This document shows positions 1 to 64,000 of a stretch of DNA of 64,000 nucleotides, piece by piece. Position 1 is the stretch's first letter. Each line of letters begins with the position of its first letter. Position numbers and translations under genes: made by a program. The notes under the pieces are model-generated. The model worked only from the letters and a program-made list of their open reading frames with translations. It had not been told where the DNA came from and made no database searches. The DNA is taken from contig LCRO01000006.1 of the NCBI GenBank assembly GCA_001004665.1, positions 444 through 64,443 on the forward strand. The letters run 5' to 3'. The stretch comes from Candidatus Adlerbacteria bacterium GW2011_GWA1_54_10 (GTDB taxonomy: Bacteria > Patescibacteriota > Minisyncoccia > Phycocordibacterales > SBAW01).

Positions 1-59
1 AAGGCCGAAATGCGCGCGGCGCTTCGCGCCGCGCGCCTCTCCGGCGGCGAAACCCCTCT

Positions 60-330
60 TGCTTTGAAACTTGAGTCTCTATTAAAACACGCTCGAACCT
101 ATTTTAGCCAGCATCCTGACTGACTTCGCACGCACCGCGTGCATGCCCGTGCGGTACTCTGCGTCACGATTCGATTCCGTGGTCTTTCTCTCGGGCGCGC
201 GAGTACGCCGCGCCCTCGAACCCTCGCCCCGCCGCTTTCCATTCTTCCTTATTTTTCTCGCGGGGAATGCAAAATTGAATGGCGGCGGAGCGGGGGCAAA
301 CGCCAAAAATACTCAATTTTTGGCGTAGTT
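60..330. repeat. left arm of imperfect ~270-bp inverted repeat; outer 46 bp (60-105) perfectly complementary to 1737-1782
   Basis: Reverse complement of 60-105 equals 1737-1782 exactly. Similarity with mismatches continues inward for about 200 bp. Confidence 0.8.
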
Positions 331-357
331 GACAGGAATTATCAGGAATCGTATAAT
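329..357 (+). promoter_or_regulatory. sigma70-like promoter (TTGACA-17-TATAAT) for ORF 481-1110
   Basis: TTGACA at 329-334, 17-nt spacer, TATAAT at 352-357; lies just inside the inner end of the repeat arm. Confidence 0.55.
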
Positions 358-480
358 ACTGCAAGTTCTTTGAGGACGATCGCCGCAGCAGAAAGCAACC
401 TTCCAAAGGTGATTTTCTGCTGCGGCGCAATCGAATTGCTGCAGCGTAAACCCACCAACCAACCCGAGAGGAGACTTGCC

Positions 481-1110
481 ATGACGAAGAGTCATGTCCC
501 GTCTACGAAGCCGGTCACGCGCAAGCAGATCGGCAACTTGCTCGACAAAGTCGGGCAGCGGCTGAGCCGGAACAAGAACCTGATAAGCGCTCCATTCGAG
601 CGTGCGGTCAGGAAGCACTCGCCCAAAATCATCGACGAGTGTGCCGCCATTGTGTTGAAATACCACGACGCGGTCGCCGAAATCGTCCGCGTTGATCGGA
701 AGATCGCGCCCATCTATCCCGACTGGGTCGACAAACCGATGCACTCCGAACTCGAAGCGGTCGGTCCCGCTGAATACGACTTGGGCGACGTGGAGCAGTG
801 GCTCCACGAGAAACAGAAGACTGGTGTCGCGGGCGGTAAGGAGATCTACGAGCACCTAAAGAGTGCCGACGATCTCAAAGACCACCTCAACCTGCGCGAT
901 CTGCAGGCCATCCAGAAGCTCGGCATCGTCGTGTTCCGCAAGCACTTTGTGGGCAAAGCGGTGTTCGGCTGGAAGTCGGTCGTGTTGGACCGCCGCGGCT
1001 ATCTCTTCGTCCCGTTCCTCGTCGAGATCGGTGACGAGGTCAAGCTGGACTGGCGCTGGCTCGGCTACGACTGGAGCGCGAACAATCCTGCGCTCCGTTT
1101 CCGCAAGTAG
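481..1110 (+). CDS. hypothetical protein (209 aa) between the inverted arms
   Basis: ORF-track frame 139-1110 with first ATG after the promoter at 481. No family recognised from the translation. Confidence 0.55.
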   Translation: MTKSHVPSTKPVTRKQIGNLLDKVGQRLSRNKNLISAPFERAVRKHSPKIIDECAAIVLKYHDAVAEIVRVDRKIAPIYPDWVDKPMHSELEAVGPAEYDLGDVEQWLHEKQKTGVAGGKEIYEHLKSADDLKDHLNLRDLQAIQKLGIVVFRKHFVGKAVFGWKSVVLDRRGYLFVPFLVEIGDEVKLDWRWLGYDWSANNPALRFRK

Positions 1111-1519
1111 CGCTCGGCATTGGAATCTTGGCACTTGCCCTCGATTCCTTTGCCCTTGGCTCCGCGTCCGCGCGGAGCCATATTTTTTGATATAGTAATT
1201 GCGGTAGTAGGTGAATATGCGGGCGGTCACGGCTTCTCGCTACCGAATCCAGTTTTCATATATGTCGGAGTGTTCTCGGTCACGGCTTGGAACAGTGTGC
1301 TGTATGCGAACTAAAAAATGAAGATACTTGGTACAGAAGGACGTCGAGCGTTTGATATCTGAATAAAGGAGCCCGCGCCGCTCTCGCTGGTGCATTGAGA
1401 GCGGCGCGGGTCTTGCACGCGGACGGGAGGGTGGGCCAAGTGCATACTGATTTGCGCCTCGCCATTCCTTAAAGAATTTTGTATGACGAGGCACCGCTTG
1501 TATTTGAATCCCGTCCTTC

Positions 1520-1790
1520 CTTTTTCCTAAAAGGAAGCCGCCCCTCGCCTTTGCCGCCCATTCCTTTTTTCAAATCCCCCCCCCCGCGAAAAAAATAAGA
1601 ATGGAGAAGGGGCAAAAGGCGAGGGCGGGACGCGCGGTACTCCGCGCGTGGCGGGGTTCAGAGCATCACCACGCGGTCGAATCGTACGATCCGGTACAAA
1701 GCCACCTCGCACGCGGAGCGGGCGAGTCAATCGAGATGCTGGCTAAAATAGGTTCGAGCGTGTTTTAATAGAGACTCAAGAATTAAGAAA
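1520..1790. repeat. right arm of the imperfect inverted repeat; contains a C9 homopolymer (1576-1584)
   Basis: Aligns in inverse orientation to 60-330. Divergence increases away from the tip, which is perfect over 1737-1782. Confidence 0.8.
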
Positions 1791-1807
1791 GTGTATACTT
1801 ATATAAT

Positions 1808-2002
1808 ATGAAGCTTCTGGACAAAAAATTAATGCAGCGCGTGCAGAAGACCTCTAAGGAACTTGGACTTCCGGAGCAAGAGGTCATCAGTCGTGCCGTT
1901 TTTAGCTATCTGGGCAGTATTGAAGATATTGCAGTGCTCTATCGTGAACTTAGAATGTGGGACGCATTATCGGCACGCTCGATGCGAAAGCACAATTTCT
2001 GA
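1808..2002 (+). CDS. putative type II antitoxin (MazE/PemI-like partner)
   Basis: 64-aa ORF ending 10 nt upstream of the MazF/PemK toxin gene. An extended -10 (TGTATACT, 1792-1799) sits 8 nt before the ATG, so the transcript may be leaderless. Confidence 0.55.
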   Translation: MKLLDKKLMQRVQKTSKELGLPEQEVISRAVFSYLGSIEDIAVLYRELRMWDALSARSMRKHNF

Positions 2003-2011
2003 CTAATTTTT

Positions 2012-2335
2012 ATGAAACCCGGCGAAGTGTGGGTGGTCCACATTCCGGAGTTAGGTACGCATGAACAGAGCGGTACTAGACCTGCTGTAATTATCGCTCG
2101 TGTGGCAAAAACTATTGCGACCATAGTGCCGTGCACTTCAAATAAGGTAGCACTACGTTTCCCATATACCTATCTTGTAGCACCGACGAAAGGGAATGGA
2201 TTGGAGAGCCAATCTATAGCACTGGTATTTCATATTCGTGCGCTGGATATTTCCTATTTTGCGAAGAAAATTGGAACACTCGATAAAAAGACATTTGGAG
2301 AAATCCGCAAACAAGCGCGTCGTCTCATCGGATAA
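2012..2335 (+). CDS. mazF: MazF/PemK family endoribonuclease toxin
   Basis: N-terminal GEVWVV..P...[14 protein letters not shown] matches the PemK/MazF signature. Typical 107-aa size. Confidence 0.8.
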
Positions 2336-3195
2336 TGGAAAAAGAGGAGATGAAAAAAAGAATAGCGGAGTTGGAAGCCGCGATGCGGGAAGCGGATTTT
2401 TGGGCCGACAAAAATCGCGCGCAGGCGCAGATTAGGGAACTGCAGGACTTAAAACTCCGGCTCGAGAGCGGGAGCGCGTGGGAGAAGGGAGGCGCGATAT
2501 TGTCGCTTGTCGCGGGCGCGGGAGGAGACGATGCGGAAGATTTTGCGGCGATGCTTCTTGATATGTACCGCAAGTATATGGAATCGCGCGGATGGAGGAT
2601 GCGCGTACTGCACGAAAACAAGAACGACCGCGGCGGCTACCGCAATTTTGCGATGGAGATCGGCGACGGGGGCGCGTACGGTACCCTTAAAAACGAATAT
2701 GGCGTTCACAGGCTCGTGCGGATATCCCCGTTTTCCGCGACGCAGAAGCGACATACCTCTTTTGTATTGGTGGAAGTGCTTCCCATTCTGGAAAAGGTCG
2801 CCAATGTCGAAATCGCCGAAAGCGACCTTGAAATTTCAATGGCGCGTTCGGGCGGCCCCGGCGGGCAGAACGTAAACAAGCGCGAAACGGCGGTGCGCAT
2901 AGTGCACAGTCCGACCGGAATTTCGGCGCACGTCGACGGCGAGCGTACCCAGGGAGCGAACAAAGAAAAAGCGCTTGCCATAATCAAGGCCAAGCTCCTG
3001 CGCAAAATGGAGGAGGAAAGGAAGGAAAAGATATCCGACCTCTCGGTAGGCGCCGGAAAAATAGAGTGGGGCAACCAGATACGCTCCTATGTCCTGCATC
3101 CGTACCAACTTGTCAAGGACCATCGCACCGGAATTGAAGTGCGCGATGCGCAGAGTGTATTATCTGGTAATTTGGAGCCTTTCTTAGTACAATAA
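2335..3195 (+). CDS. prfB: peptide chain release factor 2; short form with no programmed frameshift
   Basis: SPF tripeptide (RISPFSATQ) and GGQ motif ([11 protein letters not shown]). Start overlaps the mazF stop (TAATG). Confidence 0.9.
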
Positions 3196-3280
3196 TATTC
3201 GTTGTGGTCCATATTCGAGGAAAGCGAGAGAAACAAAATTTTATTTTATTTCCAAGCGGCGCAGAATATATGGCATTCTT

Positions 3281-3961
3281 ATGATCTATTTTGACCGCGT
3301 AAGCAAGGTTTATGCCGACGATTCCGTAGCTCTCGAGGATGTTTCTTTCAGCGTCGAGCCGGGCGAATTTATTTCCGTCGTCGGACACTCGGGTGCCGGC
3401 AAGACCACATTGGTAAAAATGCTCCTTGCGGAGGAACATCCGACAAGTGGATCGGTGTTTTTTGAATCCATAAACATCCACGAGATCCCTCTCCACAGGA
3501 TAAACGACCTGCGGCGCAAGATAGGGACAGTGTTTCAGGACTTCCGCCTGCTACCCAACAAGACCGCATACGAGAACATCGCCTTCGCCATGGAGGCCGC
3601 GGGGCGTAGCGAGGAGGATATACACTCCGACGTACCGCACGTGCTCGAGCTGGTTGATCTAGGAGACAAGATAAACAACTTCCCCGCGCAGCTTAGCGGC
3701 GGCGAACAACAGAGAGTCGCCATCGCGCGCGCAATAGTCAACCAGCCCGATGTCATAGTCGCCGACGAGCCGACCGGCAATCTCGACCCTGTAAACACGT
3801 TCGAGATTGTGCAGATACTCAAAAAAATAAACGACCTCGGCACCACGATAATTCTGACCACGCACAACAAGGGTGTCATAGACTCACTGAAGAAGCGCGT
3901 CATCACGATGGATCGCGGCAAGGTCATCCGCGACGACAGGGAAGGAAAGTATATATTATAG
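3281..3961 (+). CDS. ftsE: cell division ATP-binding protein FtsE
   Basis: Walker [13 protein letters not shown] signature LSGGEQQR, Walker [12 protein letters not shown]. Immediately followed by ftsX. Confidence 0.9.
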
Positions 3962-3965
3962 GAAT

Positions 3966-4901
3966 ATGGACTGGACTACGGCAAAAAGGATCTTCCGCGC
4001 CGGAATGCTGGATTTCTCCCGCAACGCGTTCGTCTCTGTTGCATCCATACTGGTAATGACGGTTACTCTTTTCGTGGTCGGAGTGACTATCTTCGCCGGC
4101 GTTATTTTGAACGCTACGCTCGACGAGCTTAGGGACAAGGCCGACATCAACGTGTACTTCACCACCATGGCGCCGGAGGAGCGAATGCTCGAGCTTAAAA
4201 GCTCGCTCGAGGCTCTGCCCGAGGTGGAGTCCGTGGAGTACATCTCGCGCGACGAGGCGCTAGCGGCCTTCCGCGAGCGGCACAAGGACGACCAGCTTAC
4301 CCTGCAGGCGCTCGAGGAGCTCGAAGACAATCCTCTCTCCGCAGTGCTTAATGTCAGGGCGCGGGACATTTCGCAATACGAGGCCATTGCCGCGTTCCTG
4401 AACAAGGAACAGGAGGCCCTAACAGCGGGCGAGGCGCCCATAATAGACAAAATAAATTTTTATAACGAACAGCACAGACAGGCCCTCGCGCGGCTCGAGG
4501 TCATTACCGACTCCGCGCAGCGGCTCGGGTTTGTCGTCATCGCAATACTCATACTCACTTCGATAGCGATCTCCTTTAATACCCTGCGGCTTGCCATATA
4601 TTCCTCGCGGGACGAGATACAGGTAATGCGGCTCGTAGGCGCTGGGCAGTTCTATATCAGAGCGCCCTTTATGGTCGAGGGCACGCTTTACGGCCTTATT
4701 TCAGGCATAATAACCCTGCTCCTTTTCTACCCTCTCACGTGGTGGCTCGGAGGCGCGACGCAGGGTTTCTTTGGCGGCGTCAACATATTTGGCTATTATG
4801 TTTCTAATTTTCCGCTATTTTTTCTGATAATCGCCGGCACGGGGATGCTGCTTGGCGCCACGGCGAGTTTTCTTGCGGTCCGGCGGTATCTTAAAATCTA
4901 G
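3966..4901 (+). CDS. ftsX: cell division permease-like protein FtsX
   Basis: N-terminal TM segment, large periplasmic loop and 3 C-terminal TM segments. Adjacent to ftsE. Confidence 0.85.
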
Positions 4902-4944
4902 GAGAAAAGTCCGGCATGCGGTATAAAGGAACGTAAGGAAGAAA

Positions 4945-6579
4945 ATGGAGGAGCCCAAGTATATTTTTGTAGTCGGAGGAGTGATGTCGGGCATCGGCAA
5001 GGGAGTGGCCTCCTCATCGATAGGGCGCATCCTCAAGTCCAAAGGCTTTAAAGTCACGGCGATAAAAATAGACCCCTATATAAACGTGGACGCCGGCACG
5101 ATGAATCCGACCGAGCACGGCGAAGTGTTCGTCCTTGACGACGGGTACGAATGCGACCAGGACATGGGCAATTACGAGCGCTTTCTGGACGAGAGTTTAC
5201 CCAGCATCAACTACATGACCACCGGCCGTGTGTACCTTTCCGTCATCGAGCGCGAGCGCAACTTGGAGTACAAAGGCAAGAATGTCGAGGTAGTGCCCGA
5301 CATACCGCTTGAGGTCCTGCGCCGCATAGATGAGGCGCGGTGCGCGGCCGGCGCGGAGATAACGATAGTGGAGATAGGCGGTACGATAGGCGAGTACCAG
5401 AACATCATCTTCCTCGAGGCCGCGCGCATGCTACGACAAAAACACCCGCGCGACGTCGCGGTGGTCATGGTCTCTTATGTGCCAATTCCGCGCAACATCG
5501 GCGAGATGAAGACAAAGCCAACGCAATACGCCGCGCGCACGCTAAACTCCGTCGGCCTTCAGGCCGACATAATTTTGGCGCGCGCGGAAGTGCCGCTCGA
5601 CCAAAAGCGCAAGGAGAAGATCGCCGTCTTCTGCAACACCCTGTCCGAGCACGTCATCTCGGCTCCCGATGTGGATAGCATATACGACGTGCCGCTTAAC
5701 TTCGAGAAGGACGGCATGGGTAATATGCTCTGCGACGTGCTTTCCCTGCCGCGGCGTTCGTCCGACCTTTCCGCGTGGGAGAAATTCGTGGCGAAGAGCA
5801 AGAATGGCGGAAAGCAGGCAAACATCGCCGTCGTGGGGAAGTACTTCGACTCGGGTGAGTTCGTACTGTCCGACTCGTATATTTCGGTTTTGGAGGCTCT
5901 GCGCCACGCGGCATACAGCCAGGACCTAAAAATTTCCATCACTTATTTCGATTCCAAAGCCTTCGAGTCGGGCAAGACGCCGCTCGAAGAGCTTAAAAAA
6001 TATTCCGGCGTTCTTGTACCCGGCGGCTTCGGCGAGACTGGCATAGAAGGGAAGCTCAAGGCAATAGAGTACGTTCGGGAAAACAAAATACCGTATCTCG
6101 GCCTTTGCTACGGAATGCAGCTTGCGGTAATAGAGTACGCCCGCAATGTGGCGGGTCTTGCTGGTGCGAACACGACCGAGGTTGACAAAGATACGCCGCA
6201 TCCGGTCATTGCCATAATGGAATCGCAGAAAGAAAACGTGGAAAAGTCGCGCCTCGGCGGCACGATGCGCCTCGGCGCGTACCCGTGTTCTCTTGCGGAC
6301 GGAACCGTTGTGGCGCAGGCATACGATAAAAAAGAGATTAGAGAGCGGCACCGCCACCGTTATGAGGTAAATCCGAAATATATCGAGCAGTTAGAGAGTG
6401 CGGGGCTCAACTTTAGTGGCCGCTCGCCGGACGGCGTGCTTATGGAGATAGCCGAATTGCCTAAGGAAAAACATCCATTCTTCCTCGGAACGCAGTTCCA
6501 CCCCGAGTTCCTCTCCCGCCCGCTATCGCCGCATCCGCTTTTTGTCGCCTTCCTAAAAGCCGCCGGCGAGCGCGCATAA
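4945..6579 (+). CDS. pyrG: CTP synthase
   Basis: N-terminal synthetase domain (VTGGVMSGIGKG-like) and C-terminal glutamine amidotransferase (GLCYGMQ, HPEF). Confidence 0.95.
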   Translation: MEEPKYIFVVGGVMSGIGKGVASSSIGRILKSKGFKVTAIKIDPYINVDAGTMNPTEHGEVFVLDDGYECDQDMGNYERFLDESLPSINYMTTGRVYLSVIERERNLEYKGKNVEVVPDIPLEVLRRIDEARCAAGAEITIVEIGGTIGEYQNIIFLEAARMLRQKHPRDVAVVMVSYVPIPRNIGEMKTKPTQYAARTLNSVGLQADIILARAEVPLDQKRKEKIAVFCNTLSEHVISAPDVDSIYDVPLNFEKDGMGNMLCDVLSLPRRSSDLSAWEKFVAKSKNGGKQANIAVVGKYFDSGEFVLSDSYISVLEALRHAAYSQDLKISITYFDSKAFESGKTPLEELKKYSGVLVPGGFGETGIEGKLKAIEYVRENKIPYLGLCYGMQLAVIEYARNVAGLAGANTTEVDKDTPHPVIAIMESQKENVEKSRLGGTMRLGAYPCSLADGTVVAQAYDKKEIRERHRHRYEVNPKYIEQLESAGLNFSGRSPDGVLMEIAELPKEKHPFFLGTQFHPEFLSRPLSPHPLFVAFLKAAGERA

Positions 6580-6628
6580 AATTTTGTTTTGAATTTAGGG
6601 CGTTTTTTTGCTATCTTTCATTTGTAAT

Positions 6629-6699
6629 TGCGGGATCGTCTAATGGTAGGACAGCAGACTCTGGATCTGCTTATCTAGGTTCGAGTCCTAGTCCCGCAG
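6629..6699 (+). tRNA. tRNA-Gln (CUG)
   Basis: Manual cloverleaf: U1:A72 acceptor pair, 3-bp D stem (both typical of tRNA-Gln), anticodon loop CUCUGGA, T-loop TTCGAGT, discriminator G. CCA is not encoded. Confidence 0.8.
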
Positions 6700-6831
6700 C
6701 TCTTCGTCGCTCCGCTCCTCAGAGCCTTCGGCCTGAGGATATAAGACGTGCGCGAAGTAGATAGGTATGTAGTTCCCCTACTTGGAAGGGGGATTTAACT
6801 GTAAACACGAGCAGGTATATACTTAGAAAGT

Positions 6832-7224
6832 ATGAAAGGATTTTTTGTTGATATCGAGCAGGCGGCATTGGAGAACGAGGACTTTAGAAAAGTGCTCTAC
6901 ACCGGTGCCCGGTTGCAACTCGTCGTCATGGCGCTCAAGCCCGGCGAGGATATCGGCGAGGAGGTGCACGAACTCGACCAATTTATCAGGGTCGAGGCTG
7001 GGAGCGGCAAGGCGGTACTCGACGGAGTCGAGCATGCCATAAGCGACGGCTCGGTTGTAATTGTCCCGCAGAGCGCGCGCCACAATATCATCAATAGCGG
7101 CTACGCCGCCATGAAACTCTACACGCTTTACTCTCCGCCAAACCACAGGCACGGCACTATCCATAAAACCAAAGCTGACGCACAGGCCGACGAGGAGCAT
7201 TTCGACGGCACAGTAAGCGAATAA
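6832..7224 (+). CDS. cupin domain protein
   Basis: 130-aa protein with cupin beta-barrel motifs (G.D.GEEVHE ... G..V.VP...H.I.N). Confidence 0.7.
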   Translation: MKGFFVDIEQAALENEDFRKVLYTGARLQLVVMALKPGEDIGEEVHELDQFIRVEAGSGKAVLDGVEHAISDGSVVIVPQSARHNIINSGYAAMKLYTLYSPPNHRHGTIHKTKADAQADEEHFDGTVSE

Positions 7225-7354
7225 CGCATGGGCATCAAAGACTGGCTCGCTCTAATCTGAACTCGTGAGTGGGGCAAAACGGTAAGACTGGTTTGCCTCC
7301 AAAACTTTTTTGTTCTATAATCGGCGGGACCGCCCTTCGGGGCGTTTTACGTTT

Positions 7355-9130
7355 ATGGAAATCCGAAACATCGCTATTATTGCCCATGTTGATCATGGGA
7401 AAACCACGCTGACTGACGCCTTGCTTCGCCAGACCGGCGTGGCAGAGGTGGGTGTTAGCATGGACTCCGGCGACATTGAACGCGAACGCGCCATCACTAT
7501 TTACGCTAAAAATGCCTCTGTGTTCTATGGTGACACCAAAATAAATATCGTCGATACGCCCGGGCACGCCGACTTTGGATCCGAAGTCGAGCGCGTGCTA
7601 CGCTCTATAGACTCGGTTTTGCTTGTGGTTGATGCACAGGAGGGACCCATGCCGCAAACCCGCTTTGTATTAAAAAAGTCGCTCGAGTTGGGACTTAAGC
7701 CCATCGTCGTCATCAACAAAATAGACAAGCCAGCGGCCGACCCCGCCCGCGCCGAAGAGCAGGTGCTGGAGCTTTTTTTGGAGCTCGGCGCAAGCGACGA
7801 ACAGTCGAATTTTCCCGTCGTCTACGCAATAGGCAAGCAGGGGATAGCAAAGAAAAAGCTCGAAGATACCTCTACCGATTTAACGCCACTGCTCGACGCG
7901 ATACTAAAGCACGTACCGCCTGCCTCTTCGCCGGAGCTCGAGGCTAAGCCGCTACGCATGCAACCGTTCAATCTCGGGTACGACAATTTTTTGGGCCGGC
8001 TCGCGGTCGTGCGCGTGTACGAGGGTACGGTCCGCATTGGCGGTCGCGTATACGTCAAAAATGCCGGCGGCTCGCGCGAGGCGCAGGTAGTCAAACTTTT
8101 TACTTTTAAAGGGCTCGAGCGCGTCGAGACACCCGAGGTTGCGGCAGGAGACATCGCGCTCGTCGCCGGGCTCAAAGATATTTCGATTGGCGAGACGATA
8201 GCGGACGATGCGGGTGCGGGGCTACTCCCCATGATCACGGTGGACGAGCCGACCATCGCGCTTAATTTTTTGGTAAATTCCTCGCCCTTTGCCGGCCGCG
8301 AGGGCACGTACGTGACCTCGCGGCAGTTGCGCGAGCGCTTGGAGCGCGAGCTCGAAATTAACGTCGGCCTGCGCGTCGACTTTTCTTCCCTCGAGGCGTT
8401 TAAGGTGTAAGGACGCGGCGAGCTCCACATTTCCATCTTGCTCGAACATATGCGGCGCGAAGGATACGAGATGCAGGTATCACAGCCGCAAGTCATTTTG
8501 CGAACGCAAAATGACGGTGAGCTTGTCGAACCGTTCGAGGAGGTGGTGATAGACACGCCGCAAGCCTACCGGGGCGTCATCATCGAGCGTCTGGGAGCGC
8601 GCAAAATCGTGCTAAAGGAAGTCCGTCCGCATGCCGGCTCGGTGCGCATGGTGTTTGAGGGCCCGACGCGCGGCGTGCTTGGGTATCGCAATCAGTTTAT
8701 TCTCGACACCAGGGGCGAGGGGATCATGTCTTCCCGGTTTGTGGAATTTCGCCCGCATGCGGGCGAGATCCAAAAACGCGCCGTGGGCTCGATGGTCTCG
8801 ATGGTGTCCGGCAAGGCACTCGGCTATGCGCTGTGGAACTTGCAGGATCGCGGTGTGCTCTATATCGGACCGGGGACCGAGGTGTATGAGGGACAGGTCG
8901 TGGGCAATACCGCCAAGGGCGAAGAGATGTACGTAAACCCGACAAAAGGCAAACGACTCACCAACATGCGCGCCTCGGGCTCCGACGAGGCTATCCATTT
9001 GGTGCCGCCATTTGAGCTTACGATAGAGCGCGGGCTCGAGGTCATGAGCGACAACGAGTATCTCGAAGTGACGCCCAAGTCAGTGCGCTTGCGCAAGCAG
9101 GCGCTCACCAAAAACATGCGCGGCGGTTGA
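7355..9130 (+). CDS. bipA: translational GTPase BipA/TypA, interrupted by an in-frame TAA at 8408-8410
   Basis: G-domain [13 protein letters not shown] ... DTPGHADF ... NKID. ORFs 7310-8410 and 8438-9130 share one reading frame and are separated only by TAA, at the position where BipA has Ser in the conserved V-S-GRGELH motif. Confidence 0.85.
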
Positions 9131-9157
9131 CAAAATTGTATCATCATATATAATAGA
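9127..9157 (+). promoter_or_regulatory. sigma70-like promoter upstream of the DEAD-box helicase gene
   Basis: TTGACA (9127-9132), 17-18 nt spacer, TATATAAT. Confidence 0.45.
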
Positions 9158-9215
9158 AAATATCTGCAGTCTCCTTTTGTGCTCTATCTAAGAGCGGGGC
9201 TCTGATAGATGTCAC

Positions 9216-10409
9216 ATGCAATATAAACGTCATTTTTCGCACAAGCGAACGTCGTTTGTGCGCCAGCCTGCACAAGGCAGAAAATTTACCAAAGCTCCGC
9301 AACGGGTCCAGTTCGATCCGTCACGCTTTGTCAATAAGGCCGCCAAGCCGCAAGAAGTTGCGGTGTTTACGCCGACCCACCGTTTTGCCGACTTTCCGAT
9401 AGATGAGGCGCTTAAACGGGCCATCGCGGCAAAAGGATACACGCTCCCGACTCCCATACAGGACCAGGCTATAACACCTATATTGGGGGGCCGCGATATT
9501 GTGGGCATCGCCCAGACCGGCACGGGCAAAACCGCCGCGTTTTTGATTCCGCTCATACATAAGGTGCGTCATGACCCAGACGCGCAGGTGCTTATTGTGG
9601 TGCCGACGCGGGAGCTTGCCGCTCAAATTAGCGAGGAACTTGTCGCGTTTACTGCGGGTATGAAGATTTTTTCAGTCTGTTGCGTGGGCGGCATCAGCAT
9701 AGGCGCGCAAATGTACGCCCTGCGCCGCCGCAACCAGTTTGTCATTGGCACGCCGGGCCGGCTCAAAGATTTAATAGAGCGCGGCAAAATAAAACTTGCG
9801 GAATTCCAGACCATCGTGCTCGACGAGGCGGACCGCATGCTCGACATGGGCTTTATACGCGACATGCGCTTTGTCATGGCGGGGATGCCCTCGCCGCGGC
9901 ATACGCTCTTTTTCTCCGCGACGCTTTCGCCAGAAGTCGAAGGTTTGATCAAAGACTTTTTGCACAACCCGGTGCGCGTTCAGATAGCAAACCGCCGGAC
10001 TGCCGAGCATATCAGCCAAGATGTCGTGCAAATTCCGCGCGGCGCCGACAAGCTCGCCGTACTCCATGACCTTTTGATCCAGCCGGGGTTTGACAAGGTG
10101 CTCGTATTCGGCCGCACCAAGCACGGCGTGGAGCGGCTTTCTAAAAATCTTGTCGCCCGGGGCTTTAAGGCCGAGTCTATCCACGGCAACAAGACCCAAA
10201 ACAGGCGGCAAAAGGCGCTCTCGCTGTTTAAGCAGGACCATGTTCAGATTTTGGTGGCGACCGATGTGGCGGCGCGCGGGCTCGACATCAACGGCGTCTC
10301 GCATGTTATTAACTACGACCTCCCCGCCACCCACGACGACTACATCCACCGTATCGGCCGCACCGGTCGGGCGGGCAAACCGGGCAAGGCTCTCACCTTT
10401 GTCGGATAA
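9216..10409 (+). CDS. DEAD-box ATP-dependent RNA helicase
   Basis: Motifs I AQTGTGKT, II DEAD (VLDEADRML), III SAT, VI HRIGRTGRAG, and a Q-motif region. Confidence 0.9.
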   Translation: MQYKRHFSHKRTSFVRQPAQGRKFTKAPQRVQFDPSRFVNKAAKPQEVAVFTPTHRFADFPIDEALKRAIAAKGYTLPTPIQDQAITPILGGRDIVGIAQTGTGKTAAFLIPLIHKVRHDPDAQVLIVVPTRELAAQISEELVAFTAGMKIFSVCCVGGISIGAQMYALRRRNQFVIGTPGRLKDLIERGKIKLAEFQTIVLDEADRMLDMGFIRDMRFVMAGMPSPRHTLFFSATLSPEVEGLIKDFLHNPVRVQIANRRTAEHISQDVVQIPRGADKLAVLHDLLIQPGFDKVLVFGRTKHGVERLSKNLVARGFKAESIHGNKTQNRRQKALSLFKQDHVQILVATDVAARGLDINGVSHVINYDLPATHDDYIHRIGRTGRAGKPGKALTFVG

Positions 10410-10427
10410 CCGGCAAGTGGTCCGTAT

Positions 10428-10559
10428 TTATTTTTTCGAAATATTTTGCCAGAGCCAGATGCCGGCAAGAACCAATACGACAAAGACCACCAGAGAGGTG
10501 ATACTGCCGAGCAGGCCCGCGCCGCCCATCATGCCGCCCCAGTTTCCGTAATTCATCAT
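10428..10559 (-). CDS. small hydrophobic protein (43 aa), hypothetical
   Basis: Manual translation of the minus strand gives MMNYGNWGGMMGGAGLLGSITSLVVFVVLVLAGIWLWQNISKK: a Gly-rich N-terminus plus one TM helix. Below the ORF-track size cutoff. Confidence 0.3.
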   Translation of the reverse strand: MMNYGNWGGMMGGAGLLGSITSLVVFVVLVLAGIWLWQNISKK

Positions 10560-10689
10560 GAGTTTATTTTAGCCTATCTTTTGATCCTATTCCACAAGGC
10601 TGTGGACAGCCACACGGCCAGCACGGTGATTGTTCGATCATAAAATTTTTAAATGGCTAATAATTTCGAATTATACCCGAAGATAGAAC

Positions 10690-10719
10690 TTGACGCAATA
10701 TACCCTATGGGGGTATTGT
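10690..10719 (+). promoter_or_regulatory. csoR-copA promoter with CsoR operator ATACCCTATGGGGGTAT (10700-10716)
   Basis: -35 TTGACG at 10690-10695 and -10 TATTGT at 10714-10719. A GC-rich pseudopalindrome between them closely resembles the B. subtilis copZA CsoR operator, as I recall it. Confidence 0.65.
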
Positions 10720-10728
10720 GGACTGCGT

Positions 10729-11001
10729 ATGCGTCCGGACATAAAGAAAAAGACGCTCCGGCGCTTGAACCTGGTGAGAGGACAGCTCGGCGGACTTATA
10801 AAAATGGTGGACGCCGAGCGCTATTGCGTGGACATAATCACGCAGTCGAGCGCGATAAAAGAGGCGCTCTCCGGCGTCGAGAATCTCGTGCTTGAGAATC
10901 ATCTTGCGACGCACGTTCTGCGGCAAATGCGCGGCGGACGGGAGAAAAAGGCCTCCGCGGAGATACTAAAAATTTACAAGCTAGCGCAAAAGAAAAAATA
11001 A
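10729..11001 (+). CDS. csoR: copper-sensing transcriptional repressor CsoR (CsoR/RcnR family)
   Basis: About 90 aa with the conserved C..H..C metal-ligand arrangement (YCVDIITQ ... H..) and the helical bundle pattern. Directly upstream of copA. The start was moved from the ORF-track 10690 to the internal Met at 10729. Confidence 0.8.
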   Translation: MRPDIKKKTLRRLNLVRGQLGGLIKMVDAERYCVDIITQSSAIKEALSGVENLVLENHLATHVLRQMRGGREKKASAEILKIYKLAQKKK

Positions 11002-11004
11002 CAT

Positions 11005-13203
11005 ATGGACTGCTGCCACGACGACTTCCATAAGTCCAAAAATCCGACAGATGCGGAAGTTATCTACACCTGCCCCATGCATCCGGAGGTGGTCAAAAAC
11101 GCGCCGGGCAAATGCCCGGGATGCGGCATGGATTTGATACCCGTGGAATCCGGGTCGCACGCCGGCCACGACATGCAGAAGATGAGTCATGAGGATCATG
11201 ACGCGGCGATGACCAATCCGCAGATAGCCAAGAAGATGGAAAAAGACATGCGGCGGCGATTTTTGATTTCACTCCTGCTTTCAATCCCCATTTCCCTCTA
11301 TTCGCCGGCTGCCATCAATTTTTTTGGTCTGCATTTGCCGTCGCCGATTCCGGTGAATTGGCTCCTCCTTATTCTCACCACTCCGATCGTGTTCTGGACC
11401 GGCTCCATCTTCATCACCGGCACGTACTATTCTCTCAAGGCGAAGAAGCTGAACATGGCGGTCCTTATTGCCACGGGCGTGCTGGCCGCATACCTTTTCA
11501 GCGTCCTCATTACGGTTATCAGGCCCGGTTCGGAGACGTTTTATGAGGCGGCGGCTCTTTTGGTCACATTCGTACTATTTGGTCACTGGATGGAAATGCG
11601 CTCGCGCCGCGGAACGTCCGACGCCCTGCGCGCCCTCTTCGATCTCGTGCCGCCGAAGTCCATGGTCGTCCGCGACGGCAAAGAGGTGAGCGTCCCGAGC
11701 GCGGAAATCGTCCACGGCGACATTGTTGTTTTGCGTCCGGGTGACAAAGTGCCGGTCGACGGAGAAATAGTCGAGGGCGAAACATCCATCGACGAGTCAT
11801 TGGTGACCGGTGAGTCCATGCCCGTCAACAAAGCCGTAGGCGCGAAAGTGGTGGGAGGGTCGGTGAACATCACCGGCATGGTGAAGTTCAGGGCGACGAA
11901 GGTGGGGTCCGAGACAGTATTGGCGCACATCATAAAAATGGTCGAGACCGCGCAAAATTCCAAAGCGCCCGGCCAACGCATTGCAGACAGGGCGGCGGGG
12001 TGGCTGGTCGTGATTGCCATAGGTTCCGGACTTCTTGCCTTCTTCGGTTGGTACTTCTTTGCCGCCGCGGGCCTTCTTACCGCGCTAACTTTTGCCGTCT
12101 CTACTGTAGTAATTGCGTGCCCAGACGCACTCGGGCTCGCTACGCCAACGGCGGTCGCCGTCGGCACTGGCATTGGGGCAAAGCACAACATACTAATTAA
12201 AGACGCGACGACTCTTGAAAACACATCCAGACTGACAGCGATAGTGCTCGACAAGACCGGTACTCTAACGGAAGGAAAACCCAAGGTGACTGAAGTCGTC
12301 GCGGGGCCGGGGTACGAGCGGCGCGACATATTATCGTTTGCCGCCGCGGCCGAGAAGGGCTCCAATCATCCCGTAAGCGCCGCAATTCTGGAGGAAGCGC
12401 AAAAAAGCGGTGCTATATCGGACGAAAAAACGGAGAAATTCGAGTCAATAAGCGGTCACGGCGTTAAGGCCGTCGTCGGCGGCAAAAAAGTGCTCGCGGG
12501 CACGGAGAGGCTTATGCGGCAGGATGGCATAGACCTTTCGCCCATACAGAAAGAAATTGGCCGACTGCTTGCAAGCGGCAACACCATCAGTATTGTCGCC
12601 GTGGAAGGAAAAGCGGCGGGCGTAATTGGCGTAGCTGACACCATCAGGCCGACGGCCAAAAAGTCCATTGCCGCGCTCAAAGCTCTCGGGCTTGAGGTCG
12701 CTATGATAACCGGAGACCACGAGCAGGTCGCAAAGGCAGTTTCAAACGAGCTCGGCATAGACCGATACTTCGCGCAGGTGCTCCCCGAGGACAAGGCCAA
12801 GTACGTCAAAAAACTCCAAGACGAGGGCAAGTTCGTGGCGATGGTGGGGGACGGCATCAACGACGCGCCGGCGCTGGCGCAGTCGGACATAGGCATCGCA
12901 ATTGGCGCGGGTACTGATGTCGCCATAGAGACCGGTAATATCGTTTTAATGAAGTCTGACCCGTACGACATAGTTGCCGCGCTCCGCCTAAGCAAGGCTA
13001 CGGTCGTCAAAATGAAGCAGAATCTTTTCTGGGCGGCAATCTATAACGTCCTTGCGATTCCCGTTGCGGCTGGCGTGTTCTATACTTCTTTCGGCTGGTC
13101 GCTAAGGCCGGAGATAGCGGCCCTACTTATGTCCGCGTCGTCAATAATCGTCGCCTTGAATGCGGTCCTGCTAAAGCGCGTTGAACCGCGCCTCAAGGTA
13201 TAG
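11005..13203 (+). CDS. copA: copper-translocating P1B-type ATPase
   Basis: N-terminal Cys-rich metal-binding domain (CPMHPE ... CPGCGM), TM CPx motif (CPDAL), DKTGTLT phosphorylation site, HP motif (SNHPVS), GDGINDAP hinge. Confidence 0.9.
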   Translation: MDCCHDDFHKSKNPTDAEVIYTCPMHPEVVKNAPGKCPGCGMDLIPVESGSHAGHDMQKMSHEDHDAAMTNPQIAKKMEKDMRRRFLISLLLSIPISLYSPAAINFFGLHLPSPIPVNWLLLILTTPIVFWTGSIFITGTYYSLKAKKLNMAVLIATGVLAAYLFSVLITVIRPGSETFYEAAALLVTFVLFGHWMEMRSRRGTSDALRALFDLVPPKSMVVRDGKEVSVPSAEIVHGDIVVLRPGDKVPVDGEIVEGETSIDESLVTGESMPVNKAVGAKVVGGSVNITGMVKFRATKVGSETVLAHIIKMVETAQNSKAPGQRIADRAAGWLVVIAIGSGLLAFFGWYFFAAAGLLTALTFAVSTVVIACPDALGLATPTAVAVGTGIGAKHNILIKDATTLENTSRLTAIVLDKTGTLTEGKPKVTEVVAGPGYERRDILSFAAAAEKGSNHPVSAAILEEAQKSGAISDEKTEKFESISGHGVKAVVGGKKVLAGTERLMRQDGIDLSPIQKEIGRLLASGNTISIVAVEGKAAGVIGVADTIRPTAKKSIAALKALGLEVAMITGDHEQVAKAVSNELGIDRYFAQVLPEDKAKYVKKLQDEGKFVAMVGDGINDAPALAQSDIGIAIGAGTDVAIETGNIVLMKSDPYDIVAALRLSKATVVKMKQNLFWAAIYNVLAIPVAAGVFYTSFGWSLRPEIAALLMSASSIIVALNAVLLKRVEPRLKV

Positions 13204-13224
13204 TATTTTGTAAATAATGGAAAA

Positions 13225-13728
13225 ATGAGATATCCTGATACAATGAAATATTCTGCGGCGGTGCTCATTATTGCGCTTCTTTTCGTCGGCGTGGCGGGTC
13301 CTTTGGGAATAGGTCCCTCGATGTGGGGCCATAGTGAAGGCTGTTTCGCATCCATTGAGACACCGTGCCCCATGGAGCTGTTCGCATCCGCGATACACCA
13401 TGTCTCGGCGTTCACGGCGCTTGCAAGCGTACCGCTTTTCCTCGCGCTTACTCTACTGCTTCTTTTTGCGCTTGTGTTTTACGCGAAGTTTTTGGAAATT
13501 CCGCGGCTTTCTCCCGCTTCCGCGCCGCTCTGGAGAGCAATAGACTATAGTTTCGGCACGCCGCGTGCGCTTTTGCGCGCGCTCGCACGCCTCGAGCACA
13601 GCCCCCCCGCCGTCAGTAACGGGCTGTTATTCGTCTATGTAGAAAACAAAAATGAACAAAACGACAATAATCACAGGCATACTGGCCACGCTCGCTATTG
13701 CGGGGCTCCTGTTCTGGGGACGCACTAA
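13225..13728 (+). CDS. hypothetical membrane protein with a Cys/His-rich N-terminal region
   Basis: Signal/TM segment followed by HSEGCFASIETPCPMELFASAIHH. It overlaps the next gene by about 77 nt, so the 3' end is uncertain. Confidence 0.4.
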   Translation: MRYPDTMKYSAAVLIIALLFVGVAGPLGIGPSMWGHSEGCFASIETPCPMELFASAIHHVSAFTALASVPLFLALTLLLLFALVFYAKFLEIPRLSPASAPLWRAIDYSFGTPRALLRALARLEHSPPAVSNGLLFVYVENKNEQNDNNHRHTGHARYCGAPVLGTH

Positions 13729-14155
13729 CGGGGCCTTCACCGGCCCGCAATCCGGAATAAGTTCAGGTGCCGCCGTTCTTACCGCAGAAAAGAACTTCTA
13801 CGACTTCGGTGTCATCTCGATGAAAAACGGCGTCGTAAGCGCCACCTTCAACGTCAGCAACAAGACAAGTGCGGACGTGCTTGTCACCGACATAGTAACC
13901 TCGTGCATGTGCACTGCCGCGTATGTCGTGGGCGAGGGCGAGAAGATAGGGCCGTTCGGCATGCCGGGGCACGGCGGGCCGGCGCCTAAAGCCAATGTGA
14001 CCATTCCTGCAGGCGGTAGCAAAACAATAGAGGTCCAATTCGATCCTAACGCTCATGGCCCATCGGGCGTGGGGCTGATACAGCGCGTTGTCTCCTTGAC
14101 CGAATCGGGCGGCGGTACGCTCGAGCTCGGCATCAAGGCCAACGTGACTCCATAA
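13652..14155 (+). CDS. DUF1573 domain protein (exported, Ig-like fold)
   Basis: Signal anchor, then FYDFGVI..G..V...F.V.N.G...L.I..V.TSCMCT, which is the DUF1573 pattern. Confidence 0.65.
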   Translation: MNKTTIITGILATLAIAGLLFWGRTNGAFTGPQSGISSGAAVLTAEKNFYDFGVISMKNGVVSATFNVSNKTSADVLVTDIVTSCMCTAAYVVGEGEKIGPFGMPGHGGPAPKANVTIPAGGSKTIEVQFDPNAHGPSGVGLIQRVVSLTESGGGTLELGIKANVTP

Positions 14156-14162
14156 TTGAACT

Positions 14163-14945
14163 ATGAAGAAGATACTGATAATGGGCGGAGTCGTACTTGC
14201 GGCCATAGTCGGCATACTTGCGCTTAAGTACGCCCCGCAGACCTCGCAGTTAATATGGGACGCAAGCGGCGGCGGCGCATGGCTCTTGCCTCTTGTACTT
14301 GTGGCCGCTTTGCTCGACAGCGTGCCCCCGTGCTCGTTCTCCATCTTGCTCATTACTATCGCGTTCCTCTTCGGGATGCAGTTAAGCCGCGGGCACATTC
14401 TGCGCATCGGCGGCGCGTACGTTGCGGGCATATTTGCCTCTTACCTGCTCATAGGGCTCGGCGCTCTGCAGGTTCTGCACTTGTTCAATACGCCGCACTT
14501 CATGGGCAAACTGGGCGCGGCACTTCTTGTTGCGTTTGGCATTATCAACTTAATAAACGCGCTCTTTCCGTCCTTTCCGCTAAAACTGAAGATACCTTCA
14601 GTGTCGCACGGCGCGATGGGAAAGCTGATGGAGCAGGCGTCCCTGCCAGCGGCATTCCTGCTCGGCGGCCTTGTCGGCATATGCCAGTTCCCGTGCATGG
14701 GAGGCCCATACCTAATGGTCATAGGGCTCTTGCACGACCAATTAACTTACTTCGCGGGCGTCGGATATCTTGTACTCTATAACCTCATCCTTGTCCTGCC
14801 GCTCGTTGCGGTGCTTTGGTTCGCCGCCGACAAAGCGGTGGTGGACAAAGTTGCGGAGTGGAAGCGTATAAATCTGCGGCAGGTGCGGCTTTGGGCTGGA
14901 GTCGCGATGCTTATTCTCGGCCTCCTTATAATATTCATCATTTAA
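14163..14945 (+). CDS. CcdA/DsbD-like thiol-disulfide transporter membrane protein (putative)
   Basis: Polytopic membrane protein with Cys inside TM segments (VPPCSF and CQFPCMGGPY), as in the cytochrome c biogenesis/DsbD family. Confidence 0.5.
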   Translation: MKKILIMGGVVLAAIVGILALKYAPQTSQLIWDASGGGAWLLPLVLVAALLDSVPPCSFSILLITIAFLFGMQLSRGHILRIGGAYVAGIFASYLLIGLGALQVLHLFNTPHFMGKLGAALLVAFGIINLINALFPSFPLKLKIPSVSHGAMGKLMEQASLPAAFLLGGLVGICQFPCMGGPYLMVIGLLHDQLTYFAGVGYLVLYNLILVLPLVAVLWFAADKAVVDKVAEWKRINLRQVRLWAGVAMLILGLLIIFII

Positions 14946-14954
14946 CAGAAAACT

Positions 14955-15122
14955 ATGATCGTCAGATCACGATTCAAATTGGGAGACGCGATCGCGAGGG
15001 TCGCAAAGATTCTCCGCATCCCGCATTGTCAAAATTGTGAAAAGCGCCGGCTCATTCTAAATGAAATTCAAACGCTGGGCGTAAAAGAAACAATCAAAAG
15101 ACTAGAGGATTGCTGCGAATGA
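14955..15122 (+). CDS. small Cys-containing protein (55 aa), hypothetical
   Basis: Manual translation gives MIVRSRFKLGDAIARVAKILRIPHCQNCEKRRLILNEIQTLGVKETIKRLEDCCE. It fills the gap between neighbouring genes but is below the ORF-track cutoff. Confidence 0.35.
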   Translation: MIVRSRFKLGDAIARVAKILRIPHCQNCEKRRLILNEIQTLGVKETIKRLEDCCE

Positions 15123-15126
15123 AAAT

Positions 15127-15807
15127 ATGAGAACGGACATAATATTGCCGACGGCAATTCTTGTTTTTGCGACATTGGCGCTCGCGGTCTTCGCTCCGCC
15201 TCCACAACCCGCAGGTGTTGCCCATGCGCAGGAAGTTACTTTGCCCGCAATTTGGGGCAATTTGGGCGCGCGGCTTGTCGAGCTTGGGATTATAGACCCT
15301 CAAAAAATGAGAGAGTTGTATGGTACAAGCTGGAACGAAGAGTATGAGAGATTGCTTACTGGGGAGAGCGGCGCGCTTGTGATGTCGCAGGAAAATTCGG
15401 GCTACCTGCTTAACCTGCTGTGGGCGCTCGGGCTCGCGAACAAAAATCCGATACTCGAGGATGAGACCGAGATGATGAACCCGGCCTATGGGTCCCCAAG
15501 CCGCTTTGCCTCGACCGGCGGATGGACCCTTGCCGCAGGAGACGCGATGGATCATTACGACATACACGAGTTTATAATCCTGACGCAGGAGCAGCAGCGG
15601 CTAGTAGATAAAATCTCGCGAAAGGTCTTCCGCCCGTGTTGCGGCAACTCCGCGCACTTTCCGGACTGCAATCACGGGATGGCAATGCTCGCACTGCTCG
15701 AGCTTATGACATCGCAGGGAGTACAGGAGAGGGAGTTATATAGCACTGCAAATATCGTAAATTCATTCTGGTTTCCGGAGGAGCACCAAAGCTCCTGCAG
15801 TGCATAA
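15127..15807 (+). CDS. hypothetical exported Cys-rich protein
   Basis: Signal peptide, then a domain with CCGNSAHFPDCNHG and a C-terminal SSCSA. No family recognised. Confidence 0.5.
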   Translation: MRTDIILPTAILVFATLALAVFAPPPQPAGVAHAQEVTLPAIWGNLGARLVELGIIDPQKMRELYGTSWNEEYERLLTGESGALVMSQENSGYLLNLLWALGLANKNPILEDETEMMNPAYGSPSRFASTGGWTLAAGDAMDHYDIHEFIILTQEQQRLVDKISRKVFRPCCGNSAHFPDCNHGMAMLALLELMTSQGVQERELYSTANIVNSFWFPEEHQSSCSA

Positions 15808-15836
15808 CCACGCATTGCATGGTTTATACTTGACGC

Positions 15837-16916
15837 ATGGGACATACTCCGTCCGCTTGCGGCAATTTGCGTGCGCGCGGCTTCACTCTTATAGAGCTTT
15901 TGGTCGTAATATCCATAATTTCTCTGCTTGCCGTCATACTTACCGCCTCTCTTATGACCGCGAGGCAGAAAGCTCGCGACACGCGGCGCCTTACGGATAT
16001 AAAGACCATAGCGAACGCACTCGAATTCTATAACATGGACGAGGGGCACTATCCGATAGCGACGGAGTGGGCTACCGGTTGCGGACACGCGGGCTCCAGC
16101 TGGATTCCGGACGGGGATAATTACGACTGGAGCACCGAATACCTGCCCGATATGCCGCGAGATCCGTCCGAAAACTGCTCTGCGCTCAATCAGCATACCT
16201 ATGCGTATTGGAGCGACGGATCGAATTATCAGATAACCACCCAGCTTGAGAGTTCCGTTCCTCCCGACACCGGCGGTAATAATTATTCTTTCGACGGCAC
16301 CTCGTTCCAGCCGTTTATCGATACGGCGCCATTTACGGCGGCTTTTTCCTCGCTGGCTCCGGATCCTACCAATCAATCGCCCATACCCATAGTTGTTTCT
16401 TTCGCGCGGTCGGTAGTAGACTTTACGCAATCCAGCGTTTCCGTTGTGCGCGGGTTCGTCAGCGGTTTTTCTCCGGTACTCGCCACGCTGTATAATATCT
16501 TCGTCACTCCGACCGACAACGACCCCATAATAGTGAGCCTAAGCGGCGGCGCAGTGCACGACGAAAGCGGCGTCGGCAACGCCCCGGCGCAGTTCACTAT
16601 CACGTTCAATTCGCTCCTGCCTCACCCGGCGCTTTCTCCGGACCCTTTTCCGATGACGGTTTCGGCGCCGTTTTCGGTAGACGTCAACTTCACCTTGCCG
16701 GTTGTCGATTTTTCCGCGGGAGACATAAACGTGCAAAACGGAACGGTCGACAACTTCTACGAGACCGCGCCGATGGACGGCACCAATTACACCTTGACGA
16801 TCACTCCGACGAGCGCCGGAGAAGTTGCCGTGTATATTCCGTCTGATGTCGCCCATAGCGCCGCTGGGAACGGCAATGTCGCCTCAAACACCATCAGTAC
16901 GGATTTCAACCCCTGA
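15837..16916 (+). CDS. type IV pilin-like protein (prepilin N-terminal cleavage/methylation motif) with a large Ser/Thr/Pro-rich C-terminal domain
   Basis: GFTLIELLVVISIISLLA class III signal peptide followed by a ~300-aa non-globular/beta-rich region. Confidence 0.75.
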   Translation: MGHTPSACGNLRARGFTLIELLVVISIISLLAVILTASLMTARQKARDTRRLTDIKTIANALEFYNMDEGHYPIATEWATGCGHAGSSWIPDGDNYDWSTEYLPDMPRDPSENCSALNQHTYAYWSDGSNYQITTQLESSVPPDTGGNNYSFDGTSFQPFIDTAPFTAAFSSLAPDPTNQSPIPIVVSFARSVVDFTQSSVSVVRGFVSGFSPVLATLYNIFVTPTDNDPIIVSLSGGAVHDESGVGNAPAQFTITFNSLLPHPALSPDPFPMTVSAPFSVDVNFTLPVVDFSAGDINVQNGTVDNFYETAPMDGTNYTLTITPTSAGEVAVYIPSDVAHSAAGNGNVASNTISTDFNP

Positions 16917-16920
16917 CCTT

Positions 16921-17400
16921 ATGGCGGTCATAAGCGCGGGACTCTTGATGTACCGGATGCGAAGCGGGCCCGAAATTTTGCTCGCGCACTATGGTGGCCC
17001 CTACTGGATAAAAAAAGACAAAGGCGCATGGGGCATACCCAAAGGACAAGCAGAAAGCGGCGAGAAGTCGCTGGAAGATTTACTGCAAGTTGCAAAGCGT
17101 GAGTTCGAGGAGGAAACAAGCTTCGAACCCCGCGGCGATTTTGAGTACCTAACCACAATTGAGCGTAGTGACGGTAAAAAAGTGCATGTTTGGGTGTTCG
17201 AGGGCGATGCCGATCTCTCGAAATTCAAAAGCAACACCATTGTAATGGAGTGGCCGCCGCGCTCTGGAAGGAAGATAGAAATTCCGGAGGTCGACAAAGG
17301 AGCCTTCTTTCGACTGGAAGAAGCCAAAGAGAAAATAATCCCATACCAGCTCGGCATCCTCGCCACCTTCGAGGAGTGGATAAAAAAGAAAGTGGTATAA
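16921..17400 (+). CDS. NUDIX hydrolase
   Basis: Nudix box GIPKGQAESGEKSLEDLLQVAKREFEEETS (G.5E.7REU.EE.GU). Start taken at the internal Met at 16921 rather than 16825. Confidence 0.8.
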   Translation: MAVISAGLLMYRMRSGPEILLAHYGGPYWIKKDKGAWGIPKGQAESGEKSLEDLLQVAKREFEEETSFEPRGDFEYLTTIERSDGKKVHVWVFEGDADLSKFKSNTIVMEWPPRSGRKIEIPEVDKGAFFRLEEAKEKIIPYQLGILATFEEWIKKKVV

Positions 17401-17407
17401 TACGAAA

Positions 17408-17677
17408 ATGCCGGTGCAGGATTATTATTGGAAGGGGTGGGAGATGGGATTCGGATTTCCCCTCTGGATTGCGCCCTTATTCCTTGCATTTATTTTGTGG
17501 AGTTTGTTTTGGAAGGGACTCGCTCTTTGGCATAGCTCGAGGCGTGGGCAGAACTGGTGGTTTATAGTCATGCTCGTAGTGAATACCGCCGGAATTTTGG
17601 AAATAGCTTATTTATTTGCAATTATCAAGCTTAAATTCGGAAAGCTCTTTAATCCGGAGCACCGCCGTTCGCATTAA
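17408..17677 (+). CDS. hypothetical small membrane protein (Trp-rich, 2 TM)
   Basis: 89-aa ORF with two hydrophobic helices. Confidence 0.45.
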   Translation: MPVQDYYWKGWEMGFGFPLWIAPLFLAFILWSLFWKGLALWHSSRRGQNWWFIVMLVVNTAGILEIAYLFAIIKLKFGKLFNPEHRRSH

Positions 17678-17696
17678 TCTTAAAATTATTTTTAAC

Positions 17697-17867
17697 ATGG
17701 CTAAGAATGGTCCGCGGGGCAAGGGGCGCGCAGGCGGGATAAAAAATCGCTCGCAGGTTCTCTCGCCGCGCAACAAGCGCTGGACCAAGGTTAATAACAA
17801 ATCCGGCAAGTTTATTGACCAGATGTCACGCAAGGGCAAGGCGTTCAAGAGCGTCAAGATGAAGTGA
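17697..17867 (+). CDS. small highly basic protein (56 aa), hypothetical
   Basis: MAKNGPRGKGRAGGIKNRSQVLSPRNKRWTKVNNKSGKFIDQMSRKGKAFKSVKMK. Lys/Arg-rich, possibly a nucleic-acid-binding or ribosome-associated protein. Confidence 0.4.
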   Translation: MAKNGPRGKGRAGGIKNRSQVLSPRNKRWTKVNNKSGKFIDQMSRKGKAFKSVKMK

Positions 17868-17887
17868 CAGTTTTATAAAATATCTTC

Positions 17888-18529
17888 ATGTTTAAGGACA
17901 GAGAGGATGCCGGCAAGCGCCTTGCCGAGCGGCTTTTAAAGTACGAGGGCGCGAATGCGACAGTGCTTGCGTTGCCGCGTGGCGGGGTGATCGTAGGCGC
18001 GGAAGTGGCGCGCGCTCTTGCACTGCCGCTCGATATAGTTGTGCCGCGCAAGGTGGGGTACCCCGGCAATCCGGAGTACGCCGTGTGCGCTACCGACGCG
18101 GAAGGCACCCTCGTATGCAATGAGCGCGAGACGGCCGACATAGACAAGGGGTGGTTAAAAAAAGAAATTGAGAAGGAACAGGAGGAAGCACGGCGGCGCA
18201 TCAGGTTGTATCGGGTGGATAAGGACCCGTTGGATATAAGAAATAAAATAGCGATCATTGTTGACGACGGCGTGGCGACCGGCCTTACCATGCGGCTTGC
18301 GGTGATGGCGGTAAAAAAACAGCACCCGCAAAAAATAATCGTTGCAGTTCCAGTTGCACCGTTTGAGGCCGTGCGCGCCCTGCGCGAAGACGCGGAGGTT
18401 ATCGTGCTTGAGCCGCCAGAGGACTTTTTGGGTGCCGTAGGCGCACATTACGGGTACTTTCCGCAAGTTGAGGACGCAGAGGTAATGGCTCTGCAACAAC
18501 AAAAAACGGCGGTACAATTTAAGCAATGA
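17888..18529 (+). CDS. phosphoribosyltransferase domain protein
   Basis: PRTase type I PRPP-binding motif IAIIVDDGVATGLTM, and an N-terminal region like predicted PRTases (ALPRGGVIVGAEVA). Confidence 0.75.
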   Translation: MFKDREDAGKRLAERLLKYEGANATVLALPRGGVIVGAEVARALALPLDIVVPRKVGYPGNPEYAVCATDAEGTLVCNERETADIDKGWLKKEIEKEQEEARRRIRLYRVDKDPLDIRNKIAIIVDDGVATGLTMRLAVMAVKKQHPQKIIVAVPVAPFEAVRALREDAEVIVLEPPEDFLGAVGAHYGYFPQVEDAEVMALQQQKTAVQFKQ

Positions 18530-19074
18530 AATACCACCGGCACGTAATGCAGGACTTGCTCGCCATTGTTGCGAGCATTGCGTTTTCCGTTGTCATAGTG
18601 CAGTACAGTCTGGTAGAGGTCGCTCTTGCGGCATCGGGCGGTGGGACCATTATTGCCAGTTTTGTCGCGGGGATGTTCTTTACCTCCGTTTTGACGACCG
18701 CGCCCGCGATTGCCGTACTCGGCGAACTCTCGTTGAAGGGAAATTTTTTATTGGTCGCGCTCATTGGGGGCGCGGGCGCGGTCGTCGGCGACTATTTTCT
18801 GTTCGCATTCGTACGCGACCGCATTTCGGGCGATGTCGCCCACCTGCTCAAGCGCAGGGCGCTCGGGCGCCTGCATGCGGTATTCCGCCGACCGACATTT
18901 AAATGGCTTCTGCCGTTCCTCGGCGGGCTTATAATAGCATCGCCCCTGCCGGACGAGATAGGGCTGGCTCTCCTTGGTTTCGCGCGGCTTACGACGCGCA
19001 TTTTTATACCCCTCTCTTTTGCATTTAACGCTTTTGGAATAATTCTAATATCACTGGTTGCGCGCTCTTTTTAA
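18526..19074 (+). CDS. hypothetical membrane protein
   Basis: Four or five predicted TM helices. No family recognised. Confidence 0.45.
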   Translation: MKYHRHVMQDLLAIVASIAFSVVIVQYSLVEVALAASGGGTIIASFVAGMFFTSVLTTAPAIAVLGELSLKGNFLLVALIGGAGAVVGDYFLFAFVRDRISGDVAHLLKRRALGRLHAVFRRPTFKWLLPFLGGLIIASPLPDEIGLALLGFARLTTRIFIPLSFAFNAFGIILISLVARSF

Positions 19075-19171
19075 TCCAAAAATCAAGAGATTGTCCGCAA
19101 TTGGATAGGGGAGGAGGAACCCGAGATGGAAGAATAGGTAATATAGATGGTATAGTGGCGTCATAGAAAAT

Positions 19172-20338
19172 ATGAGACGCGCATTTTTTGCAGCTGTTTT
19201 TATTTTGCTTTTTCCGTTTCCTGTCCTCGCGCAGTATAAACCCTTCGAGTTCTCCGGCTGGATACCTTATTGGAAGTCAGAGGCTGGCGTCGCCGAAGCG
19301 CGCGCGCATTTAAGAGAGCTCACGGAAATCAACCCTTTCGGTTACAGCATCAAGGCCGACGGCACCCTGCAGGACCTCGCGGGGCTCGACAAGGAATACT
19401 GGCAAACGCTTTTTGCCGACGCGCGCGTGGGGAAGGTGCGCATCATTCCAACTGCAATGTGGAGTGATGGCGCACAGATGGACAAGCTATTGCGCGACCC
19501 GGAATGGCGCAAAAACCACATACAAAATTTGTATGACCTGGTAACGCAAAACAACTTCGACGGGATAGACATAGACTACGAGGGCAAATGGGCGGAGACC
19601 AGGGTCTACTTTTCCGCATTTCTACAGGAGCTGTACAAGAAGATGGGGAATAAGTGGGTTATGTGCACCATAGAGCCGCGTACGCCGCTTGAGGCGCGCT
19701 ACGACACCGTACCGAAAAATATCGAGTATGCCAACGATTTTAAAGTCCTGAATAAAAATTGCGACCGCGTGCGCATAATGACGTATGACCAAGGCACAAT
19801 AGACATAAGGCTCAATCGCGCGCAAAACGGCAAGCCGTATATCCCGCTCTCGGACCCAAAGTGGGTGGAAAAGGTCATACAGCTTGCCGCGAAAGACATC
19901 TCCAAGAAAAAGATCGTAATAGGCGTCGGCACTTACGGCTATGAGTACGCTATTACGCCTCAAAGCTCCAGCTACGTATACGACAAGCAGTGGTCGCTCT
20001 CTCCGGCGTACGCTCTCGACTTGGCGCGCCAACTAAATCTCACTCCCCAGCGCAACAGCGCGGGTGAGATGAGTTTTACTTATCTTCCGGCGCTCGCGGG
20101 GCAGATCAACGCCGCGCAAACCCTGCCAAACCCCGAGCCGTTCAATCTTTCCACCTCGACGACGCCGCAGGCGGCGGCCGTGGCGCTCGCGTTCGAGAAG
20201 ATACGCATAATCTGGTGGAGCGACGCGCAGGCGATAAAGCAAAAAGTAAACTTGGCACGCAAGCTCGGGGTGCGCGGGGTGGCAATATTCAAGCTCGATG
20301 GCAGTGCGGACCCGCAGACGTGGAGCGTGCTAAAATAG
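19172..20338 (+). CDS. secreted glycoside hydrolase family 18-like protein
   Basis: Signal peptide plus the GH18 catalytic motif FDGIDIDYEG (DxxDxDxE). Confidence 0.7.
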   Translation: MRRAFFAAVFILLFPFPVLAQYKPFEFSGWIPYWKSEAGVAEARAHLRELTEINPFGYSIKADGTLQDLAGLDKEYWQTLFADARVGKVRIIPTAMWSDGAQMDKLLRDPEWRKNHIQNLYDLVTQNNFDGIDIDYEGKWAETRVYFSAFLQELYKKMGNKWVMCTIEPRTPLEARYDTVPKNIEYANDFKVLNKNCDRVRIMTYDQGTIDIRLNRAQNGKPYIPLSDPKWVEKVIQLAAKDISKKKIVIGVGTYGYEYAITPQSSSYVYDKQWSLSPAYALDLARQLNLTPQRNSAGEMSFTYLPALAGQINAAQTLPNPEPFNLSTSTTPQAAAVALAFEKIRIIWWSDAQAIKQKVNLARKLGVRGVAIFKLDGSADPQTWSVLK

Positions 20339-20449
20339 GGCTTGTCACGTTATAATCGGAACTCTAACGGAGCTCATCGCTTCTTCATTGCTCGTGTATA
20401 TCTTATATGGTTATAAATTTTTAATCGTTAATTTTTTTCATATAATCAT

Positions 20450-20901
20450 ATGACTAACACAAGTTGGGCGATAGTAATTATTGTCGTTCTCGTTCTAGCT
20501 GGGCTGGTTTGGTGGTACTACCAGCCGGCTGAGTCCGCGCCCACCCCGGCAACTACGAGCTCCGTAAACGCTCCTCCCGCAAACTCGGCTCCAGTCGGCG
20601 CCACGGTGACCCATGGCTCGTTTCTCCGCAGGAAGTCACGATCGCGCGCGGCGGCACGGTTACCTGGGTCGACGATGGAGACAACGAGATGGAAGTCGCT
20701 TCGGCACAACATCCCACGCATTCCGTGTATGACGGGACAACAAGGGACCAGCATTGCGCCGCCGGATACACAGGCGTAAAACCCCTTGATCAGTGCACCA
20801 AAGGAGATACCTATTCCTTTACCTTCGACAATGTGGGCACGTGGGGGTACCACAATCACAGAGATGTAAGCCACTTCGGTAAAGTTATTGTAGTTGAATG
20901 A
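20450..20901 (+). CDS. membrane-anchored cupredoxin-like protein, frameshifted near 20621-20624 (TTT run)
   Basis: ORF 20450-20779 carries a signal anchor and a Thr/Ser/Pro/Ala linker. In the +2 frame downstream (ending 20901) lies a cupredoxin-like block VSPQEVTIARGGTVTWVDDGDN ... H..H ... C ... H. One extra T at 20621-23 would join them as ...SF-SPQEVTIA... Confidence 0.5.
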
Positions 20902-21272
20902 GCGATTTTGTTTTTCGCGCCGCGGCCGCGTTCGCCTTTCTTTACCCGGCGACTTCCGCATTGTTTGGTCCGAACGCGTGGCTGGGATACGTGCCGGAGT
21001 TCGCGCGCAAGGCCGCGGAGAGTGTTGGAGTCTGGGAGCTGGCGCTTTTACACTCATTCGGCGCCGTCGAGATCGTTATCGCACTCTGGCTACTCTCCGG
21101 ATGGAGGATATTCTGGCCCGCGCTCGCGGCTACGGCGATTCTGGTCATTATAGTCATCGTCAATCCGCACGAATTCCCCGTCCTATTCCGCGACCTATCC
21201 ATCGCGGGCCTGACATTGGGACTCGCGCTTAAAAACTCTCCCTGGAACCTGCGAAGAAGGCCCGCAGTTTAA
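20898..21272 (+). CDS. hypothetical membrane protein
   Basis: 124 aa with three hydrophobic segments; overlaps the preceding stop (ATGA). Confidence 0.5.
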   Translation: MSDFVFRAAAAFAFLYPATSALFGPNAWLGYVPEFARKAAESVGVWELALLHSFGAVEIVIALWLLSGWRIFWPALAATAILVIIVIVNPHEFPVLFRDLSIAGLTLGLALKNSPWNLRRRPAV

Positions 21273-21279
21273 AAAGCAT

Positions 21280-21438
21280 ATGAGCCAAAACCCGTTTGCA
21301 AACGCGCTTGCGGCACTGCTACTGCTTGCAGGCGAGCAAAAAAGTGGAGTAAGGCTGTTTTTGCAGACTTTGGGCATATTTGCATGCATTACAGTCGCCC
21401 TCCTCGCGTCCCTATTTCTGTTCGCCGGCGTTAAATAA
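21280..21438 (+). CDS. small membrane protein (52 aa), hypothetical
   Basis: Manual translation gives MSQNPFANALAALLLLAGEQKSGVRLFLQTLGIFACITVALLASLFLFAGVK. It fills the intergenic gap. Confidence 0.3.
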   Translation: MSQNPFANALAALLLLAGEQKSGVRLFLQTLGIFACITVALLASLFLFAGVK

Positions 21439-21469
21439 AAACGTCCCGATTTGTTATAATTATCTGTCA

Positions 21470-21913
21470 ATGGAGCTCACGAGTACGGAGTTTGGGAATA
21501 ATGGAATAATTCCTGCAAAATACACCTGCGACGGGGAGAATGTGAGCCCGCCGCTTGAGATTGCCGGCGTGCCCGAGGGAGCGAAAAGCTTGGTATTAAT
21601 CGTCGACGATCCGGATGCGTCAAACGGCACTTGGGTGCACTGGACACTCTGGAACGTCGGGCCTGATATGTTGGAAATTATGGAGGACAGCGTCCCTGAC
21701 GGATCCGTGCAGGGGGCGACAAGCTTTGGCGGCACGGGATGGGGCGGCCCATGCCCGCACTCCGGCGTGCACCGGTACTTTTTCAAACTTTATGCGCTAG
21801 ATGCGACTCTCGATCTTGCGCCCGATTCGAACAAGGCGACTCTCGAGGCCGCGATGGATGGGCATGTGTTCGCGCAATGCGAGCTTGTCGGCCGTTACAG
21901 CCGGAAGCAGTAA
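21470..21913 (+). CDS. YbhB/YbcL family (PEBP-like) Raf kinase inhibitor-like protein
   Basis: Motifs DDPDA, HW (VHWTLWN) and GVHRYFF, as in the bacterial phosphatidylethanolamine-binding protein family. Start at the internal Met 21470, preceded by TATAAT. Confidence 0.8.
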   Translation: MELTSTEFGNNGIIPAKYTCDGENVSPPLEIAGVPEGAKSLVLIVDDPDASNGTWVHWTLWNVGPDMLEIMEDSVPDGSVQGATSFGGTGWGGPCPHSGVHRYFFKLYALDATLDLAPDSNKATLEAAMDGHVFAQCELVGRYSRKQ

Positions 21914-22172
21914 TCACGATACTACATGTCCGACTTCATCGTAAATTGGCAAAACATCCGCTAAAGTGACGGTAATGGATCGGCAAAAACTGCGGCACAG
22001 TATCTCGCGCGGAATTGTCCGTTGGCAGGCACCGCGCCTTAAGCCCGTGGTCAAGGAGCGTGGGGTGCAAAAGATAAAGAAACCGAAGGAGACTTAGAGC
22101 CAAAGAGATAGGTATCCACAGAATTTGTGTATTTTGTGTATTTTGCGGCAAGATTTGTGCTACTGTTAGTGC

Positions 22173-22850
22173 ATGGATAAATTCACAAAAATTCTTACAG
22201 GCAAGCAGAAACGGGTACTCGATAATATTAAGCTGTATCTGGATGCAAAGGGCATACCCCCGACGCTCGACGAACTCCGTAAAAATCTGGGCTTCAAATC
22301 CCTGCGCACGGTCACGCAATATCTTGAGATATTGGAGCGCAAGGGACACATCGTGCGGCGCAAAAACGCGCGCCGCAATATAGACCTGCGCGCGGTAGAC
22401 GCCGCGGGTACCTCGGCGACCCTTGTGTCGGTTCCGGTAGTCGCGAACGTCGGTTGCGACAACTTGAGCGTATTCGCGCAGGAAAATTCTGACGAGTATC
22501 TGCAGGTTGATAAAAAAATAGTAGACGTCGCCGGCGATATCGTTGCGGTTCGCGCCGTGGGGGAGAGCATGGCGGATGCCGGCATTGGGAGCGGAGATTA
22601 TATTCTGGTGCAGTTTACCGACAGGGTAGAGAGCGGGGACAGGGTTGCCGCGATAGTAGGCGACATGATTACGGTCAAGCGCCTAATTCGGCAGGGCGGA
22701 GTGACTGTTCTTTATCCGGAATCCAAAGACCCAAAGTACAAACCGATAGTTCTGCGCGAGGACTTTAAGATAGCTGGGAAGGTCTTGTGCGTCATATCCG
22801 CATCTCTGGCCGAGGCGCCCGAAGTTCTGCCGGAAGAGGACTGGAGGTAA
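22173..22850 (+). CDS. lexA: LexA repressor
   Basis: N-terminal winged HTH (LT.KQ..VL..I......G.PPTL.EL) and C-terminal S24 peptidase with catalytic Ser (GESM) and Lys (VKRL). Confidence 0.9.
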   Translation: MDKFTKILTGKQKRVLDNIKLYLDAKGIPPTLDELRKNLGFKSLRTVTQYLEILERKGHIVRRKNARRNIDLRAVDAAGTSATLVSVPVVANVGCDNLSVFAQENSDEYLQVDKKIVDVAGDIVAVRAVGESMADAGIGSGDYILVQFTDRVESGDRVAAIVGDMITVKRLIRQGGVTVLYPESKDPKYKPIVLREDFKIAGKVLCVISASLAEAPEVLPEEDWR

Positions 22851-22889
22851 AAACTTCGCAAAATAAGTTTGCGCCGTCCCGTGTTATAA

Positions 22890-23681
22890 TTGCTCGCAAT
22901 GTTAGAACTCCTGTTCGCCTCGTTTTTTGTGATGCTCGCCTCGCTTGCGGGCGTTATTTCGCTATGGGGCTGGGCCAGAGGATTTATCGAACGCAATCTT
23001 CACCTGCTCCTCTCTTTTGCAATCGGCGTTTTTGTAGTTTTTGCGTATCAGCTTGCAGGCGAGGCTCTTGGACACGGCGGGGTTATCGCGTGGCTTATGT
23101 GGATCGTTGCCGGAGCGGTCGTGATATCGCTTGTCTGCGCGCTTTTGCCGCACGGCCATAAACACGGCGAGCATGAGCATGCGCATATTGACGCGCATCG
23201 CATGCTAGTGACTGACGGCATCCACAATGCCGGCGATGGTATTTTTTTGGCGGCAGCCTTTGCCGTGAGCCCGGTTCTCGGATTTGCCTCCGCTATCAGC
23301 GTTTTTGTGCACGAGTTTTTGCAGGAAATAGCGGAGTTTTTTGTCCTGCGTGACGCAGGATACGGTGTGCGCAGGGCTCTCGGACTTAATTTTTTGGTTT
23401 CTTCGACGATTTTGGTCGGCGCCGCTGGAGGATACTTTTTGCTTGATACATTTGCCGCGATGGAGGGTCCTTTGCTTGGCATCGCGACGGGCGGGATGCT
23501 TGTCGTGATATTTTATGACCTTCTTCCGCACGCTTTGCGCGACGTATCGCGTACGAGGCATTATTTCGAGCACCTGTTGTCGTTTTTGCTCGGCGCCATG
23601 CTTATGTTTTTGCTCGTCACTACCCTGTCCGAGCCGGAGGTCAAAGTTCCGGCGGATATTGCGCCCGGAGAGGCACTGTAG
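22890..23681 (+). CDS. ZIP family metal transporter (ZupT-like)
   Basis: TM4 HNAGDGIF and TM5 HEFLQEIAEF signatures; His-rich loop HGHKHGEHEHAH. Confidence 0.8.
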   Translation: MLAMLELLFASFFVMLASLAGVISLWGWARGFIERNLHLLLSFAIGVFVVFAYQLAGEALGHGGVIAWLMWIVAGAVVISLVCALLPHGHKHGEHEHAHIDAHRMLVTDGIHNAGDGIFLAAAFAVSPVLGFASAISVFVHEFLQEIAEFFVLRDAGYGVRRALGLNFLVSSTILVGAAGGYFLLDTFAAMEGPLLGIATGGMLVVIFYDLLPHALRDVSRTRHYFEHLLSFLLGAMLMFLLVTTLSEPEVKVPADIAPGEAL

Positions 23682-23693
23682 TAGTGTAGCCGC

Positions 23694-24533
23694 ATGTCGG
23701 CTTTTAAGTATTTGGGCGTGGCCGTTTTTACGCTTATTTTAAGCGCTTTTTTAGTCGCACCGGCGCAGGCTCAAAGCTCCTGCAACGTTTATAATTGGAA
23801 CCCATCCTGCCCAAGTGGCCTGCTTAACGTTTTTGTGCAGGTAGAGAACAACGCTCCCGGCGTCTTCCATTACCCGCACGAGTTCCAAATTTCTGTGCAG
23901 GGGCAAAGCCCCAATCCGTCGAGCTTTATGGGCAGTCAAAACGGCACTCCTGTCCAGCTCTTGCCCGGAGCATACTCGGTTTCCGTATCGAATAATCCGT
24001 TCGGATATATCATGACCTCCAGCAACGCGTGTAGCGGCGCAATTTTGGCGGGGCAAACGCAGACCTGTGTCGTAACCTTCACCGCGACGACCAGCTATCC
24101 ATATCCAACGCCAGCATATCCACCGCTTATCTGCGCGCCGCAGTTCCAAAGCGCCGCGCTGGGGCAGGCCGTGAACTTTTACGCCTCGGGCGGAACAGGC
24201 TCGTATAATTGGTCTATGTCGGACCGCTCCTTCACTAACATCGGTCCGAAGCTCTCGACCGGCTTTACGCGCTCGGGAGTGCAAAACGTTACAGTGACAA
24301 GCGGCATCCAGAGCGCGATCTGCACCATAAACATTGCAGGCGGCTATGTGCCGAACCCGTTCTACCCGCCTGCGCCGCCGGCTCTGTATGCATCTCCGGC
24401 CCCCCGCCTGCCCAACACCGGTGTAGAGCCCATGAGCGCCGCGGGTATTGCCTTTGCCGCCCTTTTGCTGGGGGGTACGGCGTTCGCTCTACGGCGCCAT
24501 GTCAGAGAGGCCCTTGCTGCTACAGTCAGCTAA
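23694..24533 (+). CDS. cell-surface protein with C-terminal LPXTG-type sorting signal (LPNTG)
   Basis: Signal peptide, then LPNTG + hydrophobic stretch + RRH tail at the C-terminus. Confidence 0.75.
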   Translation: MSAFKYLGVAVFTLILSAFLVAPAQAQSSCNVYNWNPSCPSGLLNVFVQVENNAPGVFHYPHEFQISVQGQSPNPSSFMGSQNGTPVQLLPGAYSVSVSNNPFGYIMTSSNACSGAILAGQTQTCVVTFTATTSYPYPTPAYPPLICAPQFQSAALGQAVNFYASGGTGSYNWSMSDRSFTNIGPKLSTGFTRSGVQNVTVTSGIQSAICTINIAGGYVPNPFYPPAPPALYASPAPRLPNTGVEPMSAAGIAFAALLLGGTAFALRRHVREALAATVS

Positions 24534-25197
24534 AAGCGGTGTGATCGTCAAAGGGAAGTCCAGCGCATGGATACGCCGGACGGCCGTTGCCGTTGGACTT
24601 GTCGCCGTGCTTGTCGGATTTGCCGATGTCGCCACGCGCATCGCGCGGAGGGCATTTGGCGAGGAAGTGAATTTTTTTATCTTCGGCTCTCCCGCTTCCG
24701 CGGTCGAGTCTGTAATAGCGCCGGCTCCGCCCGCCGCGACTGCAGCAGGCGCTATAGTGCCGGCGCGCCTGCGCGTGCCGTCGCTCGGCATTGACGCCGG
24801 CGTCGAGCAGGTAGGCAAGCGGGGTGACGGCGCGATGGGAATTCCGCAGGACTATGACGATGTCTCGTGGTATATGTTTGGGGGCAAGCCCGGCGGGCAG
24901 GGTAATGCGGTCTTCGCCGGCCATATCAACAACTCGCGCACGCGCTCCGGGGTCTTTGCCAACCTTTCGCGGATTGGCATCGGAGATTACATAATGATAA
25001 CCGACGCCGAGGGGAAGACTCTTATATACGTCGTGCGCGAGATACAGGTGGTGCCGGCCGACAATGCTCCGGCGGAGGAAGTTTTTAAAACATCGGGACC
25101 TTCGCAGGTTGTCCTTATCACCTGCGAGGGAGACTGGATGCCGGAGGAGCGCACTTTCGACAAAAGACTGATAGTTATTGCGCGTCCGGCGTATTAG
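24448..25197 (+). CDS. sortase (transpeptidase)
   Basis: Catalytic His region FAGH and TLxTC-type motif VLITCEG. The start may be the internal Met at 24499. Overlaps the 3' end of its likely substrate gene. Confidence 0.8.
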   Translation: MPLPPFCWGVRRSLYGAMSERPLLLQSAKSGVIVKGKSSAWIRRTAVAVGLVAVLVGFADVATRIARRAFGEEVNFFIFGSPASAVESVIAPAPPAATAAGAIVPARLRVPSLGIDAGVEQVGKRGDGAMGIPQDYDDVSWYMFGGKPGGQGNAVFAGHINNSRTRSGVFANLSRIGIGDYIMITDAEGKTLIYVVREIQVVPADNAPAEEVFKTSGPSQVVLITCEGDWMPEERTFDKRLIVIARPAY

Positions 25198-25381
25198 GCT
25201 TCGCAAAAGTCCTCTGCTCCGGAGAGATGAACACGACCCCAACTCCTCCGCAGAAGACTTTTGCTTTGCTATACAAGATATGTTACGCTTTGAATTGTTC
25301 GGAGTAAGTCTCCATGTGCCTTGTAGGCGGCAGGAGGGTCGCCTTACGAGGAACCTAGTTAGTTAGTGAATTTCGCGTTAT

Positions 25382-25630
25382 ATGGCACGCAAACTCTTTG
25401 TCGGCGGTCTTCCGTACCGCACGACGAATGATGAGCTCCGCGACGCTTTCGCCCAGGCGGGCGAGGTCGTGAGCGCATCCATTGTGACCGATCGCGAGAC
25501 CGGCCGCTCGAGGGGCTTCGGCTTCGTCGAGATGGGCGATGCAGACGCCGATGGCGCCATTTCCATGTGGAATGGCAAAGAATTCGGCGGGCGTATGCTC
25601 ACGGTTTCCGACGCACGCCCGAAGACGTAA
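25382..25630 (+). CDS. RNA-binding protein (RRM domain)
   Basis: RNP-2 LFVGGL and RNP-1 RGFGFVEM. Confidence 0.9.
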   Translation: MARKLFVGGLPYRTTNDELRDAFAQAGEVVSASIVTDRETGRSRGFGFVEMGDADADGAISMWNGKEFGGRMLTVSDARPKT

Positions 25631-25644
25631 GGTCGCAAAAACAA

Positions 25645-25674
25645 AAAACCTCCCGAAAGGGAGGTTTTTTGTTT
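25645..25674 (+). terminator. rho-independent terminator
   Basis: CCTCCC-GAAA-GGGAGG hairpin followed by TTTTTTGTTT. Confidence 0.8.
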
Positions 25675-25690
25675 GATTGCTTCGTATTAT

Positions 25691-26056
25691 TTACATTCCA
25701 CCCTGCGACTGTCTTTCCGAACGTCCCGTAAAGCCGAGGACGAGGAAAACGATCGCAATCGCCGCATGAAGCCAGTTGTCCTCGGTTGTGTTGTCAATGA
25801 CCCCGAGTATGTCGCCGGAGACAGTAAAGCCCAGGACCACTATGACCGCGTACACGGCTCCAAGTACGATAAGGATCAGTCCTGCGCTCTCCGCCCACCA
25901 CATCGCCGTCGCGAGGAGCACCAGGCCGGAAATAAGGTGCACCAGAGAATGGATGGTATTCGAGGCGAAGATGTCGAGCACCGGATTCTGTACGAAGCCC
26001 CAGAGTCCGACGACGGCGAGTATCGCGCCAAATACCCAGCACGCTGTTTTTGCCAT
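25691..26056 (-). CDS. DUF4383-like membrane protein
   Basis: Four TM helices with Trp/His-rich loops. Start taken at the internal Met (MAKTACW). Confidence 0.5.
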   Translation of the reverse strand: MAKTACWVFGAILAVVGLWGFVQNPVLDIFASNTIHSLVHLISGLVLLATAMWWAESAGLILIVLGAVYAVIVVLGFTVSGDILGVIDNTTEDNWLHAAIAIVFLVLGFTGRSERQSQGGM

Positions 26057-26120
26057 ATTAAATAATAAAAAATTGATAATGAAACCCACCTTATTATAGC
26101 ACAGGAAAGTTATACCGGGT

Positions 26121-27953
26121 CTAGACTCCCAAAATGACAGGGATGACTATGGGGCGCTTGTTGGTTTTTTCGAATAGGAAGCGGGATATCGTGTCCGTTA
26201 CGTTGTTTTTGACGAAATCGAAGTTGACCGGCTGTTGGCCGCGGGCGCTGTCTTCTATGGTTTTTTTGATAAGCAGTCGCGCTTGCTGTAATAGATCTTG
26301 AGACTCGCGCAAGTAGACGAACCCGCGCGAGATTATATCCGGGCTCTTGCGGAGCCGCCCGTTGCGCGGATTGACGGTCGCGATAATGACGAACATTCCT
26401 TCCTGCGCGAGGACATTCCTGTCGCGTATGACAACTTCTTGTATATCGCCGACAGAAAATCCGTCCACGAGGCGCAGGCCCGAAGGCGCGTTTTCCTTGA
26501 GCCGCACTATCCGCTGTCCCTCGTCCCTAATTTCGATTACCGCGCCATTGTCGGGCACGACCACTTCCTCCTCGGCGCGTCCGCACGCCTTTGCTATGTC
26601 GGCGTGAACGCGAAGCATATAATGGTATCCGTGCATGGGGATGAAGAAGCGCGGATTTATCTTCTGATGTATCCAGAACGTTTCGTCTCGGTTGGCGTGG
26701 CCGGAGGCGTGAACGTCCATGGTGTCGCGATGGATTATCTTGGCACCCTGCCGCGAGAGGTTGTCCTTGAGCTTTTGCACGGCACGCTCGTTGCCCGGCA
26801 CTATGGATGAGGAAAGCACTATGGTGTCGCCCTTTTTTATCTGCACGTATTTGTGAGTCTTCATCGCAATGCGCATGAGCGCCGCAAACTCATCACCCTG
26901 CGCACCGGTCGCCAATATTACCACTTTATTATCCGGTAAACCGGCCAGTTCCTCCGGGCCGATAAAGGTCTTCTCACGAACCTTGAGCATGCCGAGGCGC
27001 TTTACTATCTCGACATTGACCTTCATGCTCCGGCCTTCGACGAGCACCTTCTTGCCGCAGTTCTCCGCCGCCTCGAGCATCCGCATGATGCGTTCCAGCT
27101 GACTAGAGAAGGTTCCGATGATAAGCCTTCCCTTGGCCTCGGTTATTATTTCATCGAGATTTTTCTGCACGACGCGCTCGGGTATCGAGAATCCCGGTTT
27201 CTCGCAGTTGGTCGAGTCGGCCATGAGAAGCAGGACACTCTCTTTTTTAAATATTGCGAATTCCCCTTCCTCTTTTTCCGACGGGATGCCGTTCTCGTGC
27301 TCGAGCCGCAGGTCGCCGGTGTGTACAATGAGCCCGTACGGCGTTTCAACGATGATGCCCATAGAGTCGGGGATAGTGTGCGTTACGGAGAAAAAGCGCA
27401 CTTTCGTTTTGCCTGCGCGGATGCTTTTTTCCTTCTCGACTTCGTGTATATCAAGCGGCTTCAGGTGGGGAAATTCCTCCTGGCGTTTTTTTATCATTAC
27501 TGCGGTCAATTGCCGCGTGTATATGGGCGGGTAGCCGAGCCTGTCGATTATATAAGGGATACCCCCGATGTGGTCGAGGTGCCCGTGGGTAACGAAGATA
27601 CCCCGTATCTTTTCGCGCCTGTCCTCGAGATATTTGGTGTTGGGGAGTATATAGTCTATGCCTGGGGTGTCCTCCTCGCGGAATTGCAGTCCGCAGTCAA
27701 CGACTATGATGTCGTCGCCCATCTCTATGGCGGTCATGTTGCGCCCTATCTCCTCGACTCCGCCTAGCGGCACGATGCGGATGTTGCCTGCTTCGAGCGG
27801 CGGGATTGGCTTTTCCTCGCCGTTTTGCGAAGCAAATTCCGGCAAGGTGCGGGGCGGATGGGGCTGGTGGGGGCGCGGGCCGCCGCGCCGCAAAGCGCGG
27901 CTCCTAGGCTTTGCGTTGCGATTGGCGGCATAGCGATGTCTTTCGGTGGGCAT
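26121..27953 (-). CDS. rnj: ribonuclease J
   Basis: Metallo-beta-lactamase motif VTHGHLDHIGG, beta-CASP and RNase J C-terminal region. Arg-rich N-terminal extension. Confidence 0.9.
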   Translation of the reverse strand: MPTERHRYAANRNAKPRSRALRRGGPRPHQPHPPRTLPEFASQNGEEKPIPPLEAGNIRIVPLGGVEEIGRNMTAIEMGDDIIVVDCGLQFREEDTPGIDYILPNTKYLEDRREKIRGIFVTHGHLDHIGGIPYIIDRLGYPPIYTRQLTAVMIKKRQEEFPHLKPLDIHEVEKEKSIRAGKTKVRFFSVTHTIPDSMGIIVETPYGLIVHTGDLRLEHENGIPSEKEEGEFAIFKKESVLLLMADSTNCEKPGFSIPERVVQKNLDEIITEAKGRLIIGTFSSQLERIMRMLEAAENCGKKVLVEGRSMKVNVEIVKRLGMLKVREKTFIGPEELAGLPDNKVVILATGAQGDEFAALMRIAMKTHKYVQIKKGDTIVLSSSIVPGNERAVQKLKDNLSRQGAKIIHRDTMDVHASGHANRDETFWIHQKINPRFFIPMHGYHYMLRVHADIAKACGRAEEEVVVPDNGAVIEIRDEGQRIVRLKENAPSGLRLVDGFSVGDIQEVVIRDRNVLAQEGMFVIIATVNPRNGRLRKSPDIISRGFVYLRESQDLLQQARLLIKKTIEDSARGQQPVNFDFVKNNVTDTISRFLFEKTNKRPIVIPVILGV

Positions 27954-27955
27954 CG

Positions 27956-29680
27956 TTATTTATTTATGAATATCGGCCATACAAAATCCACTTCCCTGTG
28001 CCAGCGTGCGACACTTAAAAACCGGTCGCTCGGCGACTCGACAAAGCCCAAAGAGAGTCCGTAAAGGCTATCAGGCACAGTATACACGAAATCCGGCGCG
28101 TACAAAAATACGGCAGGAATGTCTTTTTGGATCTCGCGCTCGAAGGCCGCATAAAGATTATCCCGCTCCGTGCCGTTGGCCGTCGCGCGCAGTCCCTCCA
28201 GAGCCTTGTCCGCCGCCGTGTTGGCGTACATCGCTATGTTAAGTCCGGGATCGTTGCGCTGGCTCGAGTGCCAGAAGGCGAAAAGGTCGAGTTCGCGGCC
28301 CACGACTTCGCCGAAGAGCAGAGCCTCATACTTGCGCGGACGAATTATGTTTTGAGACAGATCGCCCGGCTCGTATATTTTTATCTCCACACCTGCACCC
28401 ATCTTCTCCCAGCTTGAGCGGGCAAATTCCGCCGCGGCGCGCAGCTCCGGCACATTCGCCGTCGCCAGGTCGAGGGAAAGCGCAATGATTTTGGCGCTCT
28501 TGCCGGAGCCCGTCTTCTTTTGAAGAACGCCGCTCTCGTTTGCCTTCCACCCACGCGACTCCAAATATGCGCGCGCAGATGCCGCGGCGTCGTCTACTCC
28601 GGAAGAAGTGTTTTTCAAAATCCGACTGTTTTTGGGCGACAGCGAAGGAGGTACCGGCAAGTCAAGCGGCGTGCCGTAGCCGCGCAATATGTCTTTAACC
28701 AGCTTGTCGCGGTCTATCGCCATGGAAAGCGCGGCGCGAACGTCTTTGTCCCGCAAGACCTCGGAATTGTTCTGATTGAAGAAGATACCAAAAACGCGGC
28801 TAAGCGGCGAGACCGCCGTCTTTGCGTCGGGCAGATTGGCGGGCGATATGCCGCTTGCGCTTTCTATCTCGCCGCTCTGGAGCGCATTTATAAGTTCCGA
28901 CTCGCTGGGATAAAAATTGAGAGTAAGGATGGAGAGGAAAGGCTCGCCGAGAGCGTAGCGCGAGAAGCGCTCGAGCGTGTAGGAAGAAGGAATTCCTCCA
29001 GCCGTTTGCGAGAGCGCCCGCACCTTGAATGGTCCCGAGCCGACCGGCCTTGTGTTGAGTTCGCTCCAGGGAAACGCCTCGTCGGAAACCTCTTCCCATA
29101 AGTGCTTAGGCAGTATGCCGAGCGCAAGATTGCCGACAAAGGGCGCGTACGGCGAGCGGAGCGTAAAGCGCACCGTGCGCTCGTCCGCGGCCTCTACGGC
29201 GACGCCGTCCCAGTTGGCCCGCTCGGGACTCTTTAGCGCGGGCGTCTGGGTTTTCTGCACTGTAAAAACGATATCCTCCGCCGTCACGGGCGCGCCGTCA
29301 TGAAATACGGCCCCTTCGCGCAAAGTCGCAGTGTAGATTTTTCCATCCTCGGAGACGGAATATTCGGACGCCAAGTCCGGCACGTAGCCGCCCTCCGGCG
29401 TCGCCCTCAAAAGACCGGAGTAAACGAGCGCAGTTAAGTCGCGATCGGCATCGGAGAGCGCCAGAATGGGGTTGATGAAGCGCGGACTGCCGACGATGCC
29501 CTCTGTGAGCGAGCCGCCGCGCGCGGGCGACTCGACCAAAAGCGCGCTCTCGAGCGCGTATACAAGCCCGACGGTCGAGACGACGAGCATGGCGGCAAAA
29601 AACAAAAACAACGCGCGCCCTACCTTGCCCATGGAGCGCAGAGTCTCCTCCGTCTTGATGAGGATGGGGAACCTTTTCAT
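27956..29680 (-). CDS. extracellular solute-binding protein, family 5 (peptide/nickel ABC-type SBP-like)
   Basis: Signal anchor, then a ~540-aa domain with the SBP_bac_5 pattern. The ORF-track span 27956-30022 is split here at the Met at 29680 because secG lies upstream. Confidence 0.6.
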   Translation of the reverse strand: MKRFPILIKTEETLRSMGKVGRALFLFFAAMLVVSTVGLVYALESALLVESPARGGSLTEGIVGSPRFINPILALSDADRDLTALVYSGLLRATPEGGYVPDLASEYSVSEDGKIYTATLREGAVFHDGAPVTAEDIVFTVQKTQTPALKSPERANWDGVAVEAADERTVRFTLRSPYAPFVGNLALGILPKHLWEEVSDEAFPWSELNTRPVGSGPFKVRALSQTAGGIPSSYTLERFSRYALGEPFLSILTLNFYPSESELINALQSGEIESASGISPANLPDAKTAVSPLSRVFGIFFNQNNSEVLRDKDVRAALSMAIDRDKLVKDILRGYGTPLDLPVPPSLSPKNSRILKNTSSGVDDAAASARAYLESRGWKANESGVLQKKTGSGKSAKIIALSLDLATANVPELRAAAEFARSSWEKMGAGVEIKIYEPGDLSQNIIRPRKYEALLFGEVVGRELDLFAFWHSSQRNDPGLNIAMYANTAADKALEGLRATANGTERDNLYAAFEREIQKDIPAVFLYAPDFVYTVPDSLYGLSLGFVESPSDRFLSVARWHREVDFVWPIFINK

Positions 29681-29688
29681 TTGGAAAT

Positions 29689-29937
29689 TTATTGGATAAG
29701 CACCGCCGTGAAGGAAGAGAGCGCAAACAAGACGGCAAGCACCATGGTCGCCCAGAAGAGAAATTTTTCCGATCCGCGCCGCGTGTGATAAGCGGCCGTG
29801 AAGTTGTCTCCGCCGAAAGCCCCTCCAAGCGACGCTCCCGTCTGCTGGAGCAGGACGCATATAACCAAGGCCGCCGAGAGGATTATTTGTATGTAGGGGA
29901 GTACCCCCGCTATGACCATTGCGTAAAATCCTATCAT
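29689..29937 (-). CDS. secG: preprotein translocase subunit SecG
   Basis: 82 aa, two TM helices and the LLQQ.GASLGGAFGG motif characteristic of SecG. Confidence 0.75.
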   Translation of the reverse strand: MIGFYAMVIAGVLPYIQIILSAALVICVLLQQTGASLGGAFGGDNFTAAYHTRRGSEKFLFWATMVLAVLFALSSFTAVLIQ

Positions 29938-29993
29938 AGCATACTTGACTAGGCAAGAGGATTTGCCTATACTCGAGCCGAGTTATAAAAATC

Positions 29994-32001
<2,008 letters not shown>

Positions 32002-32024
32002 GGCAGGGGTGCTACAATGAAACC

Positions 32025-32585
32025 ATGACGGCATTTTATGTAACGGCGGCTCTTTTGGTGGTGCTCGTTATATGGGCAATAGCCGCATACAACAGCCTTG
32101 TTCGCATGGTCAACCGCGCCAAAGAGGCGTGGGCCGACATAGACGTCCAGCTCAAGCGTCGGTACGACCTTATTCCGAATTTGGTGGAGACGGTCAAGGG
32201 CTACATGCAGCACGAGCGCACAACGCTAGAGAAGGTAACATCCGCGCGCGTCGCCGCTATGGACGCGGGCGGGGTAGAGGCCAAGGGCAAGGCCGAGAAC
32301 ATGCTGACTGGCGCCCTTAAAAGTTTGTTCGCAGTCGCGGAGGCGTATCCGGACCTGAAGGCCAATCAAAATTTCCTTGAGTTGCAGCGCGAGCTTAGCG
32401 ACACTGAGAACAAGATCCAGTCGGCGCGGCGCTTCTACAACACCAATGTGCGTGACCTCAACACCAAAATACAGAGCTTCCCCAGCAATGTCATTGCGGG
32501 TATGTTCCGCTTCGAGCCCCGCGAATTCTTCGAGCTTGGCGGGAGCGAGGCGGCGGCGCGCGAGCCGGTCAAAGTTAGTTTTTGA
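32025..32585 (+). CDS. lemA: LemA family protein
   Basis: N-terminal TM helix, then YNSLV ... W.DIDVQLKRRYDLIPNLVETVKGY, typical of LemA. Confidence 0.85.
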   Translation: MTAFYVTAALLVVLVIWAIAAYNSLVRMVNRAKEAWADIDVQLKRRYDLIPNLVETVKGYMQHERTTLEKVTSARVAAMDAGGVEAKGKAENMLTGALKSLFAVAEAYPDLKANQNFLELQRELSDTENKIQSARRFYNTNVRDLNTKIQSFPSNVIAGMFRFEPREFFELGGSEAAAREPVKVSF

Positions 32586-32902
32586 TGATGAAAAAGAAAT
32601 CTGTAAAGAGAGGGCGAAAGGTTGTAACACTCGACAGTCTGGCTATTATGGTGCAAAAGGGATTTGTGGAGGCGCGCGATCAATTAGAAGAACATAAAGT
32701 TGAATTCAAACAATTCAAGGAATCTACTAACAAATCGCTTTTTAAACTTCATTCCCAAACGGCTGTTGTAAACCAGCGGCTCGGAAATATCGAGAAGGTT
32801 CTGGGTCCATGGGTGTATGTGATTGATGCGCTTAAAGTAAATTTCCGCGACCACGAACTCCGCATTGCGCGTCTTGAGCGCAACGCTGGTTTGAAGAAAT
32901 AG
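32582..32902 (+). CDS. hypothetical protein (106 aa, Lys-rich N-terminus, coiled-coil)
   Basis: ORF overlapping the lemA stop. No family recognised. Confidence 0.4.
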   Translation: MMMKKKSVKRGRKVVTLDSLAIMVQKGFVEARDQLEEHKVEFKQFKESTNKSLFKLHSQTAVVNQRLGNIEKVLGPWVYVIDALKVNFRDHELRIARLERNAGLKK

Positions 32903-32919
32903 ATGGCGGATACCGCTAG

Positions 32920-33810
32920 ATGGCATCCAATCTTTACACGCACCAGGACCAAAACATCGCCAAGACATGGCTCCTAATGGCCATGTTCGCGCTTGTCGCA
33001 ATAGGCATAGGCTGGGCGGTGTCGTGGTACTTCGACAGCCCCGGCGTGCTTGCGGTAGCTGTTATTTTTGCCGCCGCAATGAATGTCGCGAGCTACTGGT
33101 TTAGCGACAAAATAGTAGTGGCAGCAGCGCGTGCGCGGCCTGCCGACGAACGGCAATACGCCGACTTGCACAATATCATCGAGAATCTCTCGATAACCGC
33201 CGGCCTCCCCAAGCCGCGCGTATATATTATCGAGGACCCGGCGCCAAACGCCTTCGCCACGGGACGCAACGCAAAACATGCCGTCGTGGCGGTAACAACA
33301 GGACTACTACAAACGTTAGATAAAAACGAGCTTGAAGGCGTTATTGCCCACGAGCTCTCGCATGTCGGCAACAAGGACATGCTCGTCTCGACTGTTGTTG
33401 TCGTGTTGGTTGGAGTCGTAACCATTGTCTCGGATATATTTTTGCGGACGAGCATTTTCGGGCGAGGCAATAGGGAAGAGCGCGGCAATCCCATATTAGC
33501 CGTGATAGCCATCGCGTTTGTCGTACTCGCGCCTATTGTTGCGACACTTTTGCAACTTGCAATATCGCGCAAGCGCGAGTTTTTGGCCGACGCGTCCGGC
33601 GCGCTCCTTACGCGCTATCCGGAGGGGCTGGCTAATGCATTGCGCAAAATAAGCGGCTACAATGCTCCCATGCTCCACGCGAACACCGCAACGGCGCACC
33701 TTTACATTTCGAACCCGTTCGGCCCGCGCGCCGCGGCAGGCGGCCTCGCCAAGCTGTTTATGACCCACCCGCCGATAGAAGAAAGAATAAAGGCGCTCCT
33801 CGGCCAATAA
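32920..33810 (+). CDS. htpX: M48 family zinc metalloprotease HtpX
   Basis: HELSHV (HExxH), downstream E for the third ligand, four TM segments. Confidence 0.9.
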   Translation: MASNLYTHQDQNIAKTWLLMAMFALVAIGIGWAVSWYFDSPGVLAVAVIFAAAMNVASYWFSDKIVVAAARARPADERQYADLHNIIENLSITAGLPKPRVYIIEDPAPNAFATGRNAKHAVVAVTTGLLQTLDKNELEGVIAHELSHVGNKDMLVSTVVVVLVGVVTIVSDIFLRTSIFGRGNREERGNPILAVIAIAFVVLAPIVATLLQLAISRKREFLADASGALLTRYPEGLANALRKISGYNAPMLHANTATAHLYISNPFGPRAAAGGLAKLFMTHPPIEERIKALLGQ

Positions 33811-33832
33811 TTATGTTATATTTTCTGCGCAC

Positions 33833-33919
33833 GGAAGGGTGGCTGAGTGGTCGAAGGCACCGGTTTGGAGTACCGGCATGGGGGAAACCTCATCGGGAGT
33901 TCGAATCTCCCCCCTTCCG
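33833..33919 (+). tRNA. tRNA-Ser (GGA)
   Basis: Manual fold: acceptor GGAAGGG/CCCTTCC, anticodon stem CCGGU/ACCGG with loop UUGGAGU, long variable arm, T-loop TTCGAAT. Confidence 0.8.
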
Positions 33920-33921
33920 CA

Positions 33922-34185
33922 ATTTTTCGAAAAGGGTTTCCGAACCAAAAATATGGTCGGCGCGAAGCGCCGTCTGTTCTGCATTCCCCCCCGCCAAATC
34001 AGAAATGCATGGAGCGTTTTTCTTTCGGGGTTGCCGTCGTACTCGGCGGCGGGCGGGGCCTCGGTCGCACTGGCACGGAATCGGAGCGTACAGCGTCGTT
34101 TAGCGCCACCACGCGCTCGGCGCGCGCGAAGTCAGTCCTCCTCCGGATGCTCGCCAAAATAGGTTCGAATGTTGTACAGTAAAGA
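33922..34185. repeat. third diverged copy of the ~250-bp repeat arm family (same orientation as 1520-1790); contains a C7 tract (33996-34002)
   Basis: Shares blocks with the arms at 60-330 and 1520-1790, e.g. GCGAAGTCAGTC, CCACCACGCG and GATGCT.GC.AAAATAGGTTCGA. Directly follows tRNA-Ser. Confidence 0.65.
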
Positions 34186-34191
34186 CCGCAA

Positions 34192-34635
34192 ATGACGGTA
34201 GTCGCTCGATATCTGATAGTTTTAATACTTATGGCGGCGGTAATTGCGGCGGCTATTGTTTTCTCAAATTACCAGCAAGGTCGAATCTTGATTAGTATCG
34301 GCGGTGCAAAGGTTGAAGTGGAAATCGCGGATTCGACAGCGGAGCGTATACGGGGCCTCTCGGGCAGAGATCCGTTGCCCGAGGGCAAGGGAATGCTTTT
34401 TATTTTTGAGAGCGATGGCTATCACGGCATCTGGATGAGGGACATGCGCTTCGCGCTGGATATAGTTTGGGCCGATGCGAAAGGAAAAATAGTGACCGTT
34501 GCGCGCAATGTAGCGCCGGAAACTTATCCGAAAGTGTTCGAGCCTTCGGCGCTTGCGCGCTATGTTCTGGAAGTTCCCGCGGGATTTGCTAAGAGGAACA
34601 GCATTGCGGAGGGGGATAAAATTGTGCTAAAATAG
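34192..34635 (+). CDS. DUF192 domain protein
   Basis: TM anchor, then GLSGR ... GMLF ... W.D..F.LD..W.D..G.IV..., the DUF192 pattern. Confidence 0.75.
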   Translation: MTVVARYLIVLILMAAVIAAAIVFSNYQQGRILISIGGAKVEVEIADSTAERIRGLSGRDPLPEGKGMLFIFESDGYHGIWMRDMRFALDIVWADAKGKIVTVARNVAPETYPKVFEPSALARYVLEVPAGFAKRNSIAEGDKIVLK

Positions 34636-34998
34636 CGTCAGCGCGTCGAGTAGTAGCTCCGTGCCGAAAAGGTGCGGGGAGGAAAGTCCGAACACTCAGC
34701 CCAGTTTTACCGGGCAAAGGTAGTGGGTAACGCCCATCGTGCGCTCTCTGCGGGCGCAAGAGGTGCGAACAGAGACGAGTCCCGCCGCAAGGCGGGGGTG
34801 AAACGGCTAAATCCTTACCCGAGTGCAAGGCCGTGCCCGACACACTGCAAGTATGTCGGGAGTGCCGCTCGAGCCTTGCAGTAATGCAGGGCCCAGATAA
34901 ATTACTGCTTAGTCTCGCCGAAGCTTCAGCGAAGGCGGACCCGCCTCCGCCAGGGCTATGGCGCGGTAAAACAGAATTCGGCTTACAGACGCGCGCGC
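34636..34998 (+). ncRNA. rnpB: RNase P RNA (bacterial type A)
   Basis: P4 strands GGAGGAAAGTCCGAACAC (34676-) and ACAGAATTCGGCTTACAG (34971-), conserved AGGGCAGG-like and GGTAAACGCC-like blocks, P1 pairing GCGCGTC/GACGCGC. Boundaries are approximate. Confidence 0.8.
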
Positions 34999-35007
34999 AG
35001 AATATGT

Positions 35008-35033
35008 GAAGGCCCGGCCAACCGCCGGGCCTT
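35008..35033 (+). terminator. rho-independent terminator after rnpB
   Basis: GGCCCGGC-CAAC-CGCCGGGCC hairpin followed by TTTGCGTTT. Confidence 0.7.
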
Positions 35034-35148
35034 TGCGTTTGCAAATCCACAATTTTTTGAAGAGCGGCTGAAAAAAGTGGTATATTGGTAATAGGTTCCC
35101 TAATTAATAGAACAGGGGCATTGTGCCTCTGCAGTTATTGTAACGACT

Positions 35149-37458
35149 ATGAATTCTGTTTTAATATCGTGGTCTCGTCTCGTCTATCTGGCTGGACTGG
35201 TGCTTTGTCTCGTACTTGTCGTTCCTTTAGTATGGTTTCCCTTCGCGCTCGGAAAGACGGCTCTTTTCGCGCTCGCAATGCTCGCAGCTGCCATTCTTTT
35301 TGTTTCTGGCGGCGGAACCGCCGCGCTCTCTCGCTCGCGCGGGTTCTACATAGCCCTATTCGTCTGTCTTATACCGCTCGCATATTTGCTCTCTACGGCC
35401 TATTCCGTAAATCCAGCCGTCGCTTTTTTGGGTCAAGGAGTTGAGGTAGATACAATACTCTTCACGCTTTTGGCGTTTCTGGCCTTTATTTTATCCTTCG
35501 CGCTCTTTAGAACCTTAAGAACCGTTCGCATACTGCTCGCGACGCTTACGACGGCGCTCGTCGTCGCCGCCGCGTTCCAGTCCGCAAACATCTTTATCCC
35601 GTCCATGCCGCTCCAGTCCTTTGCCGACCAATCGGCGAATTTAATAGGCAAATGGAACGATCTCGGCATCCTGCTCGGGCTCTTGTTCCTGCTCCTTCTC
35701 TCGCGCCTCGAATTAATGAGTACGCCGCGGATTGGCGCGCGCCTGTTGTGGGCGGGACTTTCCGTTTTGACCGTCGTTCTGCTCGGGTTCGTCAACTTTG
35801 CCCTGGTGTGGTGGTTTATACTTGCAGGATCCGTCGTCATAGCCGCGACATCTTTGCTGGAGAGGCGCGGTACGGAAGCCTCTCTCCGATCAAATGGCGT
35901 GCCGTGGTTTGCCGCCGCGGGTGCAGCGCTCTCCATCGCCTTCCTCATATATGGCGGCGCCGTCAACGCAGCGCTCACGAGCTTTTTCCCGGTGTCCTCG
36001 CTTGAAGTACGGCCCTCGTACATCGCGACGCTCGAGATAGTTTCCACCGCGCGAGACGGCAAGATAAAGCCGCTCCTCATAGGTACTGGGCCGAGCACTT
36101 TTCTTCAAAATTGGCTCCTGCATAAACCCGCCGAGGTCAATCAGTCAGTCTTTTGGAATCTGGACTTCCTTGTCGGCTTTTCCACGCTGACTACCGCACT
36201 TCTCACGGTCGGCGTAATCGGGGTGCTCGCCTGGCTCGTGCCTATATCTCTCGTTTTGCTTGCGGCCGCCCGCGCCCTCCGGCAGAAATTCCTGACCAGG
36301 GAGGATATCGGAGAGGCCACAAGTATTGTGCTCTCGAGCTCGTTCCTTTTTGCGGTGCTTCTTTTGTACGTGCCGAGCCCCAATATCGTGCTGGCGGCCT
36401 TTATCTCGGCCGGCGCGGCGTTCGGCTTTTTGTGGCGTCAGGGCCGGCCGCGCGAGGAGGCCGCAAATACGGGTTTTAACCGGCTCGCGGCCGCCGCGGT
36501 CGCGGTCTTGCTTGTCGCGCTCTCGATTGTTCCGGCTATATTCGGAGCCAAGCGCCTTGCGTCGAATGCATTCATTGCATACGGCCAGGCGGCTCTCGCG
36601 CAGGGCGACGAGGACTCGGCGCTTGCCGCGTCGGCTCGCGCCGCAATATTCGAGGAGACCAGCGACTCGCTCATGCTGAAGACTGGCGCTGGTATGGAAA
36701 AGCTCGTTTCTATCGCCGCCACAGTGGGAGAGCCGACGGATGATGTCCGCCGACAGTTTACCTCTCTCGTTCAGGAAAGCATCGCGGCGGGGCAGAGGGC
36801 CCACGACCAAAATCCGGCCGACTATCGTCCGGATGTGGCGCTCGGGAAAATTTATGACTTTCTTGCCGGTCTCCGCGTTCAGGGCGCGGAGGATAGCGCC
36901 CGCGCCGCTTACGACGCAGCCGCAGAGCGCAACCCGACCAATCCGCAGATACCGCTCTTGCGCGCGGTCTTTGAAGCGCGCGCGGGCAATATGCAGCAGG
37001 CGCAAGTTTTTGTCTCGCAAGCATTGACGCAAAAGTCCAACTACACCGATGCGATGCTGTTCGTCGTGCAGACCGCGGCTGCAAGCAACGACATGCCTAC
37101 GGCCACGCGCGCCGCGCAGGCGGCGGCGCAAACAGCGCCCGGGGTCCCGTCAATCTGGTTCCAGCTGGGGCTCCTGTATTACTCGCAGGGGATGATGAGC
37201 GAGTCCATTACTTCGCTCCGGCAGGCGATCTCGCTCGCGCCCGACTATGCCAACGCGAAGTATTTCCTCGGCCTCGCGCTTGCGGCGGAGGGGCAGAATG
37301 AAGAGGCGTTGAATCTTTTTGCAGACCTGCAAAAAGGCAATCCCGATAACGAGGAGGTGCTGTCAATAATAAATAACCTACAGCAAGGAAATGAGCCGTT
37401 CGCAGGCGTAAAAGATGAAAAACCGGAGCAGCGCGCAACTGCGCCGATAGCGGAGTAA
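35149..37458 (+). CDS. polytopic membrane protein (O-antigen ligase/Wzy_C-like, putative) with C-terminal TPR repeats
   Basis: About 12 TM helices in the first 430 aa. C-terminal ~300 aa has TPR-like repeats (YANAKYFLGLALAAEGQNEEAL...). Confidence 0.5.
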   Translation: MNSVLISWSRLVYLAGLVLCLVLVVPLVWFPFALGKTALFALAMLAAAILFVSGGGTAALSRSRGFYIALFVCLIPLAYLLSTAYSVNPAVAFLGQGVEVDTILFTLLAFLAFILSFALFRTLRTVRILLATLTTALVVAAAFQSANIFIPSMPLQSFADQSANLIGKWNDLGILLGLLFLLLLSRLELMSTPRIGARLLWAGLSVLTVVLLGFVNFALVWWFILAGSVVIAATSLLERRGTEASLRSNGVPWFAAAGAALSIAFLIYGGAVNAALTSFFPVSSLEVRPSYIATLEIVSTARDGKIKPLLIGTGPSTFLQNWLLHKPAEVNQSVFWNLDFLVGFSTLTTALLTVGVIGVLAWLVPISLVLLAAARALRQKFLTREDIGEATSIVLSSSFLFAVLLLYVPSPNIVLAAFISAGAAFGFLWRQGRPREEAANTGFNRLAAAAVAVLLVALSIVPAIFGAKRLASNAFIAYGQAALAQGDEDSALAASARAAIFEETSDSLMLKTGAGMEKLVSIAATVGEPTDDVRRQFTSLVQESIAAGQRAHDQNPADYRPDVALGKIYDFLAGLRVQGAEDSARAAYDAAAERNPTNPQIPLLRAVFEARAGNMQQAQVFVSQALTQKSNYTDAMLFVVQTAAASNDMPTATRAAQAAAQTAPGVPSIWFQLGLLYYSQGMMSESITSLRQAISLAPDYANAKYFLGLALAAEGQNEEALNLFADLQKGNPDNEEVLSIINNLQQGNEPFAGVKDEKPEQRATAPIAE

Positions 37459-37468
37459 TATATGTTCT

Positions 37469-39019
37469 ATGAGTCCCAAAGAAGCAGCCTCTAGCGGGGT
37501 GGGGCTTTTTGCGCGCCTCGCGGCTCCGGTGCGTGGCCTGCATCAGGCTGCGTACCTGCTTGCGCTCTTTGCACTGCTTTCTCAAATACTCGCGCTGGTG
37601 CGCGATCGCCTGCTTGCGGGATCCTTCGGCGCGTCGGAAACTCTTGACCTGTACTTTGCAGCCTTCCGCCTTCCGGATCTCCTGTTCGCCTCCATTGCGT
37701 CTTTGCTCTCGCTCTACGCGCTGATGCCCGCGCTCTCGCGGCTCGAGAGTGAAAGCGAGGGCTACGCGGCGTCTTTTTTACGCCGGAGCCTACTTGTTTT
37801 CTTTGCCGCGATGGCGGCCGCAAGCGCCGTCGCTTTTGTTTTTGCACCGGAGCTGGTTGCGCTCATAGCTCCCGGCATCGCGGGCCCCCACGCCAATGAC
37901 GTTGGCGTGGGGGCCGGAGAAAAACTTGTGTCACTCACCCGCATTCTACTGCTCCAGCCGATACTGCTCGGCGCATCCAACATTGTCGCGGCGCTGACAC
38001 AGTTTAGACACCGCTTCGTGCTCTATGCTCTCTCGCCTCTGCTTTATAACCTCGGGATCATATTCGGACTTGTTTTCCTTTATCCGGCCTTGGGGCTTAC
38101 GGGACTTGGGATCGGGGTAGTGATGGGCGCCGCTCTGCACCTTTGCGTACAGCTGCCGTTTTTTGCAGGCGAGCGCGGCAGGGCATTGCCCTGGAAAAAG
38201 GCTGGAGGGGAGCTTGCTGGGGCTCTTGCGCTGTCTGTTCCGCGCACGCTCACGCTCATGGGCGGACAATTTGCACTGCTTGTGCTTACTGCGCTGGCTT
38301 CGCTTGCGGAGAGGGGCTCCATTGCGGTTTTTACGTTCGGGTTCAACCTGCTTGGCGTGCCGCTTGCGATTATCGGCGTTTCATATTCGGTGGCGGCATT
38401 TCCTACACTGTCGAATCTGCACGCCAGTGGCCGGCGTACTGAATTTCTGCAGCACATAAGCACGGCTCTGCGGCACATCCTGTTTTGGACGATACCCGCG
38501 ACGGTTTTCATCATTGTTCTTCGCGCCCAGCTCGTACGCGTCATTTTGGGCTCGGGCGCTTTCGATTGGGATGCAACGCGGCTTGTCGCCGCGTCACTCG
38601 CGCTCTTTGCGCTGGCTCTCGCCGCACAGTCAATAACACTGCTTGCCGTGCGTGCATATTATGCCGCCGGGCAGACGGCGCGCCCGCTGATTTTCTCCGC
38701 CGTGTCGGTCGCGGCGACCGCCGCCTTCGCGATGCTCCTTTCGATGCTCTTTGGAGCGAGTCATTTCATGCGCGACTTTTTGGAATCTATTTTGAGGGTT
38801 CCCGATATCCCCGGAACCGAAGTCCTGATGCTCCCGCTCGCTTATGCGCTCGGCGCAATTTTGCAGGCGGCTCTTCTGCTTTATTTTTTCGCGCGCGATT
38901 TTGCGCTCCCGCTCCGGCCGCTGTCGCGGCTTTCCCTGCAGAGTTTCAGCGCCGCCGTACTCTTTTGGGTCTTGTGGCGACGACTATTGTGCTTGTCGCC
39001 ATGCGCAATAATGAAATAG
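37469..39019 (+). CDS. murJ: lipid II flippase MurJ (MviN family)
   Basis: N-terminal MurJ signature (LSQILALVRDRLLAGSFGASETLDLYFAAFRLPDLL) and 14-TM topology. The extreme 3' end may continue in the overlapping frame 38485-39093 (not resolved). Confidence 0.8.
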   Translation: MSPKEAASSGVGLFARLAAPVRGLHQAAYLLALFALLSQILALVRDRLLAGSFGASETLDLYFAAFRLPDLLFASIASLLSLYALMPALSRLESESEGYAASFLRRSLLVFFAAMAAASAVAFVFAPELVALIAPGIAGPHANDVGVGAGEKLVSLTRILLLQPILLGASNIVAALTQFRHRFVLYALSPLLYNLGIIFGLVFLYPALGLTGLGIGVVMGAALHLCVQLPFFAGERGRALPWKKAGGELAGALALSVPRTLTLMGGQFALLVLTALASLAERGSIAVFTFGFNLLGVPLAIIGVSYSVAAFPTLSNLHASGRRTEFLQHISTALRHILFWTIPATVFIIVLRAQLVRVILGSGAFDWDATRLVAASLALFALALAAQSITLLAVRAYYAAGQTARPLIFSAVSVAATAAFAMLLSMLFGASHFMRDFLESILRVPDIPGTEVLMLPLAYALGAILQAALLLYFFARDFALPLRPLSRLSLQSFSAAVLFWVLWRRLLCLSPCAIMK

Positions 39020-39111
39020 CGGAAGTTTGGAGCGCTCTCCATGGGCGGCTCGTAAAGGGACCGCCGGCGCTCGAGTCGACCGAAGTTTCATAACGTGATA
39101 CCAATATACGA

Positions 39112-40960
39112 ATGCAAAATGATATATATGTCCGCAACTTCAGCATCATAAGTCATGTTGATCATGGCAAATCGACCCTTGCCGACCGGCTTCTTGAGCT
39201 TACGGGCACCATAGAGAAGCGCAAAATGCGCGAACAGGTTCTCGACTCGATGGAGCTCGAACGCGAGCGCGGCATTACGATAAAAATGCAGCCGGTGCGC
39301 ATGCGGTATGAGGAGTATGTGCTGAATCTTATAGATACACCAGGGCATGTAGATTTTTCCTACGAAGTTTCCCGCGCGCTTTCCGCCGTCGAGGGCGCAC
39401 TGCTCTTGGTGGACGCTACGGAGGGCGTGCAGGCGCAGACACTCTCGGTTTTGCGCTTAGCGCAGGCTCAAGGACTCGCCATCGTTCCGGCCATCTCCAA
39501 AATAGATTCGCCGCTGGCGAAAATTGATGACGTAAGGCGCCAAGTGGCAAAACTGCTCGCGATTATGGAAGAGGAAATTTTATTATGCTCAGGCAAAACC
39601 GGGGAGGGAGTTGAAAGCGTGCTTAAGGCAATAGTCGAAAGAATTCCGGCTCCAAAACCTGCCTCGGCAAAACCAGCAAATTCCGGGTACGGCGATTGCC
39701 TCGCCGTCGCTCGGCAAACCCCCTCCATTTGCTGTTTTGCCTCTGCAGGCTCTCATATTCGACTTTCAGTATTCCGACCATCAGGGCGTAATAGTGTACT
39801 TGCGTGTCTTTGGCGGCAACATCAAAAAAGGCGACACACTGGAGTTTGCGATGAGCGGTCGCGCATTTTCCGCACTTGAGGTGGGAATATTTGCTCCTGC
39901 TCCGCAACCTGTCAGCGAGCTCTCTGCCGGTTCTATAGGCTATGTAGTGACTGGTATCAAGGAAGCTGGTTTCGCACGCGTGGGCGACACTATACGGCAA
40001 AAAGGCTCCAAGACGTCAATTCTGCCCGGTTATGCCGAGCCGCACCCCGTTGTCTGGGCAAGCTTGTATCCCGAAAGCCAGGATAACTTTACCGCCCTGC
40101 GGCAGGCCCTTATGCGCCTAAGGCTTAGCGACTCGGCGCTGTCGTTCGAGGAGGAGTCCTCGGGCATTCTCGGCCGCGGATTCCGGTGCGGCCTCCTCGG
40201 CATGCTTCATCTTGAGATAGTTACCGAACGTCTGCGGCGCGAATTTAATTTAAGGCTTATCGTAACCATGCCGACCGTGCATTATGAGGTCGAGCTTAAA
40301 AACGGTAAACGCATTACGATATACTCGCCCGCGCTCTTTCCGGAGCATGGAGATGTTCAAAAAGTGTATGAGCCTTACGTGGAAGCTGAAATCATTTTGC
40401 CCGCCGAATATCTTGGCGCACTCACTACTTTGCTGTACGAGCATGAGACAAAGGCCGCATCAACCGACACCTTCAGCGAGGGTCGGATGATAATAAAGGC
40501 AATAATGCCCCTGCGGGAGCTTATGCGTAATTTCTTTGACAAAGTTAAGAGCATTTCACAGGGATATGCGTCTGTGGCATGGGAGATGCGCGACCTGCGC
40601 GAGGCGCAAGTTACCAAGCTCGACATATTGATTGCGGACGAGAGCATACCGGCTTTCGCCCGTATAGTCTCCGAGCATCGCGCGCAAGGCGAGGCGGTAA
40701 GCGCCGTGGAGAAGCTCTATAAAATTTTGCCGCGCCAGCTATTTGCGGCAAAAATACAAGGCAAGGCTCTGGGGCGCATACTGTCATCGCGCACCCTGCC
40801 GCCCCTGCGGAAGGACGTTACCGGGTACCTCTATGGCGGCGACAGGACCCGCAAAATGAAGCTCTGGGCAAAGCAAAAACGCGGCAAGGAAAAGCTAAAA
40901 GAGCGCGGGAAAGTGAATATCCCAGAAGAAGTGTTCTATAAAATGATCAAGAGCGAATAG
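39112..40960 (+). CDS. lepA: elongation factor 4 (LepA), +1 frameshift between ~39665 and ~39736
   Basis: ORF 39112-39879 holds the LepA G-domain ([15 protein letters not shown] ... DTPGHVDF ... IVERIPAPK), then loses similarity. ORF 39737-40960 resumes with [13 protein letters not shown] ... through the LepA C-terminal domain. A C5 run sits at 39717-39721. Confidence 0.85.
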
Positions 40961-41083
40961 CCCTTAGAAAAGATAGATAAAATAGGAGAATATCAGCGAC
41001 ACTATCATAAGAACGGCCACGACGCCGAATGCCTTTGTTATACGCTCCCTGTTCTTTCCAAACATGAAGGTATACTAGCAAAT

Positions 41084-41467
41084 ATGCAGGAGTTTCGCCA
41101 GCGCCGCGCGAACAAGGCAAGCGTGCCCCGAGTGCTTATGCGCATGGCCGGTGCCGCGCTCCTGCTTTTTTTGACTTTTACCGCGGCGCGCGCGACGTAC
41201 GGCATGTACGGGAGATTCAGCGGCGCAAGCTCGCACAACGCGGCCTCAACCGCAAAACAGAGCGAGCTCGAAAGTGAGCTCGCGCGGCTTAAAGACAGTG
41301 TCGGGGAGTTGCAAAGCGAGCGCGGGGTCGAGGAGGCCTTGCGCGAGCGCTACGGGCTTGCGAGGCCGGGCGAGGGCGAGATACGTATAGTACGGCAGGC
41401 GCCGCTTCGGGGTGGCGAGGAGCCCGGTTTCCTCGAGCGCGTTTGGAACAGGTTGTTCGTATGGTAA
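41084..41467 (+). CDS. ftsB: septum formation initiator (FtsB/DivIC-like)
   Basis: N-terminal TM anchor followed by a coiled-coil (ELESELARLKDSVGELQSERGVEEALRERYGL). Confidence 0.65.
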   Translation: MQEFRQRRANKASVPRVLMRMAGAALLLFLTFTAARATYGMYGRFSGASSHNAASTAKQSELESELARLKDSVGELQSERGVEEALRERYGLARPGEGEIRIVRQAPLRGGEEPGFLERVWNRLFVW

Positions 41468-41489
41468 AATCTTTTTCGCGAGCGCGAAA

Positions 41490-41563
41490 GCGGGATTAGT
41501 TTAATGGCAGAACTTCTGCTTCCCAAGCAGGTGGCGCGAGTTCGATTCTCGCATCCCGCACCA
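41490..41563 (+). tRNA. tRNA-Gly (CCC), CCA encoded
   Basis: Manual fold: acceptor GCGGGAT/ATCCCGC, anticodon stem UCUGC/GCAGG with loop UUCCCAA, T-loop GTTCGATTC, 3' ACCA. Confidence 0.8.
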
Positions 41564-41597
41564 ATACAGAACTCAACGGCTTTTTCAAAGCCAAAAG

Positions 41598-41630
41598 GTG
41601 GGACGCGCGAAGCGCGTCCCACTGATTTTC
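41598..41630 (+). terminator. hairpin terminator after tRNA-Gly; first of four hairpins in 41598-41850
   Basis: GGGACGCGC-GAA-GCGCGTCCC followed by ACTGATTTTCCCCC. Confidence 0.55.
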
Positions 41631-42369
41631 CCCCATTTTTCCAAACGAATTCAGAATTTTTGGCGCGCTTGCGCGCACCTGTTTTTCGCCGAGGAGGAGG
41701 TTCGAGCCAAAGATTTCTTTGGCACAGACCTTTTTCGCAAAAAGGTCTGAATCAGAAGCGGATATAGATGAGATTGGCCGGATGCTCGGCGGCTGGATCC
41801 GTTCAAGCAAGGAGCGATAAGGGAAGCGCCCGCACAAGGGCGGGCGCTTCCGTGGATAGTGGGATAACTGCCGAGCGGCACCGGAACCCACGTCGTCGAC
41901 GCGGTAGCCGTAACAGTAGCTGACGCTGAGCCCGACCTCGTCGAAGCTGCCGACTACCGACGGGTACTCGCCCGAGCACTTATCGGTCTTGATCGTCGTC
42001 TCGGCGCAGTGGGCCCACTTCGAGCCGTTGGGACGCTTGCCGGTCTTGCGGAAGACGAATTGGTTTTTCGTGGTCTCGGCGACCGTCGTCGCCAACCCGT
42101 ACTCCGGCGGGAGCATCTTCACGTGTTCGTCGGGCAACTTGCCCGTCGAGCCTGGGACGATTTCGATGCGCAGCAGATGCCAGCGCGGCGCAAGCGTTGT
42201 CACGTGGACATGCGGCTGGCCGTCGTGCCACGAAGTCGGGTAGAAATTCGGCGATCTCGAACAGCGAGTTGCCGAACACGAGGCGAGCGATGCGCGTGTC
42301 CGTTTTAGGCAGATGGAACCAGCCGTTTGTCCCATTTCCGAACGAAAAGCGAACACTCAAAATACCCTG

Positions 42370-42570
42370 TTTTTGTGTTCGGTTTGTTCGGTTTTAGACA
42401 CAAATCGGCGACATTAAGGGGTGTCTAATATGTCTAATCTGACACCTGATTGGCTGTCAGATTTGTAAGGTTTTGGCCTGTCGGGTGTCGGATTTGTCGG
42501 ATTTTGCTCTAAAATTGCGCGCGTGCAATATATCGCTTTTAGTGTGCAATTTGTGCAATTTTGACCCTGA
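42370..42570. repeat. cluster of short iteron-like direct repeats and small palindromes
   Basis: TGTTCGGTT x2, TGTCTAAT x2 inside the GGTGTC...GACACC palindrome, CTGA..TCAG, GTCGG x3 (GTCGGATTT x2), GTGCAAT x3. Confidence 0.7.
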
Positions 42571-42674
42571 CTAGGATACCTCGGCCTGCTATACTGAAAT
42601 CTCCAGAACGATCCTTACGGTGCCTTGCGTGGCAGGGTCTGAGACTAGGATGGGGCACCAATATTTGATACACT

Positions 42675-42923
42675 GTGACTCATATGAAAACCGTAACCAT
42701 TTACTCGACGCCGACGTGCCATTTCTGTCACATGGCGCGGGACTTTTTCAACGAGAAGGGAATATCATACATCGACCATGACGTGGCGGCCGACGGGGCG
42801 AAGCGCCAGGAAATGATACAAATGACAGGTCAGCTCGGCGTGCCGGTTATCGTAATAGACGGCGACATTATGGTCGGCTTTGATCGCGCCCGTATTGCTG
42901 ATAAATTGGGGATTGCCGCATAA
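42675..42923 (+). CDS. glutaredoxin-like protein (CxxC = CHFC)
   Basis: 82 aa with TPTCHFCHMARDFF ... GVPVIVIDG, the glutaredoxin/NrdH fold pattern. Confidence 0.8.
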   Translation: MTHMKTVTIYSTPTCHFCHMARDFFNEKGISYIDHDVAADGAKRQEMIQMTGQLGVPVIVIDGDIMVGFDRARIADKLGIAA

Positions 42924-42942
42924 TAAGTCTGCGGCGGCGCGG

Positions 42943-43014
42943 GCCCCCGTAGTTCAATAGATAGAACAGCCCCGTCCTAAGGGGTAGATGTGGGTGCAAT
43001 TCCTGCCGGGGGCG
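42943..43014 (+). tRNA. tRNA-Arg (CCU)
   Basis: Manual fold: acceptor GCCCCCG/CGGGGGC (7 bp), D stem GTTC/GAAC, anticodon stem GCCCC/GGGGT with loop GUCCUAA, T stem GTGGG/CCTGC (two G-U pairs) with unusual T-loop TGCAATT. CCA not encoded. Confidence 0.65.
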
Positions 43015-43038
43015 CAGATAATACAGAGTACACAATCT

Positions 43039-44844
43039 ATGGATGGCCGGAAACAAGAAGCTGTACTTACTTCAAGGAAGCTTGTCGCGGACGGCGCGTA
43101 TGAGGTTTCTTTCGAGCTTTCCGAGTCTATCCAATTTGCGCCGGGACAATATGCCTGGGTAATACTGCCGGAGCTTGCGCATCCCGACCGCCGCGGGAAT
43201 CGCCGGTCCTTCTCTATCATTTCAACGCCTTCCGACGCCAAAAACATTCGCTTTCTTTTCCGTGTTCATTCTCCAAACAGCGGGTATAAAAAGACTCTTC
43301 TTGAGCTTCCGCTCGGCTCGCGCGCGCAAATAGATGCGCCGTTCGGATTACACACTCTGCCCAATGCCACCACAATCATAATGGTGGCCGGAGGCGTGGG
43401 GATTTCCTCTTTCTTAAGCATTATCCGCGACATGGAGGAGCGCGGTGCATGGAGACAACTGACGCTTATTTTCGGCAACTCGTCGCAAAAATCGGCCCCA
43501 TTCCTCGATGAGCTTAGGATGTATGCAAAAAACCGTCCGATTTTTGAACTGCGCGAGGTAGAGGGTTCGATATCGAAAGAACATCTTCCCGTCGGCACGA
43601 CGCCCAAAGACACTCGATGGCTTTTGGCCGGTCCAAAGGAAATGACCAACAAAGTCGCCGCCGTGCTTACGGCCGCGGATATTGACCCTGGCCGCGTGTT
43701 GTGCGAAGAATTCCCTCCGCCGGCTCTCGACAAAGGACTGCCGGTTATCGACGAACAGACTATGTCGGATTCCAATTTTTATAAACTGGCTGTCGAGAAC
43801 GCCTCTAATCACGTAATTTTTACCGATATCGAAGGCACCATAGTGTATTGCAACAAGGCGGCCGAGCACATAACCGGATACACGTTTGAGGAAATGCGCG
43901 GCTCGACGCCGCGCCTGTGGGGAGGTCTTATGGATAAAAATTTTTACGAGCATTTATGGCGGATAATAAAGCGCGAACGCAAGCCGTACTCCGGCAAGAT
44001 AAAGAACAGGAGAAAGAACGGCGAAGTATATACGGTGATCGCACGAATTTCGCCTGTCTTGGGCAGAGACGGCGATCTTATAGGTTTCCTCGGCACCGAA
44101 GAGGACATAACCGACCTGGAGAAAATAGACCAGGCGAAGACCGAGTTTGTCTCGCTTGCGTCGCATCAATTGCGCTCGCCGCTCTCCGTAATCAACTGGT
44201 ACACCGAAATGCTCCTTGGCGAGGGAGTCGGAGGGCTGAACGAGAAGCAAAAGAGGTATTTATCGGAAGTCAAAAATGGGAGCCGGCGAATGACCGAACT
44301 CGTAAAGGATCTGCTTAACGTGTCGCGCCTTGAGCTTGGGACTCTTGTCATAGAACCCCGGCCCGTAAGCCTGCCTGCGCTTATTGCGGAAGCGGTGCAG
44401 GAGCAAGCGCCGGATTTGCATAAGAAAAACATAAAGCTTAACGAATCGTACGCGCCGCAGGTTTCTACATTTCCCGCGGACCCCAAGTTTCTGAAGATAA
44501 TAGTGCAAAACTTGCTGTCCAATGCGGTGAAGTACACCCAGGATGGAGGAGAAGTCAGCGTGCGTACCGAGCTTGCGGACGGGAAGATGGTTCTTTCGGT
44601 TTCAGATACGGGGTATGGCATACCGGAAGATCAACAGCGGAAAATATTCACTAAGCTTTTCCGCGCGCGCAACGTCGTCAAAAAAGACACGGAGGGCTCC
44701 GGCATAGGACTGTATCTGGTGAAGTCCATAGTAGAGCGCTCCGGCGGCTCTATATGGTTTACTTCCAAAGAAGGTGCGGGGACGACGTTTTTTGTGGCGT
44801 TTCCTGCGGAGGGGATGCGCGCTCAGCGGGATGATATAATGTAA
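43039..44844 (+). CDS. sensor histidine kinase with N-terminal FNR-like FAD/NAD(P)-binding oxidoreductase domain and PAS domain
   Basis: First ~235 aa resemble the ferredoxin-reductase type FAD-binding fold: RRSFSIIS (RxYS-like), MVAGGVGISSF (NAD-binding glycine loop), C-terminal ...EEF. Then PAS (IFTDIEGTIVYCNKAAEHITGY), HisKA H-box (ASHQLRSPL) and HATPase_c (G1 DTGYGIP, G2 GSGIGL). The ORF-track start at 42988 lies inside tRNA-Arg, so the start is set to the Met at 43039. Confidence 0.75.
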   Translation: MDGRKQEAVLTSRKLVADGAYEVSFELSESIQFAPGQYAWVILPELAHPDRRGNRRSFSIISTPSDAKNIRFLFRVHSPNSGYKKTLLELPLGSRAQIDAPFGLHTLPNATTIIMVAGGVGISSFLSIIRDMEERGAWRQLTLIFGNSSQKSAPFLDELRMYAKNRPIFELREVEGSISKEHLPVGTTPKDTRWLLAGPKEMTNKVAAVLTAADIDPGRVLCEEFPPPALDKGLPVIDEQTMSDSNFYKLAVENASNHVIFTDIEGTIVYCNKAAEHITGYTFEEMRGSTPRLWGGLMDKNFYEHLWRIIKRERKPYSGKIKNRRKNGEVYTVIARISPVLGRDGDLIGFLGTEEDITDLEKIDQAKTEFVSLASHQLRSPLSVINWYTEMLLGEGVGGLNEKQKRYLSEVKNGSRRMTELVKDLLNVSRLELGTLVIEPRPVSLPALIAEAVQEQAPDLHKKNIKLNESYAPQVSTFPADPKFLKIIVQNLLSNAVKYTQDGGEVSVRTELADGKMVLSVSDTGYGIPEDQQRKIFTKLFRARNVVKKDTEGSGIGLYLVKSIVERSGGSIWFTSKEGAGTTFFVAFPAEGMRAQRDDIM

Positions 44845-44855
44845 ACCGTTAAACG

Positions 44856-45239
44856 ATGGAATCCGACAAAAATAAAGTCCTGCTTATTGCCGAAGACGAG
44901 CCGTCTCTGCGCTATATATTGCGCGATAAATTGTCCAATATCGGATTTACGGTTTTTGAGGCGGCCGACGGGGAAGAGGGACTTGCGGTGGCCATGAAGG
45001 AACACCCGGACCTTATTTTGCTCGACCTTGTAATGCCGAAGATGGACGGCATCTCGATGCTGAAGAAATTGCGCGAGAGTGATTGGGGCAAGTCGGTCAA
45101 AGTTCTTGTGCTGACGAACCTGGACGAAACGGGTAAAATTTCCGAGGCTGTCGAGCACGGCGCGGAAGAATATTTGATAAAAAGCGACTGGTCCATAGAG
45201 TCAATAGTGGCAAAAATCCGGGAGAAATTCGGCATGTAA
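44856..45239 (+). CDS. single-domain response regulator (CheY-like receiver)
   Basis: DD pair (EDE), phospho-acceptor D in LILLDLVMPKMDG, T/K residues conserved. 127 aa with no output domain. Confidence 0.85.
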   Translation: MESDKNKVLLIAEDEPSLRYILRDKLSNIGFTVFEAADGEEGLAVAMKEHPDLILLDLVMPKMDGISMLKKLRESDWGKSVKVLVLTNLDETGKISEAVEHGAEEYLIKSDWSIESIVAKIREKFGM

Positions 45240-45244
45240 AGCAA

Positions 45245-45496
45245 TTGCGCATGGACCCAGAGATAGAAGAGCTTAAAGAGCTTGCGCGCGCGCAGAGCAG
45301 GATCGCGGAAGACACTAACCGCATCGTGCACAAACTCCATCGCGGCGTCTGGTGGGGAAGGATATGGACATTGCTTTGGTGGGCGGCGGTGCTCGGTATA
45401 GGCGGAGCCACATATTACTACTATCTCGCGCCATATGTGGACCAGATACAGGCACTTTACGGCAACGCCCGCGGAATTTTTGAGAATTTTAGGTAA
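45245..45496 (+). CDS. hypothetical small membrane protein
   Basis: 83 aa: coiled N-terminal half and one Trp-rich TM helix. Confidence 0.45.
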   Translation: MRMDPEIEELKELARAQSRIAEDTNRIVHKLHRGVWWGRIWTLLWWAAVLGIGGATYYYYLAPYVDQIQALYGNARGIFENFR

Positions 45497-47033
45497 CTGC
45501 CGCGTAGTGATATACTATAAAAAACCGCTTGGGTAGCTCAGTTGGTAGAGCATCTCCCTGAAGAGGAGGGGGTCGCCGGTTCGAGCCCGGCCCCAAGCAC
45601 CACGTTGGAAATGTCAAAGATTCAGATGTCGCCTCGCTTCGCTCGGCGACCAAATCGTATGGATTTTTCGGGGCAAAAAGAAATTCCCGATTCCATGTTG
45701 GCAATTCGGAAAGATTATCTGTCTGAAGGAGATTTGCGGCTTGATTCAAGGATTTTACGAACTCACGAGCCGGTTCGAGCCAAGACAACCCTTTTGTCTC
45801 AAAATCGGTGATTTTCTCGGAAAGCGCGACTTTTTGGAAAATGAGAATATCTTTTTTGGCAGCGTATTCTTTTTGTGTTAGCGTGTCGTCAAGATAGACA
45901 TCAAGTAGCTTTTGAATTCTTGTCTCTACTTGCGATAACTGCTCTTTGAGATTTACCACTTCACTTTGCGCCTGTTCTTTTGCTTGATTTTCTTCCGTAT
46001 CCAAAGCCACCAAAACTTTCTCGGTGTCTTGGCTCGACAAAGAAACTTTTTGAAGGAAGGTTTTGATTTGGGAAACTAACTGATTTTCACCGAGATACTT
46101 TTCTTGGCATACGCCTCGCTTTTTGGTACAGCGATAGTAAGTGTAAATACCGCCATTTCCCTTTGCATATTGAGCAGTAATTGAGCAACCACACGAGGCG
46201 CATTTCATAAGGCCAAGAAAAGCAAAACTATGTTTTCTATCGGGACGTACTTTCCCACGCTTCGTCATAACTTCCTGACATTTATCAAAAAGTTTCTTTG
46301 ATATTAACGGCTCGTGCATTCCCTCAAAAATTTCCCCTTTGTATCTCATCAGTCCAATGTAGAAAGGATTTTGTAGAATATGCTGAACATTGCTCAAGGA
46401 TATTTTGTTATCAGCATTAGTGAGCAGTTTCTTCTTCTCACACCAATTTGCAAGAATGTTGAGAGAATATGCTCCGGTAGCGTACATTTCAAATATCTTT
46501 CTTACTTTAGGAGCTTTTTCTTTATCAACATCGATACCTCTCGTTTTGGCGTTATTTAGATAGCCAACCGGAGCCCAACTTGGCCATACCCCATTTCGTA
46601 TTTTTTGCCGTAGTCCACGCTTCACATTCTCTCGCAAATTGTCCACGAAGTATTTACTTTGCCCAAAAGCAATGTTCAGCATGAATAATCCTTGCGGTGT
46701 AGGTTCAAACCAGAAACAGGGAAATTTGAGAGCACGAATCAAGCCGCGATCCACAAAATGGATAATCTTTCCGCCGTCTACCGAATTTCTTGCAAGACGA
46801 TCCGGATGCCAAGAAACAATGCCATCTGCTTTTCCTTCCTCAATCAATGACAACATTTCTGCGAATTTCATTCGTCCGGGTTCTTTTGCGGTTTTGGCCT
46901 CTTGGAAAGAGGCGACAATTTCAAGTTTTTCTTTTGCGGCAAATTCTTTGAGCTCAACAAGTTGAGCTTCAATCGATAGAACTTGTCGGTCATCTTCTTC
47001 GGTGCTTTTGCGAGCGTATATTATGTATTTCAT
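45489..47033 (-). CDS. large serine recombinase (resolvase/invertase catalytic domain + recombinase domain + zinc ribbon)
   Basis: N-terminus MKYIIYARKSTEEDDRQVLSIEAQ carries the catalytic Ser motif. Central recombinase domain, Cys cluster CASCGC...YYRC, coiled-coil. The ORF continues with no stop through the left inverted repeat and antisense through tRNA-Phe to 45489, so the true C-terminus is uncertain. Confidence 0.8.
   Translation of the reverse strand: MKYIIYARKSTEEDDRQVLSIEAQLVELKEFAAKEKLEIVASFQEAKTAKEPGRMKFAEMLSLIEEGKADGIVSWHPDRLARNSVDGGKIIHFVDRGLIRALKFPCFWFEPTPQGLFMLNIAFGQSKYFVDNLRENVKRGLRQKIRNGVWPSWAPVGYLNNAKTRGIDVDKEKAPKVRKIFEMYATGAYSLNILANWCEKKKLLTNADNKISLSNVQHILQNPFYIGLMRYKGEIFEGMHEPLISKKLFDKCQEVMTKRGKVRPDRKHSFAFLGLMKCASCGCSITAQYAKGNGGIYTYYRCTKKRGVCQEKYLGENQLVSQIKTFLQKVSLSSQDTEKVLVALDTEENQAKEQAQSEVVNLKEQLSQVETRIQKLLDVYLDDTLTQKEYAAKKDILIFQKVALSEKITDFETKGLSWLEPAREFVKSLNQAANLLQTDNLSELPTWNREFLFAPKNPYDLVAERSEATSESLTFPTWCLGPGSNRRPPPLQGDALPTELPKRFFIVYHYAAVT
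45527..45602 (+). tRNA. tRNA-Phe (GAA), CCA encoded
   Basis: Manual fold: GCTTGGG/CCCAAGC acceptor, D-loop AGCTCAGTTGGTAGAGC, anticodon loop CUGAAGA, T-loop GGTTCGAGCC. Preceded by a TATACT -10 element. Confidence 0.9.
45619..45693. repeat. left terminal inverted repeat, 75 bp perfect
   Basis: ATTCAGATGTCGCCTCGCTTCGCTCGGCGACCAAATCGTATGGATTTTTCGGGGCAAAAAGAAATTCCCGATTCC. Confidence 0.9.
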
Positions 47034-47079
47034 AGTTTTTGTTAGTTAATGATTGAAATTTTTCTTTTCTGCTTCTAAC

Positions 47080-47154
47080 GGAATCGGGAATTTCTTTTTG
47101 CCCCGAAAAATCCATACGATTTGGTCGCCGAGCGAAGCGAGGCGACATCTGAAT
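47080..47154. repeat. right terminal inverted repeat, 75 bp perfect
   Basis: Exact reverse complement of 45619-45693. Confidence 0.9.
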
Positions 47155-47356
47155 GCCGCACGAATCAAAACCGCAAAAGAACTTGTTAAAAACATCGGCT
47201 CGAACCATATTTTGTAGAAGCAGAAAAGAAAAATTTTAATCATTTGATTTTTGTTCTCAAGAAGCGGCTTTTAGCCGCTTCTTGACTTTATATATTATTC
47301 TGGTATCATGTGTCATAGTGTTCGGGGAATGAACTGACCTTTGAAAGGAGAATGCG

Positions 47357-47833
47357 ATGGAATACGTGTTTTGGTGGTTTCTTCTCGCCATTCCGTGCTT
47401 TTTTGTTGCTTACTGCAATGGCGCAGACATGAACTTCAGGTTGAACTCTCCCAGCTATGAGGAAGGCTTCTGGAAGTTCTACAAGAACTTCTTCAGTGAT
47501 GGTTTTCGCCTCCTTGTCCACGACTACTTCGGGGTTTACTGTCCATGGAGTTGGGAAAGGGCAAAGAGGCATCGCCTCGCAGATATGCGCACGTATCTCG
47601 GGGCAGACGGACGTTGTCATGATCGCCTTGGCCACATAACCGCGGGGGATTGCGACAATCCCGAAAAACAGGAGGCAATCGCTCGCCACGCCTACATCAG
47701 CCGAACGAAGCAATGGACTGGCGGCGCGTTCAACTTTCTCATCGCACCAATACCAGGCTCGTTCATCATCATCGGCACCGTGATAGCAGGCGTTGTCGAA
47801 CTGGGACGACACCTTATCAACAAGGGTGCGTAA
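47357..47833 (+). CDS. hypothetical membrane protein (158 aa) in an AT-rich segment
   Basis: Strong Shine-Dalgarno AAAGGAG 7 nt upstream, which is unusual in this window. N- and C-terminal TM helices; Cys/His/Trp-rich middle. No family recognised. Confidence 0.5.
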   Translation: MEYVFWWFLLAIPCFFVAYCNGADMNFRLNSPSYEEGFWKFYKNFFSDGFRLLVHDYFGVYCPWSWERAKRHRLADMRTYLGADGRCHDRLGHITAGDCDNPEKQEAIARHAYISRTKQWTGGAFNFLIAPIPGSFIIIGTVIAGVVELGRHLINKGA

Positions 47834-47916
47834 CGCTCACGGTGAGTTTCTCATCAAGGCGCACGACCTACGGGTACGGCGCTTTTCTTTTTTATAAATC
47901 AAAGAACAAAGAATTT

Positions 47917-47981
47917 GCCGCCAAAGCAGTAAATTTTTCAATCCATTTTTAATTGAAAAATTTACTGAAATGAGTTAATCT
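47917..47981. repeat. two adjacent perfect palindromes: 16-bp arms CAGTAAATTTTTCAAT/ATTGAAAAATTTACTG with 9-bp spacer, and 10-bp arms AATGAGTTAA/TTAACTCATT
   Basis: Read directly from the sequence, in the AT-rich spacer between the hypothetical gene and hsp20. Confidence 0.85.
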
Positions 47982-48107
47982 TAACTCATTAGAAAAACTT
48001 GAAATTGTCAGCGGTGCGGCTCCGCCGCCTTTCCGGATTTTCGCGGGGGAACTTCCTCGCCGCCGCAGGCGGCGAAAGCGGTTCGGACTAATTCAAGAAT
48101 AGAGCAC

Positions 48108-48614
48108 TTAATTTGATTTGACTTTGAGTTTTGCCTGGCGGCCCTTGTCGACTTTAGGGAGTCGGATGACAAGGAGGCCATGCTTTTCGCTTGCCTCGGC
48201 GTCCTCTATCTCGACCTCCTGCGGCAGGACTACCGTGCGGGTGAACGAGCCCCAGTAAAGCTCCTGGAAGAAAAAGTCGCCGTTCGTGCCCTCGGTATGG
48301 CGCTCGCGCTTGCCGCGTATGGTAACCATGTCGCGCGTTATCGAAATATCAAGGTCCTCGGGGCGGACTCCGGCTATCATGGCCTTTATGACTATATGCG
48401 TCGGCGTTTGATAGACATCCACGGCAAGTTCTCCCGCCAGGTCCTCCTCTTCTATCTCCGCAGGCGCCGGAGCGGCCTTTTCTTTTTTTGTTCCGCGCGC
48501 GGGCGCCTGGGGCGTCCGCGCGAAAGACGAGCCGCCCTGCTCGAGCTCGTCGAGCCCCCAGTCATCGTCTCCCTGGCTCCCTGTCAGCCACTCGAATAAA
48601 GATTTTCTCGCCAT
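48108..48614 (-). CDS. Hsp20/alpha-crystallin family small heat shock protein
   Basis: Alpha-crystallin domain (AVDVYQT ... V.KA...GV..EDLDI.I....V.I.GKRE) and C-terminal LVIRLPK. Confidence 0.85.
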   Translation of the reverse strand: MARKSLFEWLTGSQGDDDWGLDELEQGGSSFARTPQAPARGTKKEKAAPAPAEIEEEDLAGELAVDVYQTPTHIVIKAMIAGVRPEDLDISITRDMVTIRGKRERHTEGTNGDFFFQELYWGSFTRTVVLPQEVEIEDAEASEKHGLLVIRLPKVDKGRQAKLKVKSN

Positions 48615-48621
48615 AAAATTG

Positions 48622-49326
48622 TCAGCAGTAGTCTCGGCTTGGCTGTTTGATCCGTTCCGTCATCAGAAATACTCCGACGATCCCGACCCAGATGACCAAA
48701 AACATCCAGAATGTCGCGCCGCTACCTTCTTGAAGTATAAAAAAATTAAAGACGAGGTGCAAGAAAATCGCTAGGATAACTCCTGCGAGCGCATAGAGTT
48801 TCCGCTCTAAAGCAGGCTTGTAATAGGAGAGTGCGAGAGAAAGCCCGACTGTGGCCGATGCCAGCGTATGGAGGAGCGTCGCGCCGACGAAGCGCAGATC
48901 GCCCATTACAACGGAACGCAGAATATCGCCTTGCTGGAGCGGCGTAATAAGAAAAAACGTGTTTTCCAGCGCAGCAAACCCAAGTGCCGCCGTCACCAGG
49001 TAGATGAGCGCGTCCAGCGGCTCGTCGAAAGCCCGCGAGCGCAGTGCCCCTATATAGGCCGCGCCGAATTTAAATATCTCCTCCAGCGCCGCCCACGCCA
49101 AAAGAAGCACGGTGCCGGAATAATATTGCATAGCCTGCCGCTCGAGTGGTAATACGAGCGGCACCGCCGCCATGCCTGCGAGGAACGCAAAAATTATGTA
49201 GCGCCGCGGCTCGGGCTCGCATCTGTCCTCGCGGAGCCAGAAAAAGAGCCAAAGAAGCGCGGGAAGCACTCCTCCTATCACGGCTACAAAGATCAGCGGA
49301 TCGGCCACCTTTACAGTATAGGCCAA
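48622..49326 (-). CDS. PrsW family intramembrane metalloprotease
   Basis: Motifs EE..K (LEEIFKFG), FA.LEN..Y-like (FAALENTFF), HTL and further C-terminal His residues across the TM helices. Confidence 0.7.
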   Translation of the reverse strand: MAYTVKVADPLIFVAVIGGVLPALLWLFFWLREDRCEPEPRRYIIFAFLAGMAAVPLVLPLERQAMQYYSGTVLLLAWAALEEIFKFGAAYIGALRSRAFDEPLDALIYLVTAALGFAALENTFFLITPLQQGDILRSVVMGDLRFVGATLLHTLASATVGLSLALSYYKPALERKLYALAGVILAIFLHLVFNFFILQEGSGATFWMFLVIWVGIVGVFLMTERIKQPSRDYC

Positions 49327-51371
49327 GATTCAATCATGAGGAGGCGTTTATCCTCTGAAGCCTTGGCGAAGGAGGACCATATCTCCTCCGTTACGAACGG
49401 CATGAATGGGTGAAGTAGCTTGAGCGAGTTCTCCAGAATGTAATACAGAGTTTCGCCATACTCGGGCTTGCCCTTGCTGTCCTCGATTATTTGCGCGGCA
49501 AATCGGTCCCAAACGTAGTGATACAATTTTTCTGCGGCCAGATAGACCCTATAATGCTCGATATCTTCTGTTACGTCTTTGGCTAATGCATTGAACTCCT
49601 CTTTAATCTCCAGATTTATTTCGCCGTTTCTCTCTCGCGAGAGCACGAATCGGGCAATATTCCAGATTTTATTTGCGAATAATTTGTATGCTTTTATTTT
49701 ATTCTCTGCGAGCGCCGTGTCTTGTCCGGGAGTGTTCCCCACAAGCAGTGCCATGCGCAGCGCGTCCGTTCCATAGGTCTGCGTCACATCAAGCGGGTTG
49801 ATTACGTTGCCTTTGCTCTTGCTCATTTTTTTCTTTTCGGCATCGCGCACGAGACCGTGAAAATACACGTCCTTAAAGGGAACTTTGCCGGTGCGATAGG
49901 TTCCAAGCATGATCATTCTCATCACCCAGAAAAAGATAAGGTCATACCCCGTTTCCATTACCGAGGTGGGGTAGTAGATCTTAAAATCGGACGAATCAGG
50001 GTAGCCAAGCACGGCGTAAGGCCATTGTCCGGAGGAAAACCACGTATCAAAAGTATCGGGATCTTTTATCCAGCCTTCGCCCGGAGATTTTTCACTAATT
50101 TGAATTTCATCGCCTTTGAACCAGGCGGGTATGGGTATGCCCCAGACTATCTGGCGGGATATATTCCAGTCGCGCAAATTATCGAGCCAATGAAAAAAAA
50201 CCTTTTCATAATGCTCGGTAACAAAACGGATTTTTCCGCTTTGCACCGCCTCCCGCGCTAGTTGGGCGAGCGGCGCCATTTTGACAAACCACTGCGGCAT
50301 AACCCGCGGCTCGAGTACGTCGTTCTCGTTTTTGTAATTGACGAGTATCGTATGGACGTAATGGTTGTCAATTTTTTCCATAAGACCTTTCTCCTGCAAG
50401 TCTGCGACTACCTCGACGCGGGCCGCCGGCACCTTCATGCCGGAATACTTGCCTGTTTTTTCGTTCAATTTGCCGTAGCGGTCGATTACTTCATCAAGCG
50501 GCAGCGAATGTCGCAGGGCGATCTCAAAGTCGTTCGGGTCGTGCGCCGGTGTAACTTTAACGACGCCGGTGCCGAACTCTGGGTCTACGAACTCGTCGGC
50601 GACGACCGGTAGGGTCTTTTTTCCGATCGGATTTTCCACTTCTACGGTCTTTCCGACCCAGTCTTTGTATCTGGCATCGTTCGGGTTGACGGCTATTGCG
50701 GTATCGCCGAACATCGTCTCCGGACGCACGGTGGCGATGATAAACGGTCCGTATTTTATGTAATACAACGAGTCCTTGCGCTCGATATTTTTGGTCTCAA
50801 GGTCGGAGAGCGAGGTTTGGTACTTGGAACTCCAGTTGACGGGGCGCGAGCCGCGGTAGATGAGGCCGTCGTTGTATAATTTTTTAAAAGTGTCATATAC
50901 GACTTTTATAATGTCTGGGTCGAGGGTAAACTTCTCGCGGCTCCAGTCGCAAGAGGCGCCGAGCTGGCGGAGCTGGCCTTCCATAAACTTTTTATTCTCG
51001 AGAGTAAAGGACAGCATCCCTTTATAAAACTCTTCGTGCTCCATATTAAAGCGGGAGAGGCCCTCTTTCTCCAATTTTTTCTCGTACACCAATTGCGTTT
51101 CAAAACCCGCATGATCCGCGCCGGGGAGCCACAAAGTTTTATAACCTCGCATGCGCTTGTAACGGACGAGTAAATCCTGGATTGTTACAAACAACGCATG
51201 TCCAACATGCAACGAGCCGTTGGCATTCGGCGGCGGCATGATGATGCAATAGGGCTCCTTGTGCCGCTCGGGGAGGTTGTCCGGATTAAAGTACCCGCTC
51301 TCCTCCCATTTTTTATAAATTTCCGGCTCAACCGCCTGTGGGTCGTATGGCTTAAGGAATTTTTCCGGCAT
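49311..51371 (-). CDS. valS: valine--tRNA ligase (short form, 686 aa)
   Basis: HIGH region PPPNANGSLHVGHAL, ValRS-type editing/CP1 region, KMSKS (KMSKSKGN). Lacks the long C-terminal coiled-coil. Confidence 0.85.
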   Translation of the reverse strand: MPEKFLKPYDPQAVEPEIYKKWEESGYFNPDNLPERHKEPYCIIMPPPNANGSLHVGHALFVTIQDLLVRYKRMRGYKTLWLPGADHAGFETQLVYEKKLEKEGLSRFNMEHEEFYKGMLSFTLENKKFMEGQLRQLGASCDWSREKFTLDPDIIKVVYDTFKKLYNDGLIYRGSRPVNWSSKYQTSLSDLETKNIERKDSLYYIKYGPFIIATVRPETMFGDTAIAVNPNDARYKDWVGKTVEVENPIGKKTLPVVADEFVDPEFGTGVVKVTPAHDPNDFEIALRHSLPLDEVIDRYGKLNEKTGKYSGMKVPAARVEVVADLQEKGLMEKIDNHYVHTILVNYKNENDVLEPRVMPQWFVKMAPLAQLAREAVQSGKIRFVTEHYEKVFFHWLDNLRDWNISRQIVWGIPIPAWFKGDEIQISEKSPGEGWIKDPDTFDTWFSSGQWPYAVLGYPDSSDFKIYYPTSVMETGYDLIFFWVMRMIMLGTYRTGKVPFKDVYFHGLVRDAEKKKMSKSKGNVINPLDVTQTYGTDALRMALLVGNTPGQDTALAENKIKAYKLFANKIWNIARFVLSRERNGEINLEIKEEFNALAKDVTEDIEHYRVYLAAEKLYHYVWDRFAAQIIEDSKGKPEYGETLYYILENSLKLLHPFMPFVTEEIWSSFAKASEDKRLLMIESWPIL

Positions 51372-51381
51372 ACTTTCGATT

Positions 51382-52590
51382 CTAGCCTGCTATCGAAAGA
51401 TTTCCAATGGCGCGGATATCGAGGTCCAATCTTAACAAAGACCAGTCGCCGGAGAGCAGGTGGGTGAGAGCACATTGCGCTATCATGACGGCGTTGTCGC
51501 CGGTGATGGCAAGCTCGGGGAGACGGAATTCGACATCGGGATAGTTTTCCAATACCAATTGCTGGAGGCGCTCGCGCAGGTAGCGATTAGCGGCCACTCC
51601 GCCTCCGATGACAAATGTTTGCGCGCCAGTTTCGTTAAGCGCGCGTTTTGTTTTACTTACAAACACGTCCGCAACCGCATCTTCAAATTCTGCCGCGAAC
51701 GCGGCTTTTTCCTCTTCTGTTAAAGGCGACTCCTTAGCTTTGGAAGGTGTCCCCTTGGCGTGTTCGCGCAGCATATAGAGAGCCGCGGTTTTAAGGCCAG
51801 AAAAGGATACATCGCACGTGCCGCTTTGTAACATTGGTCTGGGCAGACGAAGCGGAGAGGAAACAGCAGGTGGAGTGGGTTCGCCGAGTGACGACGAGGC
51901 AACTTCAGGCGATTTCGCTGCTGCGAAATCGCCGTACCCGGAACCTGCTGTTTTTCTCGCAGCGTTGCGCGCTTCGTCAGCTAATTTTGAGATCTCCGGG
52001 CCGCCGGGGTAGGGGAGTTTGAGCATCCGCGCCACTTTGTCGAAGCACTCTCCCACGGCGTCGTCGAGAGTCTGACCTATGACTTCGTAGTTAAACCATT
52101 CCCGCATCAGCACAAATTCCGTATGCCCGCCCGAGACAAGCAGTGCCAACGCCGGTAATTTAACATTTTTGAGCTCAAAGGTCAGACCTTGGGAATCCTG
52201 GTTTAAGGTCTGGCCTTGAGTCTGGGCGAGAGATGAAATCAAGTGGGACTCCATGTGATTGACCCCGAAGAGCGGCAAGTTTCTCTCTTTTGCGATTTTT
52301 TTTGCGAACTCGATACCCTGCCAGAGCGCGGGCTCGAGCCCAGGCCCATGCGTAACGGCAATGGCGTCAAACTCGTCGTTTTTGAATTGCTCGTACAGAA
52401 CGGGCAAATTTTTTTCATGCTCGCGCTTAGCAAGGTTGGGGTAAACGCCCCCATAGGGCGCGTGCAAATGCGCCTGCGAAAGCAAAGCGTCTTTAATGGT
52501 GGTAAATACAAAACCGTTTTCGGTTTTTTTCCCTTCTACGAGCGCGATGCCGGTCTCGTCGCAACTTGTTTCAATAGCCAGAATTTTCAT
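51382..52590 (-). CDS. tsaD: tRNA N6-adenosine threonylcarbamoyltransferase TsaD (Kae1/Gcp family) with internal insertion
   Basis: MKILAIETSCDETGIALV N-terminus, HMESH metal site, GGVAAN. Carries a ~55-aa low-complexity insertion (GSGYGDFAAAKSPEV...). Confidence 0.9.
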   Translation of the reverse strand: MKILAIETSCDETGIALVEGKKTENGFVFTTIKDALLSQAHLHAPYGGVYPNLAKREHEKNLPVLYEQFKNDEFDAIAVTHGPGLEPALWQGIEFAKKIAKERNLPLFGVNHMESHLISSLAQTQGQTLNQDSQGLTFELKNVKLPALALLVSGGHTEFVLMREWFNYEVIGQTLDDAVGECFDKVARMLKLPYPGGPEISKLADEARNAARKTAGSGYGDFAAAKSPEVASSSLGEPTPPAVSSPLRLPRPMLQSGTCDVSFSGLKTAALYMLREHAKGTPSKAKESPLTEEEKAAFAAEFEDAVADVFVSKTKRALNETGAQTFVIGGGVAANRYLRERLQQLVLENYPDVEFRLPELAITGDNAVMIAQCALTHLLSGDWSLLRLDLDIRAIGNLSIAG

Positions 52591-52612
52591 CTTGCGTTAC
52601 AGTGTAGTATAC

Positions 52613-52688
52613 GCACGGTTAGCTCAGTTGGTAGAGCATCCCCTTGACGTGGGGAGGGTCGCAGGTTCGAGTCCTGCACCGTGCACCA
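52613..52688 (+). tRNA. tRNA-Val (GAC), CCA encoded
   Basis: Manual fold: GCACGGT/ACCGTGC acceptor, anticodon loop UUGACGU, T-loop GGTTCGAGTCC. Confidence 0.9.
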
Positions 52689-52903
52689 AAACTAACTTTG
52701 TCGGAATTGACTGCTCCGCGCGGCGAGTACGCCGCGCTCCGCAGGGCAAAATCCGCTTTTGTTTTCGCCGTAAAATCCCGCCTTCGGCGCGCCCAGATTT
52801 TGCGCTCACTTCCGACGAAGTTTCAGTTTGTGACCCCACGGGGAATCGGACCCCGATTTGCGCCTTGAAAGAGCGCTGTCCTAACCGTTAGACGATGGGG
52901 CCG

Positions 52904-52989
52904 CGGAGGAGGTGGGATTCGAACCCACGATGCCTTACGGCATACCGGTTTTCGAAACCGGCGCACTAGACCAACTATGCGACTCCTCC
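52904..52989 (-). tRNA. tRNA-Ser (CGA)
   Basis: Reverse complement folds with GGAGGAG/CTCCTCC acceptor, anticodon stem CCGGU/ACCGG with loop UUCGAAA, long variable arm, T-loop GGTTCGAATCC. Confidence 0.85.
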
Positions 52990-53031
52990 ACAACAACATT
53001 AAAATAACATTTTTGAAAGCCGATCGCAAAA

Positions 53032-53445
53032 ATGTGCTATACTTACGAACGAACCATGAGTGCGATCAAAAAAATAATCGGGTTTTTTGACAAGCTGGAA
53101 GATAAAATACGCAGTGTCCTTTCACATTCGCCAATTATTTACGCCCTAATTGGCGCCATAGGGATTATTTTAATGTGGAAAGGAGTCGAGGAAACTGCAG
53201 GATTGTTGCCAATCCTGTTTGGTCCGGGGTCCTTTATACTTGGCGCGCTCATACTCTTGCTTACCGGCCTGCTCGTATCTTTCTTCATTGGCGACAGCAT
53301 AATCATCTCGGGATTTAAGAAAGAAAAAAAATTGGTTGAAAAGGCCGAGAGCGAGGTGCGCTCGGAGCAGGAGATGATAGAGGATCTCGAAAAAAAGGTT
53401 GAGCGTCTAGACAGTGACGTGAACAAGCTCGCTGCGCGCCGGTAG
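53032..53445 (+). CDS. hypothetical membrane protein with C-terminal coiled-coil
   Basis: Two TM helices, then a charged helical tail. Start may be the Met at 53056. Confidence 0.45.
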   Translation: MCYTYERTMSAIKKIIGFFDKLEDKIRSVLSHSPIIYALIGAIGIILMWKGVEETAGLLPILFGPGSFILGALILLLTGLLVSFFIGDSIIISGFKKEKKLVEKAESEVRSEQEMIEDLEKKVERLDSDVNKLAARR

Positions 53446-53448
53446 ATC

Positions 53449-54390
53449 CTAAGCCGCGCCGGAGAGATAATAGTAAATATCCTCGACGGCCTTTACCGCA
53501 TCGCCCGCGGCGATGTTGTTTTGATGATACAGCCCGTCAGAGCAGTCTCCGGCGGCCCAGATACCGGGGGTGGAAGTACGCTGGCTCTTGCCGTCGACTT
53601 TTATACGTCCCCATTCGTCAAATTCGACTAGACCTTTTACCAAATCGGTCGAGGGGATCATTCCTATCTCCACAAAAATTCCCGCGGCCGGAACTTCCGT
53701 AAGGGCGCCGGTCGCGCGATTTTTTATGATGATGCTTTTTACAAAATTATCACCCTTAACTTCAACAGGCTCGCTTTCTTTTATCGTTCGCATTTTCGAG
53801 TTATCTAATATTGTCTTGACGGTCGATGCATCCGCTTTTAGAAAATCCGACCCGCGATGAACCAAAGTTACGGATTTTGCGTAAGCCAGAAGCTGGGCCG
53901 CGGTTTCGAAGCCCGCGTTCCCCCCACCGACAACAACAACGTCCTGATCGGTAAAGAGCGGACCGTCGCACGAGGCACAGTAGGTAACACCCTTGTTCTC
54001 GAACTCCGCCGCCCCCTTGGCCTGCAATTTTTTGCGGGAACCGCCGGTCGCGACAAGCACCGTCTTAGCGGAATAAGAACTCTTTTCGGTCTGTATTTGA
54101 AACCCGCCGGTCGGCGAACCTTCCGCCGCTCTCTCGACTCTTTCCGCGCGCTCGCCGATTTTCAGATTTACCGAATCTCCCGCATATTCCCGCAAATGCG
54201 CCTCGAACGCCTTGGCAAGCTCCGGTCCCGCAATATGCGGCGTGCCTATCCAGTTTTGTATATCGCTCGACTCCGTAGACTGCCCGCCGATGGCGCCCGC
54301 GATAAATATAGTCTCAAGGTGCTTGCGCGCGGCATACACGCCGGCCGCGACGCCCGCCGGCCCGCCACCGATAATCGCAAGATCGTACAT
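53449..54390 (-). CDS. trxB: thioredoxin-disulfide reductase
   Basis: FAD motif DLAIIGGGPAG, redox-active CASCDG, NADPH motif VVVVGGGNAG, GD motif AAGD. Start at the Met of MYDLAIIGGG. Confidence 0.9.
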   Translation of the reverse strand: MYDLAIIGGGPAGVAAGVYAARKHLETIFIAGAIGGQSTESSDIQNWIGTPHIAGPELAKAFEAHLREYAGDSVNLKIGERAERVERAAEGSPTGGFQIQTEKSSYSAKTVLVATGGSRKKLQAKGAAEFENKGVTYCASCDGPLFTDQDVVVVGGGNAGFETAAQLLAYAKSVTLVHRGSDFLKADASTVKTILDNSKMRTIKESEPVEVKGDNFVKSIIIKNRATGALTEVPAAGIFVEIGMIPSTDLVKGLVEFDEWGRIKVDGKSQRTSTPGIWAAGDCSDGLYHQNNIAAGDAVKAVEDIYYYLSGAA

Positions 54391-54489
54391 AACGTTTAGC
54401 ATATCAACGCCGCAGCTACGAAGCAAAAACCCTTTGCGGAGGAGTAGGGGTCGTGTTCGTCTCTCCGGAGCAAAGGGTTTTTGCGGAGT

Positions 54490-55638
54490 TTATTTTATTT
54501 TTCCGCGGCGCAGAAAACTAGGCACCGCGCCCCATTCGTCTTCTTCCGCTGCCTTTAGGTCCTGCTCTTTCGTCTCCTCGCCCGCCGAAGTGCTCTTTGT
54601 CGAGCCCAATATCTTGCTTAAGGGCTTCTCCTCCTCTTTGTCGCGGAAGCCGAAAAGCGGCGTCCCGCGCGGCGCGAACCCCGCGGCAGGAAAACCGGTC
54701 GCTATTACCGTCACGCGCACCTCGCCTTTCTTGAGCTTCTCATCCTTTACCGCGCCGAAGATTATCTTCGCGTTCTGGTCCACGGACTCGGTTATTATCT
54801 TCGCCGCCTCGTGCACCTCGAGCATGCCAAGATCGTCGCCGCCCGCTATGGCGAAGAGCACTCCCTTCGCGCCGTTTATAGAGAGCTCGAGGAGGGGAGA
54901 GGAAACGGCCGCTTTGGCGGCGACTGATGCGCGATTTTCGCCGCTTGAAGTCCCGATGCCCATAAGGGCCGATCCGGCGTTCTCCATGACCGCCCGTATA
55001 TCGGCAAAGTCCACGTTTATTATGCCGGGGTGGGTGATAAGGTCGGAAATTCCCTCAACAGCTTCTTTAAGGACATCATCGCACATTGCAAACGCGGCTT
55101 TGAGGGTCGTGTCTTTGGCTACCGTGGCAAGCAGGCGGTCGTTCGGGATGACGATAAGCGCGTCCACTTCTTTGCGCAGTTCTTCGAGTCCGCCCTCGGC
55201 TAGGCGCATGCGCTGGGCGCCCTCGAAGGAGAACGGCTTAGTGACGACACCGACTGTAAGCGCGCCGAGCTCCTTCGCAGTGCGGGCGACCACGGGCGCC
55301 GCACCGGTGCCCGTGCCGCCGCCCATGCCGCATGCGACAAAGACCATGTCGCTTCCTTTGAGCGACTGCTGTATCTCCTCTTTTGTCTCTTCGGACGCGC
55401 GCTTGCCGAGCTCCGGATTCATCCCTGCGCCGAGCCCCTTGGTCAAATTTTTTCCGATGTGTATCTTTTTCTTGGCGTTGCTGTTATGCAGATCCTGCGC
55501 GTCGGTGTTGATGGTAATGAAGTCAACGCCGCGGACCTTGCTCTCGATCATGTGGTTGACCGCATTCTTGCCCGAGCCCCCGACGCCCACGACCCGTATC
55601 CTCGCGAACGCTTCTACCTCCGGCTGTAGCTGCGGCAT
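54490..55638 (-). CDS. ftsZ: cell division GTPase FtsZ (short form)
   Basis: Tubulin signature GGGTGTGAAPV, T7 loop NVDFAD. Start at MPQLQPEV. C-terminal Lys/Glu-rich tail. Confidence 0.95.
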   Translation of the reverse strand: MPQLQPEVEAFARIRVVGVGGSGKNAVNHMIESKVRGVDFITINTDAQDLHNSNAKKKIHIGKNLTKGLGAGMNPELGKRASEETKEEIQQSLKGSDMVFVACGMGGGTGTGAAPVVARTAKELGALTVGVVTKPFSFEGAQRMRLAEGGLEELRKEVDALIVIPNDRLLATVAKDTTLKAAFAMCDDVLKEAVEGISDLITHPGIINVDFADIRAVMENAGSALMGIGTSSGENRASVAAKAAVSSPLLELSINGAKGVLFAIAGGDDLGMLEVHEAAKIITESVDQNAKIIFGAVKDEKLKKGEVRVTVIATGFPAAGFAPRGTPLFGFRDKEEEKPLSKILGSTKSTSAGEETKEQDLKAAEEDEWGAVPSFLRRGKIK

Positions 55639-55842
55639 AGTGATTTTTTTATTTTTTGTAAATGCTGCCCGTCCGAAGCCTTGGCAAAGGAAGGCCGCAT
55701 TACTGTACACCGCCGGTTTGCAACAATGCAAATAGCGGGTAGTCCACAGGATAAGGCGCGCGATAATGCCTCCTAAAATCTTTTCTTTAAGCCGTTTTTA
55801 TCTTCTTCCATAAAACTCTTGACTCCTTGTCCTTTTGTTCTG

Positions 55843-57012
55843 TTAAGGCAAAAACTTTTTGAGCCAGCGCCACAGTGACCGCAACGGGTCGAGCCAATCG
55901 GATGAGTTATTTCCCTCCAAGTCGCCGCCCGAAGTAAGTCCCCAGATGGTAAGACCGTACGCGACCGTCCAGGTCGAGTCCTGCAATTGCATGCGCTGGG
56001 GCCCATGGGACTCCGCGAGTCGCGAGGGGAGGCGCAAAACCGCCTTTGCCAAGTCGGCGGCACTCTGCAGGGCGGAACTGCCGCCTGTCAAAATAACGCC
56101 CGCAGGAAGTAACTCATTCTTGCCGATTTTTTTAAGATGAGCCTCGACGAGCTTGAACATTTCCGTCATGCGCTTTGCCGCGACGTCCTCGACCTTGCGC
56201 TTGGGGTAGGGGGTTCCCAATATGGCCCCGTGCTTAAGCTGTTCAGCCTCCTCGGGTGGGATGCGCAGGGAAAGCGCGAGGTCATTCGTGATGTCCGTGC
56301 CGCCTACGGCAAAAACTTTTACCGACATCGGCACGGCGTCTTCGAAAACTATCAGGGAAAGAGTCTCGGCGCCTATGTTTGCCAGGACGCACCCGACTCT
56401 TTTTTGCATTTTGGAGAGTGCTACGAACGAAGCCGCTATGGGTGCCGCGACGATATCCTCGACCGCAATGCCCGCCTCCTCGACCGCCTGCACAAGATCG
56501 CCCACATGGCGCTCGAGACAGGTGACGAAAAGCGCCTCGACGCCTATTCTCTGGCACTTCATCCCGACGGGGCTTCGCCCCAGGACGCGGGTACCGTCTA
56601 CAAAATAGCGCAAAGGTATCTGGTGCAGTATGCGACGGTTAAGAGTGGCGGATGGGGGCAGGGCAGCGGCAGCCGCGGCAAGGGCGCGCGGCAGGTCGCG
56701 CTCGCTCACCAGAGAGTCGCCGCGTTCCACAACGGTTTCGCCACGAGCGGTATATTCGTCTAGCCCAGCGCCGCCAATGCCTATATACGCGCTCTTGACT
56801 CGCACCCGCGCGGCCTTGGCGGCCTGCGCGGCGGCCGCCGCTATGGACCGCGCCGTCTCCCCGGGCGCGGTGATATAGCCATGCCGCATTCCCCGCGATT
56901 CCGCATAGCCGGTACCGAGTATCCTCGGAGGCCGTTCATCATCGTTCCTCTGCGCTATTACGACTTTTACGTGGTATGTCCCGACGTCGATACCCGTGAC
57001 TGTTGTTTGCAT
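55843..57012 (-). CDS. ftsA: cell division protein FtsA
   Basis: Actin-like ATPase fold (GIDVGTYHVKVVIAQ ... DIGGGTT-like AVGGTD). Directly upstream of ftsZ. Confidence 0.85.
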   Translation of the reverse strand: MQTTVTGIDVGTYHVKVVIAQRNDDERPPRILGTGYAESRGMRHGYITAPGETARSIAAAAAQAAKAARVRVKSAYIGIGGAGLDEYTARGETVVERGDSLVSERDLPRALAAAAAALPPSATLNRRILHQIPLRYFVDGTRVLGRSPVGMKCQRIGVEALFVTCLERHVGDLVQAVEEAGIAVEDIVAAPIAASFVALSKMQKRVGCVLANIGAETLSLIVFEDAVPMSVKVFAVGGTDITNDLALSLRIPPEEAEQLKHGAILGTPYPKRKVEDVAAKRMTEMFKLVEAHLKKIGKNELLPAGVILTGGSSALQSAADLAKAVLRLPSRLAESHGPQRMQLQDSTWTVAYGLTIWGLTSGGDLEGNNSSDWLDPLRSLWRWLKKFLP

Positions 57013-57329
57013 AAAAGTTTGAGCCCGAATTTCTTCAAAATTTGGCGCTCTTCGCGCTCCATTATAACCCCATGTTTAAGCCCTTTGATGTGCAACAACC
57101 CGTGGATAAAAAGATATTCGACGGTAAAAGGCTTAGATGCGGACTTGCAAAGCAGAATTTCTCCAGAAGTTTTGGAAAGCGGGAAGGCGAAGACGTTCGA
57201 TGCCTTGTCTCTGCCTAGCGCGCGACGCGCCACCTTGCGCATTTCCGCAGGCGGTAAAAACGCCACCGATAATTCGTAGCGCTTTCCGAGAACTGCTTCT
57301 TTGATTTTTTGATAATTAACGCCTACCAC
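56967..57329 (-). CDS. ybeY: rRNA maturation endoribonuclease YbeY
   Basis: H..LH..G.KH zinc motif (IHGLLHIKGLKHG); ~120 aa. Confidence 0.8.
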   Translation of the reverse strand: MVGVNYQKIKEAVLGKRYELSVAFLPPAEMRKVARRALGRDKASNVFAFPLSKTSGEILLCKSASKPFTVEYLFIHGLLHIKGLKHGVIMEREERQILKKFGLKLLCKQQSRVSTSGHTT

Positions 57330-57576
57330 CGCGTCTTTTTGGAGCTTCTATGATCTTGCCGAGCTTGATTAGCTCCTCAATATGCACTCTGCGGGAAATT
57401 CGCTTTAGTGCCTGCTTGCGCTCGACGGAGCGCGACTTTACCCGCGCGAAGTAGCGCCGACCGCGCATGCGCGATATCACTCCGGCGCCTTGCACGCGCT
57501 TGCTAAAGCGGCGTATCAAACTGATCGTCGTTTCTCCATCGGTTTTCTGCACCGCGGCGTTCGTTGCCATTGTCAA
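57316..57576 (-). CDS. rpsU: 30S ribosomal protein S21 (probable)
   Basis: Small basic protein with an S21-like pattern (LIRRFSKRVQGAGVISRMRGRRYFARVKSRSVERKQALKR). Confidence 0.55.
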   Translation of the reverse strand: MTMATNAAVQKTDGETTISLIRRFSKRVQGAGVISRMRGRRYFARVKSRSVERKQALKRISRRVHIEELIKLGKIIEAPKRRGGRR

Positions 57577-57625
57577 AAGAGGGTAGCACGCTCTTGCCGT
57601 ACAGGCAAGAGCGTCTGGCCATCGG

Positions 57626-58498
57626 CTATTCGCTCAAATTTTTGAGGTATCGGGTCAACTCGCGGTGGGGGACTATCTCCTGCGCGCTGTCCGCGACGGA
57701 GCGGACTATGACCGTGCGGTCGAGAGCCTCGCGCTGTCCCATGATGATGAGGTGCGTAACGTGGGCCTCTCGCGCCGCCTGCAGCTGCGGCGCGAGGCGC
57801 GAGGAGTCGAAGGACTGCAGGACGGGAATGCGCGCGCGGTAAAGCGCCTCAAGCATGTTCAGCCCCTCTAGCCTTGCGCGGAGCCCGAGCTGGACAAAAT
57901 AAAGCCGTGCGGGCCGCACCGGTGCCATACGCTGTTTTTGCAGAGGGCCCTTCCGGCGGAAGAACAGCCGCGCGTGCGAAAGCTCCATCTCTTTTCGGTT
58001 TACATGCCGGCGCGCGCACTCGAGCCGGCCGCCGAGGGCGCAGACAATAATCGAACCTTCATCCTCGATATCGAGCGCGAACGCGCTCTGCGCGTCGCGC
58101 TCGTCGGAGATAAGCATGTCGTCAAGCTCATAGGGCAGAGCGAGGCGATCCAAATGCTCGAGCATTTCGCGGAAATGCACGCGGCTTTTTTCGGAAAGGA
58201 AGTTGACCGCATGCGGCCCTTCCTGCAGAACTTCGCGGCAGGCGCTGGAGCCGCATAGGTAGGGTGAAAGCGGATTCTCGCAAATTTTTTGCCGGCAGGA
58301 TTCGTCAAGTTTTTCCGCCTGCCGCCGCAGGTACGAAGAAAGCTCGCGCGTGAATCGCAGTTTGGAATCCTTGTCTCCGATGGCATTCACCCGCACGCGG
58401 GTGACTCCGGCCCCATATTCCGTCGCTATCGCCGCGAGAACCTTTATTAAGACTATTTCGCCCATAGACCCCTGCGGGCCCGCTATGACGAACCCCAT
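57626..58498 (-). CDS. histidyl-tRNA synthetase-like protein lacking the motif 1/2 region (truncated, frameshifted or HisZ-like paralog)
   Basis: Begins in the region after class II motif 2 (GPQGSMGEIVLIKVLAAIA ... VRVNAIGD), then an insertion-domain-like stretch and a C-terminal HGTP_anticodon-like domain (THLIIMGQREALDRTVIVRSV). About 45 nt upstream there is an in-frame TAG. Confidence 0.55.
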   Translation of the reverse strand: MGFVIAGPQGSMGEIVLIKVLAAIATEYGAGVTRVRVNAIGDKDSKLRFTRELSSYLRRQAEKLDESCRQKICENPLSPYLCGSSACREVLQEGPHAVNFLSEKSRVHFREMLEHLDRLALPYELDDMLISDERDAQSAFALDIEDEGSIIVCALGGRLECARRHVNRKEMELSHARLFFRRKGPLQKQRMAPVRPARLYFVQLGLRARLEGLNMLEALYRARIPVLQSFDSSRLAPQLQAAREAHVTHLIIMGQREALDRTVIVRSVADSAQEIVPHRELTRYLKNLSE

Positions 58499-58652
58499 CT
58501 CGCGGAGCTCTCGCGCGGGGACGGGAAGCGGGCGGTTTCCAGACAGCTATCGAAGTCGCGCACGGGCGCAAAACCGTAAAACCTCGCGACATCGGAAACA
58601 ACCGACATGAATGATGGGACGCTTTTTGGTCGCACCTGCGCGCGCGGAGCCG

Positions 58653-59238
58653 TCATGGCTTTTCACTGACCGACCCCGGGAAAATTCCAAAATCTCGCAA
58701 GGGGAAAAGGCGCAGAAGAGCACGGCCCGTAATATTTTCCCTCGGCAGGGTGCCCCACACGCGCGAGTCACTGCTCGCAGGGCGGTTGTCGCCCATGACG
58801 AAGTATTCTCCTTCCCCGAGATTTACTACGGAGGCTCCGCCGTTGCCCTTGTTACGCACGTATCGCTCGTCGAGTGCAATATTCGCGCCGTCCTTTCGCG
58901 TTACGGACACTTCCGTTTCGTTGATGTGCACCGTCTCGTTCGGGAGACCCACGATCGTTAAAACGGTACGAAAGCTCGTCGACGATTAGATATTCGCCGT
59001 TGTCGAAAGTCGGCTCCATACTGGCTCCGGAGACGATAAAAGGCTGCGCGACGTATATGCGCACGGGGATGACGATGGCCGCCGCGATGATTATGAATTT
59101 TAGGAGCTCGGTGAAAAAATTTTCTCCACGCTCCTCCGACATGTGGGTATTGTACGCGCGCTCATGTACAATGCAAGCATGAAGTGGATTATCGTTGGCT
59201 TGGGAAATCCGGGCAAAGAATATTTCGGTACCCGTCAC
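58653..59238 (-). CDS. lepB: signal peptidase I (LepB), frameshifted near 58935-58945 (TTTT run)
   Basis: ORF 58852-59238 has the TM anchor and catalytic Ser box (SGASMEPTF). ORF 58653-58952 in another frame has VGLPNETV ... VMGDNRPASSDSR (boxes D/E). Confidence 0.75.
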
Positions 59239-59712
59239 AATATCGGAAAAGAAGTTCTGGAGGCGCTAAAGGAGAAGCTGTCGCGGGATACAAAAATAGC
59301 GGAGCTCAATGTCTATATGAATAACTCGGGGGCGGCGATACGCAAAGCGGTCCCGTCAAAGAAGGCCGCGGAAAGGCTGATAGTCCTGCATGACGACCTC
59401 GACCTGCCGCTCGGCTCCGTAAAACTGTCCTTCGGCTCGGGCTCTGGAGGGCACAGGGGAGTGGAGTCTGTAATAAAAGCGCTCAAAACGCGGGATTTTG
59501 TCCGCGTCCGCATCGGCATCTCGCCCGCCACGCCCAAAGGCAAAGCAAGGCGCCCGGATCCGAAAAAAATAACGGATTTTGTTTTAGGAAAATTTAGGAC
59601 TCCTGAACTTGCGAAACTAAAAAAATCGAAAAAAACGGTTTTGGAGGCCTTGGAAATTTTGATGACAAAAGGCCTAAGCGCCGCGATGAATGAGATTAAT
59701 TCAAAACGCTGA
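59179..59712 (+). CDS. pth: peptidyl-tRNA hydrolase
   Basis: MKWIIVGLGNPG ... TRHNIG N-terminal signature. Start at the internal Met 59179. Confidence 0.9.
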   Translation: MKWIIVGLGNPGKEYFGTRHNIGKEVLEALKEKLSRDTKIAELNVYMNNSGAAIRKAVPSKKAAERLIVLHDDLDLPLGSVKLSFGSGSGGHRGVESVIKALKTRDFVRVRIGISPATPKGKARRPDPKKITDFVLGKFRTPELAKLKKSKKTVLEALEILMTKGLSAAMNEINSKR

Positions 59713-59801
59713 AAATCAAGGGTTTGACATTTAAAAACTTCAGAGTAGATTCAGATTCAGAAGTTCGTCTAATTTTTTCTTGCAACGACTAGGGGGACCC
59801 A

Positions 59802-60581
59802 ATGCGCGTTCTTATGATAGAGCCGGACTCGGCGACGTCTCAATCTTTGGAATTGATGTTGAAGTCAGAGGACTTCAACGTCTACACGACCGGCCTCGGC
59901 GAGGAGGGGGTCGATCTCGCCAAGCTCTACGACTACGACATCATCTTACTCGATCTCAACTTGCCCGATATGTCGGGCTTCGAGGTGCTACGCTCGTTGC
60001 GCGTCTCGAAGGTCAAGACCGGGGTCCTGATCCTCTCCGGGCTCGCCGGTGTGGAGGACAAGGTCAAGGGTCTTGGCTTCGGCGCCGACGACTACATGAC
60101 CAAGCCGTTCCACAAGGACGAGCTGGTGGCGCGCATACACGCCATCGTGCGCCGATGCAACGGCCATGCCCAGTCGGTCATCCAGACCGGCGACCTCGTC
60201 GTCAATCTCGGCCAGAGGACCATCGAGGTGAAGGGAAAGAGAGTGCATCTCACCGGCAAGGAGTACCAGATAATGGAACTCCTCACGCTACGCAAGGGCA
60301 CGACAATCACCAAAGAGATGTTCCTCAACCACCTCTACGGCGGCATGGACGAGCCGGAGCTGAAGATCATCGACGTGTTCATCTGCAAGTTGCGCAAGAA
60401 ACTGCGCAAAGCCAATGAAACCGACCCGATTGGGACTATCTGGGGCCGCGGCTACGTTCTGCGTGACCCCGACAGGTCCGAGGCGGACCAGATAGTCGCA
60501 CCACCGCCGGTGCCAAACGGCGGAGTGTTCGAGGAGTTCGACAGGCCTGATTCTCTGGTGCGCAGGACACGTACAGTTTAA
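59802..60581 (+). CDS. ctrA: OmpR-family response regulator with very high similarity to alphaproteobacterial cell-cycle regulator CtrA
   Basis: Receiver ([30 protein letters not shown]) plus winged-helix output (HLTGKEYQ ... [31 protein letters not shown] ... [10 protein letters not shown]). These blocks match CtrA as I recall it, over most of the length. Codon usage is strongly GC3-biased compared with neighbouring genes. Confidence 0.8.
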
Positions 60582-60708
60582 CGTTTCAATATGTTACGAC
60601 CGCCGCCGGGAGCAATTCCGGCGGTCTTTTTTGTTGTATAGGACGGTTTTGAATGTTATAGTGACAGAAGATGTTCGCTAACAGTCCATCAAACCCGAGG
60701 GGGATTCC

Positions 60709-61461
60709 ATGGATCAGAAAGTGCAAACCACCGAACTCCATTTCGGCGAGCGGAACGAGATCTCGTTCTTCCCGGAGAAGTGCGTCGTCATCTGCGGAGA
60801 CTCGACGGTGGCGCTCACTTCGCAGGAAAGCCTCTTCCTGCAGACAATCGCGGAGAATCGCGGGCGTATAACGAAAAAAGAGGAGATACTTCGCGTCTTG
60901 CATAAGCATAAGAGGCTCTCGAAAAAGAAGAAGCAATACGACGTGCTTGCCCACCGGACCCGCAAAAAACTCGGCAGGCAAGGCCAGCGTACACTTGTCA
61001 CGCATAAAGGTGGATACTCGCTGAGGATCCCCGAGGAAGAGTACTCGAGTAGCGTCCGTTTCGGGGACTTCCGGTACTTCCCAACCGTCGCGCTTGTGAA
61101 ATGCGCAGATAGGGAGCGCCGTCTTGCACCTGAGCGCAATGCGCTCCTGCGGGAGCTCGCAGAGTGCAAGGGAGAATTCGTCTCCAAGCTCGCACTCTTC
61201 CGCATAACCCTCGCCATGGGGCGAGGCCGGGCGAGGTCGAAGATGGTTGATGTGGTTTTGTGCCATCTGCGAGAGATACTCGACGATCTCTCGCACGACG
61301 GCGGCGATCACATCCACACCAAATGGGGGAGTTCCTACGGACTTTTCGAGGAGCGCCAACCGCGTCTGCATGCGGCCAAAAACCCGCGCGGTCCGCACAC
61401 CGGAATCCTCGAGCATATGGGGGCATTGCGAACCTTCATAATGTCCGAGGCGCGAGCGTAA
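60709..61461 (+). CDS. orphan OmpR-type winged-helix (trans_reg_C-like) DNA-binding protein with unknown C-terminal domain
   Basis: Residues ~10-105 show the trans_reg_C pattern (V.L...ESLFLQTIAENRGRITKKEEIL ... RTRKKL ... GGYSLRIP) with no receiver domain. 145-aa C-terminal region unrecognised. GC3-rich like ctrA. Confidence 0.55.
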   Translation: MDQKVQTTELHFGERNEISFFPEKCVVICGDSTVALTSQESLFLQTIAENRGRITKKEEILRVLHKHKRLSKKKKQYDVLAHRTRKKLGRQGQRTLVTHKGGYSLRIPEEEYSSSVRFGDFRYFPTVALVKCADRERRLAPERNALLRELAECKGEFVSKLALFRITLAMGRGRARSKMVDVVLCHLREILDDLSHDGGDHIHTKWGSSYGLFEERQPRLHAAKNPRGPHTGILEHMGALRTFIMSEARA

Positions 61462-62492
61462 ATTTCGGTCTGGCGCATTAGCGTAGAACCGCCGGTCGTA
61501 ATGACCGGCGGTTTTTTTGTTTTTGACATGCCCTCCTCTATCGAGGCAAGCGCGCCGTGCTTGTTGAATTTTATTACCACGCCCTCGACCTTGTCTCCTT
61601 TATTGTACTTGCCCGCCGCCGTAAGCCACGGATTTTCCTTAAGCTGTTTTACCGAGAGCGATATCTTGCCTTCTTTAATGTCTATTATCTTTACTTTTGC
61701 CCTGTCGCCCACCTTAAAGAAGTGCCTCGGGTCGTCCACGAGTCCCCAATCTATCTCGGAAATATGGACGAGACCCTCTAGGCCTTCCTCAAGCTTGACG
61801 AAGACGCCGAAGTCCACCATGCCGGTTACCTCGCCCTCTACGGTGTCGCCAACTGAATAGTTGGCTATAAGCTCGCGCTTTTCTTTGTCGTCCTGCCCCT
61901 TCTCGCTGAAAATAAGCTTGCCTTCCTTGGGGGTCGCGCCGATCATCGTTACCACGAATTTCTCTCCGACAAGCTTACGCAGTTCCTCGAGAATTTTGTC
62001 CTTGTCACCGTCTGGTATGCGTGGATAGTGCTCGGGCTTCAATTGGCTCGCCGGGAGGAACCCCTGCAGGCCCTGCCATTCGAGTATCAGCCCGCCCTTG
62101 TTAGCCTCTTTGACCGCAAGCTCGAACTGCGCCTTTGTCTTGACCGCCTCCTCCGCCTCGGCCCACAGCAAGGCCTGTCGCGCCTCCTTGAGCGAAAGCT
62201 CGATATAGCCCTCCTTGTCCGTGCCTATTACCTTGGCGGCGACGACGTCTCCGATGTTGGTGCGCTTGATAACTTCGCGCGCGTTCAGGTACTCACGCCC
62301 GTAAATAACGCCGGTGCCCCATGGCGGCAAGTCTATATAGAGTTTTGCGCGGTCGAGCGCGAGGACCTTGCCCTCGACTATATCGCCCTCTTTGGGCGGC
62401 TCTTGCGCCTGCGCGGCAAGGGCCTGCATTACCGACTCGGGTACGTCGGCTACATTCAAAGACTCCTCTTTTTCGAGTTCAGCAGTTTGCAT
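61335..62492 (-). CDS. rpsA: 30S ribosomal protein S1 (short, ~4 S1 domains); 3' end uncertain
   Basis: Repeated S1 domains (GDIVEGKV ... , GDTVEGEVTGMVDFGVFVKL, GDKVEGVVIKF...). The ORF runs with no stop through the terminator hairpin at 61488-61520 and 126 nt into the convergent gene, so the real stop is probably near 61470-61520. Confidence 0.8.
   Translation of the reverse strand: MQTAELEKEESLNVADVPESVMQALAAQAQEPPKEGDIVEGKVLALDRAKLYIDLPPWGTGVIYGREYLNAREVIKRTNIGDVVAAKVIGTDKEGYIELSLKEARQALLWAEAEEAVKTKAQFELAVKEANKGGLILEWQGLQGFLPASQLKPEHYPRIPDGDKDKILEELRKLVGEKFVVTMIGATPKEGKLIFSEKGQDDKEKRELIANYSVGDTVEGEVTGMVDFGVFVKLEEGLEGLVHISEIDWGLVDDPRHFFKVGDRAKVKIIDIKEGKISLSVKQLKENPWLTAAGKYNKGDKVEGVVIKFNKHGALASIEEGMSKTKKPPVITTGGSTLMRQTEIYARASDIMKVRNAPICSRIPVCGPRGFLAACRRGWRSSKSP
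61488..61520 (+). terminator. rho-independent terminator
   Basis: ACCGCCGGTC-GTAAT-GACCGGCGGT hairpin followed by TTTTTTTGTTTTT. Confidence 0.8.
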
Positions 62493-62602
62493 GTTTGGTT
62501 GTTGGACGGAGATCCCTGCGGGATTTACTTCCGCGCCATTAATAAAAGCCCGAAGCTCCTATTAACACTACTATATACAAAAGGGTGTTTGTTTGCAAAT
62601 TT

Positions 62603-62640
62603 TAAAAAAGTACCCCCTCACCATAGAGATGGTGAGGGGG
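62603..62640 (-). terminator. rho-independent terminator (minus strand)
   Basis: CCCCCTCACCA-TAGAGA-TGGTGAGGGGG perfect 11-bp stem, followed on the minus strand by TACTTTTTTAAAA. Confidence 0.7.
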
Positions 62641-62685
62641 CTTGGGCCCGAACGGGGACGCCAACAGGGTTCGGACCTTAGCTGG

Positions 62686-62919
62686 TTAAAATGTCGGCGG
62701 GCGGGCGCCGGGGATCTTCATCTCGGGCGGCTGGCGCCCGAGGTCGGCAGGACCTGCGCCGTTGCGCAGGCTGTCGGCCGGAGCCGGGTCGTTGAAAGTA
62801 GAAGACTGCATCTCCGGATGTGGAGCGCCCTTGGACGCGGGCAGTTTTCCATCCGCCGGACGGAAAGGCCTGGGATGTTTTAAGTTCCTATTTTCTTCGA
62901 CTTTGCTCTGACTTCTCAT
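62686..62919 (-). CDS. small Pro/Ala-rich hypothetical protein
   Basis: Sits between a divergent promoter region and the minus-strand terminator. Low complexity, so the call is weak. Confidence 0.25.
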   Translation of the reverse strand: MRSQSKVEENRNLKHPRPFRPADGKLPASKGAPHPEMQSSTFNDPAPADSLRNGAGPADLGRQPPEMKIPGARPPTF

Positions 62920-63036
62920 AGCCAGAATTCTCCTCAATTTGAAGTTGGAGGAAGTACTCGTCATCCTGCGCAGAACATGCGCGCAGGCACGAAAAACACC
63001 ATAGCACAAAAGGCTGATTTGTGCTAACATTAGAAG

Positions 63037-63654
63037 GTGGTAATCAGCTATTTAGGAGGGCAGTGCTTTAAGGTGAGTCGCGGCGATCTCACTATTTCTT
63101 ATAATCCACCCGGCAAGGAGTCTAAACTGGCCTCCGCGAAATTCGGCGCTGACATTGCGCTTATAAGTCTCGACCACGAGGACTTCAACGGCATAGAAAA
63201 CGCCTCGTACGGCGAGCGGGCGCCGTTCGTCATATCCGGTCCCGGCGAATACGAAATAAAAGGAGTCACGGTGCGCGGGTTCGGCGCGGAAACCGAATAT
63301 GGCGGGAAAAAAAGCATTAATACGATCTACAATGTTGCGCTCGAGGGCATGAATCTTTGCTTCCTCGGCGCGCAAAGCGCGTCCACGCTCCCGCAGGCGG
63401 CAAAGCAGGAGCTCGACGATATTGACATACTCTTCTTGCCCATAGGGGATGAAGGGGTGCTCGACTACGACGACGCGTACAAGCTCGCTGTACAATTGGA
63501 GCCGAAGGCGATCGTCCCGATGCACTACACGCAAGAGAGCTTGAAAAAGTTCATCAAGGAAGCCGGCGAGGAGACAAAACCGCAGGAAAAGCTTACGGTC
63601 AAAAAGAAAGACTTGGAGGGAAAGGAAGGAGAGATTATAGTGCTTACGCACTAA
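63037..63654 (+). CDS. MBL-fold metallo-hydrolase-like protein (putative)
   Basis: 205 aa with a beta-lactamase-fold pattern (ISLDHEDF ... GMNLCFLG ... DILFLPIGD ... VPMHY). Motifs are degenerate. Confidence 0.45.
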   Translation: MVISYLGGQCFKVSRGDLTISYNPPGKESKLASAKFGADIALISLDHEDFNGIENASYGERAPFVISGPGEYEIKGVTVRGFGAETEYGGKKSINTIYNVALEGMNLCFLGAQSASTLPQAAKQELDDIDILFLPIGDEGVLDYDDAYKLAVQLEPKAIVPMHYTQESLKKFIKEAGEETKPQEKLTVKKKDLEGKEGEIIVLTH

Positions 63655-63674
63655 GTATCAGGTATCAAGCAAGT

Positions 63675-63923
63675 ATGAAACGTTACCTGGAGCGCATGAA
63701 AAGCAAGGACCCGCATGAGCGGCGCGCGCACGCGATGCACATGGCCGGAGGGATGACGGCGATTATTTTTGTCGTGTGGCTTGCGACGCTTGGAGCGCGG
63801 CTTGCATCGGAAGACGGAAATCAGATAGCGGAAAACGGAGGAGAGAATCAAGTCGCAAATATTCTAAGCGGAATCGCGTCCGGAGAAAATCAGCTTTTTG
63901 TCGCGACATCGACTAGTTACTGA
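63675..63923 (+). CDS. hypothetical small membrane protein
   Basis: 82 aa, basic N-terminus, one TM helix, Gly/Asn/Glu-rich tail. Confidence 0.4.
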   Translation: MKRYLERMKSKDPHERRAHAMHMAGGMTAIIFVVWLATLGARLASEDGNQIAENGGENQVANILSGIASGENQLFVATSTSY

Positions 63924-64000
63924 CAATGGCGGACCGGAAAAGAGATAATCCGTCAACCGGCGGACGAGACGAAGAGGTCGCAGACGAAAGAGGCGGCATA

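Follow-up and report, generated by a model that had tools for sequence, protein, structure and literature searches.

New classes of large structured RNA, such as the omega-RNAs of IscB and TnpB, OLE and raiA, have led to new biology. To our knowledge, it is rare for bacterial noncoding RNAs to be both large and highly structured, and we know of almost no exploration of the noncoding repertoire of CPR bacteria, a group that accounts for much of bacterial diversity. HEARO/IscB omega-RNA, TnpB omega-RNA, ROOL, raiA and OLE span hundreds of nucleotides, contain multi-stem junctions with covarying stems and conserved loops, are GC-rich even in AT-rich hosts and sometimes occur in many copies per genome. 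The repeat element described here shares these properties, but has no Rfam match (E ≤ 10) and no adjacent nuclease gene. In TnpB omega-RNA, the conserved scaffold ends at a sharp boundary that is followed by variable sequence. Repeats of the REP/BIME and ERIC kinds resemble the element in being dispersed, intergenic, hairpin-forming, present in both orientations and arranged in tandem or inverted clusters; in contrast to them, it is 5–10 times longer, is built around a specific four-way junction and an asymmetric tail of 45 invariant nucleotides, and its conservation spans CPR lineages, not just a single species group. MICs, MITEs and composite transposons have in common with our locus a transposase-less passenger gene, inverted repeats that are best conserved at their outer tips and a multi-copy repeat. 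The locus differs from them in the lack of a target duplication, in arms of ~200–400 bp that are internally folded, have covarying stems and are 26% diverged, in copies that are mostly solo or tandem, and in that no cognate IS was found.

The window, by which we mean the whole stretch of 64,000 nt analysed from Candidatus Adlerbacteria bacterium GW2011_GWA1_54_10, carries near its start a 209-aa ORF between two inverted arms. The repeat unit of the arms is an undescribed, multi-copy, strongly folded noncoding element of CPR bacteria of about 270–450 nt, probably an RNA; our literature search found no paper describing it. We put at roughly 60% the probability of our preferred reading, in which the two arms are old, diverged type-A paralogues of this element that bracket an orphan DGR target. 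As in described DGRs, there is a target gene whose homologues lie beside TR, bAvd and RT and show adenine mismatches, whereas TR, Avd and RT are missing from the 64-kb window and from 2.5 kb to its left.

Inverted arms and their repeat family

The sequence-only reading had described ~270-bp arms with perfect 46-bp tips (60–105 and 1737–1782). The inverted repeat around the ORF is real and far above chance, and its tips are exact, but the exact core measures 44 bp (70–113, complementary to 1737–1780), with bases 60–69 unpaired. This 44-mer occurs twice in the window against zero occurrences expected from shuffles, and arm-versus-arm blastn gave 74% identity over 209 nt (E = 1.5e-24). Detectable similarity between the arms is confined to ~200 bp (70–265 and 1582–1780) and does not reach the ~270 bp proposed. 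With 44 bp exact and ~200 bp at 74%, the arms have the form of the terminal inverted repeats of a TIR transposon. Outside the tips, the flanks (TTTGAAA and AATTAAG) show no target-site duplication, the sequence ...CTTTGAAA leading up to position 70 and that following 1780, AATTAAGA, having no direct repeat. The right tip lies 27 nt, instead of the reported 25 bp, before the ATG at 1808 of a 64-aa ORF, which together with a MazF/PemK toxin (2012–2335; Pfam PF02452, E = 8.7e-18) forms a putative toxin-antitoxin pair on the forward strand (1808–2335) outside the repeat element. The toxin of the mazEF module that the arms were said to abut is hence confirmed, while the 64-aa ORF has no Pfam match and its position suggests a mazE-like antitoxin.

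A search for further arm copies, which had been proposed as a check, showed that the arms belong to a repeat family with at least four copies in the source genome. The third copy (33921–34193, forward strand, type B tail, nhmmer E = 4.9e-46) immediately follows tRNA-Ser(gga) on its 3' side, and 2 nt separate its end from the DUF192 start codon at 34192. The fourth (copy4), found on L012, abuts the window start and faces the left arm tip to tip, with no gene in between. Copies within the genome are 65–75% alike outside the tail. Metagenome contigs of Kaiserbacteria, Niyogibacteria and further CPR bacteria also carry family members. Most of these stand alone, some are in tandem (head-to-tail), and in one case (L030) they form a similar inverted pair, which has ~400-nt arms, 34-nt perfect tips and an unrelated, AT-rich cargo of 2.4 kb and likewise lacks a target-site duplication. 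The G+C content of the repeat element remains at 50–58% even in a locus where the 2.4-kb cargo enclosed by the arms has 37%. In nine of the ten copies that have a gene past the tip, a gene or tRNA of the same direction begins 2–250 nt beyond it (mazE-like, DUF192, uppS, rluA-like, guaA, CDF transporter, FMN reductase, tRNA-Thr/prfB, recombinase). These neighbours differ at each locus and none recurs, and neither a nuclease nor any other conserved protein gene was found beside the copies. Plasmid, phage and IMG/VR collections contained no matches to the element, and L018 has no copy after tRNA-Ser.

Fold and conservation of the element

A copy starts with a 5' extension, which is optional, and continues with a four-way junction, the hairpin P4 and a 3' tail of ~45 nt. 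The junction is composed of a closing stem, a short P0, a long P1 with a C run in its apical loop, and P2 with a UACU loop; the apical sequence of P1 is conserved, and four different P2 stem sequences surround the one invariant UACU loop. The tail is the best-conserved part and nearly invariant between genomes (92–100% conservation in type-A copies from other genomes), and because of this the two arms have identical tips despite interiors that are only 74% alike.

The right copy in the window (winR, forward strand) begins with a 5' extension (1416–1496) that is 84% identical to L009/L023 and is missing, as an 81-bp indel, from a second assembly of the same genome. It continues with the four-way-junction domain (1507–1660; covariance model R1, 40.7 bits, E = 4.4e-7), which comprises the closing stem, P0, a long P1 looped by C10 and a P2 that bears the UACU loop, and with the 3' domain of P4 and invariant tail (1661–1795, exact tip 1737–1780). 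The 3' region is as rich in hairpins as the sequence-only reading had it, and the C tract placed there is present, but comprises ten C (1576–1585) rather than nine (1576–1584). The left copy (winL, 70–330, reverse strand; nhmmer E = 2.9e-31 for 72–220) runs from a 5' end at ~330 to the 3' tip at 70, with the invariant tail at 70–113. Its parts are a P0-like hairpin (~296–325), a long P1, a P2 and the tail; its closing stem is degenerate, with no clear closing stem discernible, and R1 missed this copy.

The minimum free energy fold was the four-way junction in 9 of 13 copies folded singly, and RNAalifold predicted the same junction from type-B copies alone. A covariance model built on type-B copies only recovered type-A copies over their full length (winR 40.7 bits, L016 39 bits, L011 38.7 bits). 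Of the 691 pair cells in 16 distinct copies, 95.8% were canonical, and 33 of 45 pairs had compensatory changes, compared to 44–59% canonical cells and 6–11 compensatory pairs in slid-partner controls. These counts come from an alignment that the model itself had fitted to the structure, and they include many non-independent cells, the type-B copies being close relatives. Comparison of the copies hence shows that the predicted fold has been conserved through compensatory changes. When all copies were aligned with MAFFT and passed to RNAalifold, hardly any consensus emerged for the 3' domain, because types A and B misalign. On the strand running from the inner end to the tip, G-U cells outnumber A-C cells (20 versus 7), and in 11 of 15 copies this strand gives the better fold, both modest asymmetries. 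A long-range helix between AAUCGAAUC and the tail GGUUCGA was present in some copies only and was omitted from the model.

Searches against Rfam 15 returned nothing above chance hairpin matches for the arms (E ≤ 10) or for six related loci (E ≤ 1), so that the covariance-model check proposed earlier assigned the arms to no known RNA family; the HEARO model had no match, and no gene for an RNA-guided nuclease was found beside the copies. The promoter scan found nothing convincing ahead of the copies, and past the tip no terminator was seen. We rejected a tRNA- or tmRNA-like tail, suggested by its GGTTCGA, as ARAGORN and Rfam were negative and no T-arm could be drawn. Protein-coding arms were also discarded: the tail is readable as ...MLAKIGS(N/S)V* with synonymous differences between types A and B, but equally so on the opposite strand, copies are out of frame with each other through 1-nt indels, and the called ORFs differ in frame.

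Weighing the possible identities of the arms

The inverted layout could mark a long-TIR, non-autonomous mobile cassette (MIC- or composite-transposon-like), whose arms a recombinase or transposase would recognize in trans, with the DGR target gene as cargo and solo copies as relics. This would be in accordance with the outward-facing and exactly identical tips, the second pair around unrelated cargo at L030, the dispersed family of varying presence (as in L018), the many contigs that break within the element, and the large serine recombinase genes right past the tip in L030 and L031. We nevertheless consider it unlikely, since target-site duplications are absent, the majority of copies stand without a partner for kilobases around, some are arranged head-to-tail, and the covariation seen in 33 of the 45 stem pairs indicates that selection has long acted on the fold instead of on a protein-binding sequence. 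The cargo contains no transposase, in agreement with the earlier observation that the ORF lacks transposase features, and the arms do not correspond to known IS ends. The recombinase units bear inverted repeats of their own beside tRNA genes, and a link of the arm tip to these repeats was rejected on account of their unrelated sequences; the plasmid, phage and viral collections, as stated above, are without matches. Neither near-identical copies nor a transposase-bearing element with the same ends was found in the 66.5 kb of genome covered, and any mobilization would be old because the arms are only 74% alike. A foldback/MITE-like or IS-like cassette, as first suggested, is thus not supported here, given the missing duplication, the 74% arms, the solo and tandem copies and the lack of a transposase. 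The phase-variable cassette proposed alongside it, in which recombination between the 44-bp perfect inverted repeats would flip the segment 114–1736, appears very improbable. Contig L006 does begin 5 nt outside the left repeat and the genome does encode a large serine recombinase, but the window, L012 and L022, which stem from different samples, all have one orientation, and the second was not found in these three independent assemblies. The nearest recombinase gene (45489–47033) is 44 kb away, with flanking repeats unrelated in sequence. Moreover, the ORF's own promoter lies within the segment and would stay coupled to it, with no apparent on/off logic, and the identity of the tips is already accounted for by family-wide conservation.

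A DNA-level intergenic repeat of the REP/BIME or ERIC type with no discrete RNA product, whose hairpins would serve as bidirectional terminators or insulators and whose tail would be an outward promoter or operator, also seems rather improbable to us, if less so than inversion. It is compatible with the GC-rich hairpins, the intergenic position with a gene start near the tip, the −35/−10-like hexamers of the tail at an 18-nt spacing (TCGCCA or TGGCTA, then TACAGT, TACAAT or TTTAAT) and the partial dyad symmetry of the type-A tail around TCGA (AAAATAGGT-TCGA-GCGTGTTTT). However, the promoter scan did not call these hexamers, the best-conserved bases fall in the would-be spacer, the specific four-way junction and the conserved P1 apical sequence exceed what a terminator needs, and the excess of G-U over A-C cells favours an RNA strand. 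That the element is RNA is probable, although its hairpins form equally well in single-stranded DNA.

The structured noncoding element that we favour would act as RNA from the strand running from the inner end to the tip, and would usually be sited just upstream of a gene of the same direction. It may be read outward as an RNA in its own right, or may serve the downstream gene as a structured leader or as a boundary module; a leader role cannot fit every copy, because copy4 and the left arm meet tip to tip without a gene. Two copies pointing apart around a DGR target remnant would then mimic terminal inverted repeats. The recurrence of the inverted-pair layout in L030 speaks against independent paralogues, which do not predict it. 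Among the alternatives raised by the sequence-only reading, a paired ncRNA or regulatory element fits best, given the dispersed family and its conserved, covarying structure. There is about an even chance that the arms are genes for a new CPR/Patescibacteria-specific class of large (~300–450 nt) structured RNA, with several paralogous copies in each small genome, C-rich loops in its four-way junction and an invariant 45-nt 3' tail, possibly working with or targeted by mobile DNA; such an association might be reflected in inverted pairs that enclose accessory cargo and in serine-recombinase units that abut the tail. The family is a concrete candidate for such a class, being conserved across CPR, strongly covarying, present in several copies in a ~1-Mb genome and located beside housekeeping genes, and a covariance model is at hand for finding more members. 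For annotation, the lesson is that a structured repeat family can, simply through two of its members, give the picture of long "terminal inverted repeats".

The orphan DGR target gene

The 209-aa ORF (481–1110, forward strand), previously listed as of unknown function, is confirmed as an ORF and can now be named as a homologue of DGR variable (target) proteins rather than a housekeeping protein. It shares 55–69% identity with proteins whose genes immediately precede TR, bAvd and RT, and its homologues adjoin bAvd and RVT_1 in L001, L005, L025 and L028, the last of which carries an RT gene. The C-terminal 36 codons align to the TRs of relatives, with mismatches concentrated at TR adenines: 16 of 22 for the window's variable region (VR, ~977–1100) against the nearest TR, and 15 of 16, 18 of 18 and 19 of 19 for the relatives' own TR/VR pairs. 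An intrinsic-terminator-like hairpin with a T run (1157–1190, forward strand) follows the ORF. The adjoining segment (1190–1341, forward strand) is conserved with the DGR loci of relatives, where TR-Avd-RT come next, and here the homology breaks off at ~1341. No second copy of 977–1100 that could serve as TR was found in the 64-kb window, and tblastn detected no RT or Avd in the window or on L012 (2.5 kb upstream). Judged by these sequence comparisons, the ORF is a DGR variable protein whose reverse-transcriptase module (TR/Avd/RT) has been lost at this locus. A DGR target cut off from its retroelement bears on the gain, loss or in-trans service of DGR targets.

A TR hidden in 1342–1415 was ruled out for lack of similarity; a perfect 14-bp GC hairpin (1372–1410) lies in this stretch, which separates the DGR remnant from the right copy. 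With Foldseek, the predicted fold of the ORF protein matched none of the known C-type-lectin variable proteins, and a PDB profile search returned nothing. The short contigs on which ORF homologues occur were considered as a sign of the arm repeat, but nhmmer found no arm on them; L025 is the only short contig with a VR/TR self-match, and ends in its own TR. Upstream of the ORF, the predicted sigma-70-type promoter TTGACA-17-TATAAT stands at 329–357 on the forward strand with 12 of 12 consensus matches, and the 5' leader stem-loop is located at 381–427 on the same strand, both features having been proposed by the sequence-only reading. A palindrome occupies the position corresponding to this leader hairpin in the relatives L026 and L027.

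Inverted arms and their relatives

The inverted repeat around the ORF is confirmed after coordinate correction: the sequence-only reading had recognized it at shifted positions, and exact complementarity comprises 44 bp (70–113 versus 1737–1780). None of 100 shuffles yielded this 44-mer, which the actual window contains two times; complementarity is 95% out to 56 nt, and similarity is 74% over ~200 nt (70–265/1582–1780, blastn E-value 1.5e-24). The proposed ORF promoter TTGACA-17-TATAAT was recovered by a promoter scan at 329–357 (12/12 matches) and, together with a terminator-like hairpin and T run on the 3' side (1157–1190), brackets the ORF. The hairpin in the 5' leader (381–427) and the 209-aa ORF (481–1110) were present as claimed. 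The C tract also exists, but has ten instead of nine residues (1576–1585), and the assignment of the neighbouring genes to mazEF held for the toxin, a 107-aa PemK/MazF ORF (Pfam E-value 8.7e-18); the preceding 64-aa ORF had no family match.

The description that fits the arms best is a pair of inverted copies, long since diverged, from a so far undescribed family of structured noncoding elements that is multi-copy and belongs to CPR bacteria; the pair brackets an orphan variable-protein gene of a diversity-generating retroelement (DGR). Extra arm copies were sought in the genome and in metagenomes and found in both. Self-comparison of the window revealed a third, more diverged copy at ~33921–34193, between tRNA-Ser and a DUF192 gene. 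Another copy, copy4, is located on L012, an assembly of the same genome (100% identity) that reaches 2.5 kb past the left edge of the window; it ends ~60 nt before position 1 and faces the left arm across a GC hairpin that separates the two tips. Within the window, an nhmmer profile built on the 3' 170 nt of the element matched exactly the known copies and no others. A 23-nt pattern from the tail was present at three loci in GTDB genomes, labelled Kaiserbacteria, Niyogibacteria, and a "Saccharibacteria" MAG contig, on 15 metagenome contigs, and on no viral contig, and three further loci were reached via ORFs spuriously called on the element. The majority of these contigs end inside or beside the element, as expected for repeat sequence. 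Copies are solo, arranged head-to-tail (L015, L024), or, once, form an inverted pair (L030). The Rfam check suggested in the sequence-only reading gave no match to Rfam 15 for the arms and related loci, and the element had no match in plasmid, phage, and IMG/VR collections.

The genome contains two tail types side by side. Type A (GATGCTGGCTAAAATAGGTTCGAGCG...TAATAGAGACTC) ends both arms and the copies on L014, L016, and L019, and type B (GATGCTCGCCAAAATAGGTTCGAATGTTGTACAGTAAAGACCGC) the third copy and most others. Since the ~45-nt tail is 92–100% identical across genomes within one type and the interior is variable, the "perfect 44-bp tips" need no special mechanism; the tail is simply under stronger constraint than any other part of the family. 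Beyond the copy4 tip (1–41) and after tRNA-Gly (41575–41625), the window has one and the same short module, which reads CAACGGCTTTT(T)CAAAG(G)CC and continues into a GC-rich hairpin with GAAG/TTCG loop; a similar hairpin, GGCGCGAAGCGCC, lies within the third copy at 33958–33972.

Predicted fold and probable direction of the element

5' of the tail, every well-preserved copy folds into a four-way junction, which was the MFE structure for 9 of 13 copies and comprises a closing stem and three hairpins: P0 (short), P1 (long), and P2. The base of P1 is wholly different between subtypes and its apical part is kept (CC.UUCC...UUUUU.AAA...C-run-GC.AAA...A.GGAG). P2 combines an invariant UACU loop with variable stems (CGCGCGG/CCGCGCG, GCCGCCG/CGGCGGC, GCUGGCG/CGCCAGU, ACGUCGG/CCGGCGG), and hairpin P4 (CGCACGC-GGA-GCGUGCG and variants) lies between junction and tail. 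RNAalifold predicted the junction from type-B copies alone, and a covariance model of type B only found type-A copies at full length (including the right arm, L016, L011, L019, and L014), with the right arm scoring 40.7 bits at 1507–1660 (E-value 4.4e-7). In the left arm, which the model missed, hairpins resembling P0, P1, and P2 are present and a clear closing stem is lacking. In an alignment of 16 distinct copies fitted to the covariance model, several type-B copies of which are close relatives, canonical pairs make up 95.8% of 691 pair cells, and changes on both sides were seen in 33 of 45 pairs, versus 44–59% and 6–11 pairs in a control with the 3' partner slid by 1–3 columns.

The apical P1 loop differs in the length of its C run, which ranges from 4 to 10 C among copies and genomes (including 1576–1585 and 33997–34003). 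On L016 (3317–3690), a ~320-nt insertion splits the strands of the hairpin in the 5' extension, as expansion segments do in large RNAs. Left of the window (L012, 4440–4560), the copy4 5' extension contains a tandem duplication of a 45-bp unit (CCGCCCCGCCGACGAAATCCAAAAGCCCGCGCGGATTCCTCCCCAG). The unit overlaps a hairpin, conserved in L030–L032, whose loop is C-rich (CCUCC).

Most likely, the element is an RNA with a reading direction from its inner end to the tail, product and strand both being putative. This strand has 20 G-U versus 7 A-C cells and the better fold in 11 of 15 copies. At nine of the ten copies with a gene on that side, a same-direction gene or tRNA starts 2–250 nt past the tail; genes past tails are a mazE-like ORF (+27 nt), DUF192 (+2), uppS (+11), a rluA-like ORF (+15), a 123-aa ORF (+41), a CDF transporter (+55), guaA (+68), FMN reductase (+115), tRNA-Thr followed by prfB (+152), and a recombinase (+244), and one recombinase gene is oriented oppositely. 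Upstream neighbours have either orientation. In a genome with proteins ~55% identical to those of the window, a type-A copy is also located upstream of prfB-ftsE, and nothing follows tRNA-Ser, the site of the third copy in the window. A relation of the element to its downstream gene is a further step that we infer. None of the sites called by the promoter scan falls within or close to a copy; by eye, the tail has weak -35/-10-like hexamers 18 nt apart.

The enclosed DGR variable-protein gene

The ORF, initially regarded as of unknown function, had no sequence match in Pfam, PHROG, NCBIfam, and PDB, and 33 homologues in CPR metagenomes. Homologues on L001/L002, L005, and L028 are followed by a template repeat (TR), bAvd, and reverse transcriptase (RT), which identifies it as a DGR variable-protein gene. 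TR adenines account for 15/16, 18/18, and 19/19 mismatches between TR and variable region (VR) in relatives, matching hypervariable C-terminal positions in the protein alignment. The window VR (~977–1100) has 16 of 22 mismatches at adenines of the closest TR, that of L025, a contig with a VR/TR self-match that terminates within its TR, and therefore bears the signature of adenine mutagenesis. For 230 nt beyond the stop codon, the sequence is still homologous to DGR loci, and this homology breaks off sharply at ~1341, the point at which the TR starts in relatives; neither the window nor the adjoining 2.5 kb on its left contains a TR, RT, or Avd. Short contigs bearing ORF homologues have no arm. 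The AlphaFold model is confident at residues ~80–209 (pLDDT >90 for ~130 residues) and had no Foldseek match in PDB or BFVD. Given this lack of likeness to solved or viral predicted structures, the small, 209-aa protein may display its VR on an unusual scaffold.

Mobility and neighbouring recombinases

A mobile cassette with long terminal inverted repeats is a minority possibility, retained because of L030, in which ~400-nt arms (84–96% identity) with outward-facing, perfect 34-nt tips enclose a 2.4-kb cargo of only 37% GC. Target-site duplications are absent at 70/1780 and in L030. Phase variation, as initially proposed, is unsupported: the window, L012, and L022, from different samples, have a single orientation. 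Contig L006 starts 5 nt outside the left repeat, and its other end coincides with the edge of an 81-bp indel; this segment, 1416–1496, forms the 5' extension of the right copy and is absent from the otherwise 100% identical L012. CTTG stands at both sides of the gap, and L006 differs from the window by only three mismatches, all inside 1416–1496.

Large serine recombinase genes just past the tail in L030 and L031 belong to units that have their own inverted repeats, unrelated to the element, and adjoin tRNA genes. The same layout was found for the large serine recombinase of the window at 45489–47033 (Resolvase, Recombinase, and Zn_ribbon_recom), which has a perfect 75-bp inverted repeat (45620–45694/47080–47154), a second one of 30 bp (47048–47077/47215–47244), and tRNA-Phe (45527–45602) directly beside it. 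The L030 unit has 153-nt repeats (6453–6599/8062–8213) followed by a tRNA. After tRNA-Gly(ccc), ~1 kb (41560–42650) is without a convincing ORF, and 41682–41759 therein is 92% identical to L030 8010–8085, beside the L030 recombinase unit.

What the first reader, a model, noticed from the sequence alone, without database searches (positions are those of the whole stretch)
41564..42942. tRNA-Gly to tRNA-Arg interval: hairpin cluster, GC-rich gene fragment and iteron-like repeat field
Between two tRNA genes lie three unusual things. (a) Four strong hairpins within 260 bp (41598-41850). (b) A ~400-bp segment (41870-42260) of distinctly higher GC whose only long ORF runs on the minus strand and continues antisense through tRNA-Gly, a typical signature of a truncated foreign gene. 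(c) A 200-bp field of at least five families of short direct repeats and palindromes (TGTTCGGTT x2, TGTCTAAT x2 within GGTGTC..GACACC, GTCGG(ATTT) x3, GTGCAAT x3) just upstream of a glutaredoxin-like gene. This resembles a replication origin or iteron region, or a densely regulated promoter from a plasmid or phage, or the remnant of an island integrated at a tRNA.
Basis: seen in the sequence. Interest (0 to 1): 0.6.

Follow-up and report, generated by a model that had tools for sequence, protein, structure and literature searches.

The report
Decayed tRNA island with retroelement remnant
The odd DNA between the two tRNA genes is the wreck of mobile DNA: the tail of a recombinase gene that inserts beside tRNA genes, fused to leftovers of a protein-diversifying retroelement, plus an unexplained array of short repeats in front of the glutaredoxin gene.

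Summary
All three observations are real. The host is a Patescibacteria (Adlerbacteria-like) bacterium. In most relatives tRNA-Gly(CCC) and grx lie about 40-140 bp apart; here about 1.1 kb is inserted.

(a) Hairpins at 41578-41749 are the last ~66 codons of a large serine recombinase (LSR) gene on the minus strand. At least 439 metagenomic relatives exist. Of 80 fetched, 54 abut the CCA end of an antisense tRNA, of more than 20 species. An intact paralog sits at tRNA-Phe (45489-47033).

(b) The GC-rich piece is a doubly deleted, frameshifted target gene of a diversity-generating retroelement (DGR), with its variable region. Intact relatives have a template repeat differing only at adenines (11/11, twice), plus Avd and reverse transcriptase. 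The window keeps 21 avd codons (41755-41817) and the hairpin after the avd stop (41822-41851). It has no RT and no TR, so the system is dead. A GAAGC microhomology joins the avd and LSR remnants.

(c) The repeat field is non-random: three exact 9-nt tandem duplets within 190 bp, 0.24 expected per 64 kb. It recurs upstream of grx in one distant relative. Nothing supports a replication origin. Its function is unknown; operator sites are my best guess.

The parts
41490..41563 (+). tRNA-Gly(CCC). Its CCA end is the insertion point of the recombinase element.
   Evidence: ARAGORN; Rfam tRNA 67.9 bits. In 54 of 80 related loci an antisense tRNA starts exactly 4 nt before the end of the conserved recombinase tail.
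41564..41759 (-). 3'-terminal remnant (about 66 codons) of a large serine recombinase gene. It contains five palindromic hairpins (41578-41592, 41598-41622, 41663-41676, 41706-41723, 41725-41749).
   Evidence: 82% DNA identity to L059, where the sequence ends a 545-aa Resolvase+Recombinase+Zn_ribbon ORF. 218 protein hits and at least 439 metagenome relatives. 97% identity to the family consensus over 67 aa. Variability by codon position is 3 > 1 > 2. Compensatory stem changes are present.
41755..41759 (.). Deletion junction. The 5-nt microhomology GAAGC is shared by the avd remnant and the recombinase remnant.
   Evidence: avd homology starts at 41755. Recombinase-tail homology ends at 41759.
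41755..41820 (+). Remnant of the DGR accessory gene avd: its last 21 codons plus the stop codon.
   Evidence: tblastn with the L008 Avd (Pfam bAvd 2e-20) hits window 41755-41817, 14/21 identical, E 3e-6, aligned to Avd residues 96-116.
41822..41851 (.). Perfect 12-bp hairpin. It is the positional counterpart of the hairpin that lies between TR and the avd stop in intact relatives.
   Evidence: the repeat finder I11. Aligned with L004 TR-downstream AAACACCCTCT..AGAGGGTGTTT and with the L008 hairpin.
41867..41977 (-). Variable region (VR) of the DGR target gene, including a VR-type IMH-like end (GGTGCCGCTCGG). It now joins directly to TR-downstream sequence.
   Evidence: Aligns to the VRs of L004 and L007, whose TR copies differ only at TR adenines. 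The variable protein columns fall here.
41867..42247 (-). C-terminal about 127 codons of the DGR target (variable protein) gene; GC3 0.85.
   Evidence: 86% DNA identity to L007 754-1134. Protein 62-83% identical to the 281-291-aa homologs P0002-P0008. Periodicity.
42248..42326 (-). Two further scraps of the same gene: codons about 61-80 in another frame (42248-42304) and 23 nt of its 5' leader (42304-42326). Two internal deletions removed the start codon and about 75 codons.
   Evidence: blastn against L007: window 42304-42248 = L007 476-532 (95%); window 42326-42304 = L007 231-253 (100%). Frame comparison.
42346..42565 (+). Repeat field. It holds four exact or near-exact tandem 9-nt duplets of the form TGT-N4-TTTGT-N4-TTTTG with different cores, plus two degenerate ones at 42453 and 42521. 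Start-to-start spacings are 44, 33, 33, 35 and 22 nt. Each is accompanied by small palindromes.
   Evidence: Conserved module order and concerted core changes in L052 upstream of its grx. Absent from 528 kb of other CPR loci.
42567..42595 (+). Promoter-like site CTGACT-N17-TATACT with a TG extension, directly after the last duplet.
   Evidence: Promoter scan. The same arrangement occurs in L052 (CTGACC-N17-TACGAT). The motif TATACTGAAA resembles the grx promoters of relatives.
42684..42923 (+). Glutaredoxin (NrdH-like) gene, a native chromosomal neighbour.
   Evidence: Pfam Glutaredoxin 6e-19. Syntenic in about 60 relatives.
45489..47033 (-). Intact paralogous large serine recombinase reading antisense through tRNA-Phe (45527-45602). 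It belongs to a second island whose far end is at about 47991-48090.

Best explanation
The about 1.1-kb tRNA-Gly to grx interval is decayed mobile DNA in a variable-insertion site of a Patescibacteria chromosome.

Shown:
1. A large-serine-recombinase (LSR) element once sat with its recombinase gene convergent on tRNA-Gly, abutting the tRNA's CCA end. Only the last ~66 codons survive. These are unusual because they are both coding and built from five conserved palindromes.
2. Next to it lay a diversity-generating retroelement ordered target gene/VR, TR, hairpin, avd (opposite strand), RT.

Inferred:
3. One deletion, at a GAAGC microhomology, removed the recombinase body, RT and most of avd.
4. 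A VR/TR-level deletion fused VR to TR-downstream sequence.
5. Two more deletions and a frameshift destroyed the target gene.

Nothing here can mutagenise or move any more. The 286-codon ORF is a chance read-through of four unrelated scraps.

The DGR was either cargo of the LSR element or its immediate neighbour; I cannot tell which.

The repeat field lies in the inserted DNA, just upstream of a promoter-like site and of grx. It most likely acts as an array of operator-like sites, though periodic (~11-bp) spacing is seen in the window only. This last point is inference only.
For: Synteny. lepA-divIC-tRNA-Gly-grx-tRNA-Arg-tRNA-Phe is conserved in about 60 of 80 relatives. The Gly-grx gap is usually 40-140 bp, or holds unrelated cargo.

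LSR.
- L059 carries the same tRNA-Gly plus hairpin sequence as the end of a 545-aa Resolvase/Recombinase/Zn-ribbon ORF.
- There are at least 439 metagenomic relatives. Of 80 fetched, 45 are full length and 54 abut antisense tRNAs of more than 20 species, always at offset -4.
- The tail shows a codon-position variability signature and compensatory stem changes.

DGR.
- Homologs of 281-291 aa exist.
- L004 and L007 have VR/TR pairs with 11/11 differences at TR adenines.
- The P0002 contig has bAvd and a downstream gene cut by the contig end.
- L008, identical to the window for about 400 nt, retains bAvd and an RVT_1 gene.
- The avd remnant scores E 3e-6.
- The window has no RT and no TR.
- L108 shows an LSR gene directly followed by a DGR.

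Field.
Against: - No att duplication, partial tRNA-Gly copy or P'-arm sequence marks the far end of the island. Its right boundary and the cargo-versus-neighbour question therefore stay open.
- The C-type lectin fold expected of a DGR variable protein could not be confirmed. The model is confident (pLDDT 91), but the best Foldseek E-value is 0.39; Mtd, TaqVP, FGE and snake-venom lectins appear only among weak hits.
- L008 differs from the window at many non-adenine positions in the VR region. The exact order of deletions is therefore not reconstructable.
- The operator reading of the field has no identified binding protein, and each duplet has a different core.
Confidence: 0.8

Rival explanations
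1. The repeat field is a replication origin or iteron region of a plasmid or phage, integrated or episomal.
For: Clustered short direct repeats and palindromes; locally lower GC (0.44-0.46); spacings near multiples of 11 bp.
Against: No rep, par or DnaA-type gene lies nearby. No unit occurs more than twice with the same core, whereas iterons are many copies of one sequence. The interval has no DNA similarity to plasmid or phage records, and the 286-aa minus-strand ORF (not the field itself) has no protein match there. The cumulative GC skew shows no turn. The same module sits upstream of chromosomal grx in L052.
Confidence: 0.04
2. The hairpin cluster is an independent structured non-coding RNA or a terminator/REP-like cassette downstream of tRNA-Gly, not a gene remnant.
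For: Very strong folding (z = -6.2). Compensatory changes in stems. Two stems are followed by T-runs and score as terminators, one on each strand. No Rfam family matches, so it would be new.
Against: In 45 of 80 fetched loci the sequence is the in-frame end of a full-length recombinase ORF, and a further 24 are cut by a contig end. Variability follows codon positions, 3 > 1 > 2, in all three segments. The truncated copies start at scattered positions, as decay would give. The two readings are not exclusive: the palindromes may also serve as terminators for the tRNA after insertion.
Confidence: 0.1
3. The 286-codon minus-strand ORF 41496..42356 is a real gene. Gene callers annotate it as such (P0001).
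For: It is the longest ORF there, and gene callers called the identical ORF on two contigs.
Against: It concatenates four unrelated pieces: a frameshifted target-gene fragment, the antisense of avd, a recombinase tail, and the antisense of tRNA-Gly. It has no Pfam domain. Full-length homologs end right after the VR.
Confidence: 0.03
4. The DGR was a resident chromosomal system between tRNA-Gly and grx. An LSR element later inserted at the tRNA between them, and the two were never one element.
For: LSR elements insert precisely at the tRNA CCA end. One intact target homolog (L006) lies beside recG, a chromosomal gene. Published DGR clade 2 of Patescibacteria is described as cell-encoded (PMC8144416).
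Against: None of 80 syntenic relatives has DGR parts at this site. L108 shows an LSR and a DGR contiguous on one contig. This rival differs from the best explanation only in history, not in what the sequence now is.
Confidence: 0.35

Closest known systems
Diversity-generating retroelements: Bordetella phage BPP-1 mtd/avd/TR/brt, and the Patescibacteria-restricted DGR clade 2 of Roux et al. 2021 (PMC8144416)
   Same: The target gene has its VR at the extreme C-terminus. In intact relatives the TR differs from the VR only at adenines. Avd and RT genes are present in relatives. A hairpin lies close to the repeat. The host phylum matches.
   Different: The window copy is dead: no RT, no TR, avd reduced to 21 codons, and a target gene with two deletions and a frameshift. 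Gene order in intact relatives is target-VR, TR, avd (opposite strand), RT, which differs from BPP-1. The target family (about 800 cluster representatives) has no Pfam model, and its lectin fold is unconfirmed.
tRNA-targeting integrative islands, e.g. tycheposons of Prochlorococcus (bioRxiv 10.1101/2020.12.28.424599), and large serine integrases such as phiC31/Bxb1 (own knowledge)
   Same: A site-specific recombinase gene lies next to the tRNA. Variable cargo sits next to tRNAs. Degraded integrase fragments mark older insertions. The domain set is that of an LSR.
   Different: Here the recombinase is nearly always an LSR, whereas 910 of 937 tycheposons use tyrosine recombinases. No partial tRNA duplication flanks the insert. 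The ORF reads on through the antisense tRNA. One family abuts more than 20 tRNA species. The last ~70 codons are a conserved cassette of five palindromes.
Integration-dependent immunity of mycobacteriophages BPs/Brujita, with attP inside a gene's 3' end (own knowledge; a lead, not tested)
   Same: The crossover point lies inside the coding 3' end of an element gene. The protein's C-terminus therefore differs between the free form (..SSVLV-SLLYQARTYFQNK*) and the integrated form (..SSVLV plus tRNA-antisense residues).
   Different: There the affected gene is the repressor and the integrase is a tyrosine recombinase. No functional consequence is shown here.
Operator arrays of direct repeats bound by response regulators or phage repressors, e.g. 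PhoB boxes (own knowledge)
   Same: Tandem direct repeats, spaced at near-multiples of 11 bp in the window, directly upstream of a -35-like element. An unrelated phage family has a GTGCAAT x4 intergenic array.
   Different: Each duplet has its own 4-5-nt core, repeated exactly within the duplet. The unit length is 9 nt. No cognate protein is known.

Membership tests
Diversity-generating retroelement (DGR) | DGR-type reverse transcriptase encoded at the locus | tested here: not met
   tblastn with the L008 RT fragment finds nothing in the 64-kb window. The sister contig L008 has an RVT_1 gene (1.9e-7), and the P0002 contig has a downstream gene cut by the contig end, after bAvd.
Diversity-generating retroelement (DGR) | Template repeat (TR) paired with VR, differing only at TR adenines | tested here: not met
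   The window holds no second copy of the VR (blastn word size 7). The feature is met in relatives L004 (11/11 over 85 nt) and L007 (11/11 over 80 nt).
Diversity-generating retroelement (DGR) | Target gene with VR at its 3' end and an IMH-like VR boundary | tested here: met
   Window 41867-41977 aligns to the VRs. The VR-type end GGTGCCGCTCGG is retained, and the variable protein columns coincide with TR AAC codons. The gene itself is a pseudogene.
Diversity-generating retroelement (DGR) | Accessory variability determinant (Avd) | tested here: inconclusive
   Only the last 21 codons remain (E 3e-6). Full bAvd is present in L008 (2e-20) and on the P0002 contig.
Diversity-generating retroelement (DGR) | VR displayed on a C-type lectin (or Ig-like) fold | tested here: inconclusive
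Large-serine-recombinase integrative element at a tRNA | Gene with Resolvase + Recombinase + zinc-ribbon domains | tested here: not met
   At tRNA-Gly only the last ~66 codons remain. The feature is met for the paralog at tRNA-Phe (45489-47033) and for L059.
Large-serine-recombinase integrative element at a tRNA | Fixed junction with the tRNA 3' end | tested here: met
   The conserved tail ends in TTGGTG, where TGG is the antisense of CCA. The same offset (-4) occurs in 54 of 80 loci.
Large-serine-recombinase integrative element at a tRNA | Recognisable second end (attR / P' arm) | tested here: not met
   No P'-arm homology and no partial tRNA-Gly lie between 41760 and 42700. A P'-like end does exist for the tRNA-Phe island, at 47991-48090.
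Plasmid/phage iteron origin | Several copies of one iteron sequence next to a rep gene and an AT-rich unwinding element | tested here: not met
   Each core occurs only as a pair. No rep gene is present. There is no similarity to plasmids or phages.
Known RNA families (Rfam 15) | Match at or above the gathering score in 40500-44000 | tested here: not met
   Only the two tRNAs match. All other hits are far below threshold.

The most novel reading that the evidence does not exclude
Two readings are not excluded.

(1) The conserved five-palindrome, still-coding tail of this CPR recombinase family is a functional device. On insertion at a tRNA's CCA end it would supply new terminators for the tRNA. 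It would also switch the recombinase's own C-terminus between free and integrated forms, possibly contributing to the in-place flipping of tRNA genes seen among relatives.

(2) The field of phased 9-nt duplets, with cores that change in concert, is a new kind of cis-element. It could be a recognition array read by its repeat geometry rather than by its sequence.
Probability: 0.2. Interest if true: 0.7.

Novelty: new member of a known kind. Interest (0 to 1): 0.45.

Why it matters
For annotation: a 279-286-aa 'hypothetical protein' called on this and identical contigs is a chimera of four scraps and should be removed.

For biology:
- It documents how a DGR dies, leaving a frozen VR fused to TR-flanking sequence.
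- It shows that in streamlined Patescibacteria genomes the tRNA-rich lepA-grx region is a variable-insertion site (an insertion hotspot is inferred).
- It exposes a very widespread but apparently undescribed family of LSR elements (at least 439 metagenomic copies). These abut the CCA end of many different tRNAs and carry cargo such as DGRs. That is useful both for understanding gene flow in CPR bacteria and as a source of recombinases with defined tRNA-end targets.

The 9-nt duplet array is a small open puzzle in an organism group whose promoters and regulators are essentially uncharacterised.

Tried and rejected
- tblastn of the long ORF against phage and plasmid records, and blastn of the whole interval: no match.
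- Pfam on all six local ORFs: only grx and DivIC matched.
- Viral-contig scans for the target family and for the recombinase tail found nothing.
- A search for a TR copy, an RT, a partial tRNA-Gly copy or a P' arm in the interval was negative.
- The grx leader (42556-42668) as a structured RNA: z-scores near 0, rejected.
- I first classed most metagenome loci as 'tail only'. That was an artefact of my HSP filter, corrected.
- LexA as binder of the duplets: one duplet lies upstream of lexA, but the cores differ and no SOS-box-like palindrome is shared, so the idea is not supported.
- The TrmB-like regulator next to the L052 field has no homolog in the window.
- The 20-mer GTGCAATTTGTGCAATTTTG occurs in one AT-rich phage family. 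I judge this an analogy, not homology.

Full report
**Observation**

- The hairpin region 41564-41860 folds far better than shuffled sequence (z = -6.2, 0 of 200 shuffles).
- The 41870-42260 segment has GC 0.64 against 0.54. Its GC3 is 0.85 in the frame of the minus-strand ORF 41496..42356, which does run antisense through tRNA-Gly.
- Three exact 9-nt tandem duplets lie within 190 bp, where about 0.24 would be expected in the whole window.

**Host and synteny**

LepA places the window in Patescibacteria/Paceibacterota, closest to Candidatus Adlerbacteria, with at best about 75% identity. In about 60 of 80 relatives the order lepA, divIC, tRNA-Gly(ccc), grx, tRNA-Arg(cct), tRNA-Phe(gaa) is kept. 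The Gly-to-grx gap is usually about 40-140 bp. In roughly a quarter of genomes it holds 0.5-2.5 kb of unrelated cargo: a LUD-domain gene, an FMN reductase or an HxlR regulator. None has DGR parts there. The interval is therefore a variable insertion site, and the 1.1 kb of this window is an insertion.

**The GC-rich fragment is a dead DGR target gene**

A protein search with the fragment found nine proteins. One is the same ORF; the others are 281-291-aa proteins, 62-83% identical, that end a few residues after the conserved motif VGCGAARK.

The window retains only three pieces, measured against L007:
- the C-terminal ~127 codons (41867-42247);
- a 19-codon piece in another frame (42248-42304);
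- 23 nt of the 5' leader (42304-42326).

So the start codon and about 75 internal codons are deleted, the frame is broken and the stop codon is lost.

The family is a DGR target:
- On the P0002 contig the gene is followed by bAvd and a gene cut by the contig end.
- In L004 and L007 the gene's 3' end is repeated about 490 nt downstream, and all 11 differences in each pair fall on adenines of the downstream copy.
- L008, identical to the window over its first ~400 nt, carries bAvd (2e-20) and an RVT_1 gene.

The window has no RT and no TR.

It does keep the last 21 codons and the stop of avd on the plus strand (41755-41820; E 3e-6). It also keeps the perfect hairpin 41822-41851, which in intact loci separates TR from the avd stop. 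The VR keeps the VR-type end GGTGCCGCTCGG but then continues into TR-downstream sequence. The ~480-nt VR-to-TR interval has therefore been lost.

The wider family has about 800 cluster representatives and no Pfam model. A confident model (pLDDT 91) gave only weak, lectin-enriched fold hits. The expected C-type lectin fold is therefore unconfirmed.

**The hairpin cluster is the end of a recombinase gene**

L059 (a Nomurabacteria MAG) matches window 41489-41759 at 82%. There the sequence is the 3' end of a 545-aa minus-strand ORF with Resolvase, Recombinase and zinc-ribbon domains.

A search with the window's translated remnant gave 218 hits. They share the consensus ..DKIASDSDLFAKKVCAKEIFGSNLLLGEKTVRASAPKILNSFGKMGGNQWDALRASHLLALKKPLSSVLV. 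After that point they diverge into translations of different antisense tRNAs, or into SLLYQARTYFQNK*.

A metagenome scan found at least 439 relatives. Among the 80 fetched:
- 45 are full-length genes, 24 are cut by a contig end and 11 are truncated;
- 54 abut an antisense tRNA at exactly the same offset, the CCA being the TGG of TTGGTG, and these involve more than 20 tRNA species;
- about a dozen instead continue into a common arm (TCTCTATTGTACCAAGCTCGAACC..). This is probably the unintegrated attP form, which is an inference.

Each hairpin is a run of palindromic codons (WDALRAS, RASAP, DLFAKKV, AKEIFG, ALKKP). Across 77 copies, variability is highest at third codon positions in all three segments. 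The stems also show compensatory replacements. The tail therefore appears to be both translated and structurally constrained. Two stems are followed by T-runs and score as terminators, one on each strand. Supplying terminators to the tRNA after insertion is a plausible but untested role.

The window contains an intact paralog at tRNA-Phe (45489-47033) with a matching far end near 48000. It also holds further end fragments near tRNA-Ser and at 91-142 and 1699-1759.

**Putting the pieces together**

Read on the minus strand, the interval runs:
1. target-gene scraps;
2. VR;
3. hairpin;
4. antisense avd end;
5. recombinase tail;
6. antisense tRNA-Gly.

The avd and recombinase homologies overlap by five bases, GAAGC (41755-41759). 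That is the signature of one microhomology-mediated deletion, which removed the recombinase body, RT and most of avd.

L108 shows an LSR gene directly followed by a different DGR (RT, Asn-rich TR, Avd), so such elements do carry DGRs. Whether this particular DGR was cargo or merely a neighbour cannot be decided. No attR, partial tRNA or P' arm survives.

The 286-codon ORF that gene callers report (P0001) is an accidental read-through of these scraps.

**The repeat field**

The field (42346-42565) consists of duplets of the form TGT-N4-TTTGT-N4-TTTTG, with cores TCGG, CTAA, CGGA and GCAA and two degenerate copies. Start-to-start spacings are 44, 33, 33, 35 and 22 nt. Small palindromes pair with the same cores.

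The field ends directly at a promoter-like site, CTGACT-N17-TATACT.

Among about 1.5 Mb of related DNA it recurs only in L052, again upstream of grx. Compared with L052:
- two duplets are identical;
- one has the same base change in both units (GTCGGA versus GTCCGA);
- the palindrome-plus-GTTCGG module sits at a different place in the array;
- a second internal motif also differs between genomes but is repeated within each (GACTAGGAT x2 versus ACCRTGAGG x3).

One more duplet lies about 28 nt upstream of lexA.

Relatives' grx promoters (TGnTATACT, about 30 nt before the ATG) suggest that native sequence resumes only near 42590-42670. The field therefore belongs to the inserted DNA.

There is no rep gene, no repeated single iteron, no similarity to plasmids or phages and no skew change. 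The leader shows no significant RNA structure.

My best guess is an array of operator-like sites (~11-bp phasing is seen in the window only) controlling the adjacent promoter. This is inference, and the reason why cores are identical within a duplet but differ between duplets is unexplained.

**Comparison and verdict**

DGRs restricted to Patescibacteria are known (clade 2 of PMC8144416). tRNA-adjacent islands with degraded integrases are known too, for example tycheposons (bioRxiv 10.1101/2020.12.28.424599). The window's feature is thus a decayed new member of known kinds.

The less ordinary by-products are:
- the very widespread LSR family, with a structured coding tail, that abuts the CCA end of many tRNAs;
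- the in-place orientation flips of tRNA-Gly among relatives (40 plus, 20 minus);
- the duplet array.

I found no paper describing the first of these in two literature searches.

Noticed in passing
window 45489-48090: A second, apparently intact island. A 514-aa large serine recombinase (Resolvase+Recombinase+Zn ribbon) reads antisense through tRNA-Phe (45527-45602). GC is low at 45700-46000. A P'-arm-like end at 47991-48090 is 85% identical over 100 nt to L164.
   Followed up: partly
window 33988-34170; 91-142 and 1699-1759: Further fragments resembling the free-form (P') arm of the same recombinase elements. One lies next to tRNA-Ser(gga) 33833-33920. An inverted pair lies near the window start.
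   Followed up: no
loci L009-L088, downstream of lepA: tRNA-Gly(ccc) lies in either orientation at the same syntenic position: 40 plus and 20 minus among relatives. tRNA-Arg(cct) and tRNA-Phe(gaa) flip as well. In L052 the grx segment is inverted, with a breakpoint 4 nt from the tRNA-Gly 3' end. This suggests recombinase-mediated inversions at tRNA ends.
   Followed up: partly
L059 7830-8040 and 9556-9695: The recombinase gene is flanked by inverted copies of its own 3' tail. The second copy has a 44-nt deletion and lies at the contig end. This could be an invertible segment or a tandem/nested insertion.
   Followed up: no
window 22124-22145: The 9-nt tandem duplet TGTGTATTT x2, of the same form as those in the field, lies about 28 nt upstream of a LexA-like gene (22173-22850; Pfam LexA_DNA_bind + Peptidase_S24).
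   Followed up: partly
L003-L007, about 60-170 nt upstream of the DGR target genes: A conserved ~110-nt leader with a long hairpin that covaries between loci (GTGAGACGAGTGC..GAATACTCGTCTCAC versus TGAGACGAGCTTC..GCAAGCTCGTCTCA), followed by a conserved CCGAGCGAGTG..GCCTAATGTCGAAAGAC motif. It is a possible cis-regulatory RNA of DGR targets. It was not searched against Rfam.
   Followed up: no
L003 43-78 and 1327-1362: A perfect 36-nt direct repeat (GATTTACCAAAATGCATGGAATTGCCGAAGGGATGA) brackets the intact target gene. No TR is found on this contig.
   Followed up: no
window 39086-40960: lepA is split into two overlapping ORFs (39112..39879 and 39737..40960). The 99.2%-identical contig L002 encodes one 624-aa LepA, and the two sequences differ by 13 gap openings. 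Sequencing or assembly indels in one of them are the likely cause.
   Followed up: partly
window 43041-45239: A PAS histidine kinase (with an N-terminal oxidoreductase-like region) and a response regulator lie between tRNA-Arg and tRNA-Phe. Most relatives have only 300-500 bp there, so this is another variable insertion in the same tRNA cluster.
   Followed up: no
L169-L172, L174, L175 (IMG/VR contigs): The exact 20-mer GTGCAATTTGTGCAATTTTG occurs in one family of AT-rich viral contigs, inside an intergenic GTGCAAT x4 array next to a TATAAT. I judge this a convergent operator-like array, not homology.
   Followed up: partly
relatives L009, L017, L031, L052, upstream of grx: The grx promoters of relatives show TTGAC(A/T) only 7 nt before an extended -10 (TGnTATACT/TATAAT). 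This is an unusual spacing, and it recurs in several genomes.
   Followed up: no

Follow-up and report, generated by a model that had tools for sequence, protein, structure and literature searches.

The window, by which we mean the whole 64,000-nucleotide stretch of the Candidatus Adlerbacteria genome analysed here, very probably holds a 2,507-bp integrative element that was placed in the 3' end of the tRNA-Phe gene by a large serine recombinase (LSR), that contains a second, internal attachment site (attP) in inverted orientation, and that is present here as a decayed copy. The element belongs to a family that is very common in Patescibacteria (CPR) and apparently undescribed, as searches of the literature on serine recombinases, tRNA and integrative elements in Patescibacteria, CPR and Parcubacteria found no description of it and no precedent for an internal inverted attP. 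Positions of all features are collected in Table 1.

Table 1. Features of the element and its surroundings, in window coordinates
Feature	Positions	Strand	Basis and remarks
Large serine recombinase ORF, 514 aa	45489-47033	-	Pfam, homologs, C-terminal comparison, PDB
tRNA-Phe(GAA)	45527-45602	+	ARAGORN, Rfam; 3' half is the putative B-type arm, now in attL
GCAC, left copy of 4-bp core overlap	45597-45600		Shared by attL and attR; window junctions compared with the empty site of L082
Whole inserted element, 2,507 bp	45601-48107		Absent from syntenic loci L082, L083 and L084; low GC in the recombinase part
Y arm	45603-45694		Putative P'-type, element-side arm of attL; its inner 75 nt, 45620-45694, are the left repeat of the earlier note
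Spacer, RBS and 5' leader of recombinase (segment g3)	47034-47079	-	Complementary to 47215-47244
Y' arm	47080-47154		Inverted copy of Y, truncated; the right repeat of the earlier note; alignment with five intact sibling alleles and the sister genome
D' remnant (47155-47165), then segments e (47166-47182), f (47188-47214) and g (47215-47244)	47155-47244		Repeat pairs
Hairpin (47257-47285) and sigma-70-like promoter (47282-47309) before cargo gene	47257-47309	+	Consensus scan, pattern match only
Cargo ORF, 158 aa	47357-47833	+	Absent from empty site
Segment k, sense copy of recombinase codons ~28-40	47905-48009	+	Complementary to 46914-46950, same strand; two small hairpins lie within it
D arm, putative P-type	48010-48103	+	GC-rich hairpins, then tRNA 3'-end mimic (GGTTCGGACTAATTCAAGAATAGA)
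GCAC, right copy of core overlap (attR)	48104-48107		hsp20 stop codon directly adjoining
hsp20, host gene beyond the insertion (B' side)	48108-48614	-	ORF list, synteny

The boundaries of the insertion were fixed by comparison with an empty site in a relative. Three loci (L082, L083 and L084) share the gene order of the window, TsaD-ValRS-PrsW-Hsp20 / tRNA-Phe / 81aa-RR-PAS kinase, and in all three tRNA-Phe abuts hsp20, with the sequence ...CCCCAAGCAC|TAGTTCGATTTAAC.., a junction that matched a prediction made beforehand. In L082 the tRNA ends in ...AAGCAC and the hsp20 stop codon follows directly. The left junction of the window reads ...CCCCAAGCACCACGTTGG.. and the right one ..AATAGAGCAC|TTAATTTGATTTGAC.., and the terminal CA of the present tRNA-Phe (45601-45602) is supplied by the element. 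The empty-site evidence comprises one empty site at one locus, and it brackets the crossover dinucleotide to within the 4-bp GCAC that the sites share. No target duplication, of the kind that an earlier note on this DNA had suggested looking for, accompanies this overlap. The same comparison bears out that note's proposal of a mobile element, bearing a large serine recombinase, inserted at tRNA-Phe, and places it at the 3' end of the gene. Additionally, GC content is ~40% over 45600-47400 against ~52% in the surroundings.

The earlier note had reported perfect 75-bp inverted repeats at 45619-45693 and 47080-47154 and had taken them for the ends of the element. Repeat finding and exact search confirm an exact inverted repeat with 75-nt arms that are 100% complementary, with the left arm one base further on, at 45620-45694, and thus 17 nt rather than 16 from the tRNA-Phe CCA. 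The repeats are not the ends: the insertion, which includes the cargo gene and a second repeat pair, extends to 48107, 953 bp past the right repeat. Within the window the arm sequence occurs just twice, where shuffled sequences lead one to expect zero copies, and it is not the generic genome repeat that the note had named as grounds for doubt.

The protein encoded between these repeats is a typical LSR in its domains. Resolvase (PF00239), Recombinase (PF07508) and Zn_ribbon_recom (PF13408) all score above their Pfam cut-offs, the catalytic motif YARKSTEEDDRQ with its nucleophilic serine occupies residues 6-17, and the PDB relatives are SprA and A118 Int. Among named LSR models the best scores, to SCC Ccr and XisF, fall far below the cut-offs (CcrB, 104 bits against 900; XisF, 102 against 375; CcrA/CcrB/CcrC equivalog models, 62-104 bits against 700-900), and the IS607 model NF033518 reaches 31 bits against 110, over the catalytic domain only. 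Identity to any phage or plasmid LSR is at most 28%. A phage origin is unsupported, as a scan of viral contigs (IMG/VR) found no relatives of the recombinase. An exact look-up of the 514-aa protein gave no match because the allele is unique; across the family the recombinases are ~490-525 aa long with the same LSR domains.

The recombinase gene runs out of the element. Its ORF has no stop codon before 45489; it continues through the left arm and then, antisense, over the full length of the tRNA-Phe gene, an arrangement that had already been seen from the window and is confirmed here as a trait of the family. The family-conserved end of the protein (..FPTWC) lies at 45597, and the further 36 codons are antisense tRNA. 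The Y arm thus doubles as coding sequence for the conserved C-terminus (..NREFLFAPKNPYDLVAERSEATSESLTFPTW), and in relatives this Y-encoded C-terminus is likewise conserved, with stop codons 9-194 nt outside the element. Since attP and the 3' end of the recombinase ORF overlap, the stop codon would always lie outside.

We propose that, on the strand of the tRNA, the locus is laid out as tRNA-O-Y-(recombinase, antisense)-Y'-O'-D'-(e, f, g, cargo, k)-D-O-hsp20, where O is GCACCA, of which GCAC alone is common to element and target. Every site would then consist of a tRNA-like arm, O and a GGAAA-type arm: attB as tRNA-O-host flank, attP in the presumed excised circle as D-O-Y, attL as tRNA-O-Y and attR as D-O-host flank. 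We infer that the LSR catalyses the exchange and that a circular intermediate forms, in which the presumed junction k-D-GCACCA-Y would read ..AGAAAAACTTGAAATTGTCAGCGGTGCGG...GAATAGAGCACCACGTTGGAAATGTC.., and excision would presumably restore an attB reading ..CCCCAAGCAC-TTAATTTGATTTGAC... The D arm mimics a tRNA acceptor and T arm, with its GTTCG motif placed 5 bp farther from the core. Measured from CCA, GTYCG indeed stands at 29 nt in D arms (31 of 34) and at 24 nt in tRNA arms (30 of 31). This agrees with the 5-bp shift of the zinc-ribbon-domain (ZD) motif between attP and attB half-sites of LSRs (Rutherford et al. 2013, PMC3783163), and GTYCG may be the motif that the zinc ribbon binds.

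The sequence D-O-Y is present solely as an internal inverted copy, Y'-O'-D', which would constitute a complete second attP just upstream of the recombinase gene. Because of this copy the element has two ~100-nt perfect inverted pairs: Y and Y' flank the recombinase, and D' and D flank the cargo. The repeat first described in the window is the Y pair. Short motifs shared by the Y and D arms are direct, not inverted, and we draw no conclusion from arm symmetry. With Rfam, only tRNAs were found in the window region and at typical and atypical loci alike, and ARAGORN detected no tmRNA in the atypical flanks; the D arm matches no known RNA in these scans.

The same architecture recurs across the family, of which we examined 80 loci in genome_contigs (GTDB species genomes), out of 147 relatives, and 80 JGI metagenome loci, out of at least 563 relatives. 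A convergent tRNA abuts Y in ~120 of the 160 loci, with more than 25 anticodon types among the targets, and Y and Y' are ~100 nt long with 96-100% identity in most of the 160. Of the 35 loci with enough flank, 32 have a second D copy in inverted orientation, usually 100% identical, and such copies recur in the metagenome set. The upstream arm is always followed by a conserved D arm and is never found at a host junction. An assembly artefact, or a resident chromosomal resolvase beside a chance repeat, can be imagined, since chimeric assembly can yield inverted repeats and one clear oddity of this sort exists in the sister metagenome-assembled genome. However, the architecture appears in ~160 independent assemblies from many projects, at many different tRNAs, with an empty site in a relative and no repeat copies expected by chance. 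On these sequence comparisons we regard such an origin as already refuted, with a probability close to nil.

A second reading, that of the earlier note, treats the 1.5-kb repeat-bounded segment as an IS-like transposon whose serine recombinase acts on two inverted ends. The repeats do enclose exactly one recombinase gene, and that segment appears to be exchanged as a module: loci L169 and L171 are 100% identical over the stretch that comprises the upstream arm, cargo and host flank, and ~80-90% identical across the recombinase gene. The module is also reversed in one locus (L156). However, the empty site lacks 2.5 kb rather than 1.5 kb, the upstream arm does not reach the host, and segments beyond the repeats (e, f, g and k) match the gene inside them. 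Moreover, the sites are asymmetric, of attP/attB type (tRNA-like arm, GCACCA, GGAAA-type arm), and thus not the terminal inverted repeats of an IS-like transposon, which makes this reading very unlikely. The note had held the normally asymmetric att sites of serine integrases against a match to them, but in this respect the element's sites are those of an ordinary serine integrase.

Comparison with other alleles of the insertion shows what has happened to the window copy. Five sibling contigs carry at the same locus an intact internal site, a 525-aa recombinase and the intact 100-nt repeat, whereas the window and GW2011_GWB1_54_7 each have different deletions. Intact alleles include those of L171 (ERZ909588) and L172 (JGI 3300025030), and L019 and L022 too have an intact family recombinase. 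The family repeat is ~100 nt long; the left arm in the window is complete, reaching the tRNA CCA, and 100 nt of this Y arm are identical to the upstream arm of the sister genome. The right arm has been shortened by a 119-bp deletion at 47154|47155, which removed the outer 25 nt of Y', the core TGGTGC and most of D'. By alignment, then, the 75-bp repeat length is an accident of deletion. The window recombinase also lacks 11 conserved codons (..TFLKNIGSNHIL..) that are present in the intact sibling alleles. Both attL and attR are intact, yet because 119 bp of the internal site and the 11 codons have been lost, the window copy is a decayed allele, probably immobile and no longer autonomous. The perfection of the repeats had been read as a sign of recent mobility, a view that does not hold: the same insertion is common to several strains, the siblings have the full repeat, and the window copy has lost the internal core site and a conserved recombinase motif.

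Perfect inverted sites with the same core are a substrate for inversion, and the recombinase might act as a Hin-like switch that flips the Y-Y' segment, and the D'-D cargo segment, to put recombinase or cargo under the tRNA promoter. In line with this, the single flipped gene module (L156) has its recombinase co-directional with tRNA-Leu, contig breaks at repeat boundaries are frequent, and the 4 nt beside CCA differ between elements and are the same in both arms of one element. However, among the ~120 loci where a tRNA abuts, orientation is uniform in all but that one, and cargo orientation is invariant, with k by the outer D and e by the inner D. Recombination between attL and attP is not usual for LSRs, any repeat longer than the assembler k-mer should produce contig breaks, and copies with a broken recombinase retain perfect arms. 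Because segment orientation is fixed in nearly all loci, a flip-flop role is unsupported, and we consider it unlikely.

The cargo side raises the further possibility of two modules, each with palindromic ends, inserted in succession: one with the recombinase between Y and Y', the other with the cargo between D' and D, as a non-autonomous cassette moved in trans. In the window the cargo ORF has no family match, is co-directional with the tRNA and divergent from the recombinase, and encodes a protein found identically at the same locus in more than 20 groundwater contigs. Across the family the cargo consists of unrelated single genes (DHODH, symporter, methyltransferases, SDR, EEP, PD40), close recombinases accompany different cargo, and the L169-L171 comparison is evidence of module swapping here too. 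Chains of modules also exist, as L100, L101 and L156 have a further module with 117-123-nt perfect repeats beside the recombinase module, the one in L156 carrying VanY/S11 peptidase and Kelch genes. Nevertheless, both modules are missing together from one empty site. D is tRNA-like and Y is of GGAAA type, so that D-D or Y-Y sites would break the grammar at every junction. Four segments at the edges of the cargo module match the recombinase gene perfectly, and the modules are therefore not independent. We judge this reading improbable, and retain that of a single integrative element with an internal inverted attP.

These matches form part of a nested set of perfect long-range complementarities that spans the recombinase coding sequence. 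Segment e is the perfect complement of recombinase codons 46-52, f of the codons that directly preceded Y and are missing from the window gene, and g of the recombinase leader; with k, all lie outside the repeats. A candidate promoter on the minus strand at 47260-47233, a pattern match from a consensus scan, would be aimed at the recombinase. Perfect repeat pairs number 4.6 in the recombinase coding sequence and 0.23 in cargo interiors, which argues against folding of the whole element as a single strand as the sole cause. The fraction paired in coding-sequence helices is 0.81 against ~0.3 in shifted controls. Pairs with double compensatory changes (33 against 20-28 in shifted controls) do not separate coding-sequence helices, and our claim of pairing is drawn only from the fraction paired and the repeat counts. 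As a test of strand, the conserved helices contain 296 G-U and 345 A-C cells, about equal in a weak test where most mismatches are of other kinds; a single folded RNA strand is not favoured by it. Each of the segments e, f, g and k co-varies with its partner among diverged elements, as relics of a second gene copy would not.

Our best guess is that the internal attP serves as an operator, or as an RNA fold-back, that keeps the recombinase off, and also as a homology block for module exchange. A more far-reaching view is that the internal inverted attP, both perfect repeat pairs and the nested, strictly Watson-Crick helices across the recombinase coding sequence are parts of the transposition pathway itself, which we think doubtful. 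By one route, double-stranded attP would be rebuilt in a single-stranded or folded intermediate, through pairing of D-O-Y with Y'-O'-D'; by the other, two inverted attP sites would permit cassette exchange, which would explain the capture of single genes. Either route, if true, would give serine recombinases a way of moving DNA that is not known for any LSR.

Among known systems, phage-type LSRs (A118/LI, Bxb1, phiC31, SPbeta SprA) are alike in their domains (resolvase catalytic, recombinase, and zinc ribbon with coiled-coil), in a short core overlap with no target duplication, and in asymmetric attP and attB sites, where the outer recognition motif of attB stands 5 bp nearer to the core than that of attP. 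In contrast to their elements, this one is 2.5 kb long without phage genes, its attP would overlap the 3' end of the integrase ORF so that the flank supplies the stop codon, and a complete second attP would lie inverted upstream of the gene. The family also targets more than 25 different tRNAs. A recombination directionality factor (RDF) is not evident here: the sole other ORF of the element is the variable cargo and no conserved small ORF was seen, although RDFs are diverse and one could act in trans.

SCC elements also bear cargo, and their insertion site is the 3' end of a conserved gene. Compared with SCC and XisF elements, the present one has a tRNA target rather than rlmH, a single recombinase and a much smaller size. 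Hin/Gin segments and the yeast 2-micron plasmid likewise hold a recombinase gene between inverted copies of its own site. The 2-micron plasmid has two unique segments separated by inverted repeats, and a circular form of our element would resemble it, with two unique segments and two ~200-bp inverted repeats. Hin and Gin are small serine invertases that use an enhancer, and Flp is a tyrosine recombinase; the Hin/Gin proteins have ~190 aa with a C-terminal helix-turn-helix, against ~490-525 aa here, where orientation is almost invariant. The IS607 family shares the single serine-recombinase gene and the small size, and differs from the LSR domain order and site-specific insertion at tRNA ends seen here.

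Prochlorococcus tycheposons are, as far as the consulted part of their description goes, also cargo elements inserted site-specifically at tRNA 3' ends of small streamlined genomes. In that part they are 10-20 kb long, with mostly tyrosine recombinases, a large serine recombinase in a minority, frequent replication genes, and integrase types each tied to one of seven tRNAs (bioRxiv 10.1101/2020.12.28.424599). By this description they are set apart from elements with one cargo gene and one recombinase, and the same part mentions neither an internal inverted attP nor perfect 100-nt pairs.

For the window itself the practical message is modest, namely that this copy is a decaying allele. The wider interest is in the family. 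Patescibacteria have tiny genomes with few recognised mobile elements, and here a 2.5-kb element, present in hundreds to thousands of assemblies, carries single metabolic or envelope genes and uses as its landing pad the tRNA 3' end, the most conserved sequence in the cell. The family also offers a natural series of compact LSRs in which site recognition should be easy to read and test, because the attP arm would be a recognisable tRNA mimic under the 5-bp attP/attB rule. Why a second, inverted attP should stand before the integrase's own gene, and why perfect pairings are conserved throughout its coding sequence, are questions directly open to experiment. The family may be a main route of gene gain in the CPR radiation.

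Comparison with unoccupied relatives shows that the insertion beside tRNA-Phe is larger than its most visible repeats. The unoccupied site, predicted beforehand from the element's layout as ...CCCCAAGCAC|TTAATTTGATTTGAC, was found on syntenic contigs with an 86%-identical hsp20, where gene order matches the window on both sides and tRNA-Phe directly adjoins the hsp20 stop (...CCCCAAGCAC|TAGTTCGATTTAAC...). Set against this empty site, the junctions place the window insertion at 45601-48107 (2,507 bp). Thus, the mobile element proposed in the earlier note is genuine but differs from the one described there, as it extends beyond the repeats. No target sequence is duplicated; the two junctions have four bases, GCAC, in common. 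The native tRNA-Phe gene has no encoded CCA (..AAGCAC, then the hsp20 stop; 5492-5565 in L082, an empty-site relative), and the element contributes CA. At 45597-45602 the insertion makes the gene CCA-encoding, with a long structured trailer downstream, and this altered context could change tRNA-Phe 3'-end processing.

Two features read from the sequence alone held up, namely a perfect 75-nt inverted repeat and a recombinase ORF that crosses the left arm and continues antisense over tRNA-Phe. A repeat search of the window recovered both arms, and an exact search found no further copies within it, where none are expected by chance. GC content across 45600-47400 is ~40%, versus ~52% in the surroundings. 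Smaller inverted matches tie the 5' part of the gene to DNA right of the right arm (47048-77 with 47215-44, 46880-96 with 47166-82, and 46914-50 with 47907-48009), and were the earliest sign of a unit larger than the repeat-bounded segment.

Features of the element in the window, repeats of extra modules in two comparison loci, and partners of the cargo-module-edge segments
Feature	Sequence	Position	Description
tRNA-Phe(GAA)	window	45527-45602	
Recombinase ORF	window	45489..47033	minus strand, 514 aa; Resolvase, Recombinase, Zn_ribbon_recom domains
Inverted arms	window	45620-45694 / 47080-47154	100% complementary
Cargo ORF	window	47357-47833	158 aa, without family match
Outer D arm	window	48010-48103	GCAC (48104-48107) next, hsp20 stop codon directly after
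Extra-module repeats	L156	2090-2212 / 5131-5253	
Extra-module repeats	L100	1936-2052 / 4597-4713	
Segment g			pairs with leader and RBS
Segment k			pairs with codons ~31-40
Segment e			pairs with codons 46-52
Segment f			pairs with codons immediately before Y

Close relatives of the recombinase protein number in the thousands; the best 120 are 71-98% identical, and every taxon-named member among these belongs to the Patescibacteria (CPR). We examined the loci of 80 of 147 relatives in genome_contigs (GTDB species genomes) and of 80 of at least 563 in JGI metagenomes. In both sets, inverted repeats of ~100 nt with 96-100% identity flank the recombinase gene, one (the upstream arm) ending ~45 bp ahead of the ATG and the other (the downstream arm) forming the final ~100 nt of the ORF. 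The terminal bases of the downstream arm are TGGTGC (or TGGTGG, TGGCGG, TGGCTC) at ~120 of 160 loci, antisense to the end of a convergent tRNA gene, and the majority of loci lacking a tRNA break off where the contig ends. Target tRNAs cover more than 25 anticodon types (Leu, Arg, Lys, Ile, Ser, Met, Val, Tyr, Glu, Gly, Ala, Asn and Cys, with Phe in the window). Broken ORFs occur in ~8 of 40 family copies, their arms still near-perfect.

Conservation between loci reaches ~180 bp outside the upstream arm, a stretch that includes a region (D) that has GC-rich hairpins and itself ends in ...GGTTCGGACTAATTCAAGAATACT-GCACCA. A second, inverted D copy, usually 100% identical, lies 0.5-2 kb farther out in 32 of the 35 loci with sufficient flank, and is likewise present in the metagenome set. 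The D copies enclose one gene, rarely two, unrelated between elements and nearly always divergent from the recombinase; examples include dihydroorotate dehydrogenase, a sodium:solute symporter, methyltransferases, a short-chain dehydrogenase, an EEP-family enzyme, a PD40 propeller, and membrane or secreted proteins. In a second relative with an 85%-identical hsp20 (L085 4682-4817, L086 1240-1375), tRNA-Phe lies on the hsp20 strand, followed by Y-arm-like GCAC-ACGTTAAAGAAATTCAG.. just short of the contig end, and may represent a further member of the family at a locus that has been rearranged. Within the window, a tRNA cluster at 52613-52989, where tRNA-Val (+) faces tRNA-Glu and tRNA-Ser (-), carries no family element, D or Y sequence.

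Each junction has the form [tRNA-like arm]-GCACCA-[N4-GGAAAWKKCAAR... arm]. With the core written as O and the arm beside the tRNA as Y, attL is tRNA-O-Y, attR is D-O-host, and the internal site, on the opposite strand, is D-O-Y, which an excised circle would bear as attP. The interval from GTYCG to the terminal A measures 24 nt in tRNA arms (30 of 31) and 29 nt in D arms (31 of 34), and the attB zinc-ribbon motif of serine integrases lies 5 bp nearer the centre than that of attP (PMC3783163). This correspondence suggests that D behaves as a P-type arm copying the tRNA, and the tRNA as a B-type arm. The sites support ordinary attP x attB integration by a large serine recombinase (LSR), the chemistry itself being inferred. 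Y also codes for a conserved C-terminus, ...TFLKNIGSNHILRNREFVFxPK..YxLVAERSEA....FPxW-C (TGG being the antisense of CCA), and all intact copies take their stop codon from the antisense tRNA, 9-194 nt beyond the element. Thus, attP probably overlaps the 3' end of the integrase gene, and integration would alter the protein tail; in the circular form the frame would instead enter D', the inverted internal copy of D, and terminate where D' meets k.

The recombinase itself, whose subfamily had been in question, is a canonical yet deep-branching LSR with CPR relatives. Its closest solved structures are SPbeta SprA and the A118 integrase. Its identity to phage and plasmid LSRs nowhere exceeds 28%, and it scores far under the cut-offs of CcrB, XisF and IS607 models. 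A search of IMG/VR for its relatives found none.

More than 20 groundwater contigs encode an identical cargo protein at this locus, and five of them retain a complete internal site (100-nt Y', the inverted copy of Y, then TGGTGC and D') as well as a 525-aa recombinase in which the conserved motif is present. In the window allele, 119 bp have been cleanly deleted, starting within Y' and reaching the far end of D', and its recombinase gene has an additional 33-nt in-frame loss; the left arm is the complete 100-nt family sequence as far as CCA, and the right arm is the shortened one. The 75-bp length emphasized in the earlier note is therefore a by-product of deletion. Over 13 kb, the sister genome GW2011_GWB1_54_7 and the window are 99.1% identical; the sister has a different deletion, which removes f, e and D', and its recombinase gene has lost 21 nt. 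The insertion is older than the split of these strains, and the internal site was lost twice independently.

Just inside the left arm, beside the 33-nt deletion, 45695-45760 shows dense substitutions relative to the siblings (~9 in 50 nt) and resembles other subfamilies (for example ATTGCCAACAT, as in comparison locus L019), which suggests gene conversion from another family copy. Separately, in place of 94 nt of prsW, the sister contig LCRR01000004.1 (L081 3955-4048, syntenic to ~49008-49101) has an exact reverse complement of part of its own hsp20 (L081 4530-4623), whereas prsW is normal in the window; this is probably an assembly artefact or template switch in the sister MAG.

Several loci point to modularity. 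Two of them, L169 (1-1190) and L171, from two strains, are 100% identical from the upstream arm through cargo, D and host flank, but just ~80-90% identical in the recombinase gene; the recombinase module has been replaced, the break point lying in the upstream arm. In L156, the sole flipped case among ~120 loci with an abutting tRNA, the gene module is reversed and a co-directional tRNA-Leu abuts the upstream arm. A divergent D-like arm follows the downstream arm in L092, L100, L101, L156, L095 and L105. Next in L100 and L156 comes an extra module, ending in perfect inverted repeats of 117-123 nt, with a cargo of 2.5-2.9 kb that in L156 encodes a VanY/S11 DD-carboxypeptidase and a Kelch-repeat protein; both contigs terminate exactly at the repeat. 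Thus, module chains exist.

Four segments at the cargo-module edges (g, k, e and f) are perfectly complementary to parts of the gene module and co-vary with their partners across elements (paired fraction 0.91 versus 0.32-0.49 when shifted; 32 double-change pairs versus 8-14). The coding sequence holds at least 11 more helices of 9-18 nt, nested mutually and with e and f, with in-register pairing of 0.81 versus ~0.3 shifted. Counting perfect repeat pairs of at least 13 nt, family recombinase genes contain 2-8 each, against 0.17 in same-size host tiles, 0.015 in synonymous-codon shuffles and 0.23 in cargo interiors. In the window, a perfect palindrome with 7-bp arms (46897-46913, GCCTCTTGGAAAGAGGC) lies exactly between the gene segments pairing with k and with e. 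G-U and A-C cells occur equally often, so the helices give no indication of one folded RNA strand. IS10/IS50 logic offers a comparison: transcripts that either enter from outside or start at a promoter-like site in g would include g, f, e, D and Y' and could plausibly fold back onto the RBS and coding sequence. This fold-back reading is plausible but partial, as it leaves the coding-sequence helices and the strict Watson-Crick rule unexplained. Additionally, the 4 nt beside CCA vary among otherwise identical arms of different elements and are always equal within one element's two arms, which suggests that arms are homogenised quickly.

The element is of a known type, that of LSR integrative elements at tRNA genes. 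A literature search found no description of an attP arm mimicking a tRNA, an attP overlapping the integrase ORF end, a full inverted attP ahead of the gene that yields two perfect repeat pairs, or a single-gene cargo slot with a heavily self-complementary coding sequence. Tycheposons, compared by description, are the nearest concept (bioRxiv 10.1101/2020.12.28.424599); they differ in size and recombinase type, and the passages of that description examined mention no such repeats. The window copy is itself a decaying example of its family.
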